From positions 128,001 to 192,000 of the forward strand of contig CAVSGI010000010.1 of NCBI GenBank assembly GCA_963727445.1: a stretch of DNA of 64,000 bases, written 5' to 3'. This DNA is from an uncultured delta proteobacterium (GTDB lineage: Bacteria > Myxococcota_A > Polyangia > Polyangiales > B10-G4). The translations under genes and the position numbers were made by a program. Shown here in pieces: positions 1-64,000 of the stretch. Position 1 is the first letter of the stretch, and each line of letters starts with the position of its first letter. The notes below the pieces were generated by a model. That model saw nothing but the letters and a program-made list of their open reading frames with translations, made no database searches and was not told the DNA's origin.

Positions 1-666
1 AGCGCCAGCGACCAGGCGGTGCGCGAGGACGTCACGCGCATCCTCGCCCGACCGGAGTTCGTCGAGCTCGCGAGCGACGACGGTCCCGACCTGGACGTGT
101 TTCTTCGCCGACTCCTCGAGTGGCTCTTCGAGCATGCCTCCGAGCGGGGGGCGAACCCCTCCCCCTCCTTCTCACTGCCGATGCCCCCCAGCTGGCTCTT
201 CCTGGTGCTGGGGGGGCTCCTCCTCGCGGTGGTCGTCGTCTATCTCGTCGTCACCCGCAGCACCAAGCGCACGAAGAAGAAGGCGCGCGCCGGTCCCGAA
301 GTGGAGCCGAGCGAGGACCCGCGAGAGCGTGCCCCCGAGGCGCACCTCGACGACGCCGCCATCCTCGCGGGGCAGGGGCGATTCCGCGACGCCTTGCGCT
401 CGCTCTACCTCGCCACGCTGGTCGCGCTCGATCGCCGGCGGTTGATCACCTTCGATCCTTCGCGCACCAATTGGCACTATCTCGGTCAGCTCCCCAACGG
501 CCCGGGGCGTCTCGACTTCTCGCGCTTCACCGAGCTCTTCGACTACAAGTGGTACGGAGAGGAGCCGACCACCGAGGCGGACTATCGCGAGTGTCGCGCG
601 CTCGCCGACCGCATCGTGCAATCGGGTTCCGCGTCGCAGTCCTCGGTGCCGTCGGGGGCGCCGTGA
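1..666 (+). CDS. DUF4129-type membrane protein of a MoxR-associated cluster (reading frame open to the 5' window edge)
   Basis: One TM helix, then 'A..G.FRDALRSLYLATL..LD...T N..Y' and 'F.YKWYG' motifs typical of DUF4129. Its stop overlaps the next gene's start (GTGA, 663-666). Confidence 0.75.
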   Translation, partial: SASDQAVREDVTRILARPEFVELASDDGPDLDVFLRRLLEWLFEHASERGANPSPSFSLPMPPSWLFLVLGGLLLAVVVVYLVVTRSTKRTKKKARAGPEVEPSEDPRERAPEAHLDDAAILAGQGRFRDALRSLYLATLVALDRRRLITFDPSRTNWHYLGQLPNGPGRLDFSRFTELFDYKWYGEEPTTEADYRECRALADRIVQSGSASQSSVPSGAP

Positions 667-1970
667 GCCGGAACGCGATGCGGATCGTGGTGGCGTCGGT
701 CGTGCTCCTCGGGCTCGGCGGCTCGGGCCTCGTCTGCCAGCGCGTCTTCGCCCGCGGTCGCTACGCCGTTCCCTACTCGACCTACGGCGCCGGTCCCGAA
801 GGAGCCAAGGCGCTCTACCTCTATTCGGAAGAAGCCGGCCTCATGTCTCGCCGTTGGGTGCAGGACCTCGAAGGCCTCCCGCCGCACGCCATGGTGGTCG
901 CGATCGGCGGCTGCGATCAGGCCCCCAACAGGCGGCTGTCGCGGTACGAGATCGCCGAGCTCGATCGCTTCGTCGACGCGGGGGGCGTGCTCCTCGTCGC
1001 CGGCGCCTACGACTACTTGTGGGCCGACGCCGGGGTCACGTTGAAGCCGCCGCCCGGCTGCTCCGTCACCGCGAGCCTCGCCGCCCAGCTCGCACGTGCG
1101 GAGCGGGGTGACGACGCCGGCGACGAGTCCGACGAGGACGGCGCCGCGAGCCACGAGCCGACCCCGGCGGAGATGGTCTCGGCGATCCTGGACGAGCCCC
1201 CCGAGGAGCCGCCGGTGATGGTCCAGGGCGAAGGCCTCCTCTCGGGCCTCGGGCCGCTTCCCCTCGAACGACCCGGCACCATCGCCGTGACCGACGCGGA
1301 GGGAGGCGGCGTCGACCCGATCCTGGTCAGTGAAAAGGACGCGGAGCCCGCCGCCGTGCTCGTGCACCGGGGCGAAGGCGCCATCGTCGTCCTCGCGTCG
1401 GCGAGCCTCTTTCAAAATCGTGCGCTCAGCGCTGCCGACGGCGGCGTGGTCTTCGCGCGCCTGGCCCGGGCTCTGGCTCCTCAGGGGCCCCTGCTCTTCG
1501 ACGAGTATCACCTCGGGGTGGGCGAGCGGCGGTCCCTCGGCCGCTACGTCCGCGACATCGGCGGCGGACCCTTCGTCTTGCAGCTCCTGATCGTCGTCGC
1601 CCTCGCGCTCCTCGCCCTCGGCGTGCGTTTCGGACGCCCGATCGAAAAGCGCGCGCCCGTCCCGGGAGGGACCGCTTCGTACGTGGAGGGCGTCGGCGAT
1701 CTCTACGCGCGCACGGATGATGCGCGCGCGGCGCTTTCATTGGTGGCGGTGCAGGGGATTTCGGAGATCGCGGCCCATCACCACCTGACACAGCTCTCGC
1801 CCGAACGGCTCGTCGCCACGTTGGCGGAGCGCGGCGACGACGAGGCCGCAGGCGCCGTGAGCCGGCTGCTGGAACTGACCGCGCTTTCCGAGCTGAAGGG
1901 CCGAAAGCTGGTCGAGGGCATCGGCGAGGTGGACGATCTCGTGACGCTCGCGAAAGGGAACAGAGGATGA
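663..1970 (+). CDS. DUF4350-type membrane protein (MoxR-associated)
   Basis: Likely start is GTG 663 or ATG 678 inside ORF 120..1970. Motifs '[12 protein letters not shown]', '[17 protein letters not shown]' and 'LLFDEYH', plus a C-terminal TM followed by 'RFG'. Lies directly upstream of the MoxR ATPase. Confidence 0.75.
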
Positions 1971-2956
1971 GTGAGCATCAGAGTGCGCCGGTCACCGAGG
2001 CGGAGGTCGCCGAGCTTCGGGCGCTTCGCGACGCGGTGATGACGGAGGTGCGGAAGATCGTGGTGGGCCAGGACCAGGCCCTCGAAGGCCTCTTGATCGC
2101 GTTGATCGCGCAGGGCCACGCGCTCCTCGAGGGTGTCCCCGGAACGGCCAAGACCCTGATGGTCCGGGCGGTGGCCGCGGCCCTGGGGCTCGACTTCGGT
2201 CGCATCCAGTTCACGCCCGACCTGATGCCCTCGGACGTCATCGGCACCAACGTCTTCGATCTGGCGAACGCGCGCTTTCGGCTCACGCGGGGACCGATCT
2301 TCACCGAGCTCCTGTTGGCGGACGAGATCAACCGCGCCCCGGCCAAGACGCAGAGCGCGCTCCTCGAAGCGATGCAGGAGCGTCAGGTGTCGATCGACGG
2401 TGACCGGCACGAGCTCAGCCAGGACTTCACGGTCTTCGCCACCCAGAATCCGGTGGAGCAGGAGGGGACCTATCCGCTCCCGGAGGCGCAGCTCGACCGC
2501 TTCCTGCTCAAGATCCAGGTCGATTACCCGAGCGCCGAGGAGGAGGACCGGATCCTGGAGGGCGGCGCCGCGGGCATCGGCTCGGTGGACGTGCTCTCTG
2601 CGGGCCTCAGGCCGGTCGGCACCCGTGAAGCGGTGCATCGCGCACGCACCATCGCGGGGCGGGTTCGGGTAGAGGAAGACGTGCGGCGCTACGTGCGCGA
2701 CATCGTCCGGGCCACGCGGACTTCGCCGATGATCCTCCTCGGCGCCGGCCCCCGCGCCGGGATCCACCTGATGGTCACGGCCCGCTGCGTGGCGGCGCTC
2801 GAGGGGCGCGCCTTCGTCACGCCCGACGACGTCGTTCGCATGCTCACCCCGGTGGTCTGTCACCGACTCATCCTGGCGCCCGAGGTCGAGCTGGACGGAA
2901 TGAGCGCGGCCGAGGTGGTGGACCGCATCTCCTCCACGGTGGAGGTTCCGCGTTGA
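1967..2956 (+). CDS. moxR: MoxR-family AAA+ ATPase
   Basis: Walker [21 protein letters not shown], Walker [46 protein letters not shown]. Confidence 0.95.
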
Positions 2957-4295
2957 AGAAGCGCGTGCGCTGGGCGCTGGGCCGGCGCCTCCCGCTCCTC
3001 GCGGGGCTGGGGCTTCCTGTCGCGCTCCTCGACGGGGGCTCGGGCCTCGGCCTGCTCACCGCGCTGGCCTTCGACGGCGCGCTCATCCTCGGCGCGGCCG
3101 CTGAAGCGCGCCGGCTCGCGCGTCGTGCGCCCGAGATCGAGCGCGACATCGGCGGGCGGTTGGTGGTGGGCATCCCCAACGAGATCGGCATCGAGCTTCA
3201 CAACCCGACCGCCCAGAGCGTGACCCTGCGCATTAGAGACGACCTGCCCGCGGGCTGGGAAGCGGAGCCGTCTGAGCTGGCGATCACCATGCCGCCGCAT
3301 GCGCGGCGGCGGCTGAGCTACACCGTCGTTCCCCCCGAGCGCGGCCGCGTGGAGCTCGGCGACCTGCACGTGCGCATCGACGGGCGAGCCCGACTCGGGG
3401 CCGCGATCATCGACACGGAGGCGCGCGCAGAGGCGCGCGTCTATCCGAACATCCTCGGCGCCCAGCGCTACGAGCTCGCGGCGCACCTCGGCGACCTGAG
3501 ACACGTCGGATTCCGCGAGATCCGCCGCGCCGGTGGCGGAGGCGAGTTCGAGCAGCTCCGCGAGTACGTCGACGGCGACTCCCTGAGGGACATCGACTGG
3601 AAGTCCACCGCGAAGCGCCGGCGGCCCATCACCCGCACCTATCAGCAGGAACGGAGCCAGCAGGTGATCGTCGCCCTGGACACGGGACGTCTGATGGCGA
3701 CGCGCCTGACCGACGAGTCCGAGGGGAAGACCGCCATCTCCAAGCTCGACCACGCCATCAACGCTGCGCTGCTCATCGCCTGGGTCGCGCTCAAGAAGGG
3801 CGACCGGGTCGGGCTGATCGTCTTTTCCGACGTGGTGCATCGCTTCGTGCCGCCGAAGCGTGGGCCGGGTCAGTACCGCGCCATCCTCGAAGCGCTCTAC
3901 GACGCCAAGGCCTCGCCCACCTACGTGGATTTTCGGCGCCTGGTGGAGTTCGTGAAGCTCCGGGTTCCCAAGCGTGCGCTCTTGATGCTCTTCAGCGATC
4001 TGGTGGACGAGACGCAGGCCGGCGCCCTGGTCGAGCACGTGCCTCTGCTCCGGCGAAAGCACTTGCCGGTGTGCATCACCATGGAGGACCGGATCGCGCT
4101 CGACATCGCAGCGACACCGGTCACCTCGCGCGCCGGCGCCTACCGGCGGGCGGCGGCGGCCGACGTGCTCGCCGAGCGTCGGATGATCGAGGCGCGTCTC
4201 CGGAAGAACGCGATCGATCTGGTGGAGGCTCCTCCGGGTGGGCTCTCCATCGCGGCGGTCAACAAGTACCTGGAGATCAAGGCGAGGAATCGGCT

Positions 4296-4299
<4 letters not shown>
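2953..4299 (+). CDS. DUF58 / VWA-like MoxR partner protein
   Basis: '[26 protein letters not shown]', '[11 protein letters not shown]', 'LFSDL'. Overlaps the moxR stop. Confidence 0.9.
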
Positions 4300-6151
<1,852 letters not shown>

Positions 6152-6261
6152 GCGGGAAACTTATCACCCCCCAGGGCGTCGGACAGCACGGGGTTTTGCC
6201 CCGCCCAATTGCGCCGATGCTCAGGTGGTCACAGCAAGAGATGGCTCTACAATCACCGGCG

Positions 6262-9213
6262 ATGACGACCCGCCGTATTTTCTTCGTCGCCAGCCTCTGC
6301 TTCGCGCTCAGCTGCGGCGGCTCGCAGAGCGCCACGCACAATTCCGGCGAAGGGGAAGGGCCCGAGACCGCCCAGAACGAAGGGACTGAGGACGTCCACG
6401 GCCACGGCGAGACCATCCTTCCCGCCCTCGATCCGGACTCCCTGGCCGAGGAGGTGGAGAGACCGCCCGCGCACGAAGGGCCGGCGCCGTCGATCGCGAC
6501 CCTCGACGAGGCCGAAGAGGCGCTCTCCCACGGGTGGTACGCGGAGACCGAGCGCTTTCTTCGAGGCGCTCTGAACGGCTCCGAGGCGGCGCGCGCGCAC
6601 ATGAGCCTGGCCCACGTGCTCCTCGAGACCGGGCGCTACGAGGAGGCGGAGCGTGAAGCCGGTGAAGCGGCGCGGAGCGCGCCCCTGCGTGTGGAGGCGG
6701 AGACGCTGAAAGGCGAGGCGCTCTCGCTGCGCGGCCGCCTCGACGACGCGGAGCGCGTCCTCGGCGCCATCGCGCGCGAGCCGGGCGCCCATCGGGCCAA
6801 CGCGCTCCTCGGCCGGCTTCTGCTTCGCCGCGGCCGTTCGGTGGAAGCGCAGCCGGTCTTCATGCGGCTGATCAACGCCTACAACGACAGGAGCATCGGG
6901 GACGACGACGCAGCGGGGCTTTCCTACGTGGCCATCGCGGCTTGGGGGCTCGGGAGCTTTCAGGACGCGAACGACGCGTTCCGCGATTCGGCGCGCGCCG
7001 ACCCCCATCGCGTCGAGACGCAGATCGAGTGGGCGGCGATGTTCCTCGAGAAGTACGACGCCGGCCACGCCGAAGAGAGCATTCGCGATGCCTTCGCCCA
7101 GAACCCCAACTCGGCGCGCGCACACGCGCTGATGGCGCGGATTCGGATCGAGCAGCGCTTCGACTTCGCGGCGGCGACTGCGTACTCCGAGCGCGCGCTC
7201 GAGATCGACCCGGGCCTCACCATGCCGCACGTGACGCTGGCGGGCATGTCGCTCCGCGACATGGACTTCACGGGGGCCGACGAGCAACTGGATCAGGCGC
7301 TGGCGATCGATCCGAACGACCTCGAGGCGCTCTCGGTGCGGGGGGCGGTGCGCTTCCTCGCGGACGACACGCCGGGCTTCGAAGCGGCCAAGCGCGAGGT
7401 GTTCGCGCGCAACCGCACCTTCAGCCGCTTCTACACCATCGTCGCCGAGTACGCCGACTGGGAGCACCGCTATCCGGAGATCGTGTCGATGGCCCGCGAG
7501 GCTGTCGCGCTCAATCCCTCCGATGCCTTCGCCCACGCCACCCTCGGGCTGAACCTGCTCCGCATGGGCGACGAAGAAGCGGGCCTCGCGGCGCTTCGTG
7601 ACGCGTGGCAGCGCGATCACTTCAACGTTCACGTCTACAACACGCTCAACCTCTACGACGACGTCATCGCGCACGAGTACGAGAGCTTCCAGGCGGCGCC
7701 CTTCACCTTTCGGATGAACAAAGAGGAGCGCCCGCTCCTCGAGCACCTGGTGCCGCCGACGCTCCAGGGCGCCTACCGCGACATGGTGCGGCGTTATCAC
7801 TTCACGCCGCGCGGGCCATTGCGCATCGAGCTCTTCGCCAATCCTCAGCACTTCGCCATCCGCACCACCGGGCTTCCCAATCTGGGCGTGCAGGGAGTCT
7901 GCTTCGGCAAGGTGGTCACCGCCCTGTCGCCCCGTGGCGGGCAGTTCAACTGGGGGCAGATCACCTGGCACGAGCTGGCCCACATCTTTCACATCCAGCT
8001 CAGCCACAACCACGTGCCGCGCTGGTTCACGGAGGGGCTCGCCGAGTACGAGACGATCATCGCGCGCCCCGAGTGGCGCCGCGAAGAGGACCACAACCTC
8101 TATCGAGCGATCACCTCGGGGAGCCTGCCCCCGCTTCGGCTGATGAACCGCGCGTTCACCCATGCGCGCTCTGCGCAGGACATGATGAACGCCTACTACG
8201 CGAGCTCTCAGGTCGTGAAGTACATCGCGGAGCACCACGGCTTCGACGACCTGGTCGCGATGTTGCGCGAGTGGGGCGCGGGGCGTCCCACGGCCGAGGT
8301 CGTTCAGCGCGCGCTCGGGATCAGCATCGACCAGCTCGACCGCGATTTCCGCGAAGACACGCTGAGGCGCCTGTCGGCGCGTGGAAGCGATTTCGGGGTG
8401 GACTTCGCCCAGTACCGCGACGTTCGCGGGCTCAACGAAGCCGCCGAGCAGAACCCGAACGACGCGGCGGCACAGGCCGCGCTCGCTGCGGGCCTCTTGG
8501 TGAGCGGTCAGATGGAGCAGGCCCAGGAGGCCGCCGGTCGCGCCATCGCGCACGACACCAACGAGCCGGTGGCGCGTTACGTGATGGCGATGATCGCCAT
8601 GAGCCAGGGCGACCCCGACGGGGCCGAGCAGCACCTGCGCGCCATCCTCGCCGGCGGCAAGGACGGCTACGACATTCGCGTCATGCTCGCGCGGGTCGCT
8701 GCCACGCGTCAGGACCAGGCGGGGATGCGCGACGAGCTCGAGGCCGCGACGCGCATCGATCCGGAGCGCGCGGAGGCCTGGCGGGGCCTTCTGGCATATG
8801 CCGAACGCGCATCGGATGACGCCCTCGCCGCGCGCGCCCTCGAGCGCGTGGCCCACATCGAGCAGCACGATCGCGGCGCGTGGGTCGCTTGGATCGACGT
8901 CTTGGCCGAGCAGCAGAAGTGGCAGGAGCTCGCCGCCGAGGCCGAGAGCGCGCAGTTCGTCGCGCCGGAGAGCACCGACGTCCATCGCCTGCTCGGCGTG
9001 GCGCGCCTCGAGCTCGGCCAGCCGGAGCAGGCGCTCGCCGCCTTCGACCTCGCCCTCCTCACCTCGCCGGAGCACCCGGGGCCGATCCACATGGGGCGCG
9101 CGCGCGCCCTCGCGGCGCTCCACCGGACGGCGGAAGCGCGGCGCGCCGTCGAGGAAGCGGTGCGCCACGACGCGAGCCTGGCCGATCAGGCGCCGGATCT
9201 CGGCGGCCATTGA
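6262..9213 (+). CDS. Large TPR lipoprotein with a central gluzincin (peptidase MA-like) metalloprotease domain
   Basis: Lipobox-like 'FALSC', many TPR-like helices, HELAH followed by 'PRWFTEGLAE'. Alternative start ATG 6241. Confidence 0.8.
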   Translation: MTTRRIFFVASLCFALSCGGSQSATHNSGEGEGPETAQNEGTEDVHGHGETILPALDPDSLAEEVERPPAHEGPAPSIATLDEAEEALSHGWYAETERFLRGALNGSEAARAHMSLAHVLLETGRYEEAEREAGEAARSAPLRVEAETLKGEALSLRGRLDDAERVLGAIAREPGAHRANALLGRLLLRRGRSVEAQPVFMRLINAYNDRSIGDDDAAGLSYVAIAAWGLGSFQDANDAFRDSARADPHRVETQIEWAAMFLEKYDAGHAEESIRDAFAQNPNSARAHALMARIRIEQRFDFAAATAYSERALEIDPGLTMPHVTLAGMSLRDMDFTGADEQLDQALAIDPNDLEALSVRGAVRFLADDTPGFEAAKREVFARNRTFSRFYTIVAEYADWEHRYPEIVSMAREAVALNPSDAFAHATLGLNLLRMGDEEAGLAALRDAWQRDHFNVHVYNTLNLYDDVIAHEYESFQAAPFTFRMNKEERPLLEHLVPPTLQGAYRDMVRRYHFTPRGPLRIELFANPQHFAIRTTGLPNLGVQGVCFGKVVTALSPRGGQFNWGQITWHELAHIFHIQLSHNHVPRWFTEGLAEYETIIARPEWRREEDHNLYRAITSGSLPPLRLMNRAFTHARSAQDMMNAYYASSQVVKYIAEHHGFDDLVAMLREWGAGRPTAEVVQRALGISIDQLDRDFREDTLRRLSARGSDFGVDFAQYRDVRGLNEAAEQNPNDAAAQAALAAGLLVSGQMEQAQEAAGRAIAHDTNEPVARYVMAMIAMSQGDPDGAEQHLRAILAGGKDGYDIRVMLARVAATRQDQAGMRDELEAATRIDPERAEAWRGLLAYAERASDDALAARALERVAHIEQHDRGAWVAWIDVLAEQQKWQELAAEAESAQFVAPESTDVHRLLGVARLELGQPEQALAAFDLALLTSPEHPGPIHMGRARALAALHRTAEARRAVEEAVRHDASLADQAPDLGGH

Positions 9214-9216
9214 CGC

Positions 9217-9558
9217 GTGGAGGAGGCTGCCGAAGAGCTCCCGGAGTGTCTGAGCTGCGGCGCGTGCTGCTTTGCGGACCTGCCTCACTACGTGCGCGTC
9301 AGCGGCGACGACTATGCACGGCTCGGCGAAGACGCCGAGCGCCTCACCACCTGGCGTGAGAATCAGGCGTTCATGCGCATGGAGGCGGGGCACTGCGCGG
9401 CGCTCGCGCTCCGGCCAGGCGCCGCTCCCTTCGCCTGCACCGTTTACGAACGACGCCCCGCGATCTGTCGGCAACTCGAACGCGGAAGCCCCGCCTGCCG
9501 CGCCGAGCGCCACGCCAAGTCCACCCGCGCCCTCCACGTCTTGGGGACGCTAGATTGA
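9217..9558 (+). CDS. YkgJ-family CxxCxxCC cysteine-cluster protein
   Basis: CLSCGACC ... HCAAL ... CTVYERRPAICR. Confidence 0.85.
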   Translation: MEEAAEELPECLSCGACCFADLPHYVRVSGDDYARLGEDAERLTTWRENQAFMRMEAGHCAALALRPGAAPFACTVYERRPAICRQLERGSPACRAERHAKSTRALHVLGTLD

Positions 9559-9685
9559 CAATTGACTTTCGCGAGCGGGCGCCTTGGGGACGATCTGCCG
9601 CGTTCGTTGGGGGCGAAAGTCAATTGTCAATCTAGCGTCCCCCCACCCGTTGGGGGCGAAAGTCAATTGTCAATCTAGCGTCCCC
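9543..9685. repeat. Three copies of a 30-bp REP-like element GGGGACGCTAGATTGACAATTGACTTTCGC
   Basis: Forward copy at 9543-9572. Exact reverse-complement copies at 9613-9642 and 9656-9685. Confidence 0.9.
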
Positions 9686-10727
9686 TCAGCACTATGCGTG
9701 TGAGCTCGATCGTTGGGGACTCCTCTCGACGGGCGCCGAGACCGAGCGCGTCCAGGACCTCCCATCGGATCGCGCGGAGGTTCAGCGTGACCACCACCTC
9801 GCCGCTGGCGTCCGCCGGCAGGGGGACGCGCGCCTCACGCACCTCTCCCGAAGCGAGGCTTCGGTTCGTGACCGTGTCTGCGTCGGTGAGGAGCGCGACC
9901 GGCTCTCCGTCGCGGGTGGGCAGGGAGCCGAGCTCGAGCGCGCGCGCCTCCCAGGGGCCGGCGGAGACGTCGACCCAGAGATCGCGCAGGAACGCAGCGC
10001 CCGTCGGAACAGCGTGTCCAGTGCCCAGATTTTCGAGCGTCACAACGACCTCGCCCTCTTCGAGGCGCGCGTCGAGCGCGAGCGCTTCCTCCATCAGCGC
10101 GCGCGTGTCCTCGCGCGCGCGTGCCTGCGCGTCCGGGGCCGCGTCCCAGGCGGGATCGATCCCGACGAAGCGGTGCTCGCCGTCACGCATGTGACAGGTC
10201 GCGCAACCGATGCCCGCCGCCCCGAGGGCGCTCCCCTGGTACTCGCTCAGGGTGGGCTCGTCCAAGAGCCCGGGGCTCGTCACCTCGTGGCAGGTCCCGC
10301 AGAGCGATGGCGAGGTGAGAAAGCCGGTGGTGCGGATCTGGTGCGCCTCGGTCTCCCCCTCGCCCCGCGGTCCGGCGAGGGGCGCTTCGAGATCGACGCG
10401 CAGCCTCCCGTCCCGCGTGCCCGTGTTGCCCGTCGCGGCGTGGCAGGTCACGCAGCCGACGCCCAGGTCGCCCCCGTGATCGGGTTGATGACATCGCACG
10501 CACGCGTCCGCCGCGCGCGCGCCCCAGTCGGCGCGCGCCCGCTCCACCAGCGCCTCGAAGACCGGCGAGATGCCGCTGGTCGCATGCGCGCTCGACGACC
10601 ACGCCTGATACTCGGCCTCGTGGCAGCCGGAACAGCTCGCCGCGTCGGTGCCATAGGGAAGGGCGGCGCTTTCGGGCGCGGTGCACGCGCCAGCGAGAAC
10701 GAGCGCGACGGCGCAGAGGGCGCGCAT
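9675..10727 (-). CDS. Pentaheme c-type cytochrome lipoprotein (cytochrome c554-like N-terminus)
   Basis: Start ATG 10727 (MRALCAVALVLAGAC, lipobox). Five CxxCH motifs: CSGCH, CVRCH, CVTCH, CGTCH, CATCH. C-terminal 'NLGTGHAVPTG' motif. Confidence 0.85.
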   Translation of the reverse strand: MRALCAVALVLAGACTAPESAALPYGTDAASCSGCHEAEYQAWSSSAHATSGISPVFEALVERARADWGARAADACVRCHQPDHGGDLGVGCVTCHAATGNTGTRDGRLRVDLEAPLAGPRGEGETEAHQIRTTGFLTSPSLCGTCHEVTSPGLLDEPTLSEYQGSALGAAGIGCATCHMRDGEHRFVGIDPAWDAAPDAQARAREDTRALMEEALALDARLEEGEVVVTLENLGTGHAVPTGAAFLRDLWVDVSAGPWEARALELGSLPTRDGEPVALLTDADTVTNRSLASGEVREARVPLPADASGEVVVTLNLRAIRWEVLDALGLGARREESPTIELTRIVLRGR

Positions 10728-11338
10728 CAGAGACTGAAGTGCACCTGGGTGCCGACCATGGCCTGCACCAAGCCGAAGGTGGCGTACTCCTCGCTCACCT
10801 CGCCGGTCCAACCCTGCGAGCTGCGATCGTGGCCGAGATACGCGGTGGCCTGCACGTCGACGAAGAACGAGAAGTGGCGAAAGGGAGACCACTCGGCGCC
10901 CGCACCTCCGTGGATCCCGAAGAGCACGTCGTCGGCGCGTGGCGCACCTTCCTCTGCTGGCTCGATCAGGCTGAAGACCGCGCAGAAGCCGAAGAGCGGG
11001 CGAATGCGGAAGTTGTCGCTGAGGCGGATGGGCACGTAGAGGTTGAAGCCGATCGGATAGTCGTGGCGAAACCCGCCGCCTGCGTTGTCGACAATCAGCG
11101 CCTCGCCGAAGAGGTCGACGCCCAACAGGTCGAAGGGCTCCCAGCGGACGCGTCCACCGACGCCCACCCCGGCATAGGCGCCCAGCCATCCGGTTCCGTA
11201 GAACCCGACGGCCAGGTTTTCGTCGAAGGTCTGTCGGGGGGCGGGCTGTGCGGGCTGTGCGGGCGCTTGCTGCGCCTGGGCGGCGCTCGCCATCAGGGTG
11301 GTGAGGAGGAGGGCGGCGAAGATAGAGATGCGAGTCAT
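10727..11338 (-). CDS. Exported small outer-membrane beta-barrel-like protein
   Basis: Signal peptide MTRISIFAALLLTTLMASAAQA, alternating amphipathic strands, near-terminal aromatic (QVHFSL). Stop overlaps the cytochrome start (TGATG). Confidence 0.65.
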   Translation of the reverse strand: MTRISIFAALLLTTLMASAAQAQQAPAQPAQPAPRQTFDENLAVGFYGTGWLGAYAGVGVGGRVRWEPFDLLGVDLFGEALIVDNAGGGFRHDYPIGFNLYVPIRLSDNFRIRPLFGFCAVFSLIEPAEEGAPRADDVLFGIHGGAGAEWSPFRHFSFFVDVQATAYLGHDRSSQGWTGEVSEEYATFGLVQAMVGTQVHFSL

Positions 11339-11387
11339 GGCCGTGCGTGGGCGCAGCCGGACCCCTTTCTGAGATTTTTTTTCCCTC

Positions 11388-12221
11388 TCAGGGCCGCGCC
11401 AGGATCCGCTCGAGGCGCCGGACCTGGCTCGAGCCCGGATGTGCTTGCCGAAAGCGCGCCGCTCGGGCCTCGGCCTCCGCCCGCCGTCCCAGCCGGAGGA
11501 GCGCATCGACCGCCAGCACCTCGCGCTCCTGAGCGAGGGCCCCGGAGGGGTAGAGCCGGGCGTGCTCCTCCGTGAGGGCGAGCGCCTGGCGGGGGGAGGC
11601 GGGGAGGATGTCCTGGGCCTGCCGAAGAAGGTCGAGCTCGGAGGTCGGAGGCGGACTCGGGGACGGACTTGGAGACGGCGACGGAGACGGAGACGGAGAC
11701 GGACTCGGAGACGGAGACGGCGACGGAGACGGAGACGGAGACGGAGACGGACTCGGAGACGGAGACGGACTCGGAGACGGCGACGGCGATGGCAACAACC
11801 CCTCCAATTCCCCCTCTGTCGATGCGTCGACACCTTCGCCGACCGCCGGTGTCGCTCCGCCGTCACCCATCATTTCCCCTGCATCTACAGGCCATTGGCG
11901 GGGTCGGGCGCGCCAATCTTCGACGACGGCCCAGGTGCCGAGGGTGGAGATCAGGAGGGTACCGCCGACGAGGAAGAGCACGGTCTTCGTGCCGGTGGTC
12001 ATGCCGGTCGCGGCCGCCGCGGCCCCGGCGCCGGCCTTCCCGCCGCCTGCCGCAGCGGCTGCACCACCCCCACCGCCGCCACCGAGGAGGGGTCCCAACT
12101 TGGCGGCCACAGCGGCCAACTGCGCTTCGGTCGGTACCTCTTCACGGGCCTCTCGGAGGGCCTCGGCCACCCCCTCGGGGGCGTCCGGGTCGTCGGTCCA
12201 TCGGCGTGGATCGTCGCTCAT
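11388..12221 (-). CDS. Putative anti-sigma factor: N-terminal cytoplasmic segment, TM, (SP)n linker, C-terminal TPR-like domain
   Basis: Overlaps the ECF sigma stop (ATGA). C-terminus 'ELDLLRQAQ..L...P.QALAL..EH...YP.G.L.QERE' is typical of myxobacterial ECF partners. Confidence 0.7.
   Translation of the reverse strand: MSDDPRRWTDDPDAPEGVAEALREAREEVPTEAQLAAVAAKLGPLLGGGGGGGAAAAAGGGKAGAGAAAAATGMTTGTKTVLFLVGGTLLISTLGTWAVVEDWRARPRQWPVDAGEMMGDGGATPAVGEGVDASTEGELEGLLPSPSPSPSPSPSPSPSPSPSPSPSPSPSPSPSPSPSPSPSPSPSPSPPPTSELDLLRQAQDILPASPRQALALTEEHARLYPSGALAQEREVLAVDALLRLGRRAEAEARAARFRQAHPGSSQVRRLERILARP
11655..11790. repeat. Imperfect (GGAGAC)n hexamer tandem repeat encoding (SP)n
   Basis: Directly visible tandem hexamers; boundaries approximate. 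Confidence 0.9.
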
Positions 12222-12739
12222 CGGACCCTCCTGCCGAAGTGACGGCTCACGACCTCGCGGGCCGCGTAGAGCCGGGAGTAGGCGGTCTGCAGGGGGCAGC
12301 CGACGGCTTCGGCGACCTGGGCCATGGTCAGCTCCTCGATCTCGTACAGGACGAAGACCGCCCGCTTGTCCTCGTCCAGGTCCTCGAGGGCGGCGTCGAG
12401 GAGGGCGCGGGCCTGCCGGCGGGCCAGGTCCTTGGCCTGGGGCGCCGATTCCCGGCCCTCGGGCACCCGATCCGTCACCTCTTCACGGCGCACCCGGGCG
12501 CGGCGGCGGTGATCGGAGGCTGTCCGGAGGCAGATCCCGTAGAGCCAGGTGGTGAGGCTGCTCCGCCCCTCGAACTCCGGGAGCTTGCGATGGACCACGA
12601 CGAAGACCTCCTGACAGAGGTCGGGCACGTCCGCCTCGGGGATCCCGAGCTTGCGGAGCACCCGCCACACGAAGGGGCCGTGCGCGCGGAAGACCGAAGC
12701 GAGGTCCGGCGCATGGGTGTCGGTCTGAGTCACGGTCAT
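12218..12739 (-). CDS. ECF-family RNA polymerase sigma factor
   Basis: Region 2 'DLCQEVFVVV...FEGRSSLTTWLYGI' and region 4 'RAVFVLYEIEELTMAQVAEAVGCPLQTAYSRL'. Confidence 0.93.
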   Translation of the reverse strand: MTVTQTDTHAPDLASVFRAHGPFVWRVLRKLGIPEADVPDLCQEVFVVVHRKLPEFEGRSSLTTWLYGICLRTASDHRRRARVRREEVTDRVPEGRESAPQAKDLARRQARALLDAALEDLDEDKRAVFVLYEIEELTMAQVAEAVGCPLQTAYSRLYAAREVVSRHFGRRVR

Positions 12740-12764
12740 GGGTGGGGACAGGGGGCGCAGCTTA

Positions 12765-13931
12765 TCAATCGAAAGCCCAACCGACCCCGAGATCGAAGAT
12801 CCCGCCGACGACTTCGGGCGTGTGGAGCGTCTGAGAGGTGCCCCCCACCGAGTAGACGTAGGGGTCGCTGCGCGGGTTGATCGAGAGGGTGGGGCGGGTC
12901 CAGACCACCAGCCCCTTCCACACGCGATAGGTCAGCCGCGCCCGCACCAACACGTGCCCCGCCACCGAGGTCTGCGTCGGGTCGACCGCGCCGTGCACGA
13001 GCTCGAAGCCCAGCTCCCCGCCCGCGCATCCCCTGAGGCCGAAGCCCCCGGCCGCGAGGCGCGGCGTACACACGAGGAGCCCGCCGAGCGCCGAGAGCCA
13101 GTTCGCATCTCCGCTCGTCGTCGACTGGGGCGAGTACGGATAGACCGAGCCCGTGATCTCGAAAGCGACGAGCCACGGCGTTTGCAAGACGACCGCCCCG
13201 AAACCGCCCACCGCCGGCTCGGGAAGCAGGCCGAGCCCGAGCCCGAGCCCGAGATCGATCTCGACGTTGAAGCGGGGCGCGTCCGCGTCAGCCTCCGTCC
13301 CCGTTCCCGTTCCCGTTCCCGCTCCCGTTCCCGTTCCCGTTCCCGCTCCCGTTCCCGTTCCCGTTCCCGTTCCCGCTCCCGCTCCCGTTCCCGTTCCCGT
13401 TCCCGTCTCCGTTCCCGTTCCCGTCCCCGTCTCCGTTCCCGTTCCCGTCTCCGTTCCCGTCCCCGTTCCCGTTCCCGTTCCCGTCTCCGTTCCCGTCCCC
13501 GTTTCCGTTCCCGTTCCCGTTCCCGCCTCCGCTTCGGCCGCCCCCTCCGGATCGATCATCACCGCCACCACGAACGCCACCGTCTCCGTCAGGTCGGCGC
13601 AGTCCGCGTCCTCGGTCGTCAGCTCGCGCTCCCCGAGGACCTCGCCGGCGGCGGTGGCGACCGCGAAGGTCGCGACGTAGCCGCCGTCCTCACGCGGGGC
13701 GACGCGGCCCTCGACGCTGAGGTCGGCGTCGCGAGGGGCCACGAAGACCTGGCGGCGAAGGCGGGTCTCCACGGCGCGGGCCAGGATCGGCGCGGTGGCG
13801 CAGCGCTCGGCGCCGGGGAGGCGCACCCAGCTCAGCGTGGAGGTTCGGGCGCCGTTTTCCGCGCTCTGCGCCGCCGCGCGACCCACGAGGGGCGCGAGCA
13901 GGAGCATGGCGGCGAGTCCCAGGCACCTCAT
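12765..13931 (-). CDS. Exported protein upstream of the ECF sigma, with a (GT/ET)n linker and beta-rich C-terminal domain
   Basis: Signal peptide, paired Cys, low-complexity linker, C-terminal 'DLGVGWAFD'. Confidence 0.7.
13295..13525. repeat. Imperfect (GTTCCC/GTCTCC)n hexamer tandem repeat encoding (GT/ET)n
   Basis: Directly visible tandem hexamers; boundaries approximate. Confidence 0.9.
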
Positions 13932-13988
13932 CGGGGCCCGGTGTAGCCGATTCGCCCCGGATGCGCTTCCCGACTACGATTGGGAGCG

Positions 13989-15972
13989 ATGGGTGAAACG
14001 CCCGAGAAGAAGAAGAAGCCACCGCGCTTGTCGATCCCGACACGTATCTTCCTCGGGTTTGCGCTCCTTCTCGTGGCTTTCGGCGGCGTCGCGGGGGCGA
14101 GCGTCGTGCAGCACGACCAGACCGCCGAGACCCTCCGCCTCCTTCACGACGGGTATCTACCGCTCACGCTCACCGTGGCGGAGGCCAAGGTCACCCAGGC
14201 CGTCTTCGGCACCGCCCTCGACCGCGTCGTCTCCGAGCGCGACCCCAGCGGCACGCGCAACTGGCTTCAAGCGGGCCGGCAGATCCGCCCGATGACGATC
14301 CGGCGCGCCCTCGACGGCGTCCGCCGTACCGAGGACCTCGAGGGCACCGAGGCCGACCGTCGTGCGCTGCGCTCGGTGCGCTCCTCCCTCGAGCAGGTCG
14401 CGATTCTCGTATCGCGAGTCGGACAGTCGCTACGACGAGCTCTTCACGGCCCTCGACGAACAGGACGGGGCGCGCGCAGAGGCGATCCTCGACCAGATCC
14501 GCGACTTCGAGCGACGTGGCTCGGCCCACTTGCGCGATGCCCGCGGTGTGCTCTCGGAGCGCATCGCCGTCCTCTCCGCCGAGGCCGAGGAGCGGGAGCG
14601 CCGCGCGGCGGTGCTCCTCGGCGCGCTCACGGTGCTCGGCCTGCTCCTCGGCGTCGGCGTGATCTTCGCCGCCCACCGCATGCTCTCCCCGCTTCCCCGC
14701 TTGATGGAGCGCGTCGCGGCCGTCGCCCGTGGTGATCTCTCCGCGAAGCTCGAGCCGCGCACAGACGACGAGCTGGGCCGGCTGGCGACCGAATTCGAGA
14801 ACATGGTCGAAGCGCTCGCGGCGCGCGACCAGCGGCTCCGAGAAGCCGCGGAGGCCGAGCTCCGTCTTCAGCGCATGCAGGAGCAGATCGTCACCAGCCT
14901 CTCGGCGGCGGTGTTGGTGATCGACGCCGAGGATCGCGTCGGCACCGTGAACCCGGCGGCCGCCCACGTACTTCGCATCGACGAGAGCGCTGTCGGCGAC
15001 ACGCTCGCGGCCTCCGGGCTCTTCGACGCGTTGCCGGCGCTCCAGAAGGCGGTGGCCGACGTGCGCGCCGGCGCCCCCCGTGCGGTCCTGTCGGCGGTCG
15101 CCGTGGGCGGCGGCGAGGACGTGGTGAACGCGCTGGTGACACCCTTCGGGAGCCCCGACGGCGAGCAGGGCGCGGTGCTGGTGGTGGCCGAGGACGTCAC
15201 GGAGGAGCTGAAGACCAAGGCGCGCCTGATCCACACCGAGCGCCTCGCCGCCATCGGGCGGATGGCGGCCCACGTCACCCACGAGGTGCGCAACCCCCTG
15301 TCGAGCATCGGGCTCAACGTGGAGATGCTGGAAGAGGAGCTCGAGGGGGCGGGGGCGGGCCCGGAGACCGTCGCCCTCATGCGCGCCATCACCCGAGAAG
15401 TGGATCGTCTCACCGGCATCACGGAGGAGTACCTGCGTCTGGCGCGCCTTCCCCAGCCGCGCCTCGAGCCCGAGGACATCGGGCACCTCGTCCGTTCGGT
15501 GACCTCGTTCGTCGCCCGAGAGATGGAGGGTAGCAGCGTGAAGCTCGAGGTGGAGGTCGAGGATGATCTGCCCTCGGTCGCGCTGGACGAGCAGCAGATG
15601 CGCCAGGCGCTCCTCAACCTCCTGCGCAACGCGCGAGAGGCCATGCCCGATGGCGGGCACGTTCGGGTGCGGGTGCGGCGCGACGGAACGAACGTGGTGC
15701 TCACCGTCCAGGACGAGGGCGAAGGCATCCCCGAGGCGCAGCGCGCCCGGATCTTCGACCTCTTCTACACGACGAAGGAACGGGGCACGGGCCTCGGCCT
15801 TCCGCTCACACGTCAGATCGTGGTAGCTCATGGCGGCCAGATCCGATGCGAGGGCGGCGACGACGGGGGCACGATCTTCGAGCTCGTGTTCCCGGCGGCG
15901 AAGGAGAGCGTGGTCGGTCACGCGGCTCCCGATGCGACCGACGCCGCGCCCGCCATCGGCCCCAGCGAGTGA
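13989..15972 (+). CDS. Membrane sensor histidine kinase (periplasmic helical sensor, HAMP, PAS, HisKA, HATPase), split by a one-base frameshift at about 14404
   Basis: Joins ORF 13980..14735 (TM1, sensor) to ORF 14362..15972 (TM2, HAMP, HEVRNPL, NLLRNA, DEGEG, GTGLGL). Reading GATTC at 14402-14406 as GATC gives a continuous ...EQVAISYRESD... Confidence 0.88.
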
Positions 15973-15993
15973 CGACTACTTGAGGAGAGCGAG

Positions 15994-16749
15994 ATGAGTC
16001 AGACGCGCCACGACGGCCGCGGCAGGGACGCCCTCAGGCCGGTGTCGATGAGCCTCGGCTTCCAGAAGTTTCCCGAGGGGTCGGTGATCTACGGCTCGGG
16101 AGAGACCAGGGTCCTCATCGCTGGGAGCATCAGCGAAGGCGTGCGTCCCTGGCTCGCGGGCAAGGGGCAGGGGTGGATCACCGCCGAGTACGCGATGCAT
16201 CCACGCTCGACACCCAATCGCCGCGAGCGCGATGGGCGCCGGGGACGGGTCGATGGCCGCGCGTCGGAGATCCAGCGCCTGATCGGCCGCTCGCTCCGGG
16301 CGGCGGTGCGAAACGAAAAGCTCGGCGAGCGCACGGTCACCGTCGACTGCGACGTCCTCGACGCGGACGGTGGCACGCGCACCGCCTCCATCACCGGCGG
16401 CTACGTCAGTCTGGTGATGTGCCTCGATCACCTGCGCAAGCGAGGCCTGGTGGAGCCGGGCGTCTTGCGCGAGCCCCTCGCTGCGGTGAGCGTCGGCCAC
16501 CACGAAGGGCGCGCCCTTTTGGATCTGGACTACGTGGAGGACTCGGCGTGCGACGTGGACCTCAACGTGGTCGCGACGGCGTCGGGGCGGATCGTCGAGG
16601 TCCAGGGCACGGCCGAGGGAGAGCCGATCCCCAAGGATCACTTCGACGAGATGCTCGAGCTGGCACTCGCGGGCATCGCTCAGCTGATCGACGCGCAGAA
16701 GAAGACGTTGGCCGAAGCCGGCGTGGCGTGGGAGCGCCTCCTCGCATGA
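15994..16749 (+). CDS. rph: Ribonuclease PH
   Basis: R.DGR...LRP, GWITAEYAMHPRST, EIQRLIGRSLR, DADGGTRTASITG, LDLDY.EDS..DVDLNVV, EVQGTAE. Confidence 0.96.
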   Translation: MSQTRHDGRGRDALRPVSMSLGFQKFPEGSVIYGSGETRVLIAGSISEGVRPWLAGKGQGWITAEYAMHPRSTPNRRERDGRRGRVDGRASEIQRLIGRSLRAAVRNEKLGERTVTVDCDVLDADGGTRTASITGGYVSLVMCLDHLRKRGLVEPGVLREPLAAVSVGHHEGRALLDLDYVEDSACDVDLNVVATASGRIVEVQGTAEGEPIPKDHFDEMLELALAGIAQLIDAQKKTLAEAGVAWERLLA

Positions 16750-17363
16750 CGAAGCTCCTCGTCGCCAGCAACAACCCGAAGAAGCTCGTCGAGCTGCGGC
16801 GGATCTTCGAAGCGGTGCCCGGCCTGTCGGTGGTGGGCCCCGAGGAGGTGGGCCCGCTCCCCGACGTCGTCGAGGACGGCGACACCTTCGCCCACAATGC
16901 GAAGAAGAAGGCGCGCGAGATGGCGCGCGACAAGGGCATGATGACCATCGCCGACGACAGCGGCCTCGAGGTGGACGCGCTCGGCGGCGCACCCGGCGTG
17001 TACTCGGCGCGTTACGCTGACGGCGGCGGCGATCAGGCGAACAACGAAAAGCTCCTGCGCCAGCTCGAAGGTGTGCCCGACGAAGAGCGCACCGCGCGCT
17101 TTCGCTGCGTCCTCGCCATCGCCGATCCCGGCGGCCCGCTGGGCGATGCAGAGCACGTGGCGGCGGGCGCGGTCGAGGGGCGCATCGGCCACGCGCCGCA
17201 GGGCGATGGCGGCTTCGGCTACGACCCGCTCTTCCTCCCCGAGGGGCACGAGGTCACGATGGCGGAGCTGTCGCCCGAGCAGAAGGACGCCATCAGCCAC
17301 CGCGCCCGGGCCGCACGGGCCATCCTCCCATTCCTCCGCGAGTACTGCGGAAATCGTCGCTGA
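16746..17363 (+). CDS. rdgB: Non-canonical purine NTP pyrophosphatase (RdgB/HAM1)
   Basis: ATG 16746 overlaps the rph stop. ASNNPKKLVE, ADDSGLEVDALGGAPGVYSARY, GFGYDPLF, ISHR. Confidence 0.95.
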   Translation: MTKLLVASNNPKKLVELRRIFEAVPGLSVVGPEEVGPLPDVVEDGDTFAHNAKKKAREMARDKGMMTIADDSGLEVDALGGAPGVYSARYADGGGDQANNEKLLRQLEGVPDEERTARFRCVLAIADPGGPLGDAEHVAAGAVEGRIGHAPQGDGGFGYDPLFLPEGHEVTMAELSPEQKDAISHRARAARAILPFLREYCGNRR

Positions 17364-17416
17364 TGCCGGTTCGTGGAGAAGCCGCGCGAATGAGGCTAGA
17401 ATTCGCGAGCTTCCCC

Positions 17417-18508
17417 ATGCGGTCGCCCCTCTTCTTTTTCTTGTCGTTCGTGACGGCGCTCGTCCTCGGGATGGGCTGCAAGGTCTACGACCCCTCGCTG
17501 GTGGACAGCGGCACGAGTGGTGCTTGCGGCGTCGTGCCTCCGCCTCGACCCGTCAACAACGACGACACGAACATCGGTGAGGTCGGCTTCGCCCTCAAGC
17601 AGGTGCAGCTCGACCAGGGGCCGCGTTGGCGCAACATCGGCTACGACCTCGACGGGGTGTGCACCACGGCGCCCGAGCTCGAATCGCCCTGCATGCCGCC
17701 GAGCGGCCGGGCGGCGCCTGAAGATGGTGACCAGGGACGCGACAACGTCTTCGGCCAGTCGATCTATCCCACGGTTCGCATCGCCGTGGGGGATCTCGAG
17801 GCTTCCTCGCAGGCCTACATGGAAAACGGACAGGGGGGCATCTTCCTCCGCATCCACGAATACAACGGTCTCGACAACGACGACCGGGTCATCGTCACCA
17901 TGTCGGTCACGGTCTTCGGCACCACCGCCGAGGCGGCGCCATCGGTCACCTTCGCCACGGACGGCACGCCGATGGTCCCGCCCATGGGCGACTATCCGCC
18001 ACCGCCTGCGTGGACCAGCGCCGGGACCGACGTGTTCTGGGGGCGCACCGACAACTTCGTCGGCGGCGACCAGGCGAACCCGCTGATCTTCGACGACAAC
18101 GCCTACGTCGCCGATGGGCTGCTCGTGGCGCGTCTACCCGACCGCAGCGACGTGATCTTCCCCGGGATGGACGCGGGCGTGCGCGCGCGCCTCACGGGTG
18201 CGGTGCTGGTGGGCCGCATCAGCGAGGACCTCACCCAGCTTCAGGACGTCACGGTCGCGGGGAGGTGGGCGCTCACCGATCTGCTCGACACCGCCGCTTC
18301 GGTGGGCGCGTGCCCGGGCTCGGAGAACCTGAACACGCTGACCAATCTGCTCAACGACGTCGCCGACGTTCGTTCGATGGCGGGGACCGGTGGGCCGGGC
18401 GTGTCGTGCAACGCGATCAGCCTCGGCGTGGTGTTTCAGGGGTACCTCGCGCGCTGGGGCGGCATCACCGACGGGCCGCCCCTCGCCAATGCCTGCTCGA
18501 TGATGTGA
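17417..18508 (+). CDS. Hypothetical lipoprotein
   Basis: Signal peptide with 'LGMGC', paired Cys, 'GYDLDGVCT', 'DGDQGRDN' motifs. Start may be further upstream (17363 or 17390). Confidence 0.7.
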   Translation: MRSPLFFFLSFVTALVLGMGCKVYDPSLVDSGTSGACGVVPPPRPVNNDDTNIGEVGFALKQVQLDQGPRWRNIGYDLDGVCTTAPELESPCMPPSGRAAPEDGDQGRDNVFGQSIYPTVRIAVGDLEASSQAYMENGQGGIFLRIHEYNGLDNDDRVIVTMSVTVFGTTAEAAPSVTFATDGTPMVPPMGDYPPPPAWTSAGTDVFWGRTDNFVGGDQANPLIFDDNAYVADGLLVARLPDRSDVIFPGMDAGVRARLTGAVLVGRISEDLTQLQDVTVAGRWALTDLLDTAASVGACPGSENLNTLTNLLNDVADVRSMAGTGGPGVSCNAISLGVVFQGYLARWGGITDGPPLANACSMM

Positions 18509-18515
18509 CCGAGCC

Positions 18516-19307
18516 TCAGCCGACGAGCGCGTGCGCTGCCTCGCCGACGAGGATCTGAAGCGCGACCAGGAAGAGGAGCGCGCGCGCGAGGAAGACGAAG
18601 CGATCCGAGGAGAGCTTCGACAAGAGGCGCTTGCCGAGCACGGTTCCGATGACCACCGCGACCATCATGAGGGCGAGGGGCAGCGCATAGGCCCCGTAGT
18701 CGAAAGAGAGCGCGAGCCCGAAGAGAGGGATCTTCAGGAAGTGACTGACGCCCTGGATGGCGCTCTTGGTGGCGACGTGCTCCTCCTTGAGCACACCGGT
18801 GCCCAGGAGCGTCTGGGTGACGATGGGTCCGGTGGAGCCGACGAGGATGCCGAGGGCACCGACCAACGAGCCCATGCCGGCGTAGAGCAGGGTGTGGGAC
18901 TTTCGCCGCCCGTCATCCTGCGTGCTGCCCGTTTCGTTCGCGGCCCTCTTCTTCTTTGCCGGGGCCAGGAGGCTCAGCAGGATCGCGGTGGCGATCAACG
19001 CCTTGAGCATGCCGGGTGAGATCGAGGCGATCCACGCCACCAGCGCGAGGCCGAGGAAGGAGCCCGGCACGAGCCCCGCGAGGAAGCGCCACGCCACGTC
19101 CCAGCGAATGTCCTTGCGGAAGCTGGCGATGCGCGCGCCGCAGGCCGAGAGCTGAACGGCGCCATGCAGGGGCACCACCGCCGTGGAGGGCACGACCACC
19201 AGCAGGCCGGAGAGCAGGATCACCCCGCCAGCGACGCCGGTGACCGCCGAGAGGGCCGCGGCGGCCAGGGCGAGGGCGACGAGCGCGCCACAAGCAGCGG
19301 CGCCCAT
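18516..19307 (-). CDS. TauE/SafE (sulfite exporter) family membrane protein
   Basis: About eight hydrophobic segments with two internally repeated G..G.GG-type motifs. Confidence 0.8.
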   Translation of the reverse strand: MGAAACGALVALALAAAALSAVTGVAGGVILLSGLLVVVPSTAVVPLHGAVQLSACGARIASFRKDIRWDVAWRFLAGLVPGSFLGLALVAWIASISPGMLKALIATAILLSLLAPAKKKRAANETGSTQDDGRRKSHTLLYAGMGSLVGALGILVGSTGPIVTQTLLGTGVLKEEHVATKSAIQGVSHFLKIPLFGLALSFDYGAYALPLALMMVAVVIGTVLGKRLLSKLSSDRFVFLARALLFLVALQILVGEAAHALVG

Positions 19308-19310
19308 GGC

Positions 19311-20418
19311 TCAGGACCCCGTGGCGAGGAGGCGCGCCTCGGCGAAGTCGGAGAGGTACACCATGTGGGCCATCTCGAGCTCGCGCTTCATCTCGAGCGC
19401 GATCTCGAATCCAGCGCGGGTAGTGCGCCGAGAAATGCTCGGCGTGTCCTTCGCGCTCGAGGGAGGGCATCGACACGCGGTGCGCGCGCCCGAGCTGCGA
19501 TGCGACGGAGAAGCAGAGGTCGACCTGTTGCATGTCCTCGAGAGGACGCTTGAGCTTGAGGCTCTGCGTCGGGATCTCGCGGCACCAGTAGTCTTTGCCG
19601 CCGAAGCTCGCCCAACCCGGGCGTATCTCCCACCCGGGCGCGTGGAGCTCGCCGGCCTCGACCATGCGGCGTCCGTTGTGCTCGAAGGGATTGAAGAAGA
19701 ACGAGCAGTCGCGCTCGTCGTAGGTCTCCTTGACGTCGATCAGGCGCTGATCCTCGGAGCGGTCGAGAGGCGTCAGCAGCATCAGCGTGTGTAGCTTGCC
19801 CATGCTGCCGGGCACCTCGGCGGCGGCCTCGACGCGATGCGTGTCCAGAACCTCGAGCTCGTCACGGCTCTCGAGATAGCTGCGCAGCATCCCGCGGACG
19901 CGCGAAAGCTCCGTGTCGATGGCGTACTTCGACAGGCGCGCGCCCCAGCGCTTCTTCGAGCGCACGTATGCGCGCGTCGAGCGCTGCCATTTCTTCGGGG
20001 GCTTGTCCTTGAGCTTGACCATCTCTTCGTGACCGAGCCCGCTCAGCCCGAAGAGATAGCCGCGACGGAAGCTGTCGAGGACCACGGGGTGCAGGAACGC
20101 GCCGTCGGGACGCGCGCGCTTGAGCGACACGCTGATCAGAAAGCGCACCACGTCGTAGGCGTAAGGGCCGAAGCGCGCGCGATCGAAATCGACCATCGCG
20201 GCGCCGGCCTGAGTCTTCGCGTAGTTGTCGAGGTGAGGATTGCCGTGGATGAAGGCGACGGGGATCGCCGCGGCGTCCGCCAGCTCACAGAATCGCCGCT
20301 GCATTTCTTGCGTCGACATCCGGAAGAAGCGGTGGAGGCCATTCTGTGAGTGAGCACAGGCCTCTTTCAAGCTGGGCGAATCTTTTTGCGAATCTCTATG
20401 GAATGGATGAAGGGTCAT
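19311..20418 (-). CDS. DUF2252-like kinase-fold protein, split by a one-base frameshift at about 19409
   Basis: 'LHRFFR', 'IHGNPHLDNY', 'VDFD.A..GPYAYDVVRF', 'LGRAH'. Removing one base from GAATC at 19407-19411 gives ...WIEIALEMKRELEMAH...ATGS* ending at 19311, just before the TauE start. Confidence 0.7.
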
Positions 20419-20455
20419 GCCCCCGTCACCTTTCTGGATCTCGTCAGACACTTGT

Positions 20456-20473
20456 CTGTCACACAAATGTCAC
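20456..20473 (+). promoter_or_regulatory. Pho-box-like direct repeat CTGTCAC-ACAA-ATGTCAC
   Basis: TGTCAC at 20457 and 20468 (11-bp period) in an AT-rich intergenic stretch; close to the PhoB consensus. Confidence 0.4.
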
Positions 20474-20697
20474 CCAGCGACGGGGCAAGGTCAAGATCTC
20501 AATGTTTTTTGACTTCCATTCGAAATCATTGAAGAAAGCAGGCGCAGCGAGGAGAGCCGCCCGAAAATTCTGAGGCTTTGGGGGCACCGAGTCGGCGCGT
20601 CGGGTCGCGGCGGTCACGCCGCGTCACAGAGACGCGTTGTCCTCGAGGGGTCACGAACCGGGCGAGCGAGGTGGGTCGGTCGCGCGCATGGCGGCGG

Positions 20698-20725
20698 TTG
20701 ACCCCTCGAAACCCTTGGCTATCTT
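20698..20725 (+). promoter_or_regulatory. Candidate sigma70 promoter for the tRNA pair
   Basis: TTGACC-N16-TATCTT ending about 10 nt before tRNA-Pro. Confidence 0.5.
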
Positions 20726-20734
20726 CCCCCGACT

Positions 20735-20808
20735 CGGGGTGTAGCACAGCCTGGTAGTGCGCAAGCTTTGGGAGCTTGAGGTCGCGGGTTCGAATCCCGC
20801 CGCCCCGA
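20735..20808 (+). tRNA. tRNA-Pro(TGG)
   Basis: Acceptor CGGGGTG/CGCCCCG, D-loop TGGTA, anticodon arm CAAGC-TTTGGGA-GCTTG, T-loop GGTTCGAATCC. Full CCA not encoded. Confidence 0.95.
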
Positions 20809-20839
20809 CCGGATCGCATCGCGACGACGACGCGAACGA

Positions 20840-20916
20840 GCGCCCGTAGCTCAGCTGGATAGAGCAGCGGCCTTCTAAGCCGACGGTCGGGGGTTCAAGT
20901 CCTCCCGGGCGCGCCA
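20840..20916 (+). tRNA. tRNA-Arg(TCT)
   Basis: Acceptor GCGCCCG/CGGGCGC, anticodon loop CTTCTAA, T-loop GGTTCAAGTCC, encoded CCA. Confidence 0.95.
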
Positions 20917-20926
20917 GATCGCGCGG

Positions 20927-20950
20927 TTCACTTTCCCCGGGGAGAGTGGA
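20927..20950 (+). terminator. Hairpin just after the tRNA pair (possible terminator or processing stem)
   Basis: TTCACTTTCC-CCGG-GGAGAGTGGA pairs with G-U allowed. No U-tract follows. Confidence 0.35.
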
Positions 20951-21098
20951 TACGCGTGGCGTGAGAGCTTCGCCGCTCGCCATTCGGTCCGTGGCGGATC
21001 GCCACGAACGGCTCAATTGCGACACGCCCGTAGGCGTGATCTCGGGCGTCTCTCGTCGGATCCGGCGGCTGGCATCGTCGTTGCGTTCATCCGATGCG

Positions 21099-21303
21099 AT
21101 GAATCGAACGAACAAGAGGCGCTGCCTCTGGGTGCTGCCCCTCGCGCTCGTCTTCGGGTGTGCGGCGGCGGGTGGGTGCCGAGATGTACGGGACGACCGT
21201 CGCGCATGCCTTCGACGTGGTGATCACGGCGGAGAAGAGCGCGGATCCGATCTCGCCGAGTGACAACGTCGTGGCCGAACAATCGGTGCGCATGGGCAGC
21301 TGA
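21099..21303 (+). CDS. Small exported protein or lipoprotein, probably frameshifted by an extra G at about 21175
   Basis: MNRTNKRRCLWVLPLALVFGC signal. Removing one G gives ...GGAEMYGTTVAHAFDVVITAEKSADPISPSDNVVAEQSVRMGS*, ending just before the next gene's RBS. Confidence 0.45.
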
Positions 21304-21321
21304 CGACGAAAGGAACACGAC

Positions 21322-21840
21322 ATGAAAACGCTGACACTCATTTTCGCGCTCTCCCTGCTTCACTGTGGTGGTAGCGCTGACACGCGATCACAAACCACGG
21401 TCCAGACGCCTCGCGACGCTCACGCCTCGCTGCACGAAGGCCAGCCCTATCGCGCGGACCCGCGGCTCAACGTCTACGTCCAGGGCCCCGACCCCGAGGA
21501 CTACACGACGAATCCCGGGATGGTGGACGAGTACGGCATGGACGTGGTGGTCACCAACACCGGCAACGCGCCCGTCCTGCTCGACAACACCCAGGTCTGG
21601 TTCGATGTCTGGAAGGGCAACCGCGAGATCGAGTGCCCCGTCGACGACAACAAGCAGCTCGTCCGCACGCCGGCCGAGTTGGCCCCAGGCCATGCCTTCA
21701 CCTTCCACGCCGACGCGATCTGCACACTCCCCACGCCCGGTGAGTACGAGGTCCGCGCCTACATGAACATCGGCGCCGAGGAGCCGACCCAGCACCTCGA
21801 GGACCACTACGTCGGGCGCTATTTCGTCCGGCGAAGGTAG
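21322..21840 (+). CDS. Hypothetical lipoprotein with an Ig-like beta-sandwich
   Basis: AAGGA RBS, signal ending LLHC, 'VVVTNTGNAPV', 'L.PG..F', 'PGEYEVRA'. Confidence 0.75.
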   Translation: MKTLTLIFALSLLHCGGSADTRSQTTVQTPRDAHASLHEGQPYRADPRLNVYVQGPDPEDYTTNPGMVDEYGMDVVVTNTGNAPVLLDNTQVWFDVWKGNREIECPVDDNKQLVRTPAELAPGHAFTFHADAICTLPTPGEYEVRAYMNIGAEEPTQHLEDHYVGRYFVRRR

Positions 21841-21888
21841 TCGCGACAGGCGGTATCCTCTTTCGCGGCGCGCGCATATCCTCCCCGC

Positions 21889-23835
21889 GTGTTCGGCCGC
21901 GCACGGGACCTCTTCAAGTTCCAGATCGAACGTCTCCTCCTGAGGGGGACGCACTTTCGTCTCCTGGTCATCGCGGCGGTGATCGGGCTCATCTCGGTGG
22001 TGGGCGGGCTGGTCATCGTGGCGGCCGACGCCCCGCACGAGAGCGTGGGGGAGGCGATCTGGTGGGCCTTCTTGCGCCTCACCGACCCCGGCTACCTCGG
22101 CGACGACCAGGGCCTGGTGGCGCGCACAGTGAGCACCGTCCTCACCATCGCCGGCTACGTGCTCTTCATGGGCGCGCTCATCGCGATCATGAGCACCTGG
22201 CTCTCCCAGACCATCGAGCGCCTGGAGAGCGGGCTGACGCCCATCGCTCAGAACGACCACGTGCTGGTGATCGGCAACGACGCGCGGACGCCCACGGTGC
22301 TGCGCGAGCTCCTCGAGGGCGAAGAACGGGTCCGGCGCTTCCTCGCGCGTCACGGCCGACGCACCCTGAGCATCGTCCTGCTCGCCCCCGACGTCTCGGC
22401 TCGGCTGCGCCAGGATCTTCGCGAGCGCGTGGGCAAGGGCTGGCGCGAGGCTCAGGTGACCTTGCGAAGCGGCCTTCCGCTGCGCATCGGACACCTGCGC
22501 CGCGTCGACTTCGCCCATGCCGCCGCGATCATCGTGCCCGGCAACGATCGCCAGCCTGGGGGCGCCGACGGGGCCGATGCCGCGACGGTCAAGGCGCTCC
22601 TGTCCATGTCGGCGCACGGCAAGATGCTCACCGACGAGGAGCTGCCGCGCGTGGTCGCCGAGGTCTTCGACGGGCGCAAGGCTCGCATCGCCCGACGCGC
22701 CTACGAGGGCGAGGTCGAGGTGGTCAGCTCCGATCAGCTCATCGGGAGCCTCCTCGCTCAGAACATCCGCCACCCGGGTTTGTCGCGCGTCTTCGAAGAG
22801 ATCTTCTCCCAGGGCGTCGGCACCACGGTCTACGTGCGGGAGTCCGACGGCATGGTGGGCGCGCCTTTCGGCGCGCTTCGCGCCTGTTTTCCCGACGCGA
22901 TCCCCATCGGCCTCGTACGTCCGGAGGGTCGGAGCTACACGGCGCTCATGGCGCCGCGCCCCCGCACGAAGGTCGAGGACGGGGATCGCATCGCGCTGCT
23001 GGCGCCCACCTACGAAGAGACGGCCCCCCGCGGCGCACCCGAAAAGGAGGTGCCGCGCGCGCGCTCCCTGTCGGCTCCGCCCGCGAGCACCGCCAAGAGG
23101 CGGGTGCTGCTCATCGGCTGGAATCACAAGGCGCCGGCGCTCCTCATGGAGCTCGACGACTACGAGCACGAGAGCGCCGAGGTGACCATCCTGTCACGGC
23201 GGAGCATCGCCGAGCGCGAGGAGCTCCTTTCGGAGCGCGAGCCCCTGAAGCGCGTGACCGTCCGCCACGAGGTGGGGGATTCCACCGTGCCCGGCATCGT
23301 CTCCTCCGTCGCTGCGAAGAGCTTCGACACGGTGGTCTTCATGTCCCGCGATTGGCCGAGCAGCTCCTCTGAAGCAGACGCCGAAACCCTGGTGGGCTTC
23401 ATGCTTCTGCGCGACGTGCTTCTCGAGGACGAGGAAGCAGAGGCGCCCCGCGTCCTCGTCGAGCTCGTCGACCCGAGCAACCGCATCCTCTTTCGAGACC
23501 AGCACGCGGAGACGGTGGTGAGCTCCGAGCTGATGGGGCGGCTGTTGGCACACGTGGCCATGCGCCGCGAGCTTCGCGCCGTGTACGACGAGATCCTCGG
23601 TCCCACCGGGCCGGAGATCACCTTTCGGCGCGCCGACGTCTACGGCACGCCGGACGAGGAGACGAGCTTCGGAGCGCTGGAAGTGGCGGTGGCCGAACGC
23701 GGCGACGTGCTCCTCGGCATTCAGCGCCACGGCGAGGACGATCCGCTTCTTCACCTCCCCACGAAGACGCGCGTGCGCCTCGGCGAGCGGGATCAGTTGA
23801 TCGTGCTGTCGACGGTGAGCGGCGATCGGCTCTAG
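21889..23835 (+). CDS. CASTOR/POLLUX/DMI1-related ion channel with two RCK-like domains
   Basis: TM, pore segment 'WWAFLRLTDPG', TM, then 'NDHVLVIG' and 'RRVLLIGWN' Rossmann-like domains. Confidence 0.8.
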   Translation: MFGRARDLFKFQIERLLLRGTHFRLLVIAAVIGLISVVGGLVIVAADAPHESVGEAIWWAFLRLTDPGYLGDDQGLVARTVSTVLTIAGYVLFMGALIAIMSTWLSQTIERLESGLTPIAQNDHVLVIGNDARTPTVLRELLEGEERVRRFLARHGRRTLSIVLLAPDVSARLRQDLRERVGKGWREAQVTLRSGLPLRIGHLRRVDFAHAAAIIVPGNDRQPGGADGADAATVKALLSMSAHGKMLTDEELPRVVAEVFDGRKARIARRAYEGEVEVVSSDQLIGSLLAQNIRHPGLSRVFEEIFSQGVGTTVYVRESDGMVGAPFGALRACFPDAIPIGLVRPEGRSYTALMAPRPRTKVEDGDRIALLAPTYEETAPRGAPEKEVPRARSLSAPPASTAKRRVLLIGWNHKAPALLMELDDYEHESAEVTILSRRSIAEREELLSEREPLKRVTVRHEVGDSTVPGIVSSVAAKSFDTVVFMSRDWPSSSSEADAETLVGFMLLRDVLLEDEEAEAPRVLVELVDPSNRILFRDQHAETVVSSELMGRLLAHVAMRRELRAVYDEILGPTGPEITFRRADVYGTPDEETSFGALEVAVAERGDVLLGIQRHGEDDPLLHLPTKTRVRLGERDQLIVLSTVSGDRL

Positions 23836-23856
23836 ACTCGACTAAGCTCGCCGGCC

Positions 23857-24186
23857 ATGGACGAGCTCCTCGACGAGATCCGTCGCTTCGTGGCCGAACG
23901 CGACTGGGACCGATTTCACGATCCGAAGAACCTGGCGATGGCGGTGGCCAGCGAAGCGGGGGAGCTCCTCGCCGAGCTCCGATGGGTGCCGAGCGAGTCG
24001 GCGGACGCCTGGTGCGAAGAGCCGGACAATCGCGCGCGCGTCGCCGACGAGATCGCGGACGTCGCCATCACGCTGACGATGCTCGCCGATCGAATCGGGC
24101 TCGACCTCGCCCAGGCGATGCGTGAGAAGCTCGCCAAGAACGAGGCGAAGTATCCGGCCGAGCGCTGGCGCGGCCGCCACGAGTGA
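23857..24186 (+). CDS. MazG-like (dCTP pyrophosphatase-type) nucleotide pyrophosphohydrolase
   Basis: 'F.AERDWDRFHDPKNLAMAVASEAGELL', 'DEIADV', 'KLAKNEAKYP'. Confidence 0.9.
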   Translation: MDELLDEIRRFVAERDWDRFHDPKNLAMAVASEAGELLAELRWVPSESADAWCEEPDNRARVADEIADVAITLTMLADRIGLDLAQAMREKLAKNEAKYPAERWRGRHE

Positions 24187-24219
24187 GCCCGTAGCGCCAA
24201 GGTCCTCGGAGGCGGCGAT

Positions 24220-25389
24220 TCACTGAAGACGGCGCACGCGACTGCGCAGGCGGCGATCGTCTGGCTGCTTTTCCAAGCCCTGCTCGTAGGTGGCGAGCGC
24301 TTCTGCCGTCTGCTCGAACATCAGGAGCTGGTCACCCAGGAGCTCGTAGTTGCGCGGGTTGTCGGGCTCGGATTCGACCGCGCGGCGCGCCCAGGCCAGC
24401 GCGGAGTCGAGATCGCCCATCCGCTGTAAGGTGCGCGACAGATAGCGCATCGCGTCGTCGCTCTCGGGGTCCCACTCGAGCGAGCGGAGAAACTCGCGGT
24501 GGGCGACGACCAGCCGCCCGTTCATGTAGTGGCGCCGCGCCTCCTGCCGGATGTCCGCCGCGCGGTTGCGACGCACCCACGGATTTTCGAGCATCACGTC
24601 GGGGCTCGGCTCGGGAAGGGCGGCGAGGTCTTCGACGGGTGAGTCTTCGACGACGTCGGTTTCCGTCTCCGTTCCGGTCTCCGTCTCCGTCCCGGTCTCC
24701 GTCTCCGTCCCGGTCTCCGTCTCGGTCTCCGTCTCCGTCCCGGTCTCCGTCTCCGTCTCGGTCTCCGTCTCCGTCTCCGTCCCGGTCTCCGTCTCCGTCC
24801 CGGTCTCCGTCTCGGTCTCCGTCCTCGGCCTGCGCCCGGCGATCCGCGTCCCCTCCTCGGGGAGCGTCCAGAAGACCACCGCCACGATGGCCGCGGCGAG
24901 GGCGACGGCGACGACGGCGATCCAGCGGCCGACGCCGGTGTCGGGATCCTCGTCCGGCTCCTCGACGGGGCGCACGATCTTCTCCGTGGGCTCGCGGGTG
25001 CCTGGCAGGGCGCGGCCACGGCGCATGGCGACGCTCTCCGACTCCTCCTCGGCGTCGACGTCCACCTCGAAGACCGGCATGTCCGGCGGGTCGAGGGAGG
25101 AGACGTCGCTCTGGGGCGGGATGTCGACGTCCACCGCGACCTCGCCGTCCGTGTCCGGATCCGCCGAAGACGGGGGGCTCGAGCCGATCAGCCGCTTTTC
25201 CTCCGAGATGGGAGGGAGCTTCTTGCGCCGGCCGGCGCGGGGCGGGACCGGGGGCTCGCTGACTTTGATGTTCTTCGGCACCTTGACGACATCGGTGCTC
25301 CCCGCGGTGGGGGGCCGAAAGCTGGGCAGCCGCTTGGGGCGCTCCCGCTTTTCGTCTTCGCCTTCGGCCACGACCCGGAATTTTGCCAC
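24220..25389 (-). CDS. Bitopic membrane protein: disordered N-terminus, TM, (ET)n stalk, C-terminal TPR domain
   Basis: Likely GTG start at 25389. One TM (WIAVVAVALAAAIVAVVFW) and TPR helices at the C-terminus. Confidence 0.7.
   Translation of the reverse strand: MAKFRVVAEGEDEKRERPKRLPSFRPPTAGSTDVVKVPKNIKVSEPPVPPRAGRRKKLPPISEEKRLIGSSPPSSADPDTDGEVAVDVDIPPQSDVSSLDPPDMPVFEVDVDAEEESESVAMRRGRALPGTREPTEKIVRPVEEPDEDPDTGVGRWIAVVAVALAAAIVAVVFWTLPEEGTRIAGRRPRTETETETGTETETGTETETETETETETGTETETETETGTETETGTETETGTETETDVVEDSPVEDLAALPEPSPDVMLENPWVRRNRAADIRQEARRHYMNGRLVVAHREFLRSLEWDPESDDAMRYLSRTLQRMGDLDSALAWARRAVESEPDNPRNYELLGDQLLMFEQTAEALATYEQGLEKQPDDRRLRSRVRRLQ
24660..24822. repeat. Imperfect (GTCTCC)n hexamer tandem repeat encoding (ET)n
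   Basis: Directly visible tandem hexamers; boundaries approximate. Confidence 0.9.
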
Positions 25390-25433
25390 AGTCCCCACCC
25401 GCGGGACGAATTGCCGGTTTGGTATCGTTGTGT

Positions 25434-27338
25434 ATGGGCGTGGTGGTGGGGTTCCTCTCGTTTCTGCTGGTTTGCGCCTGCGGAGGCACCTCCGATGGGT
25501 CGGGGGAGGCTCCCCCGGAGACACCTCCGCCCGCCCGGGCTGCGGCCGACCCGCTTCCGAGGAGCGAAGCGCCTCCCGCCGCCGAGCCCCCGAGCGAGCC
25601 TCCCGCCCATCCGCTCGCCCCGCTCCTTTTGACCGAGCCGGTCCTCCTGATGGAGCTCGAAGCGCACGGGCTCGCGCTTCACGACATCCTCGGCGTCACG
25701 GGGCCGGACACCCACGCTCTGCATCGCCAGAGCTCCCACTACCGCTCCTTCGTCGATCTCGTCGGTCTCGATGATTCGGTGGCGCGCTGGCGCGACCCCG
25801 CGGCGCGCGTGGGCCTCTCTGCCAGTCACCGCCTCTTCAACCCCGGCTGGCTCGATCGCGAGAGCACGCGCTTCGAGCTGATCGCCGTGGTCAACCGGTT
25901 GGACCGGATCCACGCGACGCCCGAGGGCTGCGGGGAGGTGCGGTTGATCTACCGACTGGCCTACGGCACCGGCCACGCGGGATCGCGTCTCCCCATGACC
26001 CTCAACGCGGTCTTCGATCAGGGGGACGACTGTCCGGCGGTGGCCCGCTTCTGGCTCGGACTCGCGAACGCCTCCGACCTCACCCAGGCCCTGCGCACCG
26101 CGCCCAGTCCCCTCGCGGGTGATCCGCGACCGAAGCGACTCGAGGTGAACTTCCAGTCCGGGCGCTGGCCCTCGGGCGTGCGTCCATCTCTGGGCGGGCA
26201 TGCCGAGTACGTCCTGCGCGTCTTCCACTTCGAAGGGGATCACGTCGTGGTCGGGACGCTGGAGAACACGCCGACGCAGCGCCTCGGTGGCGGCAAGCGC
26301 AACGAGCTCCGCGAATGGCTCGCCGGACACCTCGAGGAGGTCGACGACGGGACGCTCCTCGTCCCCGAGCGCTTCCTCGCGGAGCGCAGCGTCTCGGTTC
26401 ATCCGCGCGGGCTCGCGCGCTACGCCAACCGACCGTGGTCACAGATCCTGCCGCACCCCGAGCGGCCGCTGCCGCACGTCTCCGACGGAACGCTCACGCA
26501 GATCGCGTCCCAGGTCGGCTTGATGCGCCGGCTCGACCAGATGTCGTGCAAGGGCTGTCATGCCTCACGGGCGCTCGCCGGCTTTCACGTGCTCGGAGAG
26601 GACCGCCCCGGTACCAGCCCTCACAACGCGATCCAGGTGGGGATCAGCCCGCATCTGTTGAACGACCTTCCCTTCCGCGCGGCGAATCTATCGGCCATCG
26701 CCGAGGGGCACCCGCGCCCGCGTCGCCCCTTCTCCGATCGGGGCGCCTCCACCGGACGCGTCGGCGATGCGTGTGGTCTCGGCGACCCGACCTTTGCCGA
26801 TTGGACCTGCGAGGAGGGCAACGTCTGCAAGGATCGCCACGGCGACGCGGTCGGGGAGTGTGCCCCCGCTGCCGGGCCGGGCCCGGGGGATGGAACCGAG
26901 CTCGGCGAGGTCACCCGCGACCGCCGCGGGCTTCGGGATCGCGTCCGCAACCTCCGCACCGAAGAGTGTCTGCCCATCGACGGCGAGACGGCGCGCGCGG
27001 CCCCGAGCGGCAGCGGCTTCCCGAACGGCATCTGCGTCGCGCCCTGCGAGCGCTTCGGCCTGGTCGACGGCGACCGCATCTGCGGCCCGGTGCCCAACGG
27101 GCAAGGCACGCAGTTCGACGGGTTCACGGCCTGCCTGGCCCAGCATCAGCAGAGCTTCGACGTCTGCCTGGGAGACGACGCGCATCCGACATGGCTCGCG
27201 CGGTGCGATTTCGACGAGCCCTGCCGGGACGACTACCTCTGCGTCGACGTCCCAAACGCGCCCGAAGGGCAGGGCGCGTGCATGCCGCCCTACTTCCTCT
27301 TTCAGGTGCGGGTCGACGGGCACCGCGTCCCACAGTGA
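25434..27338 (+). CDS. Hypothetical lipoprotein with one CxxCH and a Cys-rich C-terminal region
   Basis: Signal ending VCAC, SCKGCH, many Cys in the last third. Confidence 0.7.
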   Translation: MGVVVGFLSFLLVCACGGTSDGSGEAPPETPPPARAAADPLPRSEAPPAAEPPSEPPAHPLAPLLLTEPVLLMELEAHGLALHDILGVTGPDTHALHRQSSHYRSFVDLVGLDDSVARWRDPAARVGLSASHRLFNPGWLDRESTRFELIAVVNRLDRIHATPEGCGEVRLIYRLAYGTGHAGSRLPMTLNAVFDQGDDCPAVARFWLGLANASDLTQALRTAPSPLAGDPRPKRLEVNFQSGRWPSGVRPSLGGHAEYVLRVFHFEGDHVVVGTLENTPTQRLGGGKRNELREWLAGHLEEVDDGTLLVPERFLAERSVSVHPRGLARYANRPWSQILPHPERPLPHVSDGTLTQIASQVGLMRRLDQMSCKGCHASRALAGFHVLGEDRPGTSPHNAIQVGISPHLLNDLPFRAANLSAIAEGHPRPRRPFSDRGASTGRVGDACGLGDPTFADWTCEEGNVCKDRHGDAVGECAPAAGPGPGDGTELGEVTRDRRGLRDRVRNLRTEECLPIDGETARAAPSGSGFPNGICVAPCERFGLVDGDRICGPVPNGQGTQFDGFTACLAQHQQSFDVCLGDDAHPTWLARCDFDEPCRDDYLCVDVPNAPEGQGACMPPYFLFQVRVDGHRVPQ

Positions 27339-27345
27339 GCGGCGC

Positions 27346-28141
27346 TCACTCCGGATCGGCGAAGTCGGCGGGGCGCTTCATGAACACCGCCTGCGCCGCT
27401 TCCATCTGATTGGGGCTGCCGAGCAGCGGGCGCTGGAGCTCGGTCTCGAGCGCGAAGCTCTCCTCCGGTCCCATCGTCCACGCTTCGTTCAAGAGGCGCT
27501 TGTCAGCGCGGATGGCGTGAGGGGAAGACGCGGCGATCGCCCGCGCCGATTCGAGGGCCGTCGCGATGGGATCGTCGACGGCCCGGGTCACCACGCCGAG
27601 GGCGACGCCCTCCTCGCCGGAGAAGCGGCGCGCGGTGAAGGTCAGCTCCTTGGCGACGTCGAGGCGCACGCGACGCAGGAGCGTCTGGGTGATCCCCATG
27701 TCCGGGACGAGGCCGTAGCGCGCCTCCATCACCGAGAGCTGCGCGTCCTTCGTCGGCGTAGACGATGTCGGCGCCGAGGGCGATCTGCAGCCCGCCGCCG
27801 AAGGCGAAGCCGTGCACGGCGGCGATGACCGGAACCGGAACCTCCTGCCAGACCCAGGCGACCTTCTGAGCGAGGTTCGCCACCTGACCCTCCGCGCGGT
27901 TCAGGAGCTCGGGTGCGGACTGGGGATTGGACATGAAGCTCATCCAGTCGAGACCAGCGCAGAACCCCTTCCCCTCGCCGCTCAGGACCACGGCGCGCAG
28001 GCGCTTGTCGTCGGCGAGCGCTTCGCCGGTGGCCGCGATCTCGAGAAACATCGCGTGGTCGAGGCCGTTGCGCTTGTCCGGCCGGTTCAGCTTCACGTGC
28101 GCGACCTTTCCGTCGCGCTCCACGATCACCCGTTCACCCAT
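27346..28141 (-). CDS. Enoyl-CoA hydratase/isomerase (crotonase) family protein, split by a frameshift at about 27750
   Basis: N-part: [37 protein letters not shown]-part (ORF 27346..27732): [21 protein letters not shown]. Confidence 0.88.
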
Positions 28142-28187
28142 GGCGGCTTGATACCACCGAATCGGCGCTCGCGGGGGCCCCGTCGGA

Positions 28188-30393
<2,206 letters not shown>

Positions 30394-30430
30394 CGAGGAG
30401 CATCGTAGCGCACTTGGGGCGCCTCTCGTC

Positions 30431-31423
30431 CTAGCCTTTCCAAGGTACGGAGCGGGGGGTCCGAAGGAGCCGATCGACCGCTCCACGGGCGGTTTCGAAG
30501 CGCTGCCCCCAGCTTCCCTCGACCACCACGTAGGGCCTTCCGTGCTCTTGTAGCGTCGCTTTGCAGCGGTCGAAGAAGGAGCGTCGCTCCTCGGGCAGAT
30601 AGCGGACGACGTCGTCCACCCAGGGCACGTCCACGTTGCACAGCAGGGTCAGATCGTAACGATGCTCACGGGCGGCGGCGCGAATCCATGCGGGACATCG
30701 GCCGTAGAGCACGTCACTCCAGATCGTGGTGCTGAGCAGATCGGTATCGCAGATCATCAGCGGGCCCGTCGAACGGGCGAGGGTGTCCTCCATCGCGCGC
30801 TGGCCGCGCGCGATGTGCTCGATGTCGTCTTCGGCGAGCGCGCCCTCGTGCGCCTCGATCAGCGTGCGCGCATACTCCGGGACGAGCGTCGCGTCGAAGT
30901 GTTCAGCCAGGCGTCGCGCGAGGGTCGACTTGCCGGTGGACTCGGGACCGAAGACGCACACCCGCCGGGCGAAGTGCGCCCTCACCGGAGGTGGAAGGTG
31001 CGCCCAGGCAGCGAAGGGGTCATCGCGGACGGCGGTGCCGCTGATGGGACGGATCGAGCGTTCCGGGTCGACCGGGACGAAACGCGCGCCGAGGATCTCC
31101 GCGAGCTTGGGACCGTAGCTCTCGGAAGCGAAGACCAGGTCCACCGGCGCTGGCAGGATGCGGGTGAGGCTCTCTCTCCACAGCTCCCAGAAGTGCGGGT
31201 GCTCCTCGGGCGATTGCGGGTTTTCGTCCCTCAGGTGCAGCACCTCGGCGCGGGGCGCGAGCTCCCGCATCCAGGCGTGTCGGAGAGCGCTGTCGATGGG
31301 CTCGCCGCGAACGTGCTCCACCACGACGAACACCTCGTCTGCGTATCGTGTCGCGACGTCGATGAGGTAGAGGTGTCCCGAGTGAGGCGGCAGGAACTTC
31401 CCCAGGACCAGGCCGCGGGTCAC
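30431..31423 (-). CDS. NadR-like bifunctional nucleotidyltransferase / P-loop kinase without an N-terminal HTH
   Basis: GTG 31423 overlaps the NRPS-like stop. [10 protein letters not shown] (HxGH), 'FASESYG', 'ISGTAVR', GPESTGKST, 'VPEYAR', 'CDTD', 'VPWVDD..R'. Confidence 0.88.
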
Positions 31424-34234
31424 GCCGCACCTCCGATCGCCGCGCGGACGTAGCGCCGGAGGAGCGCGCGGCTCGGCACGGGGCATCGAAGCGAGTCGCC
31501 CATCCGTGCGCGGGTTCTTCGGGTATCGAAGCGCGCGCGGGTGGCTTCGAAGAGGTCGAGGCCGCGATGTCGTGAGAAGGTCTCCTCGCCCAGGGAGCGT
31601 CCGAGGGCGAGGCAGGCGGCGCCCACGTCGGCATCGTCCGTCGCCTCGAGGACTTCGGCGACGCGCACGCGGAAGGCCGCCTGCGAAACCTCCGCCAGGC
31701 GAATGCCTTCGTCCTCCATGGCCCGTCGCAGAAGCGCGAAGCGCGTGGCCTCCGCGGCTGCGACGTGAAAGACGCCATCCATTTCTCGCTCGTGGGCGCG
31801 GGCGATCAGGCGGGCCGTGACCTCGGCCGCGTAGTCCACGGGGGTCACGTCGAAAGCGAGGGCCGGGTCTCTTTGCGCGGGCACGACGCCGAGAGCGGCG
31901 AGCCCGCGGATGGTGCGCGGGAGCCAGGCGCCGCGCGGGCCGCGGCCGGAGGCGGATTCGCCGGTCAGCAGCCCGAAGCGGAGGACCTGCGTCGATGACA
32001 GGTGTTCGGCGGCCGCGTGCACGAGCAGCTCCGCCGCCACCTTGGTCTCCGCGTAGCCACCATGAACGCGGGTGCTTTCGCGCGGCATCCGATCTTCGAA
32101 GTGCTCCCCTTCGGCGTCGTCGGTGCTCACGAAGACCGAAAGCGTCGAGGCGTAGGTCACGCGTTTGGGCCGTCCCTCTGCGGCGAGGGCGAGGATGGAC
32201 GCCGTCCCCTCCACGTTCGCCGGATGGAGGACCTCCCACGGTGCGGTCACGCTGACCCGGGCCGCGCCGTGCACCACGTGGTCGACCTCGGCGGCGAGCT
32301 GGGCCCATCGAGATGGGTCGAGTCCGAGCTTTTCCCGGGTGAGATCGGCCGCGATCACCTCGATGCGATCGGCGGGCGCCCCGAGCGCCTCGAGGCTGCG
32401 GCGCACCCGCGCGTCCGCCGGCTCTTCGCCGTCCCGCGCCAGGCAGATCAGACGCGCGGGGCACAGAGCGAGGAGACGCGCGACGATCCGCGCGCCGAGA
32501 AAGCCCGTCGCTCCGGTGATCAAGATCGCACGGGGCGCGCCGTCACGGGGCGCGCCGCTCGGCGCGGGCAGGGCGCGCGCGAGCGCGGCCGCGCGCGCGC
32601 CGAGCGCGGCCACCGTCGGGGCCTCCTCGGACGTGCGCGCTTCCATCCGAGTCGCCAGCGCCGCCAGGCTGCGCGCGCCGAGGAGCGCGCCCGCGTCGAG
32701 CGGCAAGCCCATCGCCTCGGCCCGCGCCACCACCTCGAGGGCGTCGAGGGAGGTGCCGCCGAGATCCGAAAAGCGCGCGCCTGCGTCGAGGGCAGGGCGC
32801 CCGAGGACGCGCGCACAGATCCCGGTCAGCGCCACGAGGAGCGGTGAGGCCGGCGGCGCCCCCGCGCGCAGGAGGGCGCGCCGGTCGAGCTTGTGATGCT
32901 CCGTCTCGGGCAGGCGACCGCGCCGCGTGATGCGCGAAGGGACCATGTAGCTCGGAAGCGTCTCGGCCACCCACGCGCGGAGCTCGGCGTCGCGCGCTTC
33001 ACGTGCGAGCTCGACCCAGGCTTCGACGTCGGCCTCGAGCGTCACCGCCGCGCGCCGGACGGCGGGATGCGCTTCGAGGCGACGCTCGATCTCTTCGGGC
33101 GCGACGAGGTTGCCCCGAACCTTTCGCTGGCGATCGATGCGCCCCTCGAAGAGCCAGGTCCCATCGGCATCCCTGCGCACGCGATCGCCCGTTCGGAACC
33201 AGCGCTCTCCCGCGGCCACCACGAAGCGCGTTTTCGTGAGCGCCGGTGCGCCGCGATATCCGCGCGCCACCCCTGGCCCGCCGATGAGGAGCTCGCCGTC
33301 CTCGATGCGGTAGCGCGCGCCTCCGATGGGCGCGCCGATCGACGGTCGCGCCCACGCCTCGTCGCAGATCGCGACGCTGGTGCAGATCGTCGCCTCGGTG
33401 GGACCGTAGACGCTCACGAGGTGCACGCGCGAAGCGAAGCGACGCACCGCGGCCGGGTCCGCCACCTCGCCGCCGATCACGATCGTGCGAAGTGTCGCGG
33501 GCAATGGCGCGCAATCGAGATGGGGCAGGAGCGCGGGCGGCAGATCGACGTGGGTGATCTCGCGTCCGCGGAGCGTCGCGACCAGGGCGCGGGGATCGGC
33601 GAGGCGGAGCGCCGGTGCGACGACGAGGGTCGCTCCGGCGAGGAGCGCCGTGAAGACGTCGGACAAGGACGCATCGAAGCCAGGCGAGAGCACCCACAGG
33701 CAGCGACTGCTGGCGTCGATGCGGAAGGCGGCGATTCGATCGTCCAGGACCGGGAGCACGCCGTCGTGCGGGACCTCGACGCCCTTCGGCTCGCCGCTGG
33801 TGCCCGAGGTGAAGACGAGCCAGGCGAGGGGCGTCCCGGCCTCGGGCGCGCCGTCGCCCTCGGTCCCTGCCTCGAAAGCGATGCGCGGAAAGACCTCGGC
33901 CGAGCTCCACGTGAGGATTCTGCGCGGCGCCGCTTCGGGCGAGGTAATCCTCGGCGCGCGCGGCTGGGAGGGAAGGGTCGATGGGCACCGGAACGAAGCC
34001 ACCGATCCAGGCGCCGATCACCGCGGTGGCCCACTCCGCCGAGCGAGGGAGGTGAAGCGCGACGGTCTGGCCCTCCTTCATCCCGCGCGCGCGAAGCGCC
34101 GAGGCCAGCGCGTCGGCGGCGGCGAGGAGCGCCTCGTAACTCACCACGTCATGGCCGCTGTGAACGGCGATCGCGTCGCCCTGGAGGGCCGCGACCTCGC
34201 GCAAGCGCTGGACGACGGGCGGGGCCGGTCTCAC
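31420..34234 (-). CDS. Stand-alone NRPS-like adenylation-thiolation-reductase (A-T-R) enzyme, frameshift at about 33918
   Basis: A motifs FTSGTSGEPKG, FDAS, YGPTE, GELLIGGPGVARGY, FRTGD, GRIDRQ.KVRG, HKLDR. T motif DLGGTSL. R motifs TGATGFLG, NVEGT, GYAETK. N-terminus comes from ORF 32999..34234; GATTC to GATC joins the frames. Confidence 0.9.
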
Positions 34235-35077
34235 CCGTCCTCCTCCGGCATCACGTAGTCATCGAGGGCCGACCCCGTCGAGCGGTTGTCGACGTTGGGC
34301 GCACCGCGGCGAGCGCGCACGTCGTCGAGGTGCACGACGCGGAAGTCCAGGCTGAAGCGCGTCGTGTCCTCGGTCTGCGGGCGCGTGGCGTGAAAATGCG
34401 CGCCGCTGAAGAGGAGGTTCTCCGCGCGCTTGCAGGAAAAGCCCACCGCCGCGCCCGGGTCGACCTCGCCTTTGACGCCGGGGTAGCGGGCGGTGAGCCC
34501 GTGGTCGCGATTCTGCCAGCCGATTCTTGAGATCCCATCCCTCCTTCACCCACCGGTCGTAGTCGAAGATCTCGGAGTCGTTCGGCACCGCCTCCTCGAA
34601 GCGCTCCGGGTAGAAGAGGAAGGTCTGCTCCTCCGGAAGGTCGTCCAGGGGGATCCACCAGGTAACGATGGACTGCGAGTGGCCGTACCAGGTGTCGCGG
34701 TGTGGGTAGTACACGGCCTTGGCCCGCGGATTGTGGTGGCCCCGATGCGTCACGACCCGGAGGCGCAAGGGATCGAAGGCGGAGCGATCGGGCGCGTACC
34801 CGTAGGCGGCGATCACCGCGCGGGCGAGGCGGTGGAAGCGCTCTTCGAGGAAGAGGATCCGGCGGATTCGCCCCACGTGCTCGAAGAGGGTCACGTCGTC
34901 GAAGCGCTCGTGGGCGCGGCGGGGCGCGTCGCCCAGATGCTCCCGCACCACCTCGTCCACCGCGTCGGCGAGGGCGACGGAGGCGTCGGTCGGCGCGAGC
35001 TGGAAGATCTCCCCGCGGTAGAGCGCCCCGCGCAGCGCGTCGGCGTCAGCCGGGGCCTGTTTGGAGAAGGTGCTCAT
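34231..35077 (-). CDS. 2OG/Fe(II)-dependent oxygenase-like (PhyH-type) protein, frameshift at about 34509-34526
   Basis: ATG 35077 overlaps the methyltransferase stop. HRD (HxD), 'TWWIPL', distal His in 'FSGAHFHAT', and 'RFSLDFR' in ORF 34231..34446. Confidence 0.7.
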
Positions 35078-35850
35078 GCGCGTACCTTCGGCTTCTCCGC
35101 GATCACGATGCAGCGAGGGCTCTCGAGCGTGAGCGCTTCGCCGTTCACGCTGCCGACGAAGCGAAGGCGACCGAAACCCACGCTCTCGAGGAGACGGCCG
35201 AGCTCGGGCGGCGTGTAGGCACGCACCTGGCTCTCGTGCTCGACCTCGCGCCCGTCCGCGAGCGCGTAGCGCCACACCTTGTGCATCACCCCAGCCGTCG
35301 CGTCGTAGCGGCTCCTGCGGGTCAGCCGAATCGGACCGAGGGCGGTATCGCGCTCGGTGACCACCTCGGGCAGGAAGCGGTGAAGGACGCCCGGAACGTT
35401 CATGGTGTCGAGGGCGAAGCGGCCTCCCGGAACGAGCGCCTCGAAGGCCCGCGCCAGCATGCGGGTGTTGTCCTCGTCGGCGCTGGCGTAGCCGAAGCTC
35501 GTCCACCAGTTGATCGCCCCATGGACCGGGCGCTCGGGGAGGAAGGTGAAAGCGTCGCCCGCCACGAGGCGTACCGAGAGCCCCTCGTCATCCGCGACGC
35601 GCTGCCCCCGGGCCGCGTATCCCTCGCCCAGATCCACGCCCACCACCTCGAAGCCCGCGCGCCCGAGCGGCACGGCGAGACTCCCGATCCCGCAGCATTG
35701 ATCGAAGATCCGATCCCCGGGCGAGACGTCGAGGGCGCCCGCGACGAAGCGCAGGGTCGCCTCCACCTCTGCGTCGTCCTTTCGTACCAGCAGCACCTCC
35801 GCCAACAGATCGTCGTAGAGGTCGTGCCACCAATCCTTCGCGTCGTTCAT
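35074..35850 (-). CDS. Class I SAM-dependent methyltransferase
   Basis: Motif I 'IFDQCCGIG', 'VVGVDL', 'WWTSFGY', 'ALVPGGRFALD'. Confidence 0.9.
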   Translation of the reverse strand: MNDAKDWWHDLYDDLLAEVLLVRKDDAEVEATLRFVAGALDVSPGDRIFDQCCGIGSLAVPLGRAGFEVVGVDLGEGYAARGQRVADDEGLSVRLVAGDAFTFLPERPVHGAINWWTSFGYASADEDNTRMLARAFEALVPGGRFALDTMNVPGVLHRFLPEVVTERDTALGPIRLTRRSRYDATAGVMHKVWRYALADGREVEHESQVRAYTPPELGRLLESVGFGRLRFVGSVNGEALTLESPRCIVIAEKPKVRA

Positions 35851-35858
35851 CGATGATC

Positions 35859-37789
35859 CTAAAGGGCAAAACGCGTGGCGAGGAGGCACGCGGTCAAGAG
35901 CAGAAAGAGAACGGGCTCGGCGCCTTTGCGTTCGCGCTCCGGTGCTCGGTCCAGCGCGTCGAGGAAGGCCGCGACCTTCTCTCGCTCGACGAAGGGGACG
36001 TCTTCGATGGCGGCGCTTCGGAGCACGTCGTGCACGAGGGCGCGACCTCGAGGTGTGGCGTGAAGCGTGAGCGGAGGTGCGAGGAAGGGGTGCTTTTCGC
36101 GCAGGCGCGTCTCTTCGGGGACCAGCCCGCGCGCGACCTCGCGCAGGGCGTGCTTCTCCACGCCGTTTCGGATCTTGGCGCCGATCGGCAGGTCCAGGGC
36201 GGCGCGGGCCAGGTGGTGATCGAGAAAGGGCGGCCGGCCTTCGATCGACGAGGCCATCTCGGTGGCGTCGCCGAGGGTCCTGAGGATGTAGCCGGCGAGG
36301 GCGAGCCGGGTCCAGAGGTAGGCGCTCTGGGCGACGGGGTGGCGGCCTTCGAGCTGACCCGCGACGTCGAGGGAACCGAGCAGCGCCCCGAGGCGCGCGC
36401 GCGCGATCTCTTCGGAGCCGCCCGCCGGGGACAAGAGCGATCGGAGCCGACGGCCGAAGTCGACCTTGGCCCGCAGGAAGGCGGGCACGGCGCCGAGGCG
36501 AGCGGCGAAGGGAGCGAGGAGCGGATCGGCGCCGCCGGCCGCCCCGGCGTGCGGGAGCATCACCCCGCGCGACGCCCCGTGACCCGCCCGCAGGCGCTGG
36601 CGAACGGCGACGCGCGCGGCTTCGGGGAGCGTCGCTTCGAGGTCGGCGAGCAGATGCGAATAGCCGTAGAAGAGCTCGTCCGCGCCTTCCCCGGTGAGCA
36701 CCACCGAAAAGCCCGCCTCCCGGATGGCGCGTGACAGAAGCAGCTTGGCCGGGAGCTGGCCGTTGATGGCCAGCCCCTCGCCGTGCGCGACGGCGTCGGG
36801 GAGGGCGTCTACCAGATCGTCCTGCGTCACCTCCACCGGGTGGTGGATCGCGCCGATGTGGTCGGCCGCGCGGAGGGCGGCGTCGCGTTCGTCGTAGGGC
36901 GGGTGCGCGAAGGCGACGCCGAAGGTGTGGATGGGCGCGTCCAGATGGCGGGCGGCGATGGCGCTCACCAGGCTCGAGTCGAGGCCGCCGCTCAGGGCGA
37001 AGGCCACGGGGACATCGGCGCGAAGGCGCACGCGCACCGCCTGGGGAGGGCGTCGACCGCGGCGCGGAGCGCGCCCGGGTCGTGCGCCTCGCCGCGCTCC
37101 TCCTCCGCGCGGAGCGGGAGGTCGAGATCCCAGTAGCGCTCGAGGCGCGGCGAGGCGCCGCGCTCCGCGATCAGCAGGTGGCCAGCCGGAACCTGCCGGA
37201 GGCCCGCGAAGAACGTGCAATCGGCGGGGAGGTATTGATGCGTACACGCCGAAAGGAACGCCTCGCTGTCCCACGCCGCGGGCACGCCCATGGCGAAGAG
37301 GGCCTTGGCCTCCGACGCGAGGAAGAGGCCGCGCGCGCTCTCTGCGTAGACGAGCGGCTTGATGCCGAAGCGATCCCGACCCGCGACCAGCCGCTGCCTC
37401 GGTTCGTCGAAGAGTACGAAAGCGAGCTCGCCTCGCAGCGCGTTCACGAAGTCGAGGCCGCGCTCCTCGTACAGATGCACCAGGACCTCGCTGTCGGATC
37501 CGGTGGCGAAGCGATGGCCCTGCTTCTCGAGCGCGCGGCGGAGGGCGGCGTAGCCGTAGATCTCGCCGTTGATTACGGCGTGTACCTTTCCGTCCTCGCT
37601 CGCGAGAGGCTGGCGTCCGTCGTCGGGGGCGATGATGGCGAGCCGGGTGTGACCGAGCCACAGCGCGCCGTCGTGCGTCGTCCACTCACCCTCACCGTCC
37701 GGGCCGCGGTGCGCGAGCGCTTGCAGCGTGTGGCGGCGTTCCTCGATGGACAGCGGCGCGCGGGTCCACGCTGCCGCCACCCCGCACAT
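35859..37789 (-). CDS. Asparagine synthase (glutamine-hydrolysing, AsnB-like) amidotransferase, frameshift at about 37045
   Basis: N-terminal MCG, HRGPD, GHTRLAII, NGEIY, RDRFGIKPL; then ALSGGLDSS, TGEGADE and RPPFLD in the second frame. Confidence 0.9.
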
Positions 37790-38727
37790 CAGGCGACCCC
37801 TTCAGGCCGGAGGAAGATCTTCTTCGACTCGTCCACTCGGGCGGCCGCGAAGGCTGCTTCGTAGTCGGCGAGCGGGTAGGAGGGGCCGACGAAATCGTCG
37901 AGGCCGAGGGAACCGCTCGCGATCATCGTTAGGGCGGCCGCCATGTCTCCGTAGGCGACGGCGCGGATGGTGATCTCCCGGGCCACCGCGCGCCGGAAGT
38001 CGAAGGGCACCTTGTCGGCGGGCCGGCTCTTGAGAACCAGCACGCCACCGGGGCGGAGCGCGTCGAGCGCGGCGTCGATGGCGTGCTCCGTCGGCGCCGT
38101 CTCGATCACGAAATCGACAGAGCAGGAGGCGAGGACATCCCGCTCTGGGTCGCGGATGGGCGCGTCGATGCCACGGGAGGCCAGAACTCGCCGCGTGAGC
38201 TCGGCGATCCGACCCGCGCCGAGGATCACACCCTTCGCGCCCTCCTTCAGCTCCGCGTCGAGCACCGCGAGGGAGGCGGCGACGGGCTCGGCATAGGCGC
38301 CGTGGGCGAAGGAGACGGAGTCGGGGAGCCGGTAGACTGCGCGCTGGGGCACGACCAGCCTGTCGGCAAAGGCGCCCTGGCGGTCGATGCCCAGCATCAC
38401 GCTCCGCTCGCATCGCCAGGGCGGCGCGCCTCGACCGCAGCTGGGACATCGGGCGCAGCCGACGATCGGAAAGACAGTCACGCGCTCGCCCGGCCGAAAG
38501 CGCGTCACCTTCGCGCCGACCCCCGTCACCCGCCCGGCGAGCTCGTGACCGAGCACGCGCCCCGAGGCGGTACGGATGCGGCCGGCGGCGGCGTGGAGAT
38601 CCGTCCGGCAGATGCCGGCCAAGACGACGGCGATCTCCACGTCGCCCGCCTCCGTCATCGACACGAAGGGCGCAAGGCGAAGCGCCCCATCCCCCGTCGT
38701 CATCAGCCCCCTTCTGCTAGGTGTCAT
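37789..38727 (-). CDS. Zinc-dependent medium-chain alcohol dehydrogenase family protein
   Basis: GICRTD, GHE, structural Zn CARCPSC...C, degenerate GAGRIA. Stop overlaps the asnB-like start (TGATG). Alternative start 38703. Confidence 0.85.
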   Translation of the reverse strand: MTPSRRGLMTTGDGALRLAPFVSMTEAGDVEIAVVLAGICRTDLHAAAGRIRTASGRVLGHELAGRVTGVGAKVTRFRPGERVTVFPIVGCARCPSCGRGAPPWRCERSVMLGIDRQGAFADRLVVPQRAVYRLPDSVSFAHGAYAEPVAASLAVLDAELKEGAKGVILGAGRIAELTRRVLASRGIDAPIRDPERDVLASCSVDFVIETAPTEHAIDAALDALRPGGVLVLKSRPADKVPFDFRRAVAREITIRAVAYGDMAAALTMIASGSLGLDDFVGPSYPLADYEAAFAAARVDESKKIFLRPEGVA

Positions 38728-38736
38728 TTGTACACT

Positions 38737-38765
38737 AAGCTGGGCCGGGATGCCGGCGCTGTCAA
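38737..38765 (-). promoter_or_regulatory. Candidate sigma70 promoter for the six-gene operon
   Basis: Minus strand TTGACA (38765-38760), N17, CAGCTT (38742-38737). Perfect -35, weak -10. Confidence 0.4.
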
Positions 38766-38784
38766 CCCCCACTGTCTCACCCCC

Positions 38785-39435
38785 TCAGACTTCCAGGTCG
38801 AGACCCACGGGGCAGGACAGTCCCGTTCCCCCGAGCCCGCAATAGCCGTTCGGATTCTTCGCGAGGTACTGCTGGTGGTAGGCCTCGGCGAAGTAGAAGG
38901 GACCGGCGTCCACGATCTCGGTGGTGATCTCGCCGTAGCCCGCGTTCGTGAGGACTTCCTGATAGGCCTTCTTCGAGGCCTCGGCCGCCTTGCGTTGCGC
39001 CTCGTCGTGGACGTAGATGCCGGAGCGGTACTGGGTCCCCCGGTCGTTGCCCTGTCGCATGCCCTGGGTGGGATCGTGATTCTCCCAGAAGACCGCGAGG
39101 AGCTCTTCGAAGCTGATGACCTTCGGGTCGTAGACCACGCGCACCACCTCGTTGTGGCCGGTCATGCCGGAGCACACCTCTTCGTAGGTGGGGTTCTTGG
39201 TGTGGCCCGCGCTGTAGCCCGCGGCGGTGCTGATCACGCCTTCGGTCTGCCAGAACTTCCGCTCGGCACCCCAGAAGCACCCGAGACCGAAGACGGCCAC
39301 CTCGGCCCCTTCGGGGACGTCGACGAGCGAGGCGCCGTTCACGAAGTGCTCGCTCGGCACGGGCATCGCGTCGTCACGGCCGGGGAGGGCCTCGCCGGCG
39401 CTGGGCATCTTCATCTTCTTATCGAGGGAGAACAT
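38785..39435 (-). CDS. msrA: Peptide-methionine (S)-S-oxide reductase
   Basis: [57 protein letters not shown]. Confidence 0.97.
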
Positions 39436-39473
39436 GTCGGGTCCTTTTGAGCTGTGGCGAAGGCTCGGTTCCG

Positions 39474-40943
39474 TCAAGCGCTCGCTTCACCGAAGGCCTT
39501 CCGCGTCAGCTCTGCCGCGGCCTCGGGAGTGGCGAAGCTGACGCCCACCGCGGCGACGACGCCCGCGAGGAGCGCCCAGAATACCGGCAGGAAACCCGCG
39601 AGCGGAAGGACCCCCATGACGCCCAGGCCGTAGACCAGATTCCCCACCAGGATCGAGGCCGCCGCGCCCCCAGCGGTGAAGCGGCGCCAGCGGACGCCGA
39701 GAAAGAGGGTGGGGACCAGGGTGACGTATCCGGAGAACGCGATCCGCGCGATGCCGAAGACGGTGTCTCCCCAGGCCAGGGACAGGAGGTAGACGGTGGC
39801 GGCGACCACTAGACCGAAGATCCGCCCCACGCGCACGTCGCGGCCGGCGACGTCCGTGGGCCAGAGCTGGTCGAGGACGTCGCGGGTGAGCATCGAGCCG
39901 AGGGTGAGGATCTGCGCGTCGAGGGTCGACATCACGGCCGCGAGCACCGCCAAGAAACCGAAGGCCGCGAGCCAGGGTGGCAGGTGTCCGGTGATCATCT
40001 TCGCGAAGATGCTGTCGACGCTCGGCCCTTCGAGACCGGGATAGGCCGCCGCGCCCCAGAAGCCGATCATCACCACCGGCAGCCAGAGGAGGATCAGCGC
40101 GATGGGATAGATGCGCGACGCGCCCACCAGCGCGCGTTCGCTCTTGCCCGCCATGAGCCGCACCAGCATGTGCGGGAAGGCGATCACCGTCAGCGTGATC
40201 GCCAGGCCCCAGCTGGTCCACGCGCGCGGCTCGAAGAGCCCCACGCGATCGATGCGGACCAGGGAGGGGTCCTGCTCCAGCACCGCCTGACTCGCTGCAT
40301 CGAAGCCACCGAGGTCCGCGGGGATCAGGAAGAAAGCGATGAGAACGAAGAGCAGGAAGATCAGTCCCTGTACGACGTTGGTCCATGCGGTCGCGCGCAT
40401 TCCACCGAGGGTGGTGTAGACGAGCGCGACCACGGTGACCGCGGCGGCGCCGGCCCAGTCCGGGATCGCGCCCGCGCTCACGCCGGACAGGGTGATGGTC
40501 GCGCCTTTCACGGCGGTGACCATGTAGGGGAGCGTGTAGAGCGTGAAGAAGGCGAAGAGCAGATAGCCCACCTTCGGCGAGCCGAAGCGCCGGGCGTAGA
40601 GCTCGGCGGGCGTGAGCGCGCCGATGCGCGCCGCCATGCGCCGCGCGGGCGAGCCGATCGCCCAGAAGGTGAGCGGGATGCCGAGGGCGATGATCGGGGC
40701 ATTGACGCCGAAGGTCCCGATGCCGTCGCCGTAGGCCTTGGCCGGGATGCCCACCAGCACGAAGGCGGTGGCGTTGGTGCCGAAGAGCGCCATGAAGAGC
40801 ACCAACGTCCCGAGGCCGCGCCCCGCGAGGAAGTACTCCTCGGGTGAGGCCGCCGACTTGCGGGTGGCGGCCGCGCCGACGCCGATCACGACGACCACGT
40901 AGATCGCGCTCACCACCAAGAGCGGCGTCAGGACCTCATTCAT
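39474..40943 (-). CDS. Sodium:solute symporter (SSS) family transporter
   Basis: About 13 TMs, [28 protein letters not shown]. Confidence 0.92.
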
Positions 40944-41145
40944 CCTCGCGTGTCTCCCAGATCGCGCGGGTGAACCAGAAGAGGTAGACGGCGGCGAGGA
41001 TCATCCAGAGCAGGCGATAGGCGAGGTCCTCGGGCATCCAGCCAAGGACCAGGCGCGCCTCTTGTGGGCGGAAGAAGTCGTGATGCAGACCCATCAGCAG
41101 CCCGAATCCCAGCCACGCGAGCCAGCGTTTCGTTCGGCGGGTCAT
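40936..41145 (-). CDS. Small two-TM SSS partner protein (DUF3311-like)
   Basis: 69 aa, 'LHHDF', 'LGWMP'. Overlaps the SSS start. Confidence 0.75.
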   Translation of the reverse strand: MTRRTKRWLAWLGFGLLMGLHHDFFRPQEARLVLGWMPEDLAYRLLWMILAAVYLFWFTRAIWETREDE

Positions 41146-41164
41146 GCGGGCGAGCCCACGAAGC

Positions 41165-42790
41165 TCAGCCCCAGGGCAGGGGATAGGCGAAGCGCGCGTA
41201 CGGGCGGCGGGGCTTCTGCTGCAGCTCGAGCTCCGAAAGAAGGAGCGCCGGGCTCACCGTGGTCACCGGGACGTCGCCCGACTCGGCGCCGCAGAAGGCG
41301 TTGTCGACGTGGCGCCGCCTGCCTGCGGCGAGGATGCCGCGCACCGCGTTGAGCGGTGTGCCGACGAAGTCGACGCCGCGCACCAGCTCCTCGCGGCCGT
41401 CCGGATAGACACGCGATGCGAGGTCGATCTGGCCGAGGAAGGCTTGGAAGTTGTAGCTGTCGGTGGCGGTCTCGCCGCCCGAGGCGTCGAGGATGCGGAT
41501 CCCGTAGGGCACCTGCTGCGCCTCGATCTCGGCGAGGAAGGCGCGCCGGAGCTCGGCGTCCGACAGGCCGTCGCGGGACTCGAGGACGGTCACGCCCATC
41601 CGGCTCATCGCCCGCGCGTGATAGCGGCTGCGACCGTGTCCGTTGCTGCGGTGCCTCTTGCCGATAGGAGAGCGCGAGGTGAGGAAGCCGACGAGCTCGC
41701 CGTCCTCGACAAGCGTCGCGCGCTGTGCCTCGACGCCTTCGTCGTCGAACGCGTACCGACCGGCGAGGGAGCGCCCGTCGATCCGCTCGACGGAGGGGTC
41801 GTCCCAGACGTCGAAGCCCTCGGGGAGGATGGCTTCGCCCTTCGAATCGCGGAAGGTCTGTCCTTCGCCGGGGCTCAAGAGGCGGTTGCCTTCGAGGCGG
41901 TGGCCGATCGCTTCGTGGACCAACAGGCCCGCGGGACGCGGCGACAGGAGCACCGGCCCGCTGTACGCGCTGATGGGGGGCGCAGCGGCGAGCTTCGCCA
42001 TCTGGTCGTGCATCTGGCGCACGATGCGCTTGCCTTCGCGCAGGTCGGGGAGCTCGGCGGGATCGGTGACGAAGAAGCTCTGCGCGCGAGGATGCGACTC
42101 TCCGTCGTCAGACAGGTACCAGAGGTAGATCTCGAGGGTCCAGAAGGGGATCCCCTCCACCAGGAGCGAGCCCTCGGAGCTCACGAAGGTGCGCGTCTGA
42201 TTTCGCGCCGTGAGCTTCACCGAGCCGTTCTTGACGTTCGGGTACTTCTTCATCTCGCGCGAGGTATCGAGGACGAACTTTCGCCACGCGTCCAGGTCGA
42301 CCTCGGGGAGCTCTCGGTAGTGGATCTTCTTGCGCCCGGAGCGCTTCTCGAAGCTCTTGAGCCCTTCGTTCGGGTTCTTGTAGGTGAGCTCGACGCTCTT
42401 GCGCTGGAGGTACTGGTCGAGGGCTTCGCGGTAGCGCGCCTCGGTCAGGCGCCACAGCGCGTGCTTCAGGCCGTCGGAGGAGCCGCCGATGGGCATCTCC
42501 ACGTAGCCATAGGACTCGGTCTCCCGGCGGTTGTCGTGCAGGCCGCCCTCCTGAACCTGGTCGTAGCCGTAGCTGCCGACCCGGACGTCCGCCAGGCAGT
42601 TGCGGCGCTTCTGATGGGACTCCTCGAAGAGCGCGCCGAAGCGGCCGTCGAGGATCCACAGCTCTTCGTCGCGGAGGAGATAGCTGAGGTAGTGGGCGCG
42701 TGGGTGCCCCGGATAGCGCATCCGCTTCCGGGCGCGCGCCAGCTCGGCTTCGAGGTCGCGTGCGGCGCGCGTGATGTCTGCTCGGCTCAA
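41165..42790 (-). CDS. TldD/PmbA-family metallopeptidase
   Basis: [23 protein letters not shown]-terminal 'CGAESG.VPV...SPALL'. Start estimated at TTG 42790. Confidence 0.85.
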
Positions 42791-42878
42791 AAGAAGGACC
42801 TCGGCTTCGAAGGGGGGCGGAGTATACGCGGCGCCGCCCACTCGACAACCGGCCTCTGTGGCCACAGCTTCCTTCGGG

Positions 42879-44153
42879 TTGGCCGAGGACGAGCACATCC
42901 CCCGCGGACGGCTGCGGCGCCTCGCGGCGCTGGCCCGTGCCGGCGCGCGCGTGGGCGCGAATGCGGTCACGGGTCGGGAGCCCGACGCGGCGGTGAAAAA
43001 AGCGGCGGAGGCGCTCGGCACCCTTCGCGGTGTGGCGGCCAAGGTGGGGCAGATGGCTGCCTACGTCGACGGCCTGGTGCCGGAGCATCAGCGGGACGCG
43101 TACGAGACGTGGATGTCGCGTCTGATGGCGGCGACCCCGCCGAGCTCGCCCGAGGCCGTCAGGCGCACGCTCGAAGAGGAGCTCGGCGCGCCGGCTTCGG
43201 AGCTCTTCGCGTCCTTCGACGAGACCCCCCTCGCCAGCGCCTCCATCGGCCAGGTCCATCGCGCCGTGCTCCACGACGGCCGCGAGGTGGCGGTCAAGGT
43301 GCAGCACGACGGGGTGGCGGCCGCCGTCGAATCGGACCTCGAGAACGCGGGGTTCATCGAACGCACAGTCAATCTCTCCGGTGCGACGCGAAAGCTCGAG
43401 ACGCGCCGGGTATACGAGCAGATCCGTGCCCGCTTCACCGAGGAGCTCGACTATCGCCTGGAGGCCGAGCGACAGCGCTTGTTCGCCGAGATCCACGCGG
43501 ACGAGCCGCGGGTTCGGGTCCCCGAAGTGATCGCGGACCGCTCCGCCCGCCGCGTGCTCACCACCGAGCTGGTCACGGGGATGACCTTCGACGAAGCGAT
43601 CGATGCGCCGCTCGCCGACCGACAGGCGTGGGCCGAAACCCTTTGGCACTTCGTCTTCAAGGGCACGCTCCTCGGCGGCGTCTTCAACGCCGACCCGCAC
43701 CCGAGAAACTACTTCTTCTCTCCCGAGGGCGAGGTGTGGTTCATCGACTTCGGCTGCGTCCAGGTGCTGGACGAAGGCCATCGCGGTCACGCGCGCACGA
43801 TGCACGAGGCCGCCATCGCCGGTGATCGAGCGTCCTTCGACGACGGGGTGCGTGGGCTGCTCGATCTACGGGGCGGACGATACGAGGAGCGCGCGCTCGA
43901 TTACGTACGCGAAGCGTTCCGTCCGCTCAGCGAGAGCCCCTATCGAATCACGCGCGCTTGGGTCGCAGAGCTCGTGCGGACCTTCCGCGAGATCGCCAAG
44001 CGCTCGGTGACCGAGAAAGACGACGATTTCGTGGCGATTCCCGATGGGATGTTCTTCATGAACCGTCTGCAATTCGGCTTCTACAGTGTCATCGCGCGGC
44101 TCGATTGCGAGGTCGATTTCGCCGCAGTAGAGCGGCGTTTTCTACTACCCTGA
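42879..44153 (+). CDS. AarF/ABC1/UbiB-family atypical kinase
   Basis: [44 protein letters not shown]. Start estimated. Confidence 0.9.
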
Positions 44154-44157
44154 GCCC

Positions 44158-45378
44158 GTGGCGAACGTTCTCGCACCCGCTGCGGACCCGCTCGAAGGCA
44201 GAGAGATCGCGGGGGGCAAGTACCGGCTCGAGAAGTACCGAACGAGTGACGAGCTCGGCCGCCTCTATCTGGCGCGGCATCTCAAGCTCGAGCGAACGGT
44301 GATCGTTCGACTCCTTCACGGCTCGCATCTGTCGGACGAGCAGCTGGTGATGCGCTTCAACCGCGCCGGTCAGGCGGCGAGCCGCGTACGGCATCCCAAC
44401 GTGGTCGACGTGGTGGACCTCGGTGAGGAGCCCGACGGCACGCTCTACCTCGTCTCCGAGTACATCGAAGGAAGGACCCTCGCCGAGATCGTCGCTCAAG
44501 AAGGCCCGCTGCCGGCCTATCGCGTGGTCGACCTCGTGCGGCAGGTCGCGGCCGCGCTCCACCAGGCGCACACCCACGGGGTGATCCATCGTGACCTCAA
44601 GCCGGAGATCGTGCTGGTCATCGACCGGGAGTCGGACGACGGCGAGCTGATGGAGGTGGTGAAGGTCCTCGACTTCGGTGTGGCCAAGATCCAGAAGCCC
44701 GTGGATACAGGCGACAACCCGCGGCACATGACCATCGAGATGATCTCGGGCCGACCCGAATTCATGTCGCCGGAGCAGTGCAACGGTCTCAAGCTCGATG
44801 CCCGCTCCGACCTCTACGCGATGGGCTGCCTCGCCTATTTCCTGGCGACCGGTCAGCCGCCATTCTCGGGCGGCGGGCTCCTCGAGATTCTGATGCGTCA
44901 GGTGAAGGAACAGCCGGCGCCCCCCAGCAAGCACGTCGACTCCATCCCCGCCTCGCTCGAGGCGATCATCCTCAAGCTCCTGGCCAAGCGTCCCGACGAC
45001 CGCTTCCAATCGGCGCGCGAGCTTCGCTATGCGCTCGCGCAGCTCCACCTGCCGCGCCCGGCGGGTCGGAGCATCGACGTCGACCCCACCGGGGCGACGA
45101 CGCAGATGGAGAGCCCCCCGGTATCGCTCGCCTCCGCGGGCGAGGCGGATACGCCGGCGGAGATCCCCATGCCGCCGCGGCGCGAGCGGCAGAAGAAGAC
45201 CTACGTGATGGAGCGGCCGGCCTCGCTGGAGCCCAAGAAGAAGCGCGCCTCGGGCTCCGCGACCAAGATGATGATCGCCGCCGTCGTCTTCGCCATCGCG
45301 ATCGGCGTGGGCGCCGGGCTTCTCTTCGGCCAGATGTACGAGCCCGCCGAGGGCGCGGCCGAGGTCCCGTCTCAGTGA
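44158..45378 (+). CDS. Ser/Thr kinase-like protein with degenerate catalytic motifs (probable pseudokinase) and a C-terminal TM
   Basis: Kinase fold with HRDLKPE, DFG, SPE and SDLY, but no Gly-loop, VIVR in place of VAIK, and no catalytic-loop Asn. Confidence 0.8.
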   Translation: MANVLAPAADPLEGREIAGGKYRLEKYRTSDELGRLYLARHLKLERTVIVRLLHGSHLSDEQLVMRFNRAGQAASRVRHPNVVDVVDLGEEPDGTLYLVSEYIEGRTLAEIVAQEGPLPAYRVVDLVRQVAAALHQAHTHGVIHRDLKPEIVLVIDRESDDGELMEVVKVLDFGVAKIQKPVDTGDNPRHMTIEMISGRPEFMSPEQCNGLKLDARSDLYAMGCLAYFLATGQPPFSGGGLLEILMRQVKEQPAPPSKHVDSIPASLEAIILKLLAKRPDDRFQSARELRYALAQLHLPRPAGRSIDVDPTGATTQMESPPVSLASAGEADTPAEIPMPPRRERQKKTYVMERPASLEPKKKRASGSATKMMIAAVVFAIAIGVGAGLLFGQMYEPAEGAAEVPSQ

Positions 45379-46718
45379 GCCGGGACGTGATCGGTCGTCG
45401 GGGCCGAACCTGACGCGCCGCCGCGCAAGAGCAGATAGCTGCCGCCGATGACGGTGGTCGCGAAGAAGGCGATCAGGAACGCCAGCAGGCTCCCTCTCCA
45501 CGAAGACCGACGCGTCGCCGGCGTCGGGCGCTCGATCTTGGTCGTGTCCCGTCGTTGCACGATGCCGCTCCTGGAGCGATCCGCCTCTTCTTCGCGGCTG
45601 GGCAGCTTTTCGAAGAGCCGATGCGAGGGCGGCGTCGGCGAGGAGAGCGCGCTCCTCACCAACTGGCGTTGTTTGTCCTTGCGGCTCGCGAAGATGCGGC
45701 CCATCAGATTGGAGAGCTCCGGCACGCTCACGGCGTCACCTCTGAGGGCGAAGAGACGCGTGAGCGCCTGTCCCAACTCACGAGCCGAGCCGTAGCGCTC
45801 CGCCCGCTGCGGCCGGAGCGCACGATCGATGATCGCGTCCAGCTCCGGGGGCACGTCGTTGTACATGTCCGACAGGCGCGGGACGTGGCGGCGCTGAACG
45901 GCCATGACGGTCTCGCTCTGATTGCGCCGCCGGAAGAGCTTCTGACCGGCCACCAGCTCCCAGAGCACGACGCCGAGCGCCCACACGTCAGCTCGGCGAT
46001 CGATCTCTTCTCCTCGGAGCTGCTCCGGCGCCATGTAGGCGAACTTGCCCTTCACCATACCGACCGCCGTCTCGTGGATGCGGTTTTCGGCCTTGGCGAT
46101 GCCGAAGTCGACCACCTTGACGATGCCGTCGTAGCCGACGAAGAGGTTCTGAGGCGAGACGTCGCGGTGGACCACGTGCAGGGGCTCGCCCGCTTCGGTC
46201 TCGAGCTCGTGCGCGGCGTGCAGCCCCTCGCAGGCATCGGCGATGATGCGCGCGGCGAGGCCCGGGGGCAGGCGCCCCATCTGGCGCGCCATCTTGCTGA
46301 GCGACTCGCCCGAGAGGTACTCCATCGTCATGTAGTACGTCCCGTCCACCTCGCCGAAGTCCTCCACCGAGCACACGTTCGGGTGACGGATCCGCGCGGC
46401 GATGCGGGCCTCGTCCAAGAACATGTCGATGAAGTCGGACTCGTGAGCGAGGTGCGGGTGGATACGCTTGATGGCGACCGGACGCCCGAAGCCGGAGGCG
46501 CCGCGTGCCACCGCGAGGTACACGGTCGCCATCCCGCCGCTCGCCAGCGCGAAGCGCAGCACGTAGCGACCGAGCTTCTCGTCGTGCGTCGGCACCGGGA
46601 TCGGTGCCGGCGTCCCGGCCACGGAGTTGGTGTTCTCGTCGAAGGTCGCCTGGGCGGCTGTCACGTCCCGTCCAGGATGTGTCGTTTCGGGGCTGAGTCC
46701 TGTCGGGGCAAGCCCCAC
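45372..46718 (-). CDS. Membrane-anchored Ser/Thr protein kinase
   Basis: ASGGMATVY, VAIKR, HRDVSPQN, DFG, GKFAYMAPE, ADVWALG, C-terminal TM. True start may be GTG near 46664. Confidence 0.92.
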   Translation of the reverse strand: MGLAPTGLSPETTHPGRDVTAAQATFDENTNSVAGTPAPIPVPTHDEKLGRYVLRFALASGGMATVYLAVARGASGFGRPVAIKRIHPHLAHESDFIDMFLDEARIAARIRHPNVCSVEDFGEVDGTYYMTMEYLSGESLSKMARQMGRLPPGLAARIIADACEGLHAAHELETEAGEPLHVVHRDVSPQNLFVGYDGIVKVVDFGIAKAENRIHETAVGMVKGKFAYMAPEQLRGEEIDRRADVWALGVVLWELVAGQKLFRRRNQSETVMAVQRRHVPRLSDMYNDVPPELDAIIDRALRPQRAERYGSARELGQALTRLFALRGDAVSVPELSNLMGRIFASRKDKQRQLVRSALSSPTPPSHRLFEKLPSREEEADRSRSGIVQRRDTTKIERPTPATRRSSWRGSLLAFLIAFFATTVIGGSYLLLRGGASGSAPTTDHVPAH

Positions 46719-46739
46719 AACCGAGAAAAAGATCGGGGT

Positions 46740-47288
46740 CTACTTGAGGATGCCCACGTCCAGCGCGAGTCGGACGAGGTCGGCCCGGGTCTTGAGGCCG
46801 AGCTTGTCGCCGATGCGGGCCTTGTACGTCTCCACCGTCTTCACGCTCAGCCCCAGCGTCTCAGCGATCTCGCGCTGGGTCTCGCCGAGCGCGAGGCGCT
46901 CGAAGACCTCGCGCTCGCGCTTCGAGAGCACGTCGAGGGGCGTGGTGTCGGGTGCGTCGAGACGCGGCATCGGTTTGGTGGCCGCGGGGATCCCGGTGTC
47001 ACGCGAGCGGGGCTCGAGGAGGGTCAGCGCTTCGGTTCCGATCTCGATGCGATCACCCGGTGAGATCTCGACCTCGCCGTAGACGCGCTCGCCGTTCACC
47101 CGAACGCCGTTGCGGCTGCCATGGTCGAGGAGGAGCACGCGACTCTCCTCGACGCGCAGGCTCGCGTGCCGCCGCGAGATCGATTCGTCCTTGAGACGGA
47201 TCTCGCAGAGTGGGTCACGACCAATCCGAAAGAGGCCGGGCCCCAGGACGATCCGGTTTCCTCCGATCTCGACGGCGAAGCGTTCCAC
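46740..47288 (-). CDS. FHA domain plus LuxR-type HTH transcriptional regulator
   Basis: FHA motifs IGR, ISRRHA, SRNG; LuxR motif LSKREREVF...[16 protein letters not shown]. Confidence 0.9.
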
Positions 47289-47357
47289 GCATCGATTCTA
47301 ACCCGCGGAGCAAAAGAGGATCGACAAGCGATCCGAACTCTGATCTAAGAGACGTGA

Positions 47358-49658
47358 ATGAGGCCCGCGGCCGAGACGTACCCCTCGCGAAGCGAGCGTC
47401 CCACGGGGCGCCTCACGCTCTTCCGCGACCGCGCCGTGGTCCTCGACGCCTCGGACGCTTGGGTGGACGAGGAGGTCGCCCTGGCGAGCCTCTCCTTCGA
47501 CTACGGGACCTTCGTGGTCTCCGCTGCGGACGCCGACTCCGGGGTCTTCCTCGCCGGCCCCGAGGGGGCGCGCTTCGGCGCGCGCGATGGTGAGGCCGAG
47601 AACGAAATCCGGAAGACCCTGGAGAGTCATGGGCTGGTGGATCTCGAGTGTCTCGACCGACTCGCCGTCTCTCCCGACTCGCCCGCGAGCTACCTCGTCT
47701 GCTACGAGGGCGACGTTCACGACTTCTGCGACTTCGAGGCGCGGGTGGTGCCGGAGCTGTGCGCGCGCGGCATCGAGGTCACCCTCGACGACGAATACCC
47801 GTGGCGTGTGGTCGCGCGCGACCCTGCGCTCTACGCGCAGCTCGACAGCCCCTCGAATCGGCCGGACTGGTTCGCCCTCGAGCTCGGGGTGGAGCTCGAT
47901 GGACAGCGGGTCAATCTGGTTCCGGCGCTGCTGTCGCTCCTCGAGGGCTCGAGCGCGCGGAGCTTCTCGGCGCTCTGCCGGCGACCGCTTCGCGAGATCG
48001 CCCTGCCGGTGGGGCCGCGGCGCTGGGTGACGGTGCCGAAAGAGAAGCTGGGCGCGATCCTCGAGGTCGTGGTGGAGCTTCATCAGGGCAGCGCCGGCGA
48101 GCGCGAGCTGTTGACCTTCGGCCCGCTCTCGGCGCACGCACTGGGCCGACTGCCCGAGGGGATGAACCGCCGCTTCAGCCGCTCCGTCCCCGAGACCCTG
48201 CCGCCGCCGCCGCCGGCCTCGGAGGCGCGGCCGGTCGAAGCGCCGCTCGGCCTCCGCGCGACGCTGCGTCCCTATCAGGCCGAGGGCCTCGCGTGGCTGC
48301 AGAGCCTCACGCGACGCGGGGTCGGCGGCGTGCTCGCCGACGACATGGGGCTCGGCAAGACGCTGCAGACCATCGCGCACCTGCTCACCGAGAAGAGCTC
48401 GGGGCGCATGACGGCGCCCTCGCTGGTGATCGCGCCCACGAGCCTGGTCGGCACCTGGCGGCGGGAGATCGCGCGCTTCGCGCCCGCCCTCTCGATCGTC
48501 GTCGTCCACGGCCCCCGGCGGAGCGACGCTCTCGAGCAGATGGCGGGCGCGGACGTGGTGATCACCACCTATCCGATCCTGGTGCGCGAGGAGGAGGCGC
48601 TCACCGCGCAGCGATTCCACCTGGTCATCCTCGACGAAGCCCACAGCATCAAGAACGTTCGGAGCCGCGCCCACCAGGTGGCGTGCCAGCTCGAGAGCGA
48701 GCACCGCCTCTGCCTCACCGGGACGCCGATGGAGAACAACCTCGGCGAGCTCTGGGCGATCCTCGACTTCTCGAACCCCGGCATGCTCGGTGACGAGCTC
48801 GCCTTCCGCCGCTGGTATCGCAAGCCCATCGAAGAGCAGGGCGACGAGACCCGCCTCGCCGCCCTCAAGAGCCAGGTGAGCCCGTTCCTTCTGCGGCGCA
48901 TCAAGTCGGAGGTCGCCAAGGACCTGCCGGAAAAGACGCAGCTCCGCGTGCCTGTCGAGCTCACGGGTCGGCAGCGCGACCTCTACGAGAGCATCCGGGT
49001 GGCGGCACACAAGGACGTGCGGAACGCCATCCGGGAGCGCGGGATCCGCGGCTCGACCATCTCGATCCTCGACGCGCTGATGAAGCTCCGGCAGGTCTGC
49101 TGCGATCCGCAGCTCTGCCGAATGGACGCCGCGCGCGCGGTGCATCGTTCGGCGAAGACCGAAGCGTTCTTCTCGCTCCTCGAGAGCCAGCTCGCCGACG
49201 GCCACCGGGTGCTGGTCTTCTCGCAGTTCACCTCGATGCTGAAGATCCTGGCCCGGGGCCTGCGCAAGCGAAAGCTGAAGTACCTCGCGCTCACCGGTTC
49301 GACGCGTCATCGCCAGTCGGTGGTGGACGCCTTCGAGGCGGGCGAGGCGAACGTCTTTCTGATCAGCCTCAAGGCGGGTGGCTGTGGGCTCACGCTCACC
49401 AGCGCCGACACGGTGATCCACTACGACCAGTGGTGGAACCCGGCTGCGCAGGACCAGGCGACGGATCGCGCGTATCGCATCGGCCAGGACAAGCCGGTCT
49501 TCGTCCACGAGCTCTACGTCGCGGGCAGCGTCGAGGAGCGCATGATCGAGCTGCAGGATCGCAAGCGGCGGCTGGCCGACGCCATCCTCGGCGAAGGTCC
49601 GCGCGCGCCGCTCGGCGAGGACGAGGTCGAGTACCTCCTCGCGCCGCTCTCGGTCTGA
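47358..49658 (+). CDS. SNF2/RAD54-family helicase-like ATPase
   Basis: LRPYQ, LADDMGLGKT, DEAH, TGTPMENN, LRQVCC, FSQF, SLKAGG.GLTL, QATDRAYRIGQ. Confidence 0.95.
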   Translation: MRPAAETYPSRSERPTGRLTLFRDRAVVLDASDAWVDEEVALASLSFDYGTFVVSAADADSGVFLAGPEGARFGARDGEAENEIRKTLESHGLVDLECLDRLAVSPDSPASYLVCYEGDVHDFCDFEARVVPELCARGIEVTLDDEYPWRVVARDPALYAQLDSPSNRPDWFALELGVELDGQRVNLVPALLSLLEGSSARSFSALCRRPLREIALPVGPRRWVTVPKEKLGAILEVVVELHQGSAGERELLTFGPLSAHALGRLPEGMNRRFSRSVPETLPPPPPASEARPVEAPLGLRATLRPYQAEGLAWLQSLTRRGVGGVLADDMGLGKTLQTIAHLLTEKSSGRMTAPSLVIAPTSLVGTWRREIARFAPALSIVVVHGPRRSDALEQMAGADVVITTYPILVREEEALTAQRFHLVILDEAHSIKNVRSRAHQVACQLESEHRLCLTGTPMENNLGELWAILDFSNPGMLGDELAFRRWYRKPIEEQGDETRLAALKSQVSPFLLRRIKSEVAKDLPEKTQLRVPVELTGRQRDLYESIRVAAHKDVRNAIRERGIRGSTISILDALMKLRQVCCDPQLCRMDAARAVHRSAKTEAFFSLLESQLADGHRVLVFSQFTSMLKILARGLRKRKLKYLALTGSTRHRQSVVDAFEAGEANVFLISLKAGGCGLTLTSADTVIHYDQWWNPAAQDQATDRAYRIGQDKPVFVHELYVAGSVEERMIELQDRKRRLADAILGEGPRAPLGEDEVEYLLAPLSV

Positions 49659-49670
49659 GGCGCCAGCCGC

Positions 49671-50288
49671 TCAGCGATAGCGGTGGGGATACATCACGGC
49701 CTCCCACACCTCGGAGAGGTTCGCCGGGCTGCGCTCAGCCGAAGGCTCGCTGGCTTCGCCGCCCGGCGCGGGCCAGCGAATGGGTGCGGCCGCGCCATCG
49801 ACGCGCCGTCGATCGGTCTCGAGCCAGAGGTGCACCTCGCGGGGCGAGGCAGCGGAGGCGTCGCCGCCGGGGTCGATGTGGGCCCCGGTGAGCGCCGCGA
49901 CCAGGCGCGGGAGGCGGGTCTCTTCGACGGGCGACAGGCGCACCTCGGTGTCGGTCGCCGAGACCTCGCAGGCGACCGAGGCGCGGCCCTCCCGCGCACC
50001 TTCGGGCTCGACGCGGAGGGCGTAGAGGGCGCAGGTGGGATCGCCGCCGGTGCCGGCGTCGAAGCGGATGAGCGCGCGGAGCTCCTTCAGTCGCTCTCCG
50101 CCGGCGAGCTCGATGGCAGCGCTCGTTTCGGTCGGGGCCTCGGAGGCCGTCCGCTCCTCGCCGGTCGCGGGCTCGGCGCCGAAGGCCGCGATGTCCTCGT
50201 CGCTCAGGGTGCGCCGGCGGGCGGTCTCGGTGCTGCCGCCGCATGCCAGGACGAAGGCCAGAGGGACGAGGAGCAGCAGGGTCCGCAT
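49671..50288 (-). CDS. Hypothetical lipoprotein
   Basis: MRTLLLLVPLAFVLAC lipobox, AAGGGG RBS. Confidence 0.65.
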   Translation of the reverse strand: MRTLLLLVPLAFVLACGGSTETARRRTLSDEDIAAFGAEPATGEERTASEAPTETSAAIELAGGERLKELRALIRFDAGTGGDPTCALYALRVEPEGAREGRASVACEVSATDTEVRLSPVEETRLPRLVAALTGAHIDPGGDASAASPREVHLWLETDRRRVDGAAAPIRWPAPGGEASEPSAERSPANLSEVWEAVMYPHRYR

Positions 50289-50331
50289 GTCCCCTTTTCG
50301 CCGGCCGCCTCGGTGGCCGTCAAGTTCGCCG

Positions 50332-50583
50332 TCAGAGCTCGAGGCGGCAGCGCCGGCAGGTGGTCTTGAGCCCGGCGAAGTGAAAGAGGGGTCCCGAGGC
50401 GAAGACCACCAGCATGAAGCTCGGGATCATGCAGACGTAATCCGCGCTCAAGAAGGGAAAGAGCATCAGGAAGATCCCGAGCACCACGAACCACGCCCGC
50501 CGAGCCCAGACCCACCCCGCCCAGGGACGGTCCACCGGCACGTCCTCAGCACATCTTGGACAGTGCGCCTTCCCCGCTTCCAC
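50332..50583 (-). CDS. Small membrane-associated zinc-ribbon protein (CxxC, hydrophobic hairpin, CxxC)
   Basis: From GTG 50583: HCPRC, two hydrophobic segments, TCRRC. Confidence 0.55.
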   Translation of the reverse strand: MEAGKAHCPRCAEDVPVDRPWAGWVWARRAWFVVLGIFLMLFPFLSADYVCMIPSFMLVVFASGPLFHFAGLKTTCRRCRLEL

Positions 50584-50728
50584 GGTCGGACAGTGGGGTC
50601 GCTGGGGTGGGCGGGCAAGAGTCGTGGGCTCCGGCCCGGAATTCCGTTCGAGCGGACACATTCTTCCCGACCCTGCCGCTGGGGACCGACTCCTGGTAGC
50701 TTCTGCGCCCTGACTCCGCGGAGGAAAC

Positions 50729-51166
50729 ATGAGCATCGACCCTCGTTACTTCACCATCACCGACCTCCTCCTCGGAGCGGTCTACGCCGACGAGCGCCTC
50801 GAAGGCGGCGAGGACGAAGCGGTGCGCAAGCTCCTGCAGGAGGCCATCGGCCAGGACGCGCTCCCGATCGAGATCGAAGCGCGCATCGAGAACTTCGAGG
50901 CAAAGGACTTCGATCTCGCCGAGGCAGCGAAGGCTTTCGAGTCCATCGAAGATCTGGGCAAGCGCAAGCTTCTCGAGCTGGTCGCAGCGGTCTTCGACGC
51001 CGACGGAGAGGTGGACTTCGCCGAGGACGACTACCTCCGCGCGCTCGCCGAGGCGCTGGGGATGGAAGAGTCCGAATGGAACGACCTCGCCCTTCAGTAC
51101 GACGTCGAGGACGCGAGCGCGGTGCTCGACGTCGTCGTTTCGGTTCCGCCGCCAATCCCGGAGTAG
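50729..51166 (+). CDS. TerB-like (tellurite-resistance fold) protein
   Basis: GGAGG RBS. Two 'AD...E' motifs (YADERLEGGE and DADGEVDFAEDDYLRALAEALG). Confidence 0.8.
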   Translation: MSIDPRYFTITDLLLGAVYADERLEGGEDEAVRKLLQEAIGQDALPIEIEARIENFEAKDFDLAEAAKAFESIEDLGKRKLLELVAAVFDADGEVDFAEDDYLRALAEALGMEESEWNDLALQYDVEDASAVLDVVVSVPPPIPE

Positions 51167-51177
51167 AGCACGTCTTG

Positions 51178-51840
51178 TCAGCCGAGCGCTTCCTCCACTG
51201 CGCTCCACCTGTCGCCCACCACTTCGCGGCCGAGCGCCATGACGCTCTGGAAGGCCTCGGGCGGGGCGGCGGCGCGCATGCCGTTCATCATGCCGACCTG
51301 CTCCTGGAGGTTGAGCGCCGGCAGCATGAAGTGCAGCCACTGGGCGAAACGGGGCGGCGCGATGGAGCCCTGGATCGCGCCCGTCAGCGCGATCAGCTGC
51401 TCGTCCGTGTACGCCTGCCACAGGGCGGCGTTCACCAGCGTCTCCTCCTCGTTCATGTGGGCGAGGTGAAGGCCGACGAGCACGTTGTAGCTGCGGCAGA
51501 GCTCCGGGCCGCGCTCGACAGCGAGCTCTGGTGCGGCGTCGGCGAGGGCGGAAACGAGGCGCGTCACACAGGCCGTGGTCTGATCGATCTGCTGATGCGC
51601 CTCCGCGACGCGGCTGGCGAGCTGCGGGTTCGCGTCCGCGAGGCGCGGCCCGACGTGCGTGTCCTCGTGGGCGAGGTGCTCGTCTAGAAAGGAGAGCGTG
51701 TCGCGGAGGTGGGTGAGGGCTTCGTCCTTGTCGCTGGGGTCGGCGAAGTTGCACTCGGACAGAGCGCGCGCGGTGTCGAAGAGGCGGGAGCGAATGGCTT
51801 TGTGAACGGCGGTGTAGACGTCGTGGCGAGGCGTGGTCAT
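51178..51840 (-). CDS. Hemerythrin-like (HHE cation-binding) protein
   Basis: VHKAIR, HLAHED, EAH, HMNEEE metal-ligand pattern; AAGGAG RBS. Confidence 0.8.
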   Translation of the reverse strand: MTTPRHDVYTAVHKAIRSRLFDTARALSECNFADPSDKDEALTHLRDTLSFLDEHLAHEDTHVGPRLADANPQLASRVAEAHQQIDQTTACVTRLVSALADAAPELAVERGPELCRSYNVLVGLHLAHMNEEETLVNAALWQAYTDEQLIALTGAIQGSIAPPRFAQWLHFMLPALNLQEQVGMMNGMRAAAPPEAFQSVMALGREVVGDRWSAVEEALG

Positions 51841-51896
51841 GACGGGGCTCCTTTTCGGGTTGGTTCTGCCAACCTAGAACCTCGCGAAGGACCGCG

Positions 51897-51935
51897 TTCC
51901 TAGGAGTTCCCTAGGCTTTTCCTATTTCTTTCCTA
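51897..51935. promoter_or_regulatory. Four phased T(T/C)CCTA boxes with 11-bp period in a divergent promoter region
   Basis: CCTA at 51899, 51910, 51921 and 51932. Confidence 0.65.
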
Positions 51936-51976
51936 ACTCCGTCCGCGACCTCATCGGTCCGGGCTAAGTTCTGCCG

Positions 51977-52443
51977 ATGGGAAGGTTCGCGCTCGACCCG
52001 GAGGCCGCCGCGCTCCTCGACACGGGCGTCGCCCTCGTCATCGGCACCGCGAACGCCGCGCGCGTGCCCGAGATCTGTCGTGGGTGGGGGCCGCGATGGA
52101 ACGCCGGGGAGGGAGCCCTCGAGGCGCTCCTGCCGTTGCCCGCTGCGGAGCGCACGATCCGCAACCTGAGCGAGGCGCCCTCCATCGCGCTCACCTTCTC
52201 CACGCCGACCGACTACTCCGCGTATCAGCTCAAGGGGGACTGTGCGGCGCTCCTGGAGCCGGAGGCGCACCATTGGCGGCGTGCGCGCCACCACTTCGAC
52301 GCCTTCTTGATCGAAGCCGCTTCGGTCGGGCTCGCCCCCAGGCCTACGCGCCGTGGTTTCCCGCCGAGGGGCGCTTGGTGATCGTCCGGATCGACGCGGC
52401 CTTCTGCCAGACGCCGGGCCCCAGAGCCGGAGTTGCTTTGTGA
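51977..52443 (+). CDS. Pyridoxamine-5'-phosphate-oxidase-like (FMN split-barrel) protein, frameshift in a C-run at about 52340
   Basis: 'GTANAARVPEICRGWG', 'IALTFS.P..Y..YQLKG'. C-terminus 'FCQTPGPRAG' lies in the frame ending at 52443. Confidence 0.7.
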
Positions 52444-53777
52444 CGGTGAAGAGCGAGCTCGACGTCCCGCTCCGAGCTCTCGACCCCTGCTTCGAGGGCG
52501 GCGTGCCCGCGACCCTCTGCACCTGCTCCGCCGGCGGCGTGCCGAACCTCAGCTTCCTGTCTGTCGTCCACCGCGTCGACGACCGCCACGTGGCGCTGTC
52601 GTTCCAATACTTCCGGAAGACCAAGAAGAACCTGGAGCAGAACCCCCGCGCGCGACTGCTGGTCATCGAGCCGAGCACGGCCATCGAGTACGGGCTGAGC
52701 ATCGAGTACGAGCGGACCGAGTCCGAGGGGCCGACCTTCGACCGGCTCGCGGCGAGCCTCGCGGCCATCGCCTCGCAGACGGGGATGGAGGACCGCTTCG
52801 TGCTCCGCGGCGCGGACATCTACCGCGTGACCGCCTGCGAACGCTGCGACAACGGCGTGAACGCGAGCCTGCCCGTGCCCTCGCTGGATCGGCTCTCGCG
52901 CCTCAGCACTGCGACGGCTGTGATGGCGAGCGCCGGCGACCTCGACGAGCTCCTCGAGCGCACCCTGAGTGAGCTCGAGGGGCTCGGCTTTCCGCACAGC
53001 TTCCTCATGGCGGTCGACGAGGAGGCGGGGACGCTCTTCTCGATCGCGAGCCATGGCTACTCGCCCTCCGGCGTGGGCGCCGAGATCGAGATGGGCGAGG
53101 GGCTCATCGGGACCGCCGCCAAGACGCGGCTCCCGGTGCGCGTCGCGAACATGAGCCGCGTGCGGATCTTCGCCGAGACGGTGCGCGGGCAGGAGGGTGA
53201 GGCGGAGCGCCGGATCGCGCTCCCGGGTCTGGATGGCATGGAGAGCGAGATCGTGATGCCGATCGTGATGCGTGACCGGCTCCTCGGCGTGCTGTGTCTC
53301 CAGAGCCGGAGCCACGCGGCCTTCGGCCGCGTGGACGAGGACCTTCTCGGCGTCGTCGTCCATCAGCTGGCGAGCGGGATGGTGCGCTTCGCCGAGGACG
53401 GATCCGCCGACCAAAGCGCATCGACCGCCGCCGAAGTGACGGCCTCACCGGACGCGCTGAGGGTGCGCCACTACGCCGAGGACGACAGCGTCTTCGTCGA
53501 CAACGAGTACCTGATCAAAGGCGTCGCTGGGCGCATCCTCTACCTGCTCCTGTCGGCCCATGCGAACGAGGGCCGCCGCGAGTTCACCAACCGCGAGCTA
53601 CGCCTCGACCCCCGCCTCGGCCTGCCGCCCCTCAAGGACAACCTCGAGACGCGCCTCATCATGCTCCGCCGCCGCCTCGCCGACCGCTGCCCCGCGATCG
53701 TCATGAAGCGCACCGGCCGCGGCCGCTTCGAGCTCCGGGTCACGGGCGAGCTCGAGCTCGAGAGCGGGAGATCGTGA
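52440..53777 (+). CDS. PNPOx-like + GAF + C-terminal winged-helix putative transcriptional regulator
   Basis: GTG 52440 overlaps the upstream stop. 'GVPNLSFLS...VALSFQYF.KT..N', GAF 'GEGLIG...PIV...LLGVLCLQS', C-terminal 'FTNRELRLD...DNLETRL..LRRRL...GRGRF'. Confidence 0.8.
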   Translation: MTVKSELDVPLRALDPCFEGGVPATLCTCSAGGVPNLSFLSVVHRVDDRHVALSFQYFRKTKKNLEQNPRARLLVIEPSTAIEYGLSIEYERTESEGPTFDRLAASLAAIASQTGMEDRFVLRGADIYRVTACERCDNGVNASLPVPSLDRLSRLSTATAVMASAGDLDELLERTLSELEGLGFPHSFLMAVDEEAGTLFSIASHGYSPSGVGAEIEMGEGLIGTAAKTRLPVRVANMSRVRIFAETVRGQEGEAERRIALPGLDGMESEIVMPIVMRDRLLGVLCLQSRSHAAFGRVDEDLLGVVVHQLASGMVRFAEDGSADQSASTAAEVTASPDALRVRHYAEDDSVFVDNEYLIKGVAGRILYLLLSAHANEGRREFTNRELRLDPRLGLPPLKDNLETRLIMLRRRLADRCPAIVMKRTGRGRFELRVTGELELESGRS

Positions 53778-53798
53778 GCGGCAGGCCCGCGCGGCGAG

Positions 53799-54381
53799 TC
53801 ACCGATCCCGCGGCCCCTTGCCGGCCAGGATCATCGGCACGTACTCGTCGACACGCTTTTCGCGGGTGGCGGACTGCTTGGCGCTCGAGAATCAGCAGGT
53901 GGTAGGCGCGCTGGCGGCCCGGGGTGAGCTTTGCGAAGGCCTTGCGGAGCTTCGCGCTGCCGTCGAGGCGCGCCTTCAGCTCGGGGACCAGCACGAGGGC
54001 GTCTCGGTCGGGAAGCGGCGTGCCCGCCTTCTCCACTTTCACGGCCTGGCGGACGAGGTCGCGGACGGTTCGCTCCATCTTCTTCACGTCGTCGACGCTG
54101 CGGAAGCAGACGCGGCGCGAGGCGTGGGTGTTGTCCCCCTGGGACTCGAGGACGCCCTTCTTCGCCTTCAGGAGCACGCCCTTGAAGAACATGAGGGCGA
54201 GGAAGTCGCGGAAGGGCTGGATGAGCGCGACGTTGTTGCCGTCGTGGGTGTAGCAGGGCTTGCCCCACTTCACCTCTTCACCCAAGCCGCAGTCGAGGAG
54301 GTAGGCGCGGAGCACCTCGGACTCGTCGCGCCAGCGCTTTCGGTCGTCGAGCCAGGCGTCGACGTCGCAGTAGCTCTTCAT
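53799..54381 (-). CDS. YdeI/OmpD-associated (DUF1801) family protein, frameshift at about 53891
   Basis: EEVKWGKPCY, LMFFKG.LL, LTPGRQRAY. GAATC to GATC repair gives ISSAKQSATREKRV...GKGPRDR* ending at 53799. Confidence 0.88.
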
Positions 54382-54525
54382 GGGCTCACGATTAGCATGC
54401 CGGCGCCTCGCCGCCAGACCAGTGCGCAGCGCCGAGCGCTTGGCGGCGGGCTACGGTCCTGATCGGGACGAGAGCCCGTCATTCAGCAGTTGACGAGTCA
54501 TGGCCCGGCGGGTCACCGTCGGGCA

Positions 54526-54826
54526 ATGGGTGGGAAGAAGAGGTTGGGCGTCGGGGGACGCGTCCTGAATTTCGCGGTGAGCGGTGCCCTCCTCGTGGGC
54601 GCCGCCGGCACCGCGGGTTGCGACGACGAGCCCGCGCCGAACGAGTACATCGATCACGAGCCCGAGCCGAACATGCCCGCGCCCGAATCCAGAGCCCACA
54701 CCCGAGACGACCTCGAACCCGGTGGCGCCCGAAGAGGTGCGCGAGGTCCGGATGAACCAGCGGCCCCCGCCCACGATGGAGGTGGACGATGGGCCGGGGG
54801 TGAACAACCCCCCCGCCGAAGAGTAG
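54526..54826 (+). CDS. Small Pro/Glu-rich lipoprotein, frameshift at about 54687
   Basis: Signal ending TAGC. GAATC to GATC repair joins to ...PDPEPTPETTSNPVAPEE...NNPPAEE*. Confidence 0.55.
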
Positions 54827-54880
54827 GGCTCTGGCGCATCGGTAGTCGGCGGTGGCGGCTCGCGCGTCGAAGCTGAAATC

Positions 54881-55597
54881 CTAGCCGCCCATCCCACCCG
54901 CGCAGAAGTTCGGCACGATGGCGTCGCTCCAGACGCCGTCGGAGCAGTAAGTGCCGCCGCCGAAGTTGCACACCGCATAGGTGCACGTCTCGCCTTCGAG
55001 GGTGCAGGCACTGCCGACGCGCGGGCGGTTCGGGGGGCACTCCGCCAGTGAAGGGTCGTCGCACCGCCACTGGTACGTCGTGGTGCCGCCCGGGCCGCTG
55101 GACACGAACGGATAGCAGACGCAGTGCGCGTCGCCGTACACGCACAGATCCGTCGGGTCCGATTCAGTGCACGTTCCGCTCGGCGGCTCGGGTGGGCAGC
55201 CGGGACCGAGCGTGGTGGGCGTCGGACAGACCGTCGGGTCGGGATCGCGAACCATCCACGTGCCGTCCGAAGGACCACCTACCCAACACTGCGCCAGGTA
55301 GTTGCAGCGCGAGCTCCAGTCGTCTCCGTATTCGCACGAGAGGCCGGGATGATCGCAGTGATCACCGTCTGCCGGAATGGCCGACGGGCAATCGGGCACC
55401 AGCGTGCCGGAGTCGCGGGGCCGCGTCCCGCTGTCGGTGGCCGAGGAGTCGGCGGCGCGGCTGTCACCGATGGTGCCATCGGGGAGGCTGGCGTCACCGG
55501 ATTCGTGGGACTCGCCACAAGCGGTGCACGCGAGCAACAGCGCGGTGGTCGGCCCCCAAAGACACCATGAGCCGTTGCGGCGAGTGAAGTGACGCAT
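54881..55597 (-). CDS. Cys-rich repeat lipoprotein
   Basis: Signal LLLAC; three repeats of CP...P..G..C......C.Y....C.C....W. Confidence 0.75.
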   Translation of the reverse strand: MRHFTRRNGSWCLWGPTTALLLACTACGESHESGDASLPDGTIGDSRAADSSATDSGTRPRDSGTLVPDCPSAIPADGDHCDHPGLSCEYGDDWSSRCNYLAQCWVGGPSDGTWMVRDPDPTVCPTPTTLGPGCPPEPPSGTCTESDPTDLCVYGDAHCVCYPFVSSGPGGTTTYQWRCDDPSLAECPPNRPRVGSACTLEGETCTYAVCNFGGGTYCSDGVWSDAIVPNFCAGGMGG

Positions 55598-55629
55598 GGT
55601 GGGAGCCTACCAGCCGCGGGTCTGGCCGC

Positions 55630-56925
55630 TCACCGCCCCTCGCCGCGCGCCTCGGCGTCGAGCTCAGCGAGCATCTTGTCGAGCTCGGGGTCGCCCGTTT
55701 CGGAGGGAGGCGGGTCGTGGGCAGGGATGTGCACCTCGCCGACCGAGGTGGCGTCGTCGAAGTCGAGCTCGACCGGGATGGAGGAGAGGATCTGGACCTC
55801 CTGGCCGACCTGATAGACGACGGTCCTCTCGTCCTCGTCGGCGTCGTCGTCGTCGATCTCCTCCACCTCGTCCGCCAGGCTCGCCTGCTCTCGCTTCTCT
55901 TTCTCGGCGTCGAGCATCGCGAGGAAGTCCCCGAGCTGGACGGCCTGGGTGAGCTCGGGCTCCTCTTCCTGCGAGGACTGGCCGGTCTCGAGGTAGTGGG
56001 AGAGCTCCTGTCCGAGCTCCATGGCGCTCCGGTAGCGGCGCTTCGGGTCGAGGCGCAGGGCCCGCTGCAGGATCCGGAAAAGCGGCTCCGGGATCGTCTG
56101 CGGTCTCGGCAGCGTGTCCTCGTCGAAGGCGATCCGATGCTCGATGTAGGCGAGCACGCGGCGCGCGATCTCGCGCTGATCGGTTCCGGACATGTCGAGC
56201 TGAAAGAGCTTACGGCCCGTGACCATCTGCCAGAGGATCAACCCCACGCTGTAGACGTCGCTCCAGGTGTCGGTCCGCATCTGATCCGCCCGCTCCGCGC
56301 GCGAGTCGGCGAGCTGTTCCGGCGCCACGTAGTCGAGCGTCCCCAACACCAGCCCGGTGTCCAGGTTCTCGGCGAAGTCGTGGCCCTGCAGGATGTCCTC
56401 GTCCTCCATCAGCTCGAGGAGCCCCTGCGCGTCCTTGACCAGCCCGAAGTCCATGAGCTTCACGGTGTTGTCGACCGTGAGCATCACGTTGTTCGGGTTC
56501 ACGTCGCGGTTGGCCAGGCCGAGGCGATGCATGCCGCGGAGCGCGGCGCAGAGCTGCGTCCCGATGGCGCAGGCCGCCTTCACCTCCCACCGGGCACCCG
56601 GCCTCAGGATGCTCGACAGCGTCCGCCCGTTCACCAGCTCCATCGCATAGAACGGCCGGCCGTCGGGCAGCAGCCCGTCGCCCACGTAACGAACGCAATA
56701 AGGGCTGCGGGGGAGCTCACGCAGCACCTTGATCTCCCGCACGAAGCGCTTGAGGGCCTGCTCGTTGCGTTGGTGCGGCACCTTGACGGCGCAGAGGGCC
56801 CGCTCCGGCGTCTGCGCCTCGTACACCCAGGCGAACCCTCCGGTGTCCAGGTGGCGCACAATCGCGAACCCACCGGGCAGTGTGTATCCGATGAGGTCAT
56901 CCGCGGGCGGCATCGGCCCCATCAT
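55630..56925 (-). CDS. Cytoplasmic Ser/Thr protein kinase with a variant catalytic loop and acidic tail
   Basis: TGGFAWVY, CAVKV, NRDVNPNN, DFG, GTLDYVAPE, SDVYSVG. Start uncertain (56913-56961). Confidence 0.85.
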   Translation of the reverse strand: MMGPMPPADDLIGYTLPGGFAIVRHLDTGGFAWVYEAQTPERALCAVKVPHQRNEQALKRFVREIKVLRELPRSPYCVRYVGDGLLPDGRPFYAMELVNGRTLSSILRPGARWEVKAACAIGTQLCAALRGMHRLGLANRDVNPNNVMLTVDNTVKLMDFGLVKDAQGLLELMEDEDILQGHDFAENLDTGLVLGTLDYVAPEQLADSRAERADQMRTDTWSDVYSVGLILWQMVTGRKLFQLDMSGTDQREIARRVLAYIEHRIAFDEDTLPRPQTIPEPLFRILQRALRLDPKRRYRSAMELGQELSHYLETGQSSQEEEPELTQAVQLGDFLAMLDAEKEKREQASLADEVEEIDDDDADEDERTVVYQVGQEVQILSSIPVELDFDDATSVGEVHIPAHDPPPSETGDPELDKMLAELDAEARGEGR

Positions 56926-56961
56926 ACTCCCTCCGCGACCCGGAGCGTCAGGCGTCGACAC

Positions 56962-57396
56962 TCACCCGTAGTCGCGGAGCATCTTCTTGAGCTCCAGGGT
57001 GTGCATCTCCTCGGTGCCAATCTTGGTGCGCACGAACTCTTCGAGATAGACGCTGGCGCCCTCGACCACGGCCAGGAGCTTCTTGTAGAGCGCGAGGGCC
57101 CGGCGCTCGTGCTCGAGGCTCTCGGCGAGGATGTCCTTGAGGGAGTGCTGGTGGGTCTCTTCGATGGGAGAGATCCGCAGCGTCGGGTGTCCCTCGAGGC
57201 CGGTCAGGATCTCGCCGACCTCCTGCGCGTGGAGCAGCGACTCCTGGGCCTGGCTCTTCATGAAGGCCACGATCGGGAGCCGATGAGGGCCTGTGACCAT
57301 CAGCGAGTAGTGCGTGTAGCGCACCACGCCGGCGAGCTCGGCCTCCATCAGCTCGTTCAGGAGCGCGGTCGCAGCGTCGAGATCCAGGTCTTCCAT
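56962..57396 (-). CDS. Bacterioferritin/ferritin-like di-iron protein
   Basis: LNELMEAE, ESLLH, EHE..A...Y, EEMH. Confidence 0.88.
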   Translation of the reverse strand: MEDLDLDAATALLNELMEAELAGVVRYTHYSLMVTGPHRLPIVAFMKSQAQESLLHAQEVGEILTGLEGHPTLRISPIEETHQHSLKDILAESLEHERRALALYKKLLAVVEGASVYLEEFVRTKIGTEEMHTLELKKMLRDYG

Positions 57397-57438
57397 GGCG
57401 GCTTCATCCCACGACGGCCCAGCGGTTTCAATGCGTCA

Positions 57439-59601
57439 TCAGCGCGCGGGCCGAACCTCGACGTTAATCCCGTTGAGGACGGCGTTTCCGCTGAGCACGT
57501 CGAGGAGCGCCGGGTCGGTGAGGTCGTTGGCGCTGACGCCCGGCCTCTGTCCGGCGACCCTCAGCTTCGCGCCGCGCCGGTCGTGCCCGAAGCCGTGAGG
57601 CAGGCTCACCACGCCCCGCATCATCGCGTCGGTGCGCTCGATCGGCACCGTCACCGAGCCGACGTGGTTCGAGACCTCGGCCTCTTCACCCTCCGTGAGA
57701 CCCAACGCCTCCGCATCGTCGGGATGGATCATCAAGGTGCAGAGCGGCTTGCCGGCGGCGAGCTTGGGGACGTTGTGCATCCACGAGTTGTTGGTGCGTA
57801 GATGGCGCCGCCCGATGAGCCGGAACGCGCTCTTCCGATCGGCGTCGGGGAGCTCGGCCGGGAGCTCGCGGTCGAGGCGGTCGAGATCGTCCACGAGGAT
57901 CTCCGGCGCTACGTCGATGTGACGATGGGCCGGGTGCAGGCGCTCTTCGAGGCATGGCCGTAGAGCGCCGAGGTCGAGGCCGTGCGGGGCGTTCGCCAGG
58001 CGCGCGAGGCTCAGCCCTTCCTTGCCGGGCCCCATGCCGCGCGGTCCGACGCGCAGGCCGAGGTCGAGAATGCGATCCGGTCCGAGCTTCTCGAGCGCCT
58101 GCCACTTCGCTGCGCTGAGCGCTCCCTCGCCGCGCACCCGGGCGAGGTGACGCAGAATGCCGGCGATGATCCGGTGCTCTGGTCGCGTGTCCCCGCTGGG
58201 CGGAAAGAGGGGCGGCGACCACTTCGCGACGTTGCGGACCGCGAGGAGGTTGATCCCGATGTCGTAGTGGCTGCGCTCGAGCGGCGAGGCGGGCGGCAGG
58301 ATGAAGTCCGCGTGCCGCGTCGTCTCGTTCACGTAGGGATCGATGCTCACCATGAAGTCGAGGCTCGACAGGGCATCGTCGAGGCCGCGCCCATCGGGCG
58401 TGCTCAGCACCGGGTTTCCCGCGGAGGTGACCAGCGCGCGGATCGATCGCTCTCCCGCGTCGAGGATCTCCTCGGCGAGGACCGCCACCGGCAGCTCGCC
58501 CCCGAACTCGGGCAACCCGCGCACCGTCGAGTGCCAGCGACCGTAGCTGCCGCGCCCCAGCTTGATGGGGGGCGGCGGGTGAACGATGTCGAAGGCGGGC
58601 TCGGTGAACATGGCGCCGCCCGGACGGTCGAGGTTGCCCGTCGCGAGATTGATCGCGTTCATCAGCCACTGGCAGGTGGCCCCGAAACGCTGCGTCGACG
58701 TACCCATGCGGCCGTAGACCACGGCGCCGTCGCTCTCGGCCAGCTCGCGCGCCAGACGCTTCACCACGTCGGCCGCGATACCCGTGGGGCCCTCCGCCCG
58801 CTCCGGCGTGAAGCGCTCGAGCGCCGAGAAGAGCTTGGCCTCGCCGCGCACCAGGTGGACCAGGTGACCGGGCCGCATGCCCTGCGTGCGCAGGATCTCG
58901 CCCAGCAGGGCTGCGAGGAAGAGCGCGTCCGTCCCCGGGCGGATGAAGAGGTGCTCGCTCGCGATGCGCGCCGTCTCGGTGCGCCGTGGATCGACGACGA
59001 TGAGCCGCCCTCCGCGCTTCATCAGCGCCTGGAGGCGACCTTTGATGTCGCCGCCCGACATGAAGCTGCCGCCCGAAGCGACCGGATTGGCCCCCAGCAT
59101 CAGGAAGGTCTGGGTGCGGTCCACGTCCGGCACCGACCACAGGAGCTGGTGGCCGTACATGAAGTACGAGGCGAACATCGCGGGCCATTGGTCCACCGAG
59201 CTCGCGCTGAAGCGGTTCTTGGTGCGAAGGCCCCGGATGAGGAGCGGGCCGAAGAGGAGGGCGCCGAGGTTGTGCGCGTTCGGGTTGCCGGCGTAGACGG
59301 CGACCGAGTCGTTGCCGTGCGCCGCCTGGATCTCGTGCAGGCGCGTCGCGATCTCGGAGAACGCGTCTTCCCAGGAGACGCGCGCGAAGCGTCCACGACG
59401 CTCGCGCCGGAGCGGGTAGCGGAGGCGATCCGGGTCCGTGTGCAGATCCCGAAGCGCCACGCCCTTGGGACAGATGTGCCCCTGGCTGAGCGGGTCCCGA
59501 GCATCACCGCGGATGCTCAGAACCTCGCCGTCGTCAGCCTCAATCTCGAGCCCGCACATCGCCTCACAGAGAGTGCACGTTCGATAATGCGTCGTCGCCA
59601 C
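57439..59601 (-). CDS. Molybdopterin-dependent oxidoreductase with an N-terminal 4Fe-4S motif
   Basis: CTLCEAMCG...ICPKG, LGANP, VVDPRRTETA, TGNLDRPGG, NETTRHADFILP, NNSWMHN, IHPDDA. Confidence 0.92.
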   Translation of the reverse strand: MATTHYRTCTLCEAMCGLEIEADDGEVLSIRGDARDPLSQGHICPKGVALRDLHTDPDRLRYPLRRERRGRFARVSWEDAFSEIATRLHEIQAAHGNDSVAVYAGNPNAHNLGALLFGPLLIRGLRTKNRFSASSVDQWPAMFASYFMYGHQLLWSVPDVDRTQTFLMLGANPVASGGSFMSGGDIKGRLQALMKRGGRLIVVDPRRTETARIASEHLFIRPGTDALFLAALLGEILRTQGMRPGHLVHLVRGEAKLFSALERFTPERAEGPTGIAADVVKRLARELAESDGAVVYGRMGTSTQRFGATCQWLMNAINLATGNLDRPGGAMFTEPAFDIVHPPPPIKLGRGSYGRWHSTVRGLPEFGGELPVAVLAEEILDAGERSIRALVTSAGNPVLSTPDGRGLDDALSSLDFMVSIDPYVNETTRHADFILPPASPLERSHYDIGINLLAVRNVAKWSPPLFPPSGDTRPEHRIIAGILRHLARVRGEGALSAAKWQALEKLGPDRILDLGLRVGPRGMGPGKEGLSLARLANAPHGLDLGALRPCLEERLHPAHRHIDVAPEILVDDLDRLDRELPAELPDADRKSAFRLIGRRHLRTNNSWMHNVPKLAAGKPLCTLMIHPDDAEALGLTEGEEAEVSNHVGSVTVPIERTDAMMRGVVSLPHGFGHDRRGAKLRVAGQRPGVSANDLTDPALLDVLSGNAVLNGINVEVRPAR

Positions 59602-59625
59602 ACCCGACTTGTAGCACGCCCCGCC

Positions 59626-61293
59626 TCAGGAACGGCGGCGCCGGCGTGCGAAGAAGAGCAGGCCCAGGCCCGAGACAATGGCGAAGCCGACACCGCTCGC
59701 GCCTCCGGCAGCGCTGCAGCTGGCTCCGCCGCCGCCGAGCCGTGCGCTCCGGGCCGTCGCCGTGGCCAGGGCGGTGCCGGGATCGACGCCGGGGCCGTAC
59801 ATTCCTCCGGCGCGGTCGTCGCAGTACTGCTCGTCGGTGCCGCGATAGGCGATGCCCTCGCGAAGCTGCACCTCACGTCCGCTGGGCAGCACCAGTTTCT
59901 CCGGTGCGTCGAAGGAGAAGTACTCGGGCGAGCACTCGGTGACGCGCACCGCGGTGTGGATGTTGCTGACCTCGGGCACGCTGGGATCGAGGTCGAAGAG
60001 CGGGTCGACGGTCATCTCTTCGGCGCTCATGGTGGTGAAGAGCCGCGTGAGCTGTGGATAGGTCGTGACCAGCTCCTGCGCGTGGTTACGGGGATCGACG
60101 ATCGCCGCGTCGAGGGCGTCGACGAAGGCGTTCGGATCGAAAGTCAGCGTCTCCAGGTACCCGTCGTAGTCGTGGCACCAGTCGTTCACGATGCAGTTGT
60201 AGAAGCCGTTGGGATCGGCGGCGATCGACTCGGGGGGCGGGACGAAACGCAGCAAGAGCGCCAGGAGCTGCTTGTCGCCGGTGAAGCCGCGCGACTGGAG
60301 GTTCATGACGAAGGTCGCCGGATCGGTCACGGTCCGGAGATCCTCGATCTCCATGATCCCCAGGTAGAAACTGTCGGAGGGCGTCGCGCCGGCGAACTCG
60401 GTGACGAAGGCCTGGCCCCCGGCGTCGTCCGCCGCTCGGCTCACGGCCGCCATGTAGTTCTCCGAACCGAGCCAGAAGCCTTCGGAATCGAGATCCGGCT
60501 CGGTGGACATGTAGTTGAGGGGCCGGGCGCGCTCCGCGCCGAGGATGTAGGCCGTGATCGGCATGTCGGGGATGGTGGCGATGGCGGTGAGCTTGATGGG
60601 CAGACACGCCTTCTGCTCCATGTAGTTCAGAACCACCGGCTGGATCTCGCCGACGCCCGCGTCCTGGCTGAGCTTGAGCGCCACGAAAAACGAGCCGTCG
60701 GCGATGTAATCCATCATCAACGGGACGGACGCCTCGGGGATGTCGTAGCCGTTGTCCGTGAGCCATGTCTGAAGGGCGGTGGCGTCGGTGGAGGACAGGA
60801 CGACGGCGTCGTAGGGGCCGACGGATTCCTGGAGGTAGACCGAGACCGACGAGCCGCTGTCGGCAGCGGCAGAATCCGCGTAGGAGGCACCTGCGTCGTA
60901 GCTGCCCCCCGCGTACGGCCCCTCGGGGTACAGGCTCGGACAGCTGGGGGTCGGCCGACAGGTCCCGGTCGTCTCGTAGTCAGTGCGGAACTGCACCTGC
61001 GTCGCTTGATTCAGCTGCTGGAAGAGCAGATCGGTGCCCACCGAGATCTCCGGGATGCTCGGGACGGGCAGGATCCACGCGAAGTCCATGGCCGCGCCCT
61101 GGTAGAGGATCTGGATGTGGGTCTCCATCGACCCGTCGTCCGCGACGGCATAGACGATGTTCTCGCCCGCCTGGTCGATGGGCTGGCGGTTACAGAAGAA
61201 GCCCCCGCAGGCCGCGGCCGGGGAGGGCGTGGCGAAGAGGGCCGCGGCGAAGGCGGCGCTCAGGGCGATGAGGAAAGAGAGAGTCCTGGACAT
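59626..61293 (-). CDS. DUF2330-like exported protein with a MYXO-CTERM-like sorting tail
   Basis: Signal then ACGGFFC, FAWILPVP, WL..NGY, FFVALKL. Tail is GGGGASCSAA, TM, RRRRRS. Confidence 0.82.
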   Translation of the reverse strand: MSRTLSFLIALSAAFAAALFATPSPAAACGGFFCNRQPIDQAGENIVYAVADDGSMETHIQILYQGAAMDFAWILPVPSIPEISVGTDLLFQQLNQATQVQFRTDYETTGTCRPTPSCPSLYPEGPYAGGSYDAGASYADSAAADSGSSVSVYLQESVGPYDAVVLSSTDATALQTWLTDNGYDIPEASVPLMMDYIADGSFFVALKLSQDAGVGEIQPVVLNYMEQKACLPIKLTAIATIPDMPITAYILGAERARPLNYMSTEPDLDSEGFWLGSENYMAAVSRAADDAGGQAFVTEFAGATPSDSFYLGIMEIEDLRTVTDPATFVMNLQSRGFTGDKQLLALLLRFVPPPESIAADPNGFYNCIVNDWCHDYDGYLETLTFDPNAFVDALDAAIVDPRNHAQELVTTYPQLTRLFTTMSAEEMTVDPLFDLDPSVPEVSNIHTAVRVTECSPEYFSFDAPEKLVLPSGREVQLREGIAYRGTDEQYCDDRAGGMYGPGVDPGTALATATARSARLGGGGASCSAAGGASGVGFAIVSGLGLLFFARRRRRS

Positions 61294-61437
61294 GTCGGTT
61301 CCTTCTCGAAGGGAGAGAGAGCAACCGAGGTAATCCACGCTTCGTGCCAACCGAAACTACGAAGGAAATAGGTGGTTGGTGAGGAGACGGGTTTGTCAGA
61401 GTGAGTCATCCTATGCCGGAGTGTGCCGGCGAGGGCT

Positions 61438-62340
61438 TCACTGACCCTGCATCTCCATGTGGCGCAGACGAGCGATCCGCACCTCGAGCGGCGGATGGGA
61501 GCGGAACAGCGCGCGGAAGCCGCTCTCCCGGCCGCCCCGGATCCCGAGCGCCTGAATCGAGTCGGGGAGCGCCGCCGGGGTGTCGCTCAGGAGCTGCAGT
61601 CGCTCGAGGGCGGCGCGCATCTTGGCCGCGCCGGCGAGGTGGGCCCCTCCGGCGTCCGCCCGGAACTCACGCTGCCGGCTGAACCACATGACGATGATGG
61701 TCGCACCGATGCCGAGCACCACCTGCATCACCATCACCGTGATCCAGTAGCCGATGCCCGGCCCATAGCGGCGTTCGCCGCGGCTGAGCCACGAGTCGAC
61801 CGCGAAGCCGATCACCCGCGACAGGAAGATCACGAAGGTGTTCAGCGTGCCCTGGATCAGCGTGAGGGTGACCATGTCACCGTTGGCGACGTGGCTGATC
61901 TCGTGCGCGAGAACGGCCTCGATCTGATCGTGATTCATGCGCGACAACAGGCCGGTGCTCACCGCGACGAGGGCGCCGTCCCGGCTCGCGCCGGTGGCGA
62001 AGGCGTTCATGTCGGGGGAGTCGTAGAGAGCGATCTCGGGCATCCCGATCCCCGCGGCCTTCGCCTGGCGACCGACCGTGTCGAAGAGCCACTGCTCGTC
62101 GGGGTTGCGCGGATGCGGAATGACCTGTGCGCCGGTCGACATCTTGGCGATCGTCTTCGACATCATCAGGGAGATGATCGAGCCGCCGAAGCCCCAGATC
62201 GCTGCGAAGACGAAGACGACGACCATCTGGCTCGGGTCGGTGCCGAAGATGCCCATCCCATTCAGGACGCTCATGACGATGCCCAGGACGAAGAGGACCG
62301 CCAGGTTGGTCAGAACGTAGAGGGTGACGCGCTTTGTCAC
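61438..62340 (-). CDS. htpX: Protease HtpX (M48 zinc metalloprotease)
   Basis: MNAFATG, AVLAHEISHVANGDMVT, FSRQREFRAD, SHPPLEVRI. Confidence 0.95.
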   Translation of the reverse strand: MTKRVTLYVLTNLAVLFVLGIVMSVLNGMGIFGTDPSQMVVVFVFAAIWGFGGSIISLMMSKTIAKMSTGAQVIPHPRNPDEQWLFDTVGRQAKAAGIGMPEIALYDSPDMNAFATGASRDGALVAVSTGLLSRMNHDQIEAVLAHEISHVANGDMVTLTLIQGTLNTFVIFLSRVIGFAVDSWLSRGERRYGPGIGYWITVMVMQVVLGIGATIIVMWFSRQREFRADAGGAHLAGAAKMRAALERLQLLSDTPAALPDSIQALGIRGGRESGFRALFRSHPPLEVRIARLRHMEMQGQ

Positions 62341-62455
62341 CTGGGGATCATGGACACGAAACGCCGGTCGAAAACCCCTCGGTGGCCGCCGTTGGTGTGA
62401 AAGCGACTTCTTCTCGTCAGGGGATTGCGCGATCCCGCCAGGTACCTAATTTGTC

Positions 62456-63367
62456 TTGATGGTCGGTCGTCCGAGGGAGCGGGCTCCCCAGCGCATCGTG
62501 GTCCTGACCGCGGTGGCGAGCCTCATCCTCCTGGCTCTGCTGGGCGCCGTCTACCTGATGACGGACAGCTACCTCGCGCTCGCGCAGGCCGCCGACAGCT
62601 TCTCCGACGTCTTCACAGCCATCGCCTTCCTCGTCTCGATGCGGGTGTCGGCTCAGCCGCCCGACGAGGAGCACCCGATCGGGCACCACAGCGCCGAGCC
62701 CGTGGCGGCGCTCCTCGCCGCGATGATGGCGGGTGTCCTGTGCTTCGAGGTCATCCGCGGTGCCGTCGTCGACCTGATCGGAGGACACACCCCCGACCTG
62801 ACCTATCCCCTGCTCTGGGTCTTTCTCGCCAAGGTGATCGTCAAGACGGGCATCGCCCTCTACGCAGCGAAGGTGAACCGCGAAGCGCGGAGCCCGGCGC
62901 TCGGCGCGCTCGTCGTGGACGCCCGCAACGACGTGGCGGTGGGGCTCGTCGCCGTGGTCGGCTTCTTCGTCGCGCGGTCAGGCAGCCCGAGCTTGGATGC
63001 GTGGCTCGCATTGCCGGTGGCGGCCTGGGTCGGGTGGGCCGGCTTCTCTCTCGCGCGGGAGAACATCGGCTTCTTGATGGGAGAGGCGCCCGACGACGCC
63101 AGGCGCCGCGAGCTCCGAGACGTCGCGGCCTCGGTCGCGGGCGTGAAGTCGGTGCACGGCCTGCTGGCCCGTCATCATGGCGCCGAGCTCGACGTGCTGA
63201 TCCACGCGGTGGTCGATCCCGACCTGGAGCTGAAGGACGCACACGACATCGGGCACCGAGTCGAGCAGCGGCTCCTCGAAGAGCGGGACGTCTGTCACGC
63301 CGTGGTCCACGTGGACGTCAACCCTGCGGGCGACGACACGGGTGAGCTCCCTACCTCCGACGCGTGA
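62456..63367 (+). CDS. Cation diffusion facilitator (FieF-like) transporter
   Basis: Six TMs, DSFSD, PPDEEHPIGH, DARND, C-terminal domain 'AHDI...VVHVD'. Confidence 0.9.
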   Translation: MMVGRPRERAPQRIVVLTAVASLILLALLGAVYLMTDSYLALAQAADSFSDVFTAIAFLVSMRVSAQPPDEEHPIGHHSAEPVAALLAAMMAGVLCFEVIRGAVVDLIGGHTPDLTYPLLWVFLAKVIVKTGIALYAAKVNREARSPALGALVVDARNDVAVGLVAVVGFFVARSGSPSLDAWLALPVAAWVGWAGFSLARENIGFLMGEAPDDARRRELRDVAASVAGVKSVHGLLARHHGAELDVLIHAVVDPDLELKDAHDIGHRVEQRLLEERDVCHAVVHVDVNPAGDDTGELPTSDA

Positions 63368-63453
63368 GGACACACGACGAGCCGGGCACGCACTACCTGG
63401 TGATGAGTATGTCCACGGCTGCGCGCTCTCCGAGCTGCTGCGCACCTTGGCCC

Positions 63454-64000
63454 TCAGCGTATGCAGCGCACCGTCAGGGTGGCGCCCTTCCCGCCTTCCT
63501 GGACGCCCCCGCCGAAGCCGACGGTGACGGTGAAGGCCTCGGTGGCGTCGGCTGCGCTCGTGGTGGAGGTCCACGCCGGGAGGGAGGGAGCGTTCGGATA
63601 GAGCGCGGGGTCGAGCCCGGGCATTCGCGAGCTGTCGATCATGCTTCGCAGCTCCTTGACGTCCGGCAGGCGCCAATCGTCGAAGCCGCCCCAAGAGAGA
63701 GCATCGCAGTAGGCGAGGGCGTCTTGCCAGGTGGCTGGATCGCTGGCGCCTCCGGCGCAGTCGTCGCCGCTCTGACCGCGCGCACAGCCCTGATGCGTGC
63801 GACCGGTGACGTGATCGACCACCACGGGCTCGCCCGAGACGCTCGCGTCGCGCTCTCGCGCGAGGGCGGGGTAGGCGAACGCGGTGCTGGTGCGAACGCA
63901 GCGCACCGCGCCGGTGGTGGTCGGCTCGGTGACCGGGGTGATCACGCCCAGCTTTCCGTCGACGCCGGAGAAGGGCGCGATCCAGACCGCGTTCGTCCCG
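63454..64000 (-). CDS. DUF1566/Lcl-like domain protein (5' part outside the window)
   Basis: 'VVDHVTG', 'TWQDALAYCDALSWGGFDDWRLPDVKELRS', 'WTST', and VRCVR/VRCIR repeat ends. Confidence 0.85.
   Translation of the reverse strand, partial: GTNAVWIAPFSGVDGKLGVITPVTEPTTTGAVRCVRTSTAFAYPALARERDASVSGEPVVVDHVTGRTHQGCARGQSGDDCAGGASDPATWQDALAYCDALSWGGFDDWRLPDVKELRSMIDSSRMPGLDPALYPNAPSLPAWTSTTSAADATEAFTVTVGFGGGVQEGGKGATLTVRCIR

Follow-up and report, generated by a model that had tools for sequence, protein, structure and literature searches.

A widely shared six-gene block pairing a carrier-protein reductase with a NadR-like enzyme, and its predicted place in the NAD regulon

The NAD metabolism of bacteria is generally regarded as well charted. 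What, then, is made by a six-enzyme pathway, spread over several phyla, whose genes seem to belong to the NAD regulon and yet include a carrier-protein reductase from natural-product chemistry? The question arises from six co-oriented genes in a 64,000-nucleotide window of the genome of an uncultured delta proteobacterium (Table 1), which an earlier note, made from the sequence alone, had singled out as one operon. The block is real: all five gene junctions read as that note claimed (TGATG at 37787-37791, an 8-nt gap at 35851-35858, ATGA at 35074-35077, GTGA at 34231-34234 and GTGA at 31420-31423), and the domain content it assigned to the six genes holds in domain searches. In operon order, the Pfam domains are ADH_N and ADH_zinc_N; GATase_7 and Asn_synthase; Methyltransf_25; PhyH (a weak match, E 2e-4); AMP-binding, PP-binding and NAD_binding_4; and CTP_transf_like and AAA_28. 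A Pfam scan of the block matched neither a condensation nor a thioesterase domain, and no PPTase or PnuC domain either, just as had been noticed. The candidate promoter placed at 38737-38765 is not supported: a scan of 30200-39700 for sigma-70 promoters yielded 0 sites. An operator-like palindrome is found instead.

Table 1. Features of the six-gene block, in operon order, with the candidate operator
Feature	Positions	Strand	Basis or remark
Zn-dependent medium-chain dehydrogenase, shortened Rossmann domain	37789..38727 (start 38727 or 38703)	-	Pfam, model
AsnB-like glutamine amidotransferase	35859..37789	-	domains; frame change near 37043
Class I SAM-binding methyltransferase-fold enzyme	35074..35850	-	domain; best PDB match 9RI2
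PhyH-type Fe/2-oxoglutarate oxygenase	34231..35077	-	motifs, homologue model; frame change ~34527
Stand-alone A-T-R reductase	31420..34234	-	domains; frame change ~33915-33975
HTH-less NadR-like NMN adenylyltransferase / ribosylnicotinamide kinase	30431..31423	-	domains, motifs
Candidate NrtR operator, 21-bp GT-N7-AC palindrome	38718..38738	.	overlaps upstream ATG of first gene

The complete set of six genes is found at 42 of 80 related loci, which belong to several phyla, and at 25 of the 32 loci that have full flanks; where the cassette is split, the missing genes are mostly present elsewhere in the genome. The proposal that they constitute one conserved pathway is thereby upheld, as is the statement that no characterised cluster has this composition, in so far as none is described in the literature searched (most subscription journals lie outside it). 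The block is a widely shared, undescribed pathway. No seventh conserved gene, be it for a transporter, a transferase or a PPTase, recurs with it: non-core clusters reach at most 14 loci, and no exporter recurs with the cassette among the neighbours scanned. An aspartokinase, present at L020, L032 and L096, was considered as a member and set aside as not general. A phage form of the cassette was likewise rejected: IMG/VR and a phage collection hold no relative of the oxygenase, and 52 viral NadR loci hold no other cassette gene. Distant oxygenase relatives are found on plasmids (26-33% identity, 13 records), with no other cassette gene nearby in the 5 regions read from those records. PADLOC 2.0, run on 8 proteins, returned only a generic methyltransferase match (mad2) and no known anti-phage system, and a search of the ESM Atlas returned generic names only. 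Within the cassette, the A-T-R reductase and NadR are tightly coupled: they adjoin each other in most loci, through most rearrangements, and at L050 and L054 they share one open frame.

The operon appears to be under the same repressor as this genome's NAD-recycling genes, as judged from its predicted operator. The site core consensus is that given in the part of Rodionov et al. (2008, PMC2330246) that was covered. In a scan with a matrix trained on other genomes, the palindrome is the top site of the window and ranks third of 5 sites of at least 13 bits in 9.47 Mb; the two higher-ranked sites lie before pncB-nadE-nrtR-pncA (at C10:404681) and before an SPFH/NAD-kinase-like pair, and the genome has an NrtR_WHD gene at C10:408596. 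Of 43 other loci, 11 have the same kind of site upstream of the first gene, as against a mean of 0.6 and a maximum of 6 when column-shuffled matrices are applied to the same 43 windows; the site is present at 11 of 30 loci in genomes with NrtR and at 0 of 8 in genomes without it. Against this reading, no site reaches 12 bits upstream of the first gene in the remaining 32 of the 43, NrtR was not found in 13 of 60 cassette genomes, and the bare palindrome pattern is not enriched genome-wide (12 matches, 11 for the reversed control). NAD or ADP-ribose genes stand near the cassette in 16 of the 80 loci; at L061, nrtR-draG-pncB-pncA lies directly ahead of it. ADP-ribose releases NrtR, so that a pathway under this operator would answer NAD cleavage. 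The destruction of NAD plays a central part in phage defence and in the action of toxins between bacteria.

The NadR-like enzyme that ends the operon looks ordinary, with its catalytic motifs intact. The motifs of the NMN adenylyltransferase (KF and HxxH; K9, H14, H17) and of the ribosylnicotinamide kinase (P-loop, EY and DTD; G159, E161, G164, K165, E183, D226) are kept in 60/60 cassette rows, with scores for the curated families below cut-off (TIGR01526, 283 bits against 341; NF005988, 150 against 201) and profile matches to 9X6F (E 1e-58) and 8X7F (E 6e-62). On 9X6F, taken by inference to be Bas30_86 with a 6-residue offset and mapped by hand, K10, F11, F110, S112, E230 and D275 are kept and S37, G89 and D115 differ. 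The pocket has no cassette-specific change (its FW motif is also present in 30 of 44 viral rows), and such a pocket suits genuine nicotinamide riboside no less than an analogue of it. As to a cassette-specific clade of NadR, the cassette label needs 3 changes on a quick tree of 111 rows. PnuC accompanies 43 of the 52 viral NadR loci; it is absent from all 80 cassette loci and from this 85.6% complete genome. Because a full-length importer is present in only 1/65 cassette genomes (this one and 64 others, of which one has PnuC over cut-off), the NadR substrate is probably made inside the cell.

In the A-T-R reductase, the A3 and A10 motifs, the carrier Ser and the reductase Tyr/Lys are present, and there is no C or TE domain; its one frame change in this assembly falls near the N-terminus. 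The pocket code is DASDVGVICK, with D235, D278, G301 and C331 kept in 73/73 rows spanning the pocket. Among families, myxochelin MxcG matches best (E 9e-100), far under the family cut-off. The AsnB-like enzyme combines an N-terminal Cys glutaminase with a PP-loop synthetase, a membership that does not fix its substrate; the N-terminal Cys and SGGxDS are kept in 35 intact orthologues, one of which (L068) scores 442 for TIGR01536 (cut-off 267), and the best PDB match is 7YLZ (E 4e-91). The oxygenase is of the PhyH type in its DSBH fold, its HxD...H motif and its 2OG-binding Arg: H126, D128, H229 and R240 are invariant in 53 homologues, and the model of one homologue, P0001, aligns with PtlH (Z 15.8, rmsd 3.6, 227 aligned); a profile search against PDB sequences gave no match. 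Among 18 PDB matches of the SAM enzyme at E 1e-8, none is named as an aminocarboxypropyl (ACP) transferase; ACP transferases can resemble ordinary class I methyltransferases.

The model of the dehydrogenase (pLDDT 95.8) superimposes on threonine dehydrogenase 2DQ4 (Z 35.0, rmsd 2.5 over 305 residues), with catalytic Zn ligands C40, H61, E62 and E147, and R173 and R235 are invariant in the family. Measured from the first Gly of the nucleotide motif, the path to the end of strand D takes 31-48 residues in 147 of 150 representatives, as against 53-83 in 7 other MDRs and, by hand count, 66-67 in 2DQ4 and 4ILK; the second Gly of GxGxxG is kept in 69/150, and a Gly stands at the third position in 2/150. 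With a linker about 25 residues short, this is not the complete Rossmann domain of a canonical NAD-dependent MDR. The aldehyde-to-alcohol step of the earlier note, read as running with NAD(H), is doubtful as written, because those ~25 residues and often the second Gly have been lost. The dehydrogenase, with its shortened fold, may also be naturally suited to a nicotinamide cofactor other than the standard ones.

These elements can be assembled into a proposed scheme, the one we favour, to which we assign a probability of about one half: the operon would be a cytoplasmic branch of the NAD regulon that makes an NAD-like dinucleotide under conditions of NAD cleavage. ADP-ribose would release NrtR and the operon would be expressed together with pncB-nadE-nrtR-pncA. 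The A domain would activate a single alpha-amino acid, whose side chain would be long and probably cationic, on a carrier primed by a PPTase encoded elsewhere (a family member lies at C10:752572), and the reductase would set free an aldehyde or alcohol. AsnB would convert a carboxylate to an amide, most simply on a nicotinate group, while the SAM enzyme, the oxygenase and the truncated dehydrogenase would build or tailor the molecule. NadR would then phosphorylate a primary alcohol and adenylylate it, an in-house source of substrate replacing the importer PnuC, and the product would be an NAD-like dinucleotide with an amino-alcohol in place of the nicotinamide-side ribose. Counting against such a product, the NadR pocket has nothing specific to the cassette, none of the six enzymes is known to couple a pyridine to an amino acid, and the nearest relative of the SAM enzyme with a solved structure acts on an amine, which it methylates. 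The reaction chain drawn in the earlier note is supported in part, its step order and product being conjectural; of the three products it offered, the NAD-like dinucleotide is favoured by the NrtR operator and by the NAD genes nearby, and the nucleotide-activated head group and the toxin, read as a secreted one, are weakened, since neither a transferase nor a transporter is a recurring companion of the cassette.

A specific form of the NAD-like product can be drawn, speculatively and at long odds: a natural, NADase-resistant, acyclic NAD analogue. The SAM enzyme would attach an aminocarboxypropyl group to nicotinate or nicotinamide at N1 (nicotianine is the name for a pyridinium amino acid of this type), AsnB would amidate, the A-T-R reductase would give the amino alcohol, and NadR would phosphorylate and adenylylate it. 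Four carbons would separate N1 from the phosphate oxygen, the length of the ribose path C1'-O4'-C4'-C5', with no glycosidic bond to cut. The dehydrogenase would act with the analogue nucleotide or its monophosphate, and the role of the analogue would be that of a reserve cofactor or of an inhibitor of NADases, produced once ADP-ribose reports that toxins or defence enzymes are destroying NAD. The literature listings searched for nicotianine or ACP transfer, and for natural carba-NAD or acyclic analogues, contained nothing relevant.

The end product may also be NAD itself, a possibility that we hold at well below even odds. The pathway would then provide a new way of salvage or repair, in which a modified pyridine of endogenous origin, or a damaged nucleotide, is converted to nicotinamide riboside or NMN and finished by an ordinary NadR. 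In favour of this, NadR is unremarkable and close to PnuC-linked enzymes, and the NrtR targets known so far, as far as the covered part of PMC2330246 goes, are mostly NAD synthesis or salvage genes. It also accommodates the presence of NAMPT and NadM-Nudix where the dehydrogenase and AsnB are missing. In the lineage without these two genes, NAMPT is found in 5/5 genomes as against 3/60 others, which also speaks for the dinucleotide scheme, being expected if AsnB restores the amide removed by PncA; against that scheme, the lineage is one group of close kin and therefore counts as one event, and its A and R domains have no carrier domain between them. Against NAD as the end product, this genome has nadA, nadC, nadD, nadE, pncA and pncB, so that no gap needs filling, and an A domain of the amino-acid type whose pocket is invariant fits no drawable route to nicotinamide riboside. 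With NadA in 51/56 cassette genomes (23/24 others), replacement of de novo NAD synthesis by the cassette is rejected.

Unlikely, too, is that five enzymes make a small non-nucleotide molecule, such as an NADase inhibitor or a stress solute, in the form of an N-methylated, amidated, oxygenated amino aldehyde or alcohol, with NadR as a co-regulated supplier of NAD or as self-protection. Each of the five tailoring families is often met in clusters for small molecules, the affinities of the A-T-R reductase to MxcG and of the SAM enzyme to an amine N-methyltransferase lean the same way, and a sister AsnB of this genome adjoins glycine-betaine methyltransferases. Against this stand the persistence of NadR beside the A-T-R reductase, even within its frame, and the lack of a recurring exporter; a plain NadR without PnuC would, moreover, have no imported substrate. 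Finally, three frame changes in 8.3 kb, in AsnB, the oxygenase and the A domain, had already been seen in the earlier note and might betray a decaying relic; judged from the assembly alone they look like, and probably are, assembly errors, because alaS carries three. Frame changes affect 5/48 other conserved genes of the assembly, nadC is likewise split, and identity of the oxygenase to P0001 is 84-88% on either side of its break, which makes a relic extremely improbable, while the conservation of the block already removes a chance neighbourhood. Since the operator gives a handle on the pathway, the question of its product is directly testable, and whichever answer emerges would be new, be it an additional route to NAD, a naturally occurring NAD analogue or a metabolite of NAD stress.

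Comparison with known systems shows both likenesses and differences. The closest solved relative of its SAM enzyme, over the full length (9RI2, E 4e-34), is the bacillithiol N-methyltransferase NmbA, an amine N-methyltransferase according to the part of its description covered (PMC12719100); motif I is DIAxG in NmbA and DQCCG in the cassette enzyme (D, Q and G invariant in 40), and no bacillithiol genes were found among the cassette neighbours scanned. The A, T and R domains with their usual motifs are common to MxcG, Lys2, fungal ATRR and CAR, from which the cassette enzyme differs in having no condensation domain, in its pocket (DASD[VI]GV[VI]CK) and in its partner, NadR. Fungal ATRR, a glycine betaine reductase with an aromatic cage and two R domains, lacks D235 in the covered part of its description (10.1101/559534), whereas the cassette enzyme keeps it in 73/73 rows, with no aromatic code residue and one R domain; choline/betaine chemistry of the ATRR kind is ruled out by D235. 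The threonine/sorbitol dehydrogenase-type MDRs share the fold and catalytic Zn ligands of the cassette dehydrogenase but have the longer path from nucleotide motif to strand D. The 21-bp palindrome at the operon start, and the like site before this genome's nrtR with pncB, nadE and pncA, resemble NrtR regulons, yet the regulon table and passages covered in PMC2330246 list no NRPS-like, AsnB-like, methyltransferase or oxygenase member such as the cassette contains. With PnuC-NadR salvage of nicotinamide riboside (salvage III; in phage, NARP3, Bas30_86/87), the cassette shares an HTH-less NadR with both catalytic domains; there its partner is PnuC, and here, in place of PnuC, it has five biosynthetic enzymes.

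The reading that we favour, with a probability of about 0.5, is that the six genes make an amino-alcohol-based, NAD-like dinucleotide. The minus-strand block and its junctions, as the earlier note gave them, stood up to re-reading, and Pfam and NCBIfam agree with its gene families (Zn-dependent MDR, AsnB-like amidotransferase, class I methyltransferase fold and A-T-R reductase); by the same databases the oxygenase matches PhyH weakly and the NadR-like protein is without an HTH. The candidate promoter that had been placed upstream drew no support from a promoter scan. The block is flanked by msrA and a sodium:solute symporter gene upstream and a hybrid histidine kinase gene downstream (Pfam/NCBIfam), none of which travels with it in gene-order comparison across cassette loci.

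The NadR-like protein is matched in 10 of 61 related genomes. Five of the seven regions fetched from these carry the cassette with its gene order unchanged (one lacking the methyltransferase, another with a 5-kb insert); the other two are a short contig with R-NadR and a plain NadR adjoining PnuC. A GTDB scan with an oxygenase profile returned 126 relatives, of which the best 80 make up the locus set; among the record titles are Myxococcota, Verrucomicrobiota, Planctomycetota, Nocardia, Legionella, Acetobacteraceae and a cyanobacterium. The proposed gene set is indeed conserved together elsewhere: all six genes lie inside the locus in 42 of these best 80 of 126 (41 of 78 once two unpublished genomes are dropped); of the 32 loci whose flanks extend 10 kb both ways, 25 have the full set. 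Between loci the genes are rearranged in pairs (MDR-AsnB, methyltransferase-oxygenase, A-T-R-NadR); protein P0223 is a fusion of MDR and methyltransferase, and a single frame is common to A-T-R and NadR at loci L050 and L054. Where the locus is incomplete, genes found elsewhere in the genome bring the set to all six in G040, G070, G079, G110, G111 and G113; the missing genes of G112 and G117 were likewise recovered, NadR lying outside that test, whereas not all of those of G046, G114, G118, G122, G123 and the unpublished G119 were found, in assemblies that are small or fragmented as far as shown. No cassette-type methyltransferase, MDR or AsnB scoring as high as the cassette members was found in 14 related genomes that lack the cassette. 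By this joint presence and absence, and by the completion of split cassettes, the six genes thus behave as one pathway. No recurrent seventh gene, transporter or transferase was found among the neighbours of the cassette loci. One or both of the unpublished genomes G072 and G119 enter the counts for gene order, A-domain pocket, NadA, matrix scan, split cassettes and locus completeness, and both are left out of those for NAMPT, NrtR, NadR motifs, MDR upstream sites and PnuC; no conclusion hinges on either.

NadA is present in 51 of 56 cassette genomes; its match in the genome of the window is weak (E 8e-34), above the cut-off, and that genome also has nadC, nadD, nadE, pncA and pncB. The cassette pathway therefore adds to NAD synthesis and is no substitute for it. 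That the end product is NAD itself, reached through some new route of salvage or repair, is less likely than the dinucleotide. NAD or ADP-ribose genes (nrtR, pncA, pncB, draG, NADAR, cinA, NAMPT, nadM-Nudix) occur in 16 of the best 80 of 126 loci; at L061 the order is nrtR-draG-pncB-pncA, then the whole cassette. The usual partner of NadR is the importer PnuC (PMC2330246; PMC13464706), and a PnuC-like gene accompanies 43 of 52 viral NadR loci; PnuC is found at none of the best 80 of 126 cassette loci, and a genome-wide search scored it above cut-off in one of the 65 cassette genomes. In the cassette NadR every catalytic motif is intact, and no private pocket change relative to the viral enzymes was found, so that its substrate should be a riboside or a close mimic, which the other five enzymes probably make inside the cell. 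A product that is not a nucleotide, with NadR as a helper, is less probable still. The viral NadR genes (L097-L148) often have, besides PnuC, NAMPT, NadM-Nudix or pncA-like genes for company, so that some phages join two NAD reconstitution routes.

MDR and AsnB are missing from five genomes of one Acetobacteraceae-like lineage. NAMPT is in all five, versus 3 of 60 other cassette genomes, and in four of them NAMPT and nadM-Nudix stand in line with NadR and separate A and R genes; no carrier domain was found between A and R in this variant. The pattern fits a role for AsnB in restoring the amide lost to PncA, though it counts as one event. At the carrier-less loci (L069, L073, L079, L083, L087, L091), where the separate A and R genes keep the pocket code, NadR is fast-evolving (a long branch in the tree).

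The pair of genes behind the C21 site (see the table) we take to be, probably, the uncharacterised nrtX-nrtY of NrtR regulons. PMC2330246 names nrtX-nrtY only as genes of unknown function. It describes NrtR as a repressor, with ADP-ribose suppressing its binding to DNA, and its sites as mostly 21-bp palindromes with a GT-N7-AC core. The candidate operator of the window is of this type. The bare pattern is unenriched in the genome (12 matches versus 11 for a control), and 10 of 100 window shuffles also match it. A matrix was made from nine sites at six other loci adjoining nrtR or draG, chosen by hand after the window's site was known; L011 and L090, nrtR-adjacent with a different palindrome, were left out. 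With a flat background the genome's three best sites are C21:454967, C10:404681 and that of the window; with a GC-weighted one the window's site ranks 7 of 44, four extra sites above it lying in AT-rich sequence of contigs C8 and C25. Among loci outside the training set, 11 of 43 windows upstream of MDR score at least 12 bits, a count that includes kin and is thus non-independent (L045 and L054 have one site in common), versus 5 of 505 upstream of flanking genes, all five being the same MDR sites viewed from a neighbour, and a mean of 0.6 and maximum of 6 in 200 trials with column-shuffled matrices. Windows upstream of inner genes score in 0 of 49 (AsnB), 0 of 74 (oxygenase), 0 of 62 (NadR) and 1 of 68 (methyltransferase) cases. 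Of 30 genomes with NrtR, 11 have the site; of 8 that lack NrtR, none does. NrtR occurs in 47 of 60 cassette genomes, yet in 7 of 14 control genomes too, and against a regulon link the majority of loci have no such site.

The A-domain pocket (PheA numbering) hardly varies: D235, D278, G301 and C331 stand in 73 of 73 covering rows and S239 in 72 (75 rows aligned, two without pocket coverage, positions assigned by motif). D278, which recalls the codes for Lys, Orn, Arg and Gln, suggests that the side chain of the substrate is cationic or polar; D235 points to an alpha-amino acid (10.1101/559534). Away from the block, the same contig also carries a PPTase-family gene. In its boldest form, the dinucleotide reading has an acyclic NAD analogue formed from an aminocarboxypropyl-pyridinium amino acid, which would account for the cationic pocket, the amide step, the chain length and the induction signal; it is graded as improbable because the SAM enzyme has the look of a methyltransferase.

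The three frame changes reported within the block are there. The assembly (9.47 Mb, 27 contigs, 85.6% complete) has frame changes in 5 of 48 other conserved genes, 10 changes in the 52 kb tested; its alanyl-tRNA synthetase gene has three and nadC is likewise split. The oxygenase is 84% identical to one homologue before its break and 88% after. From such comparisons the block's changes are read as probable assembly errors, and that the block is a relic is scarcely credible.

Coordinates of the features discussed (C, contigs of the genome of the window; L, fetched regions)
Location	Strand	Feature
Window 30431-38727	-	Six-gene block
Window 38718-38738		Candidate NrtR operator, 21-bp palindrome
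Window 25383-27338	+	651-aa Cys-rich protein, probably secreted; no Pfam or NCBIfam match
Window 27346-28141		Enoyl-CoA hydratase gene; frame change, in line with assembly errors
Window 28126-30486		Hybrid histidine kinase gene; frame change at its end, in line with assembly errors
C10:404681		NrtR-type site upstream of pncB-nadE-nrtR-pncA
C21:454967		NrtR-type site, the genome's strongest
C21:453029-454987 (L149:4030-5988)		That site ahead of SPFH/Band 7 and NAD-kinase-like genes
C14:437305-438299 (L153:3306-4300)		Similar, weaker palindrome (9.8 bits) directly before a 317-aa gene without NCBIfam match; possibly a further regulon member
L011:4290-4345, L090:1290-1330 (approximate)		Cassette operons headed by nrtR, with a palindrome of another kind (ATGC...GCAT-like) over the promoter; suggests a second NrtR specificity
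C8:2000-29000, C25:1-13000 (approximate)		AT-rich stretches (0.33 GC at C25:283, against 69% for the genome), source of most GC-weighted matrix matches; islands or contamination
C6:68527-72146 (L152:6528-10147)		Sister AsnB-like gene in line with two N-methyltransferase genes (glycine/sarcosine and sarcosine/dimethylglycine types) and a solute symporter; possible amidated betaine-type solute

The MDR keeps its catalytic Zn ligands, but its Rossmann fold is shorter by about 25 residues, a predicted model having no full strand or helix from helix B to strand D. Of 150 representatives, 69 retain the second Gly of the nucleotide motif and all have R173 and R235. Its cofactor binding would be altered, perhaps for a mononucleotide. 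A paralogue in the same genome also shows partial shortening (53 residues), and the trait may therefore go back to a wider subfamily. The PhyH-type oxygenase has an intact iron site; its distant relatives on Aminobacter plasmids (L162, L166) stand at the end of cydAB operons.

The earlier note knew of no characterised cluster of such composition, and no description was found in the literature searched, which left most subscription journals outside; PADLOC returned no system matching the cassette. The best family match of the A-T-R enzyme is MxcG, which loads lysine and releases an aldehyde or alcohol (PMC8400222). The cassette methyltransferase is closest to the amine N-methyltransferase NmbA, from which it differs in a DQCCG motif of its own.
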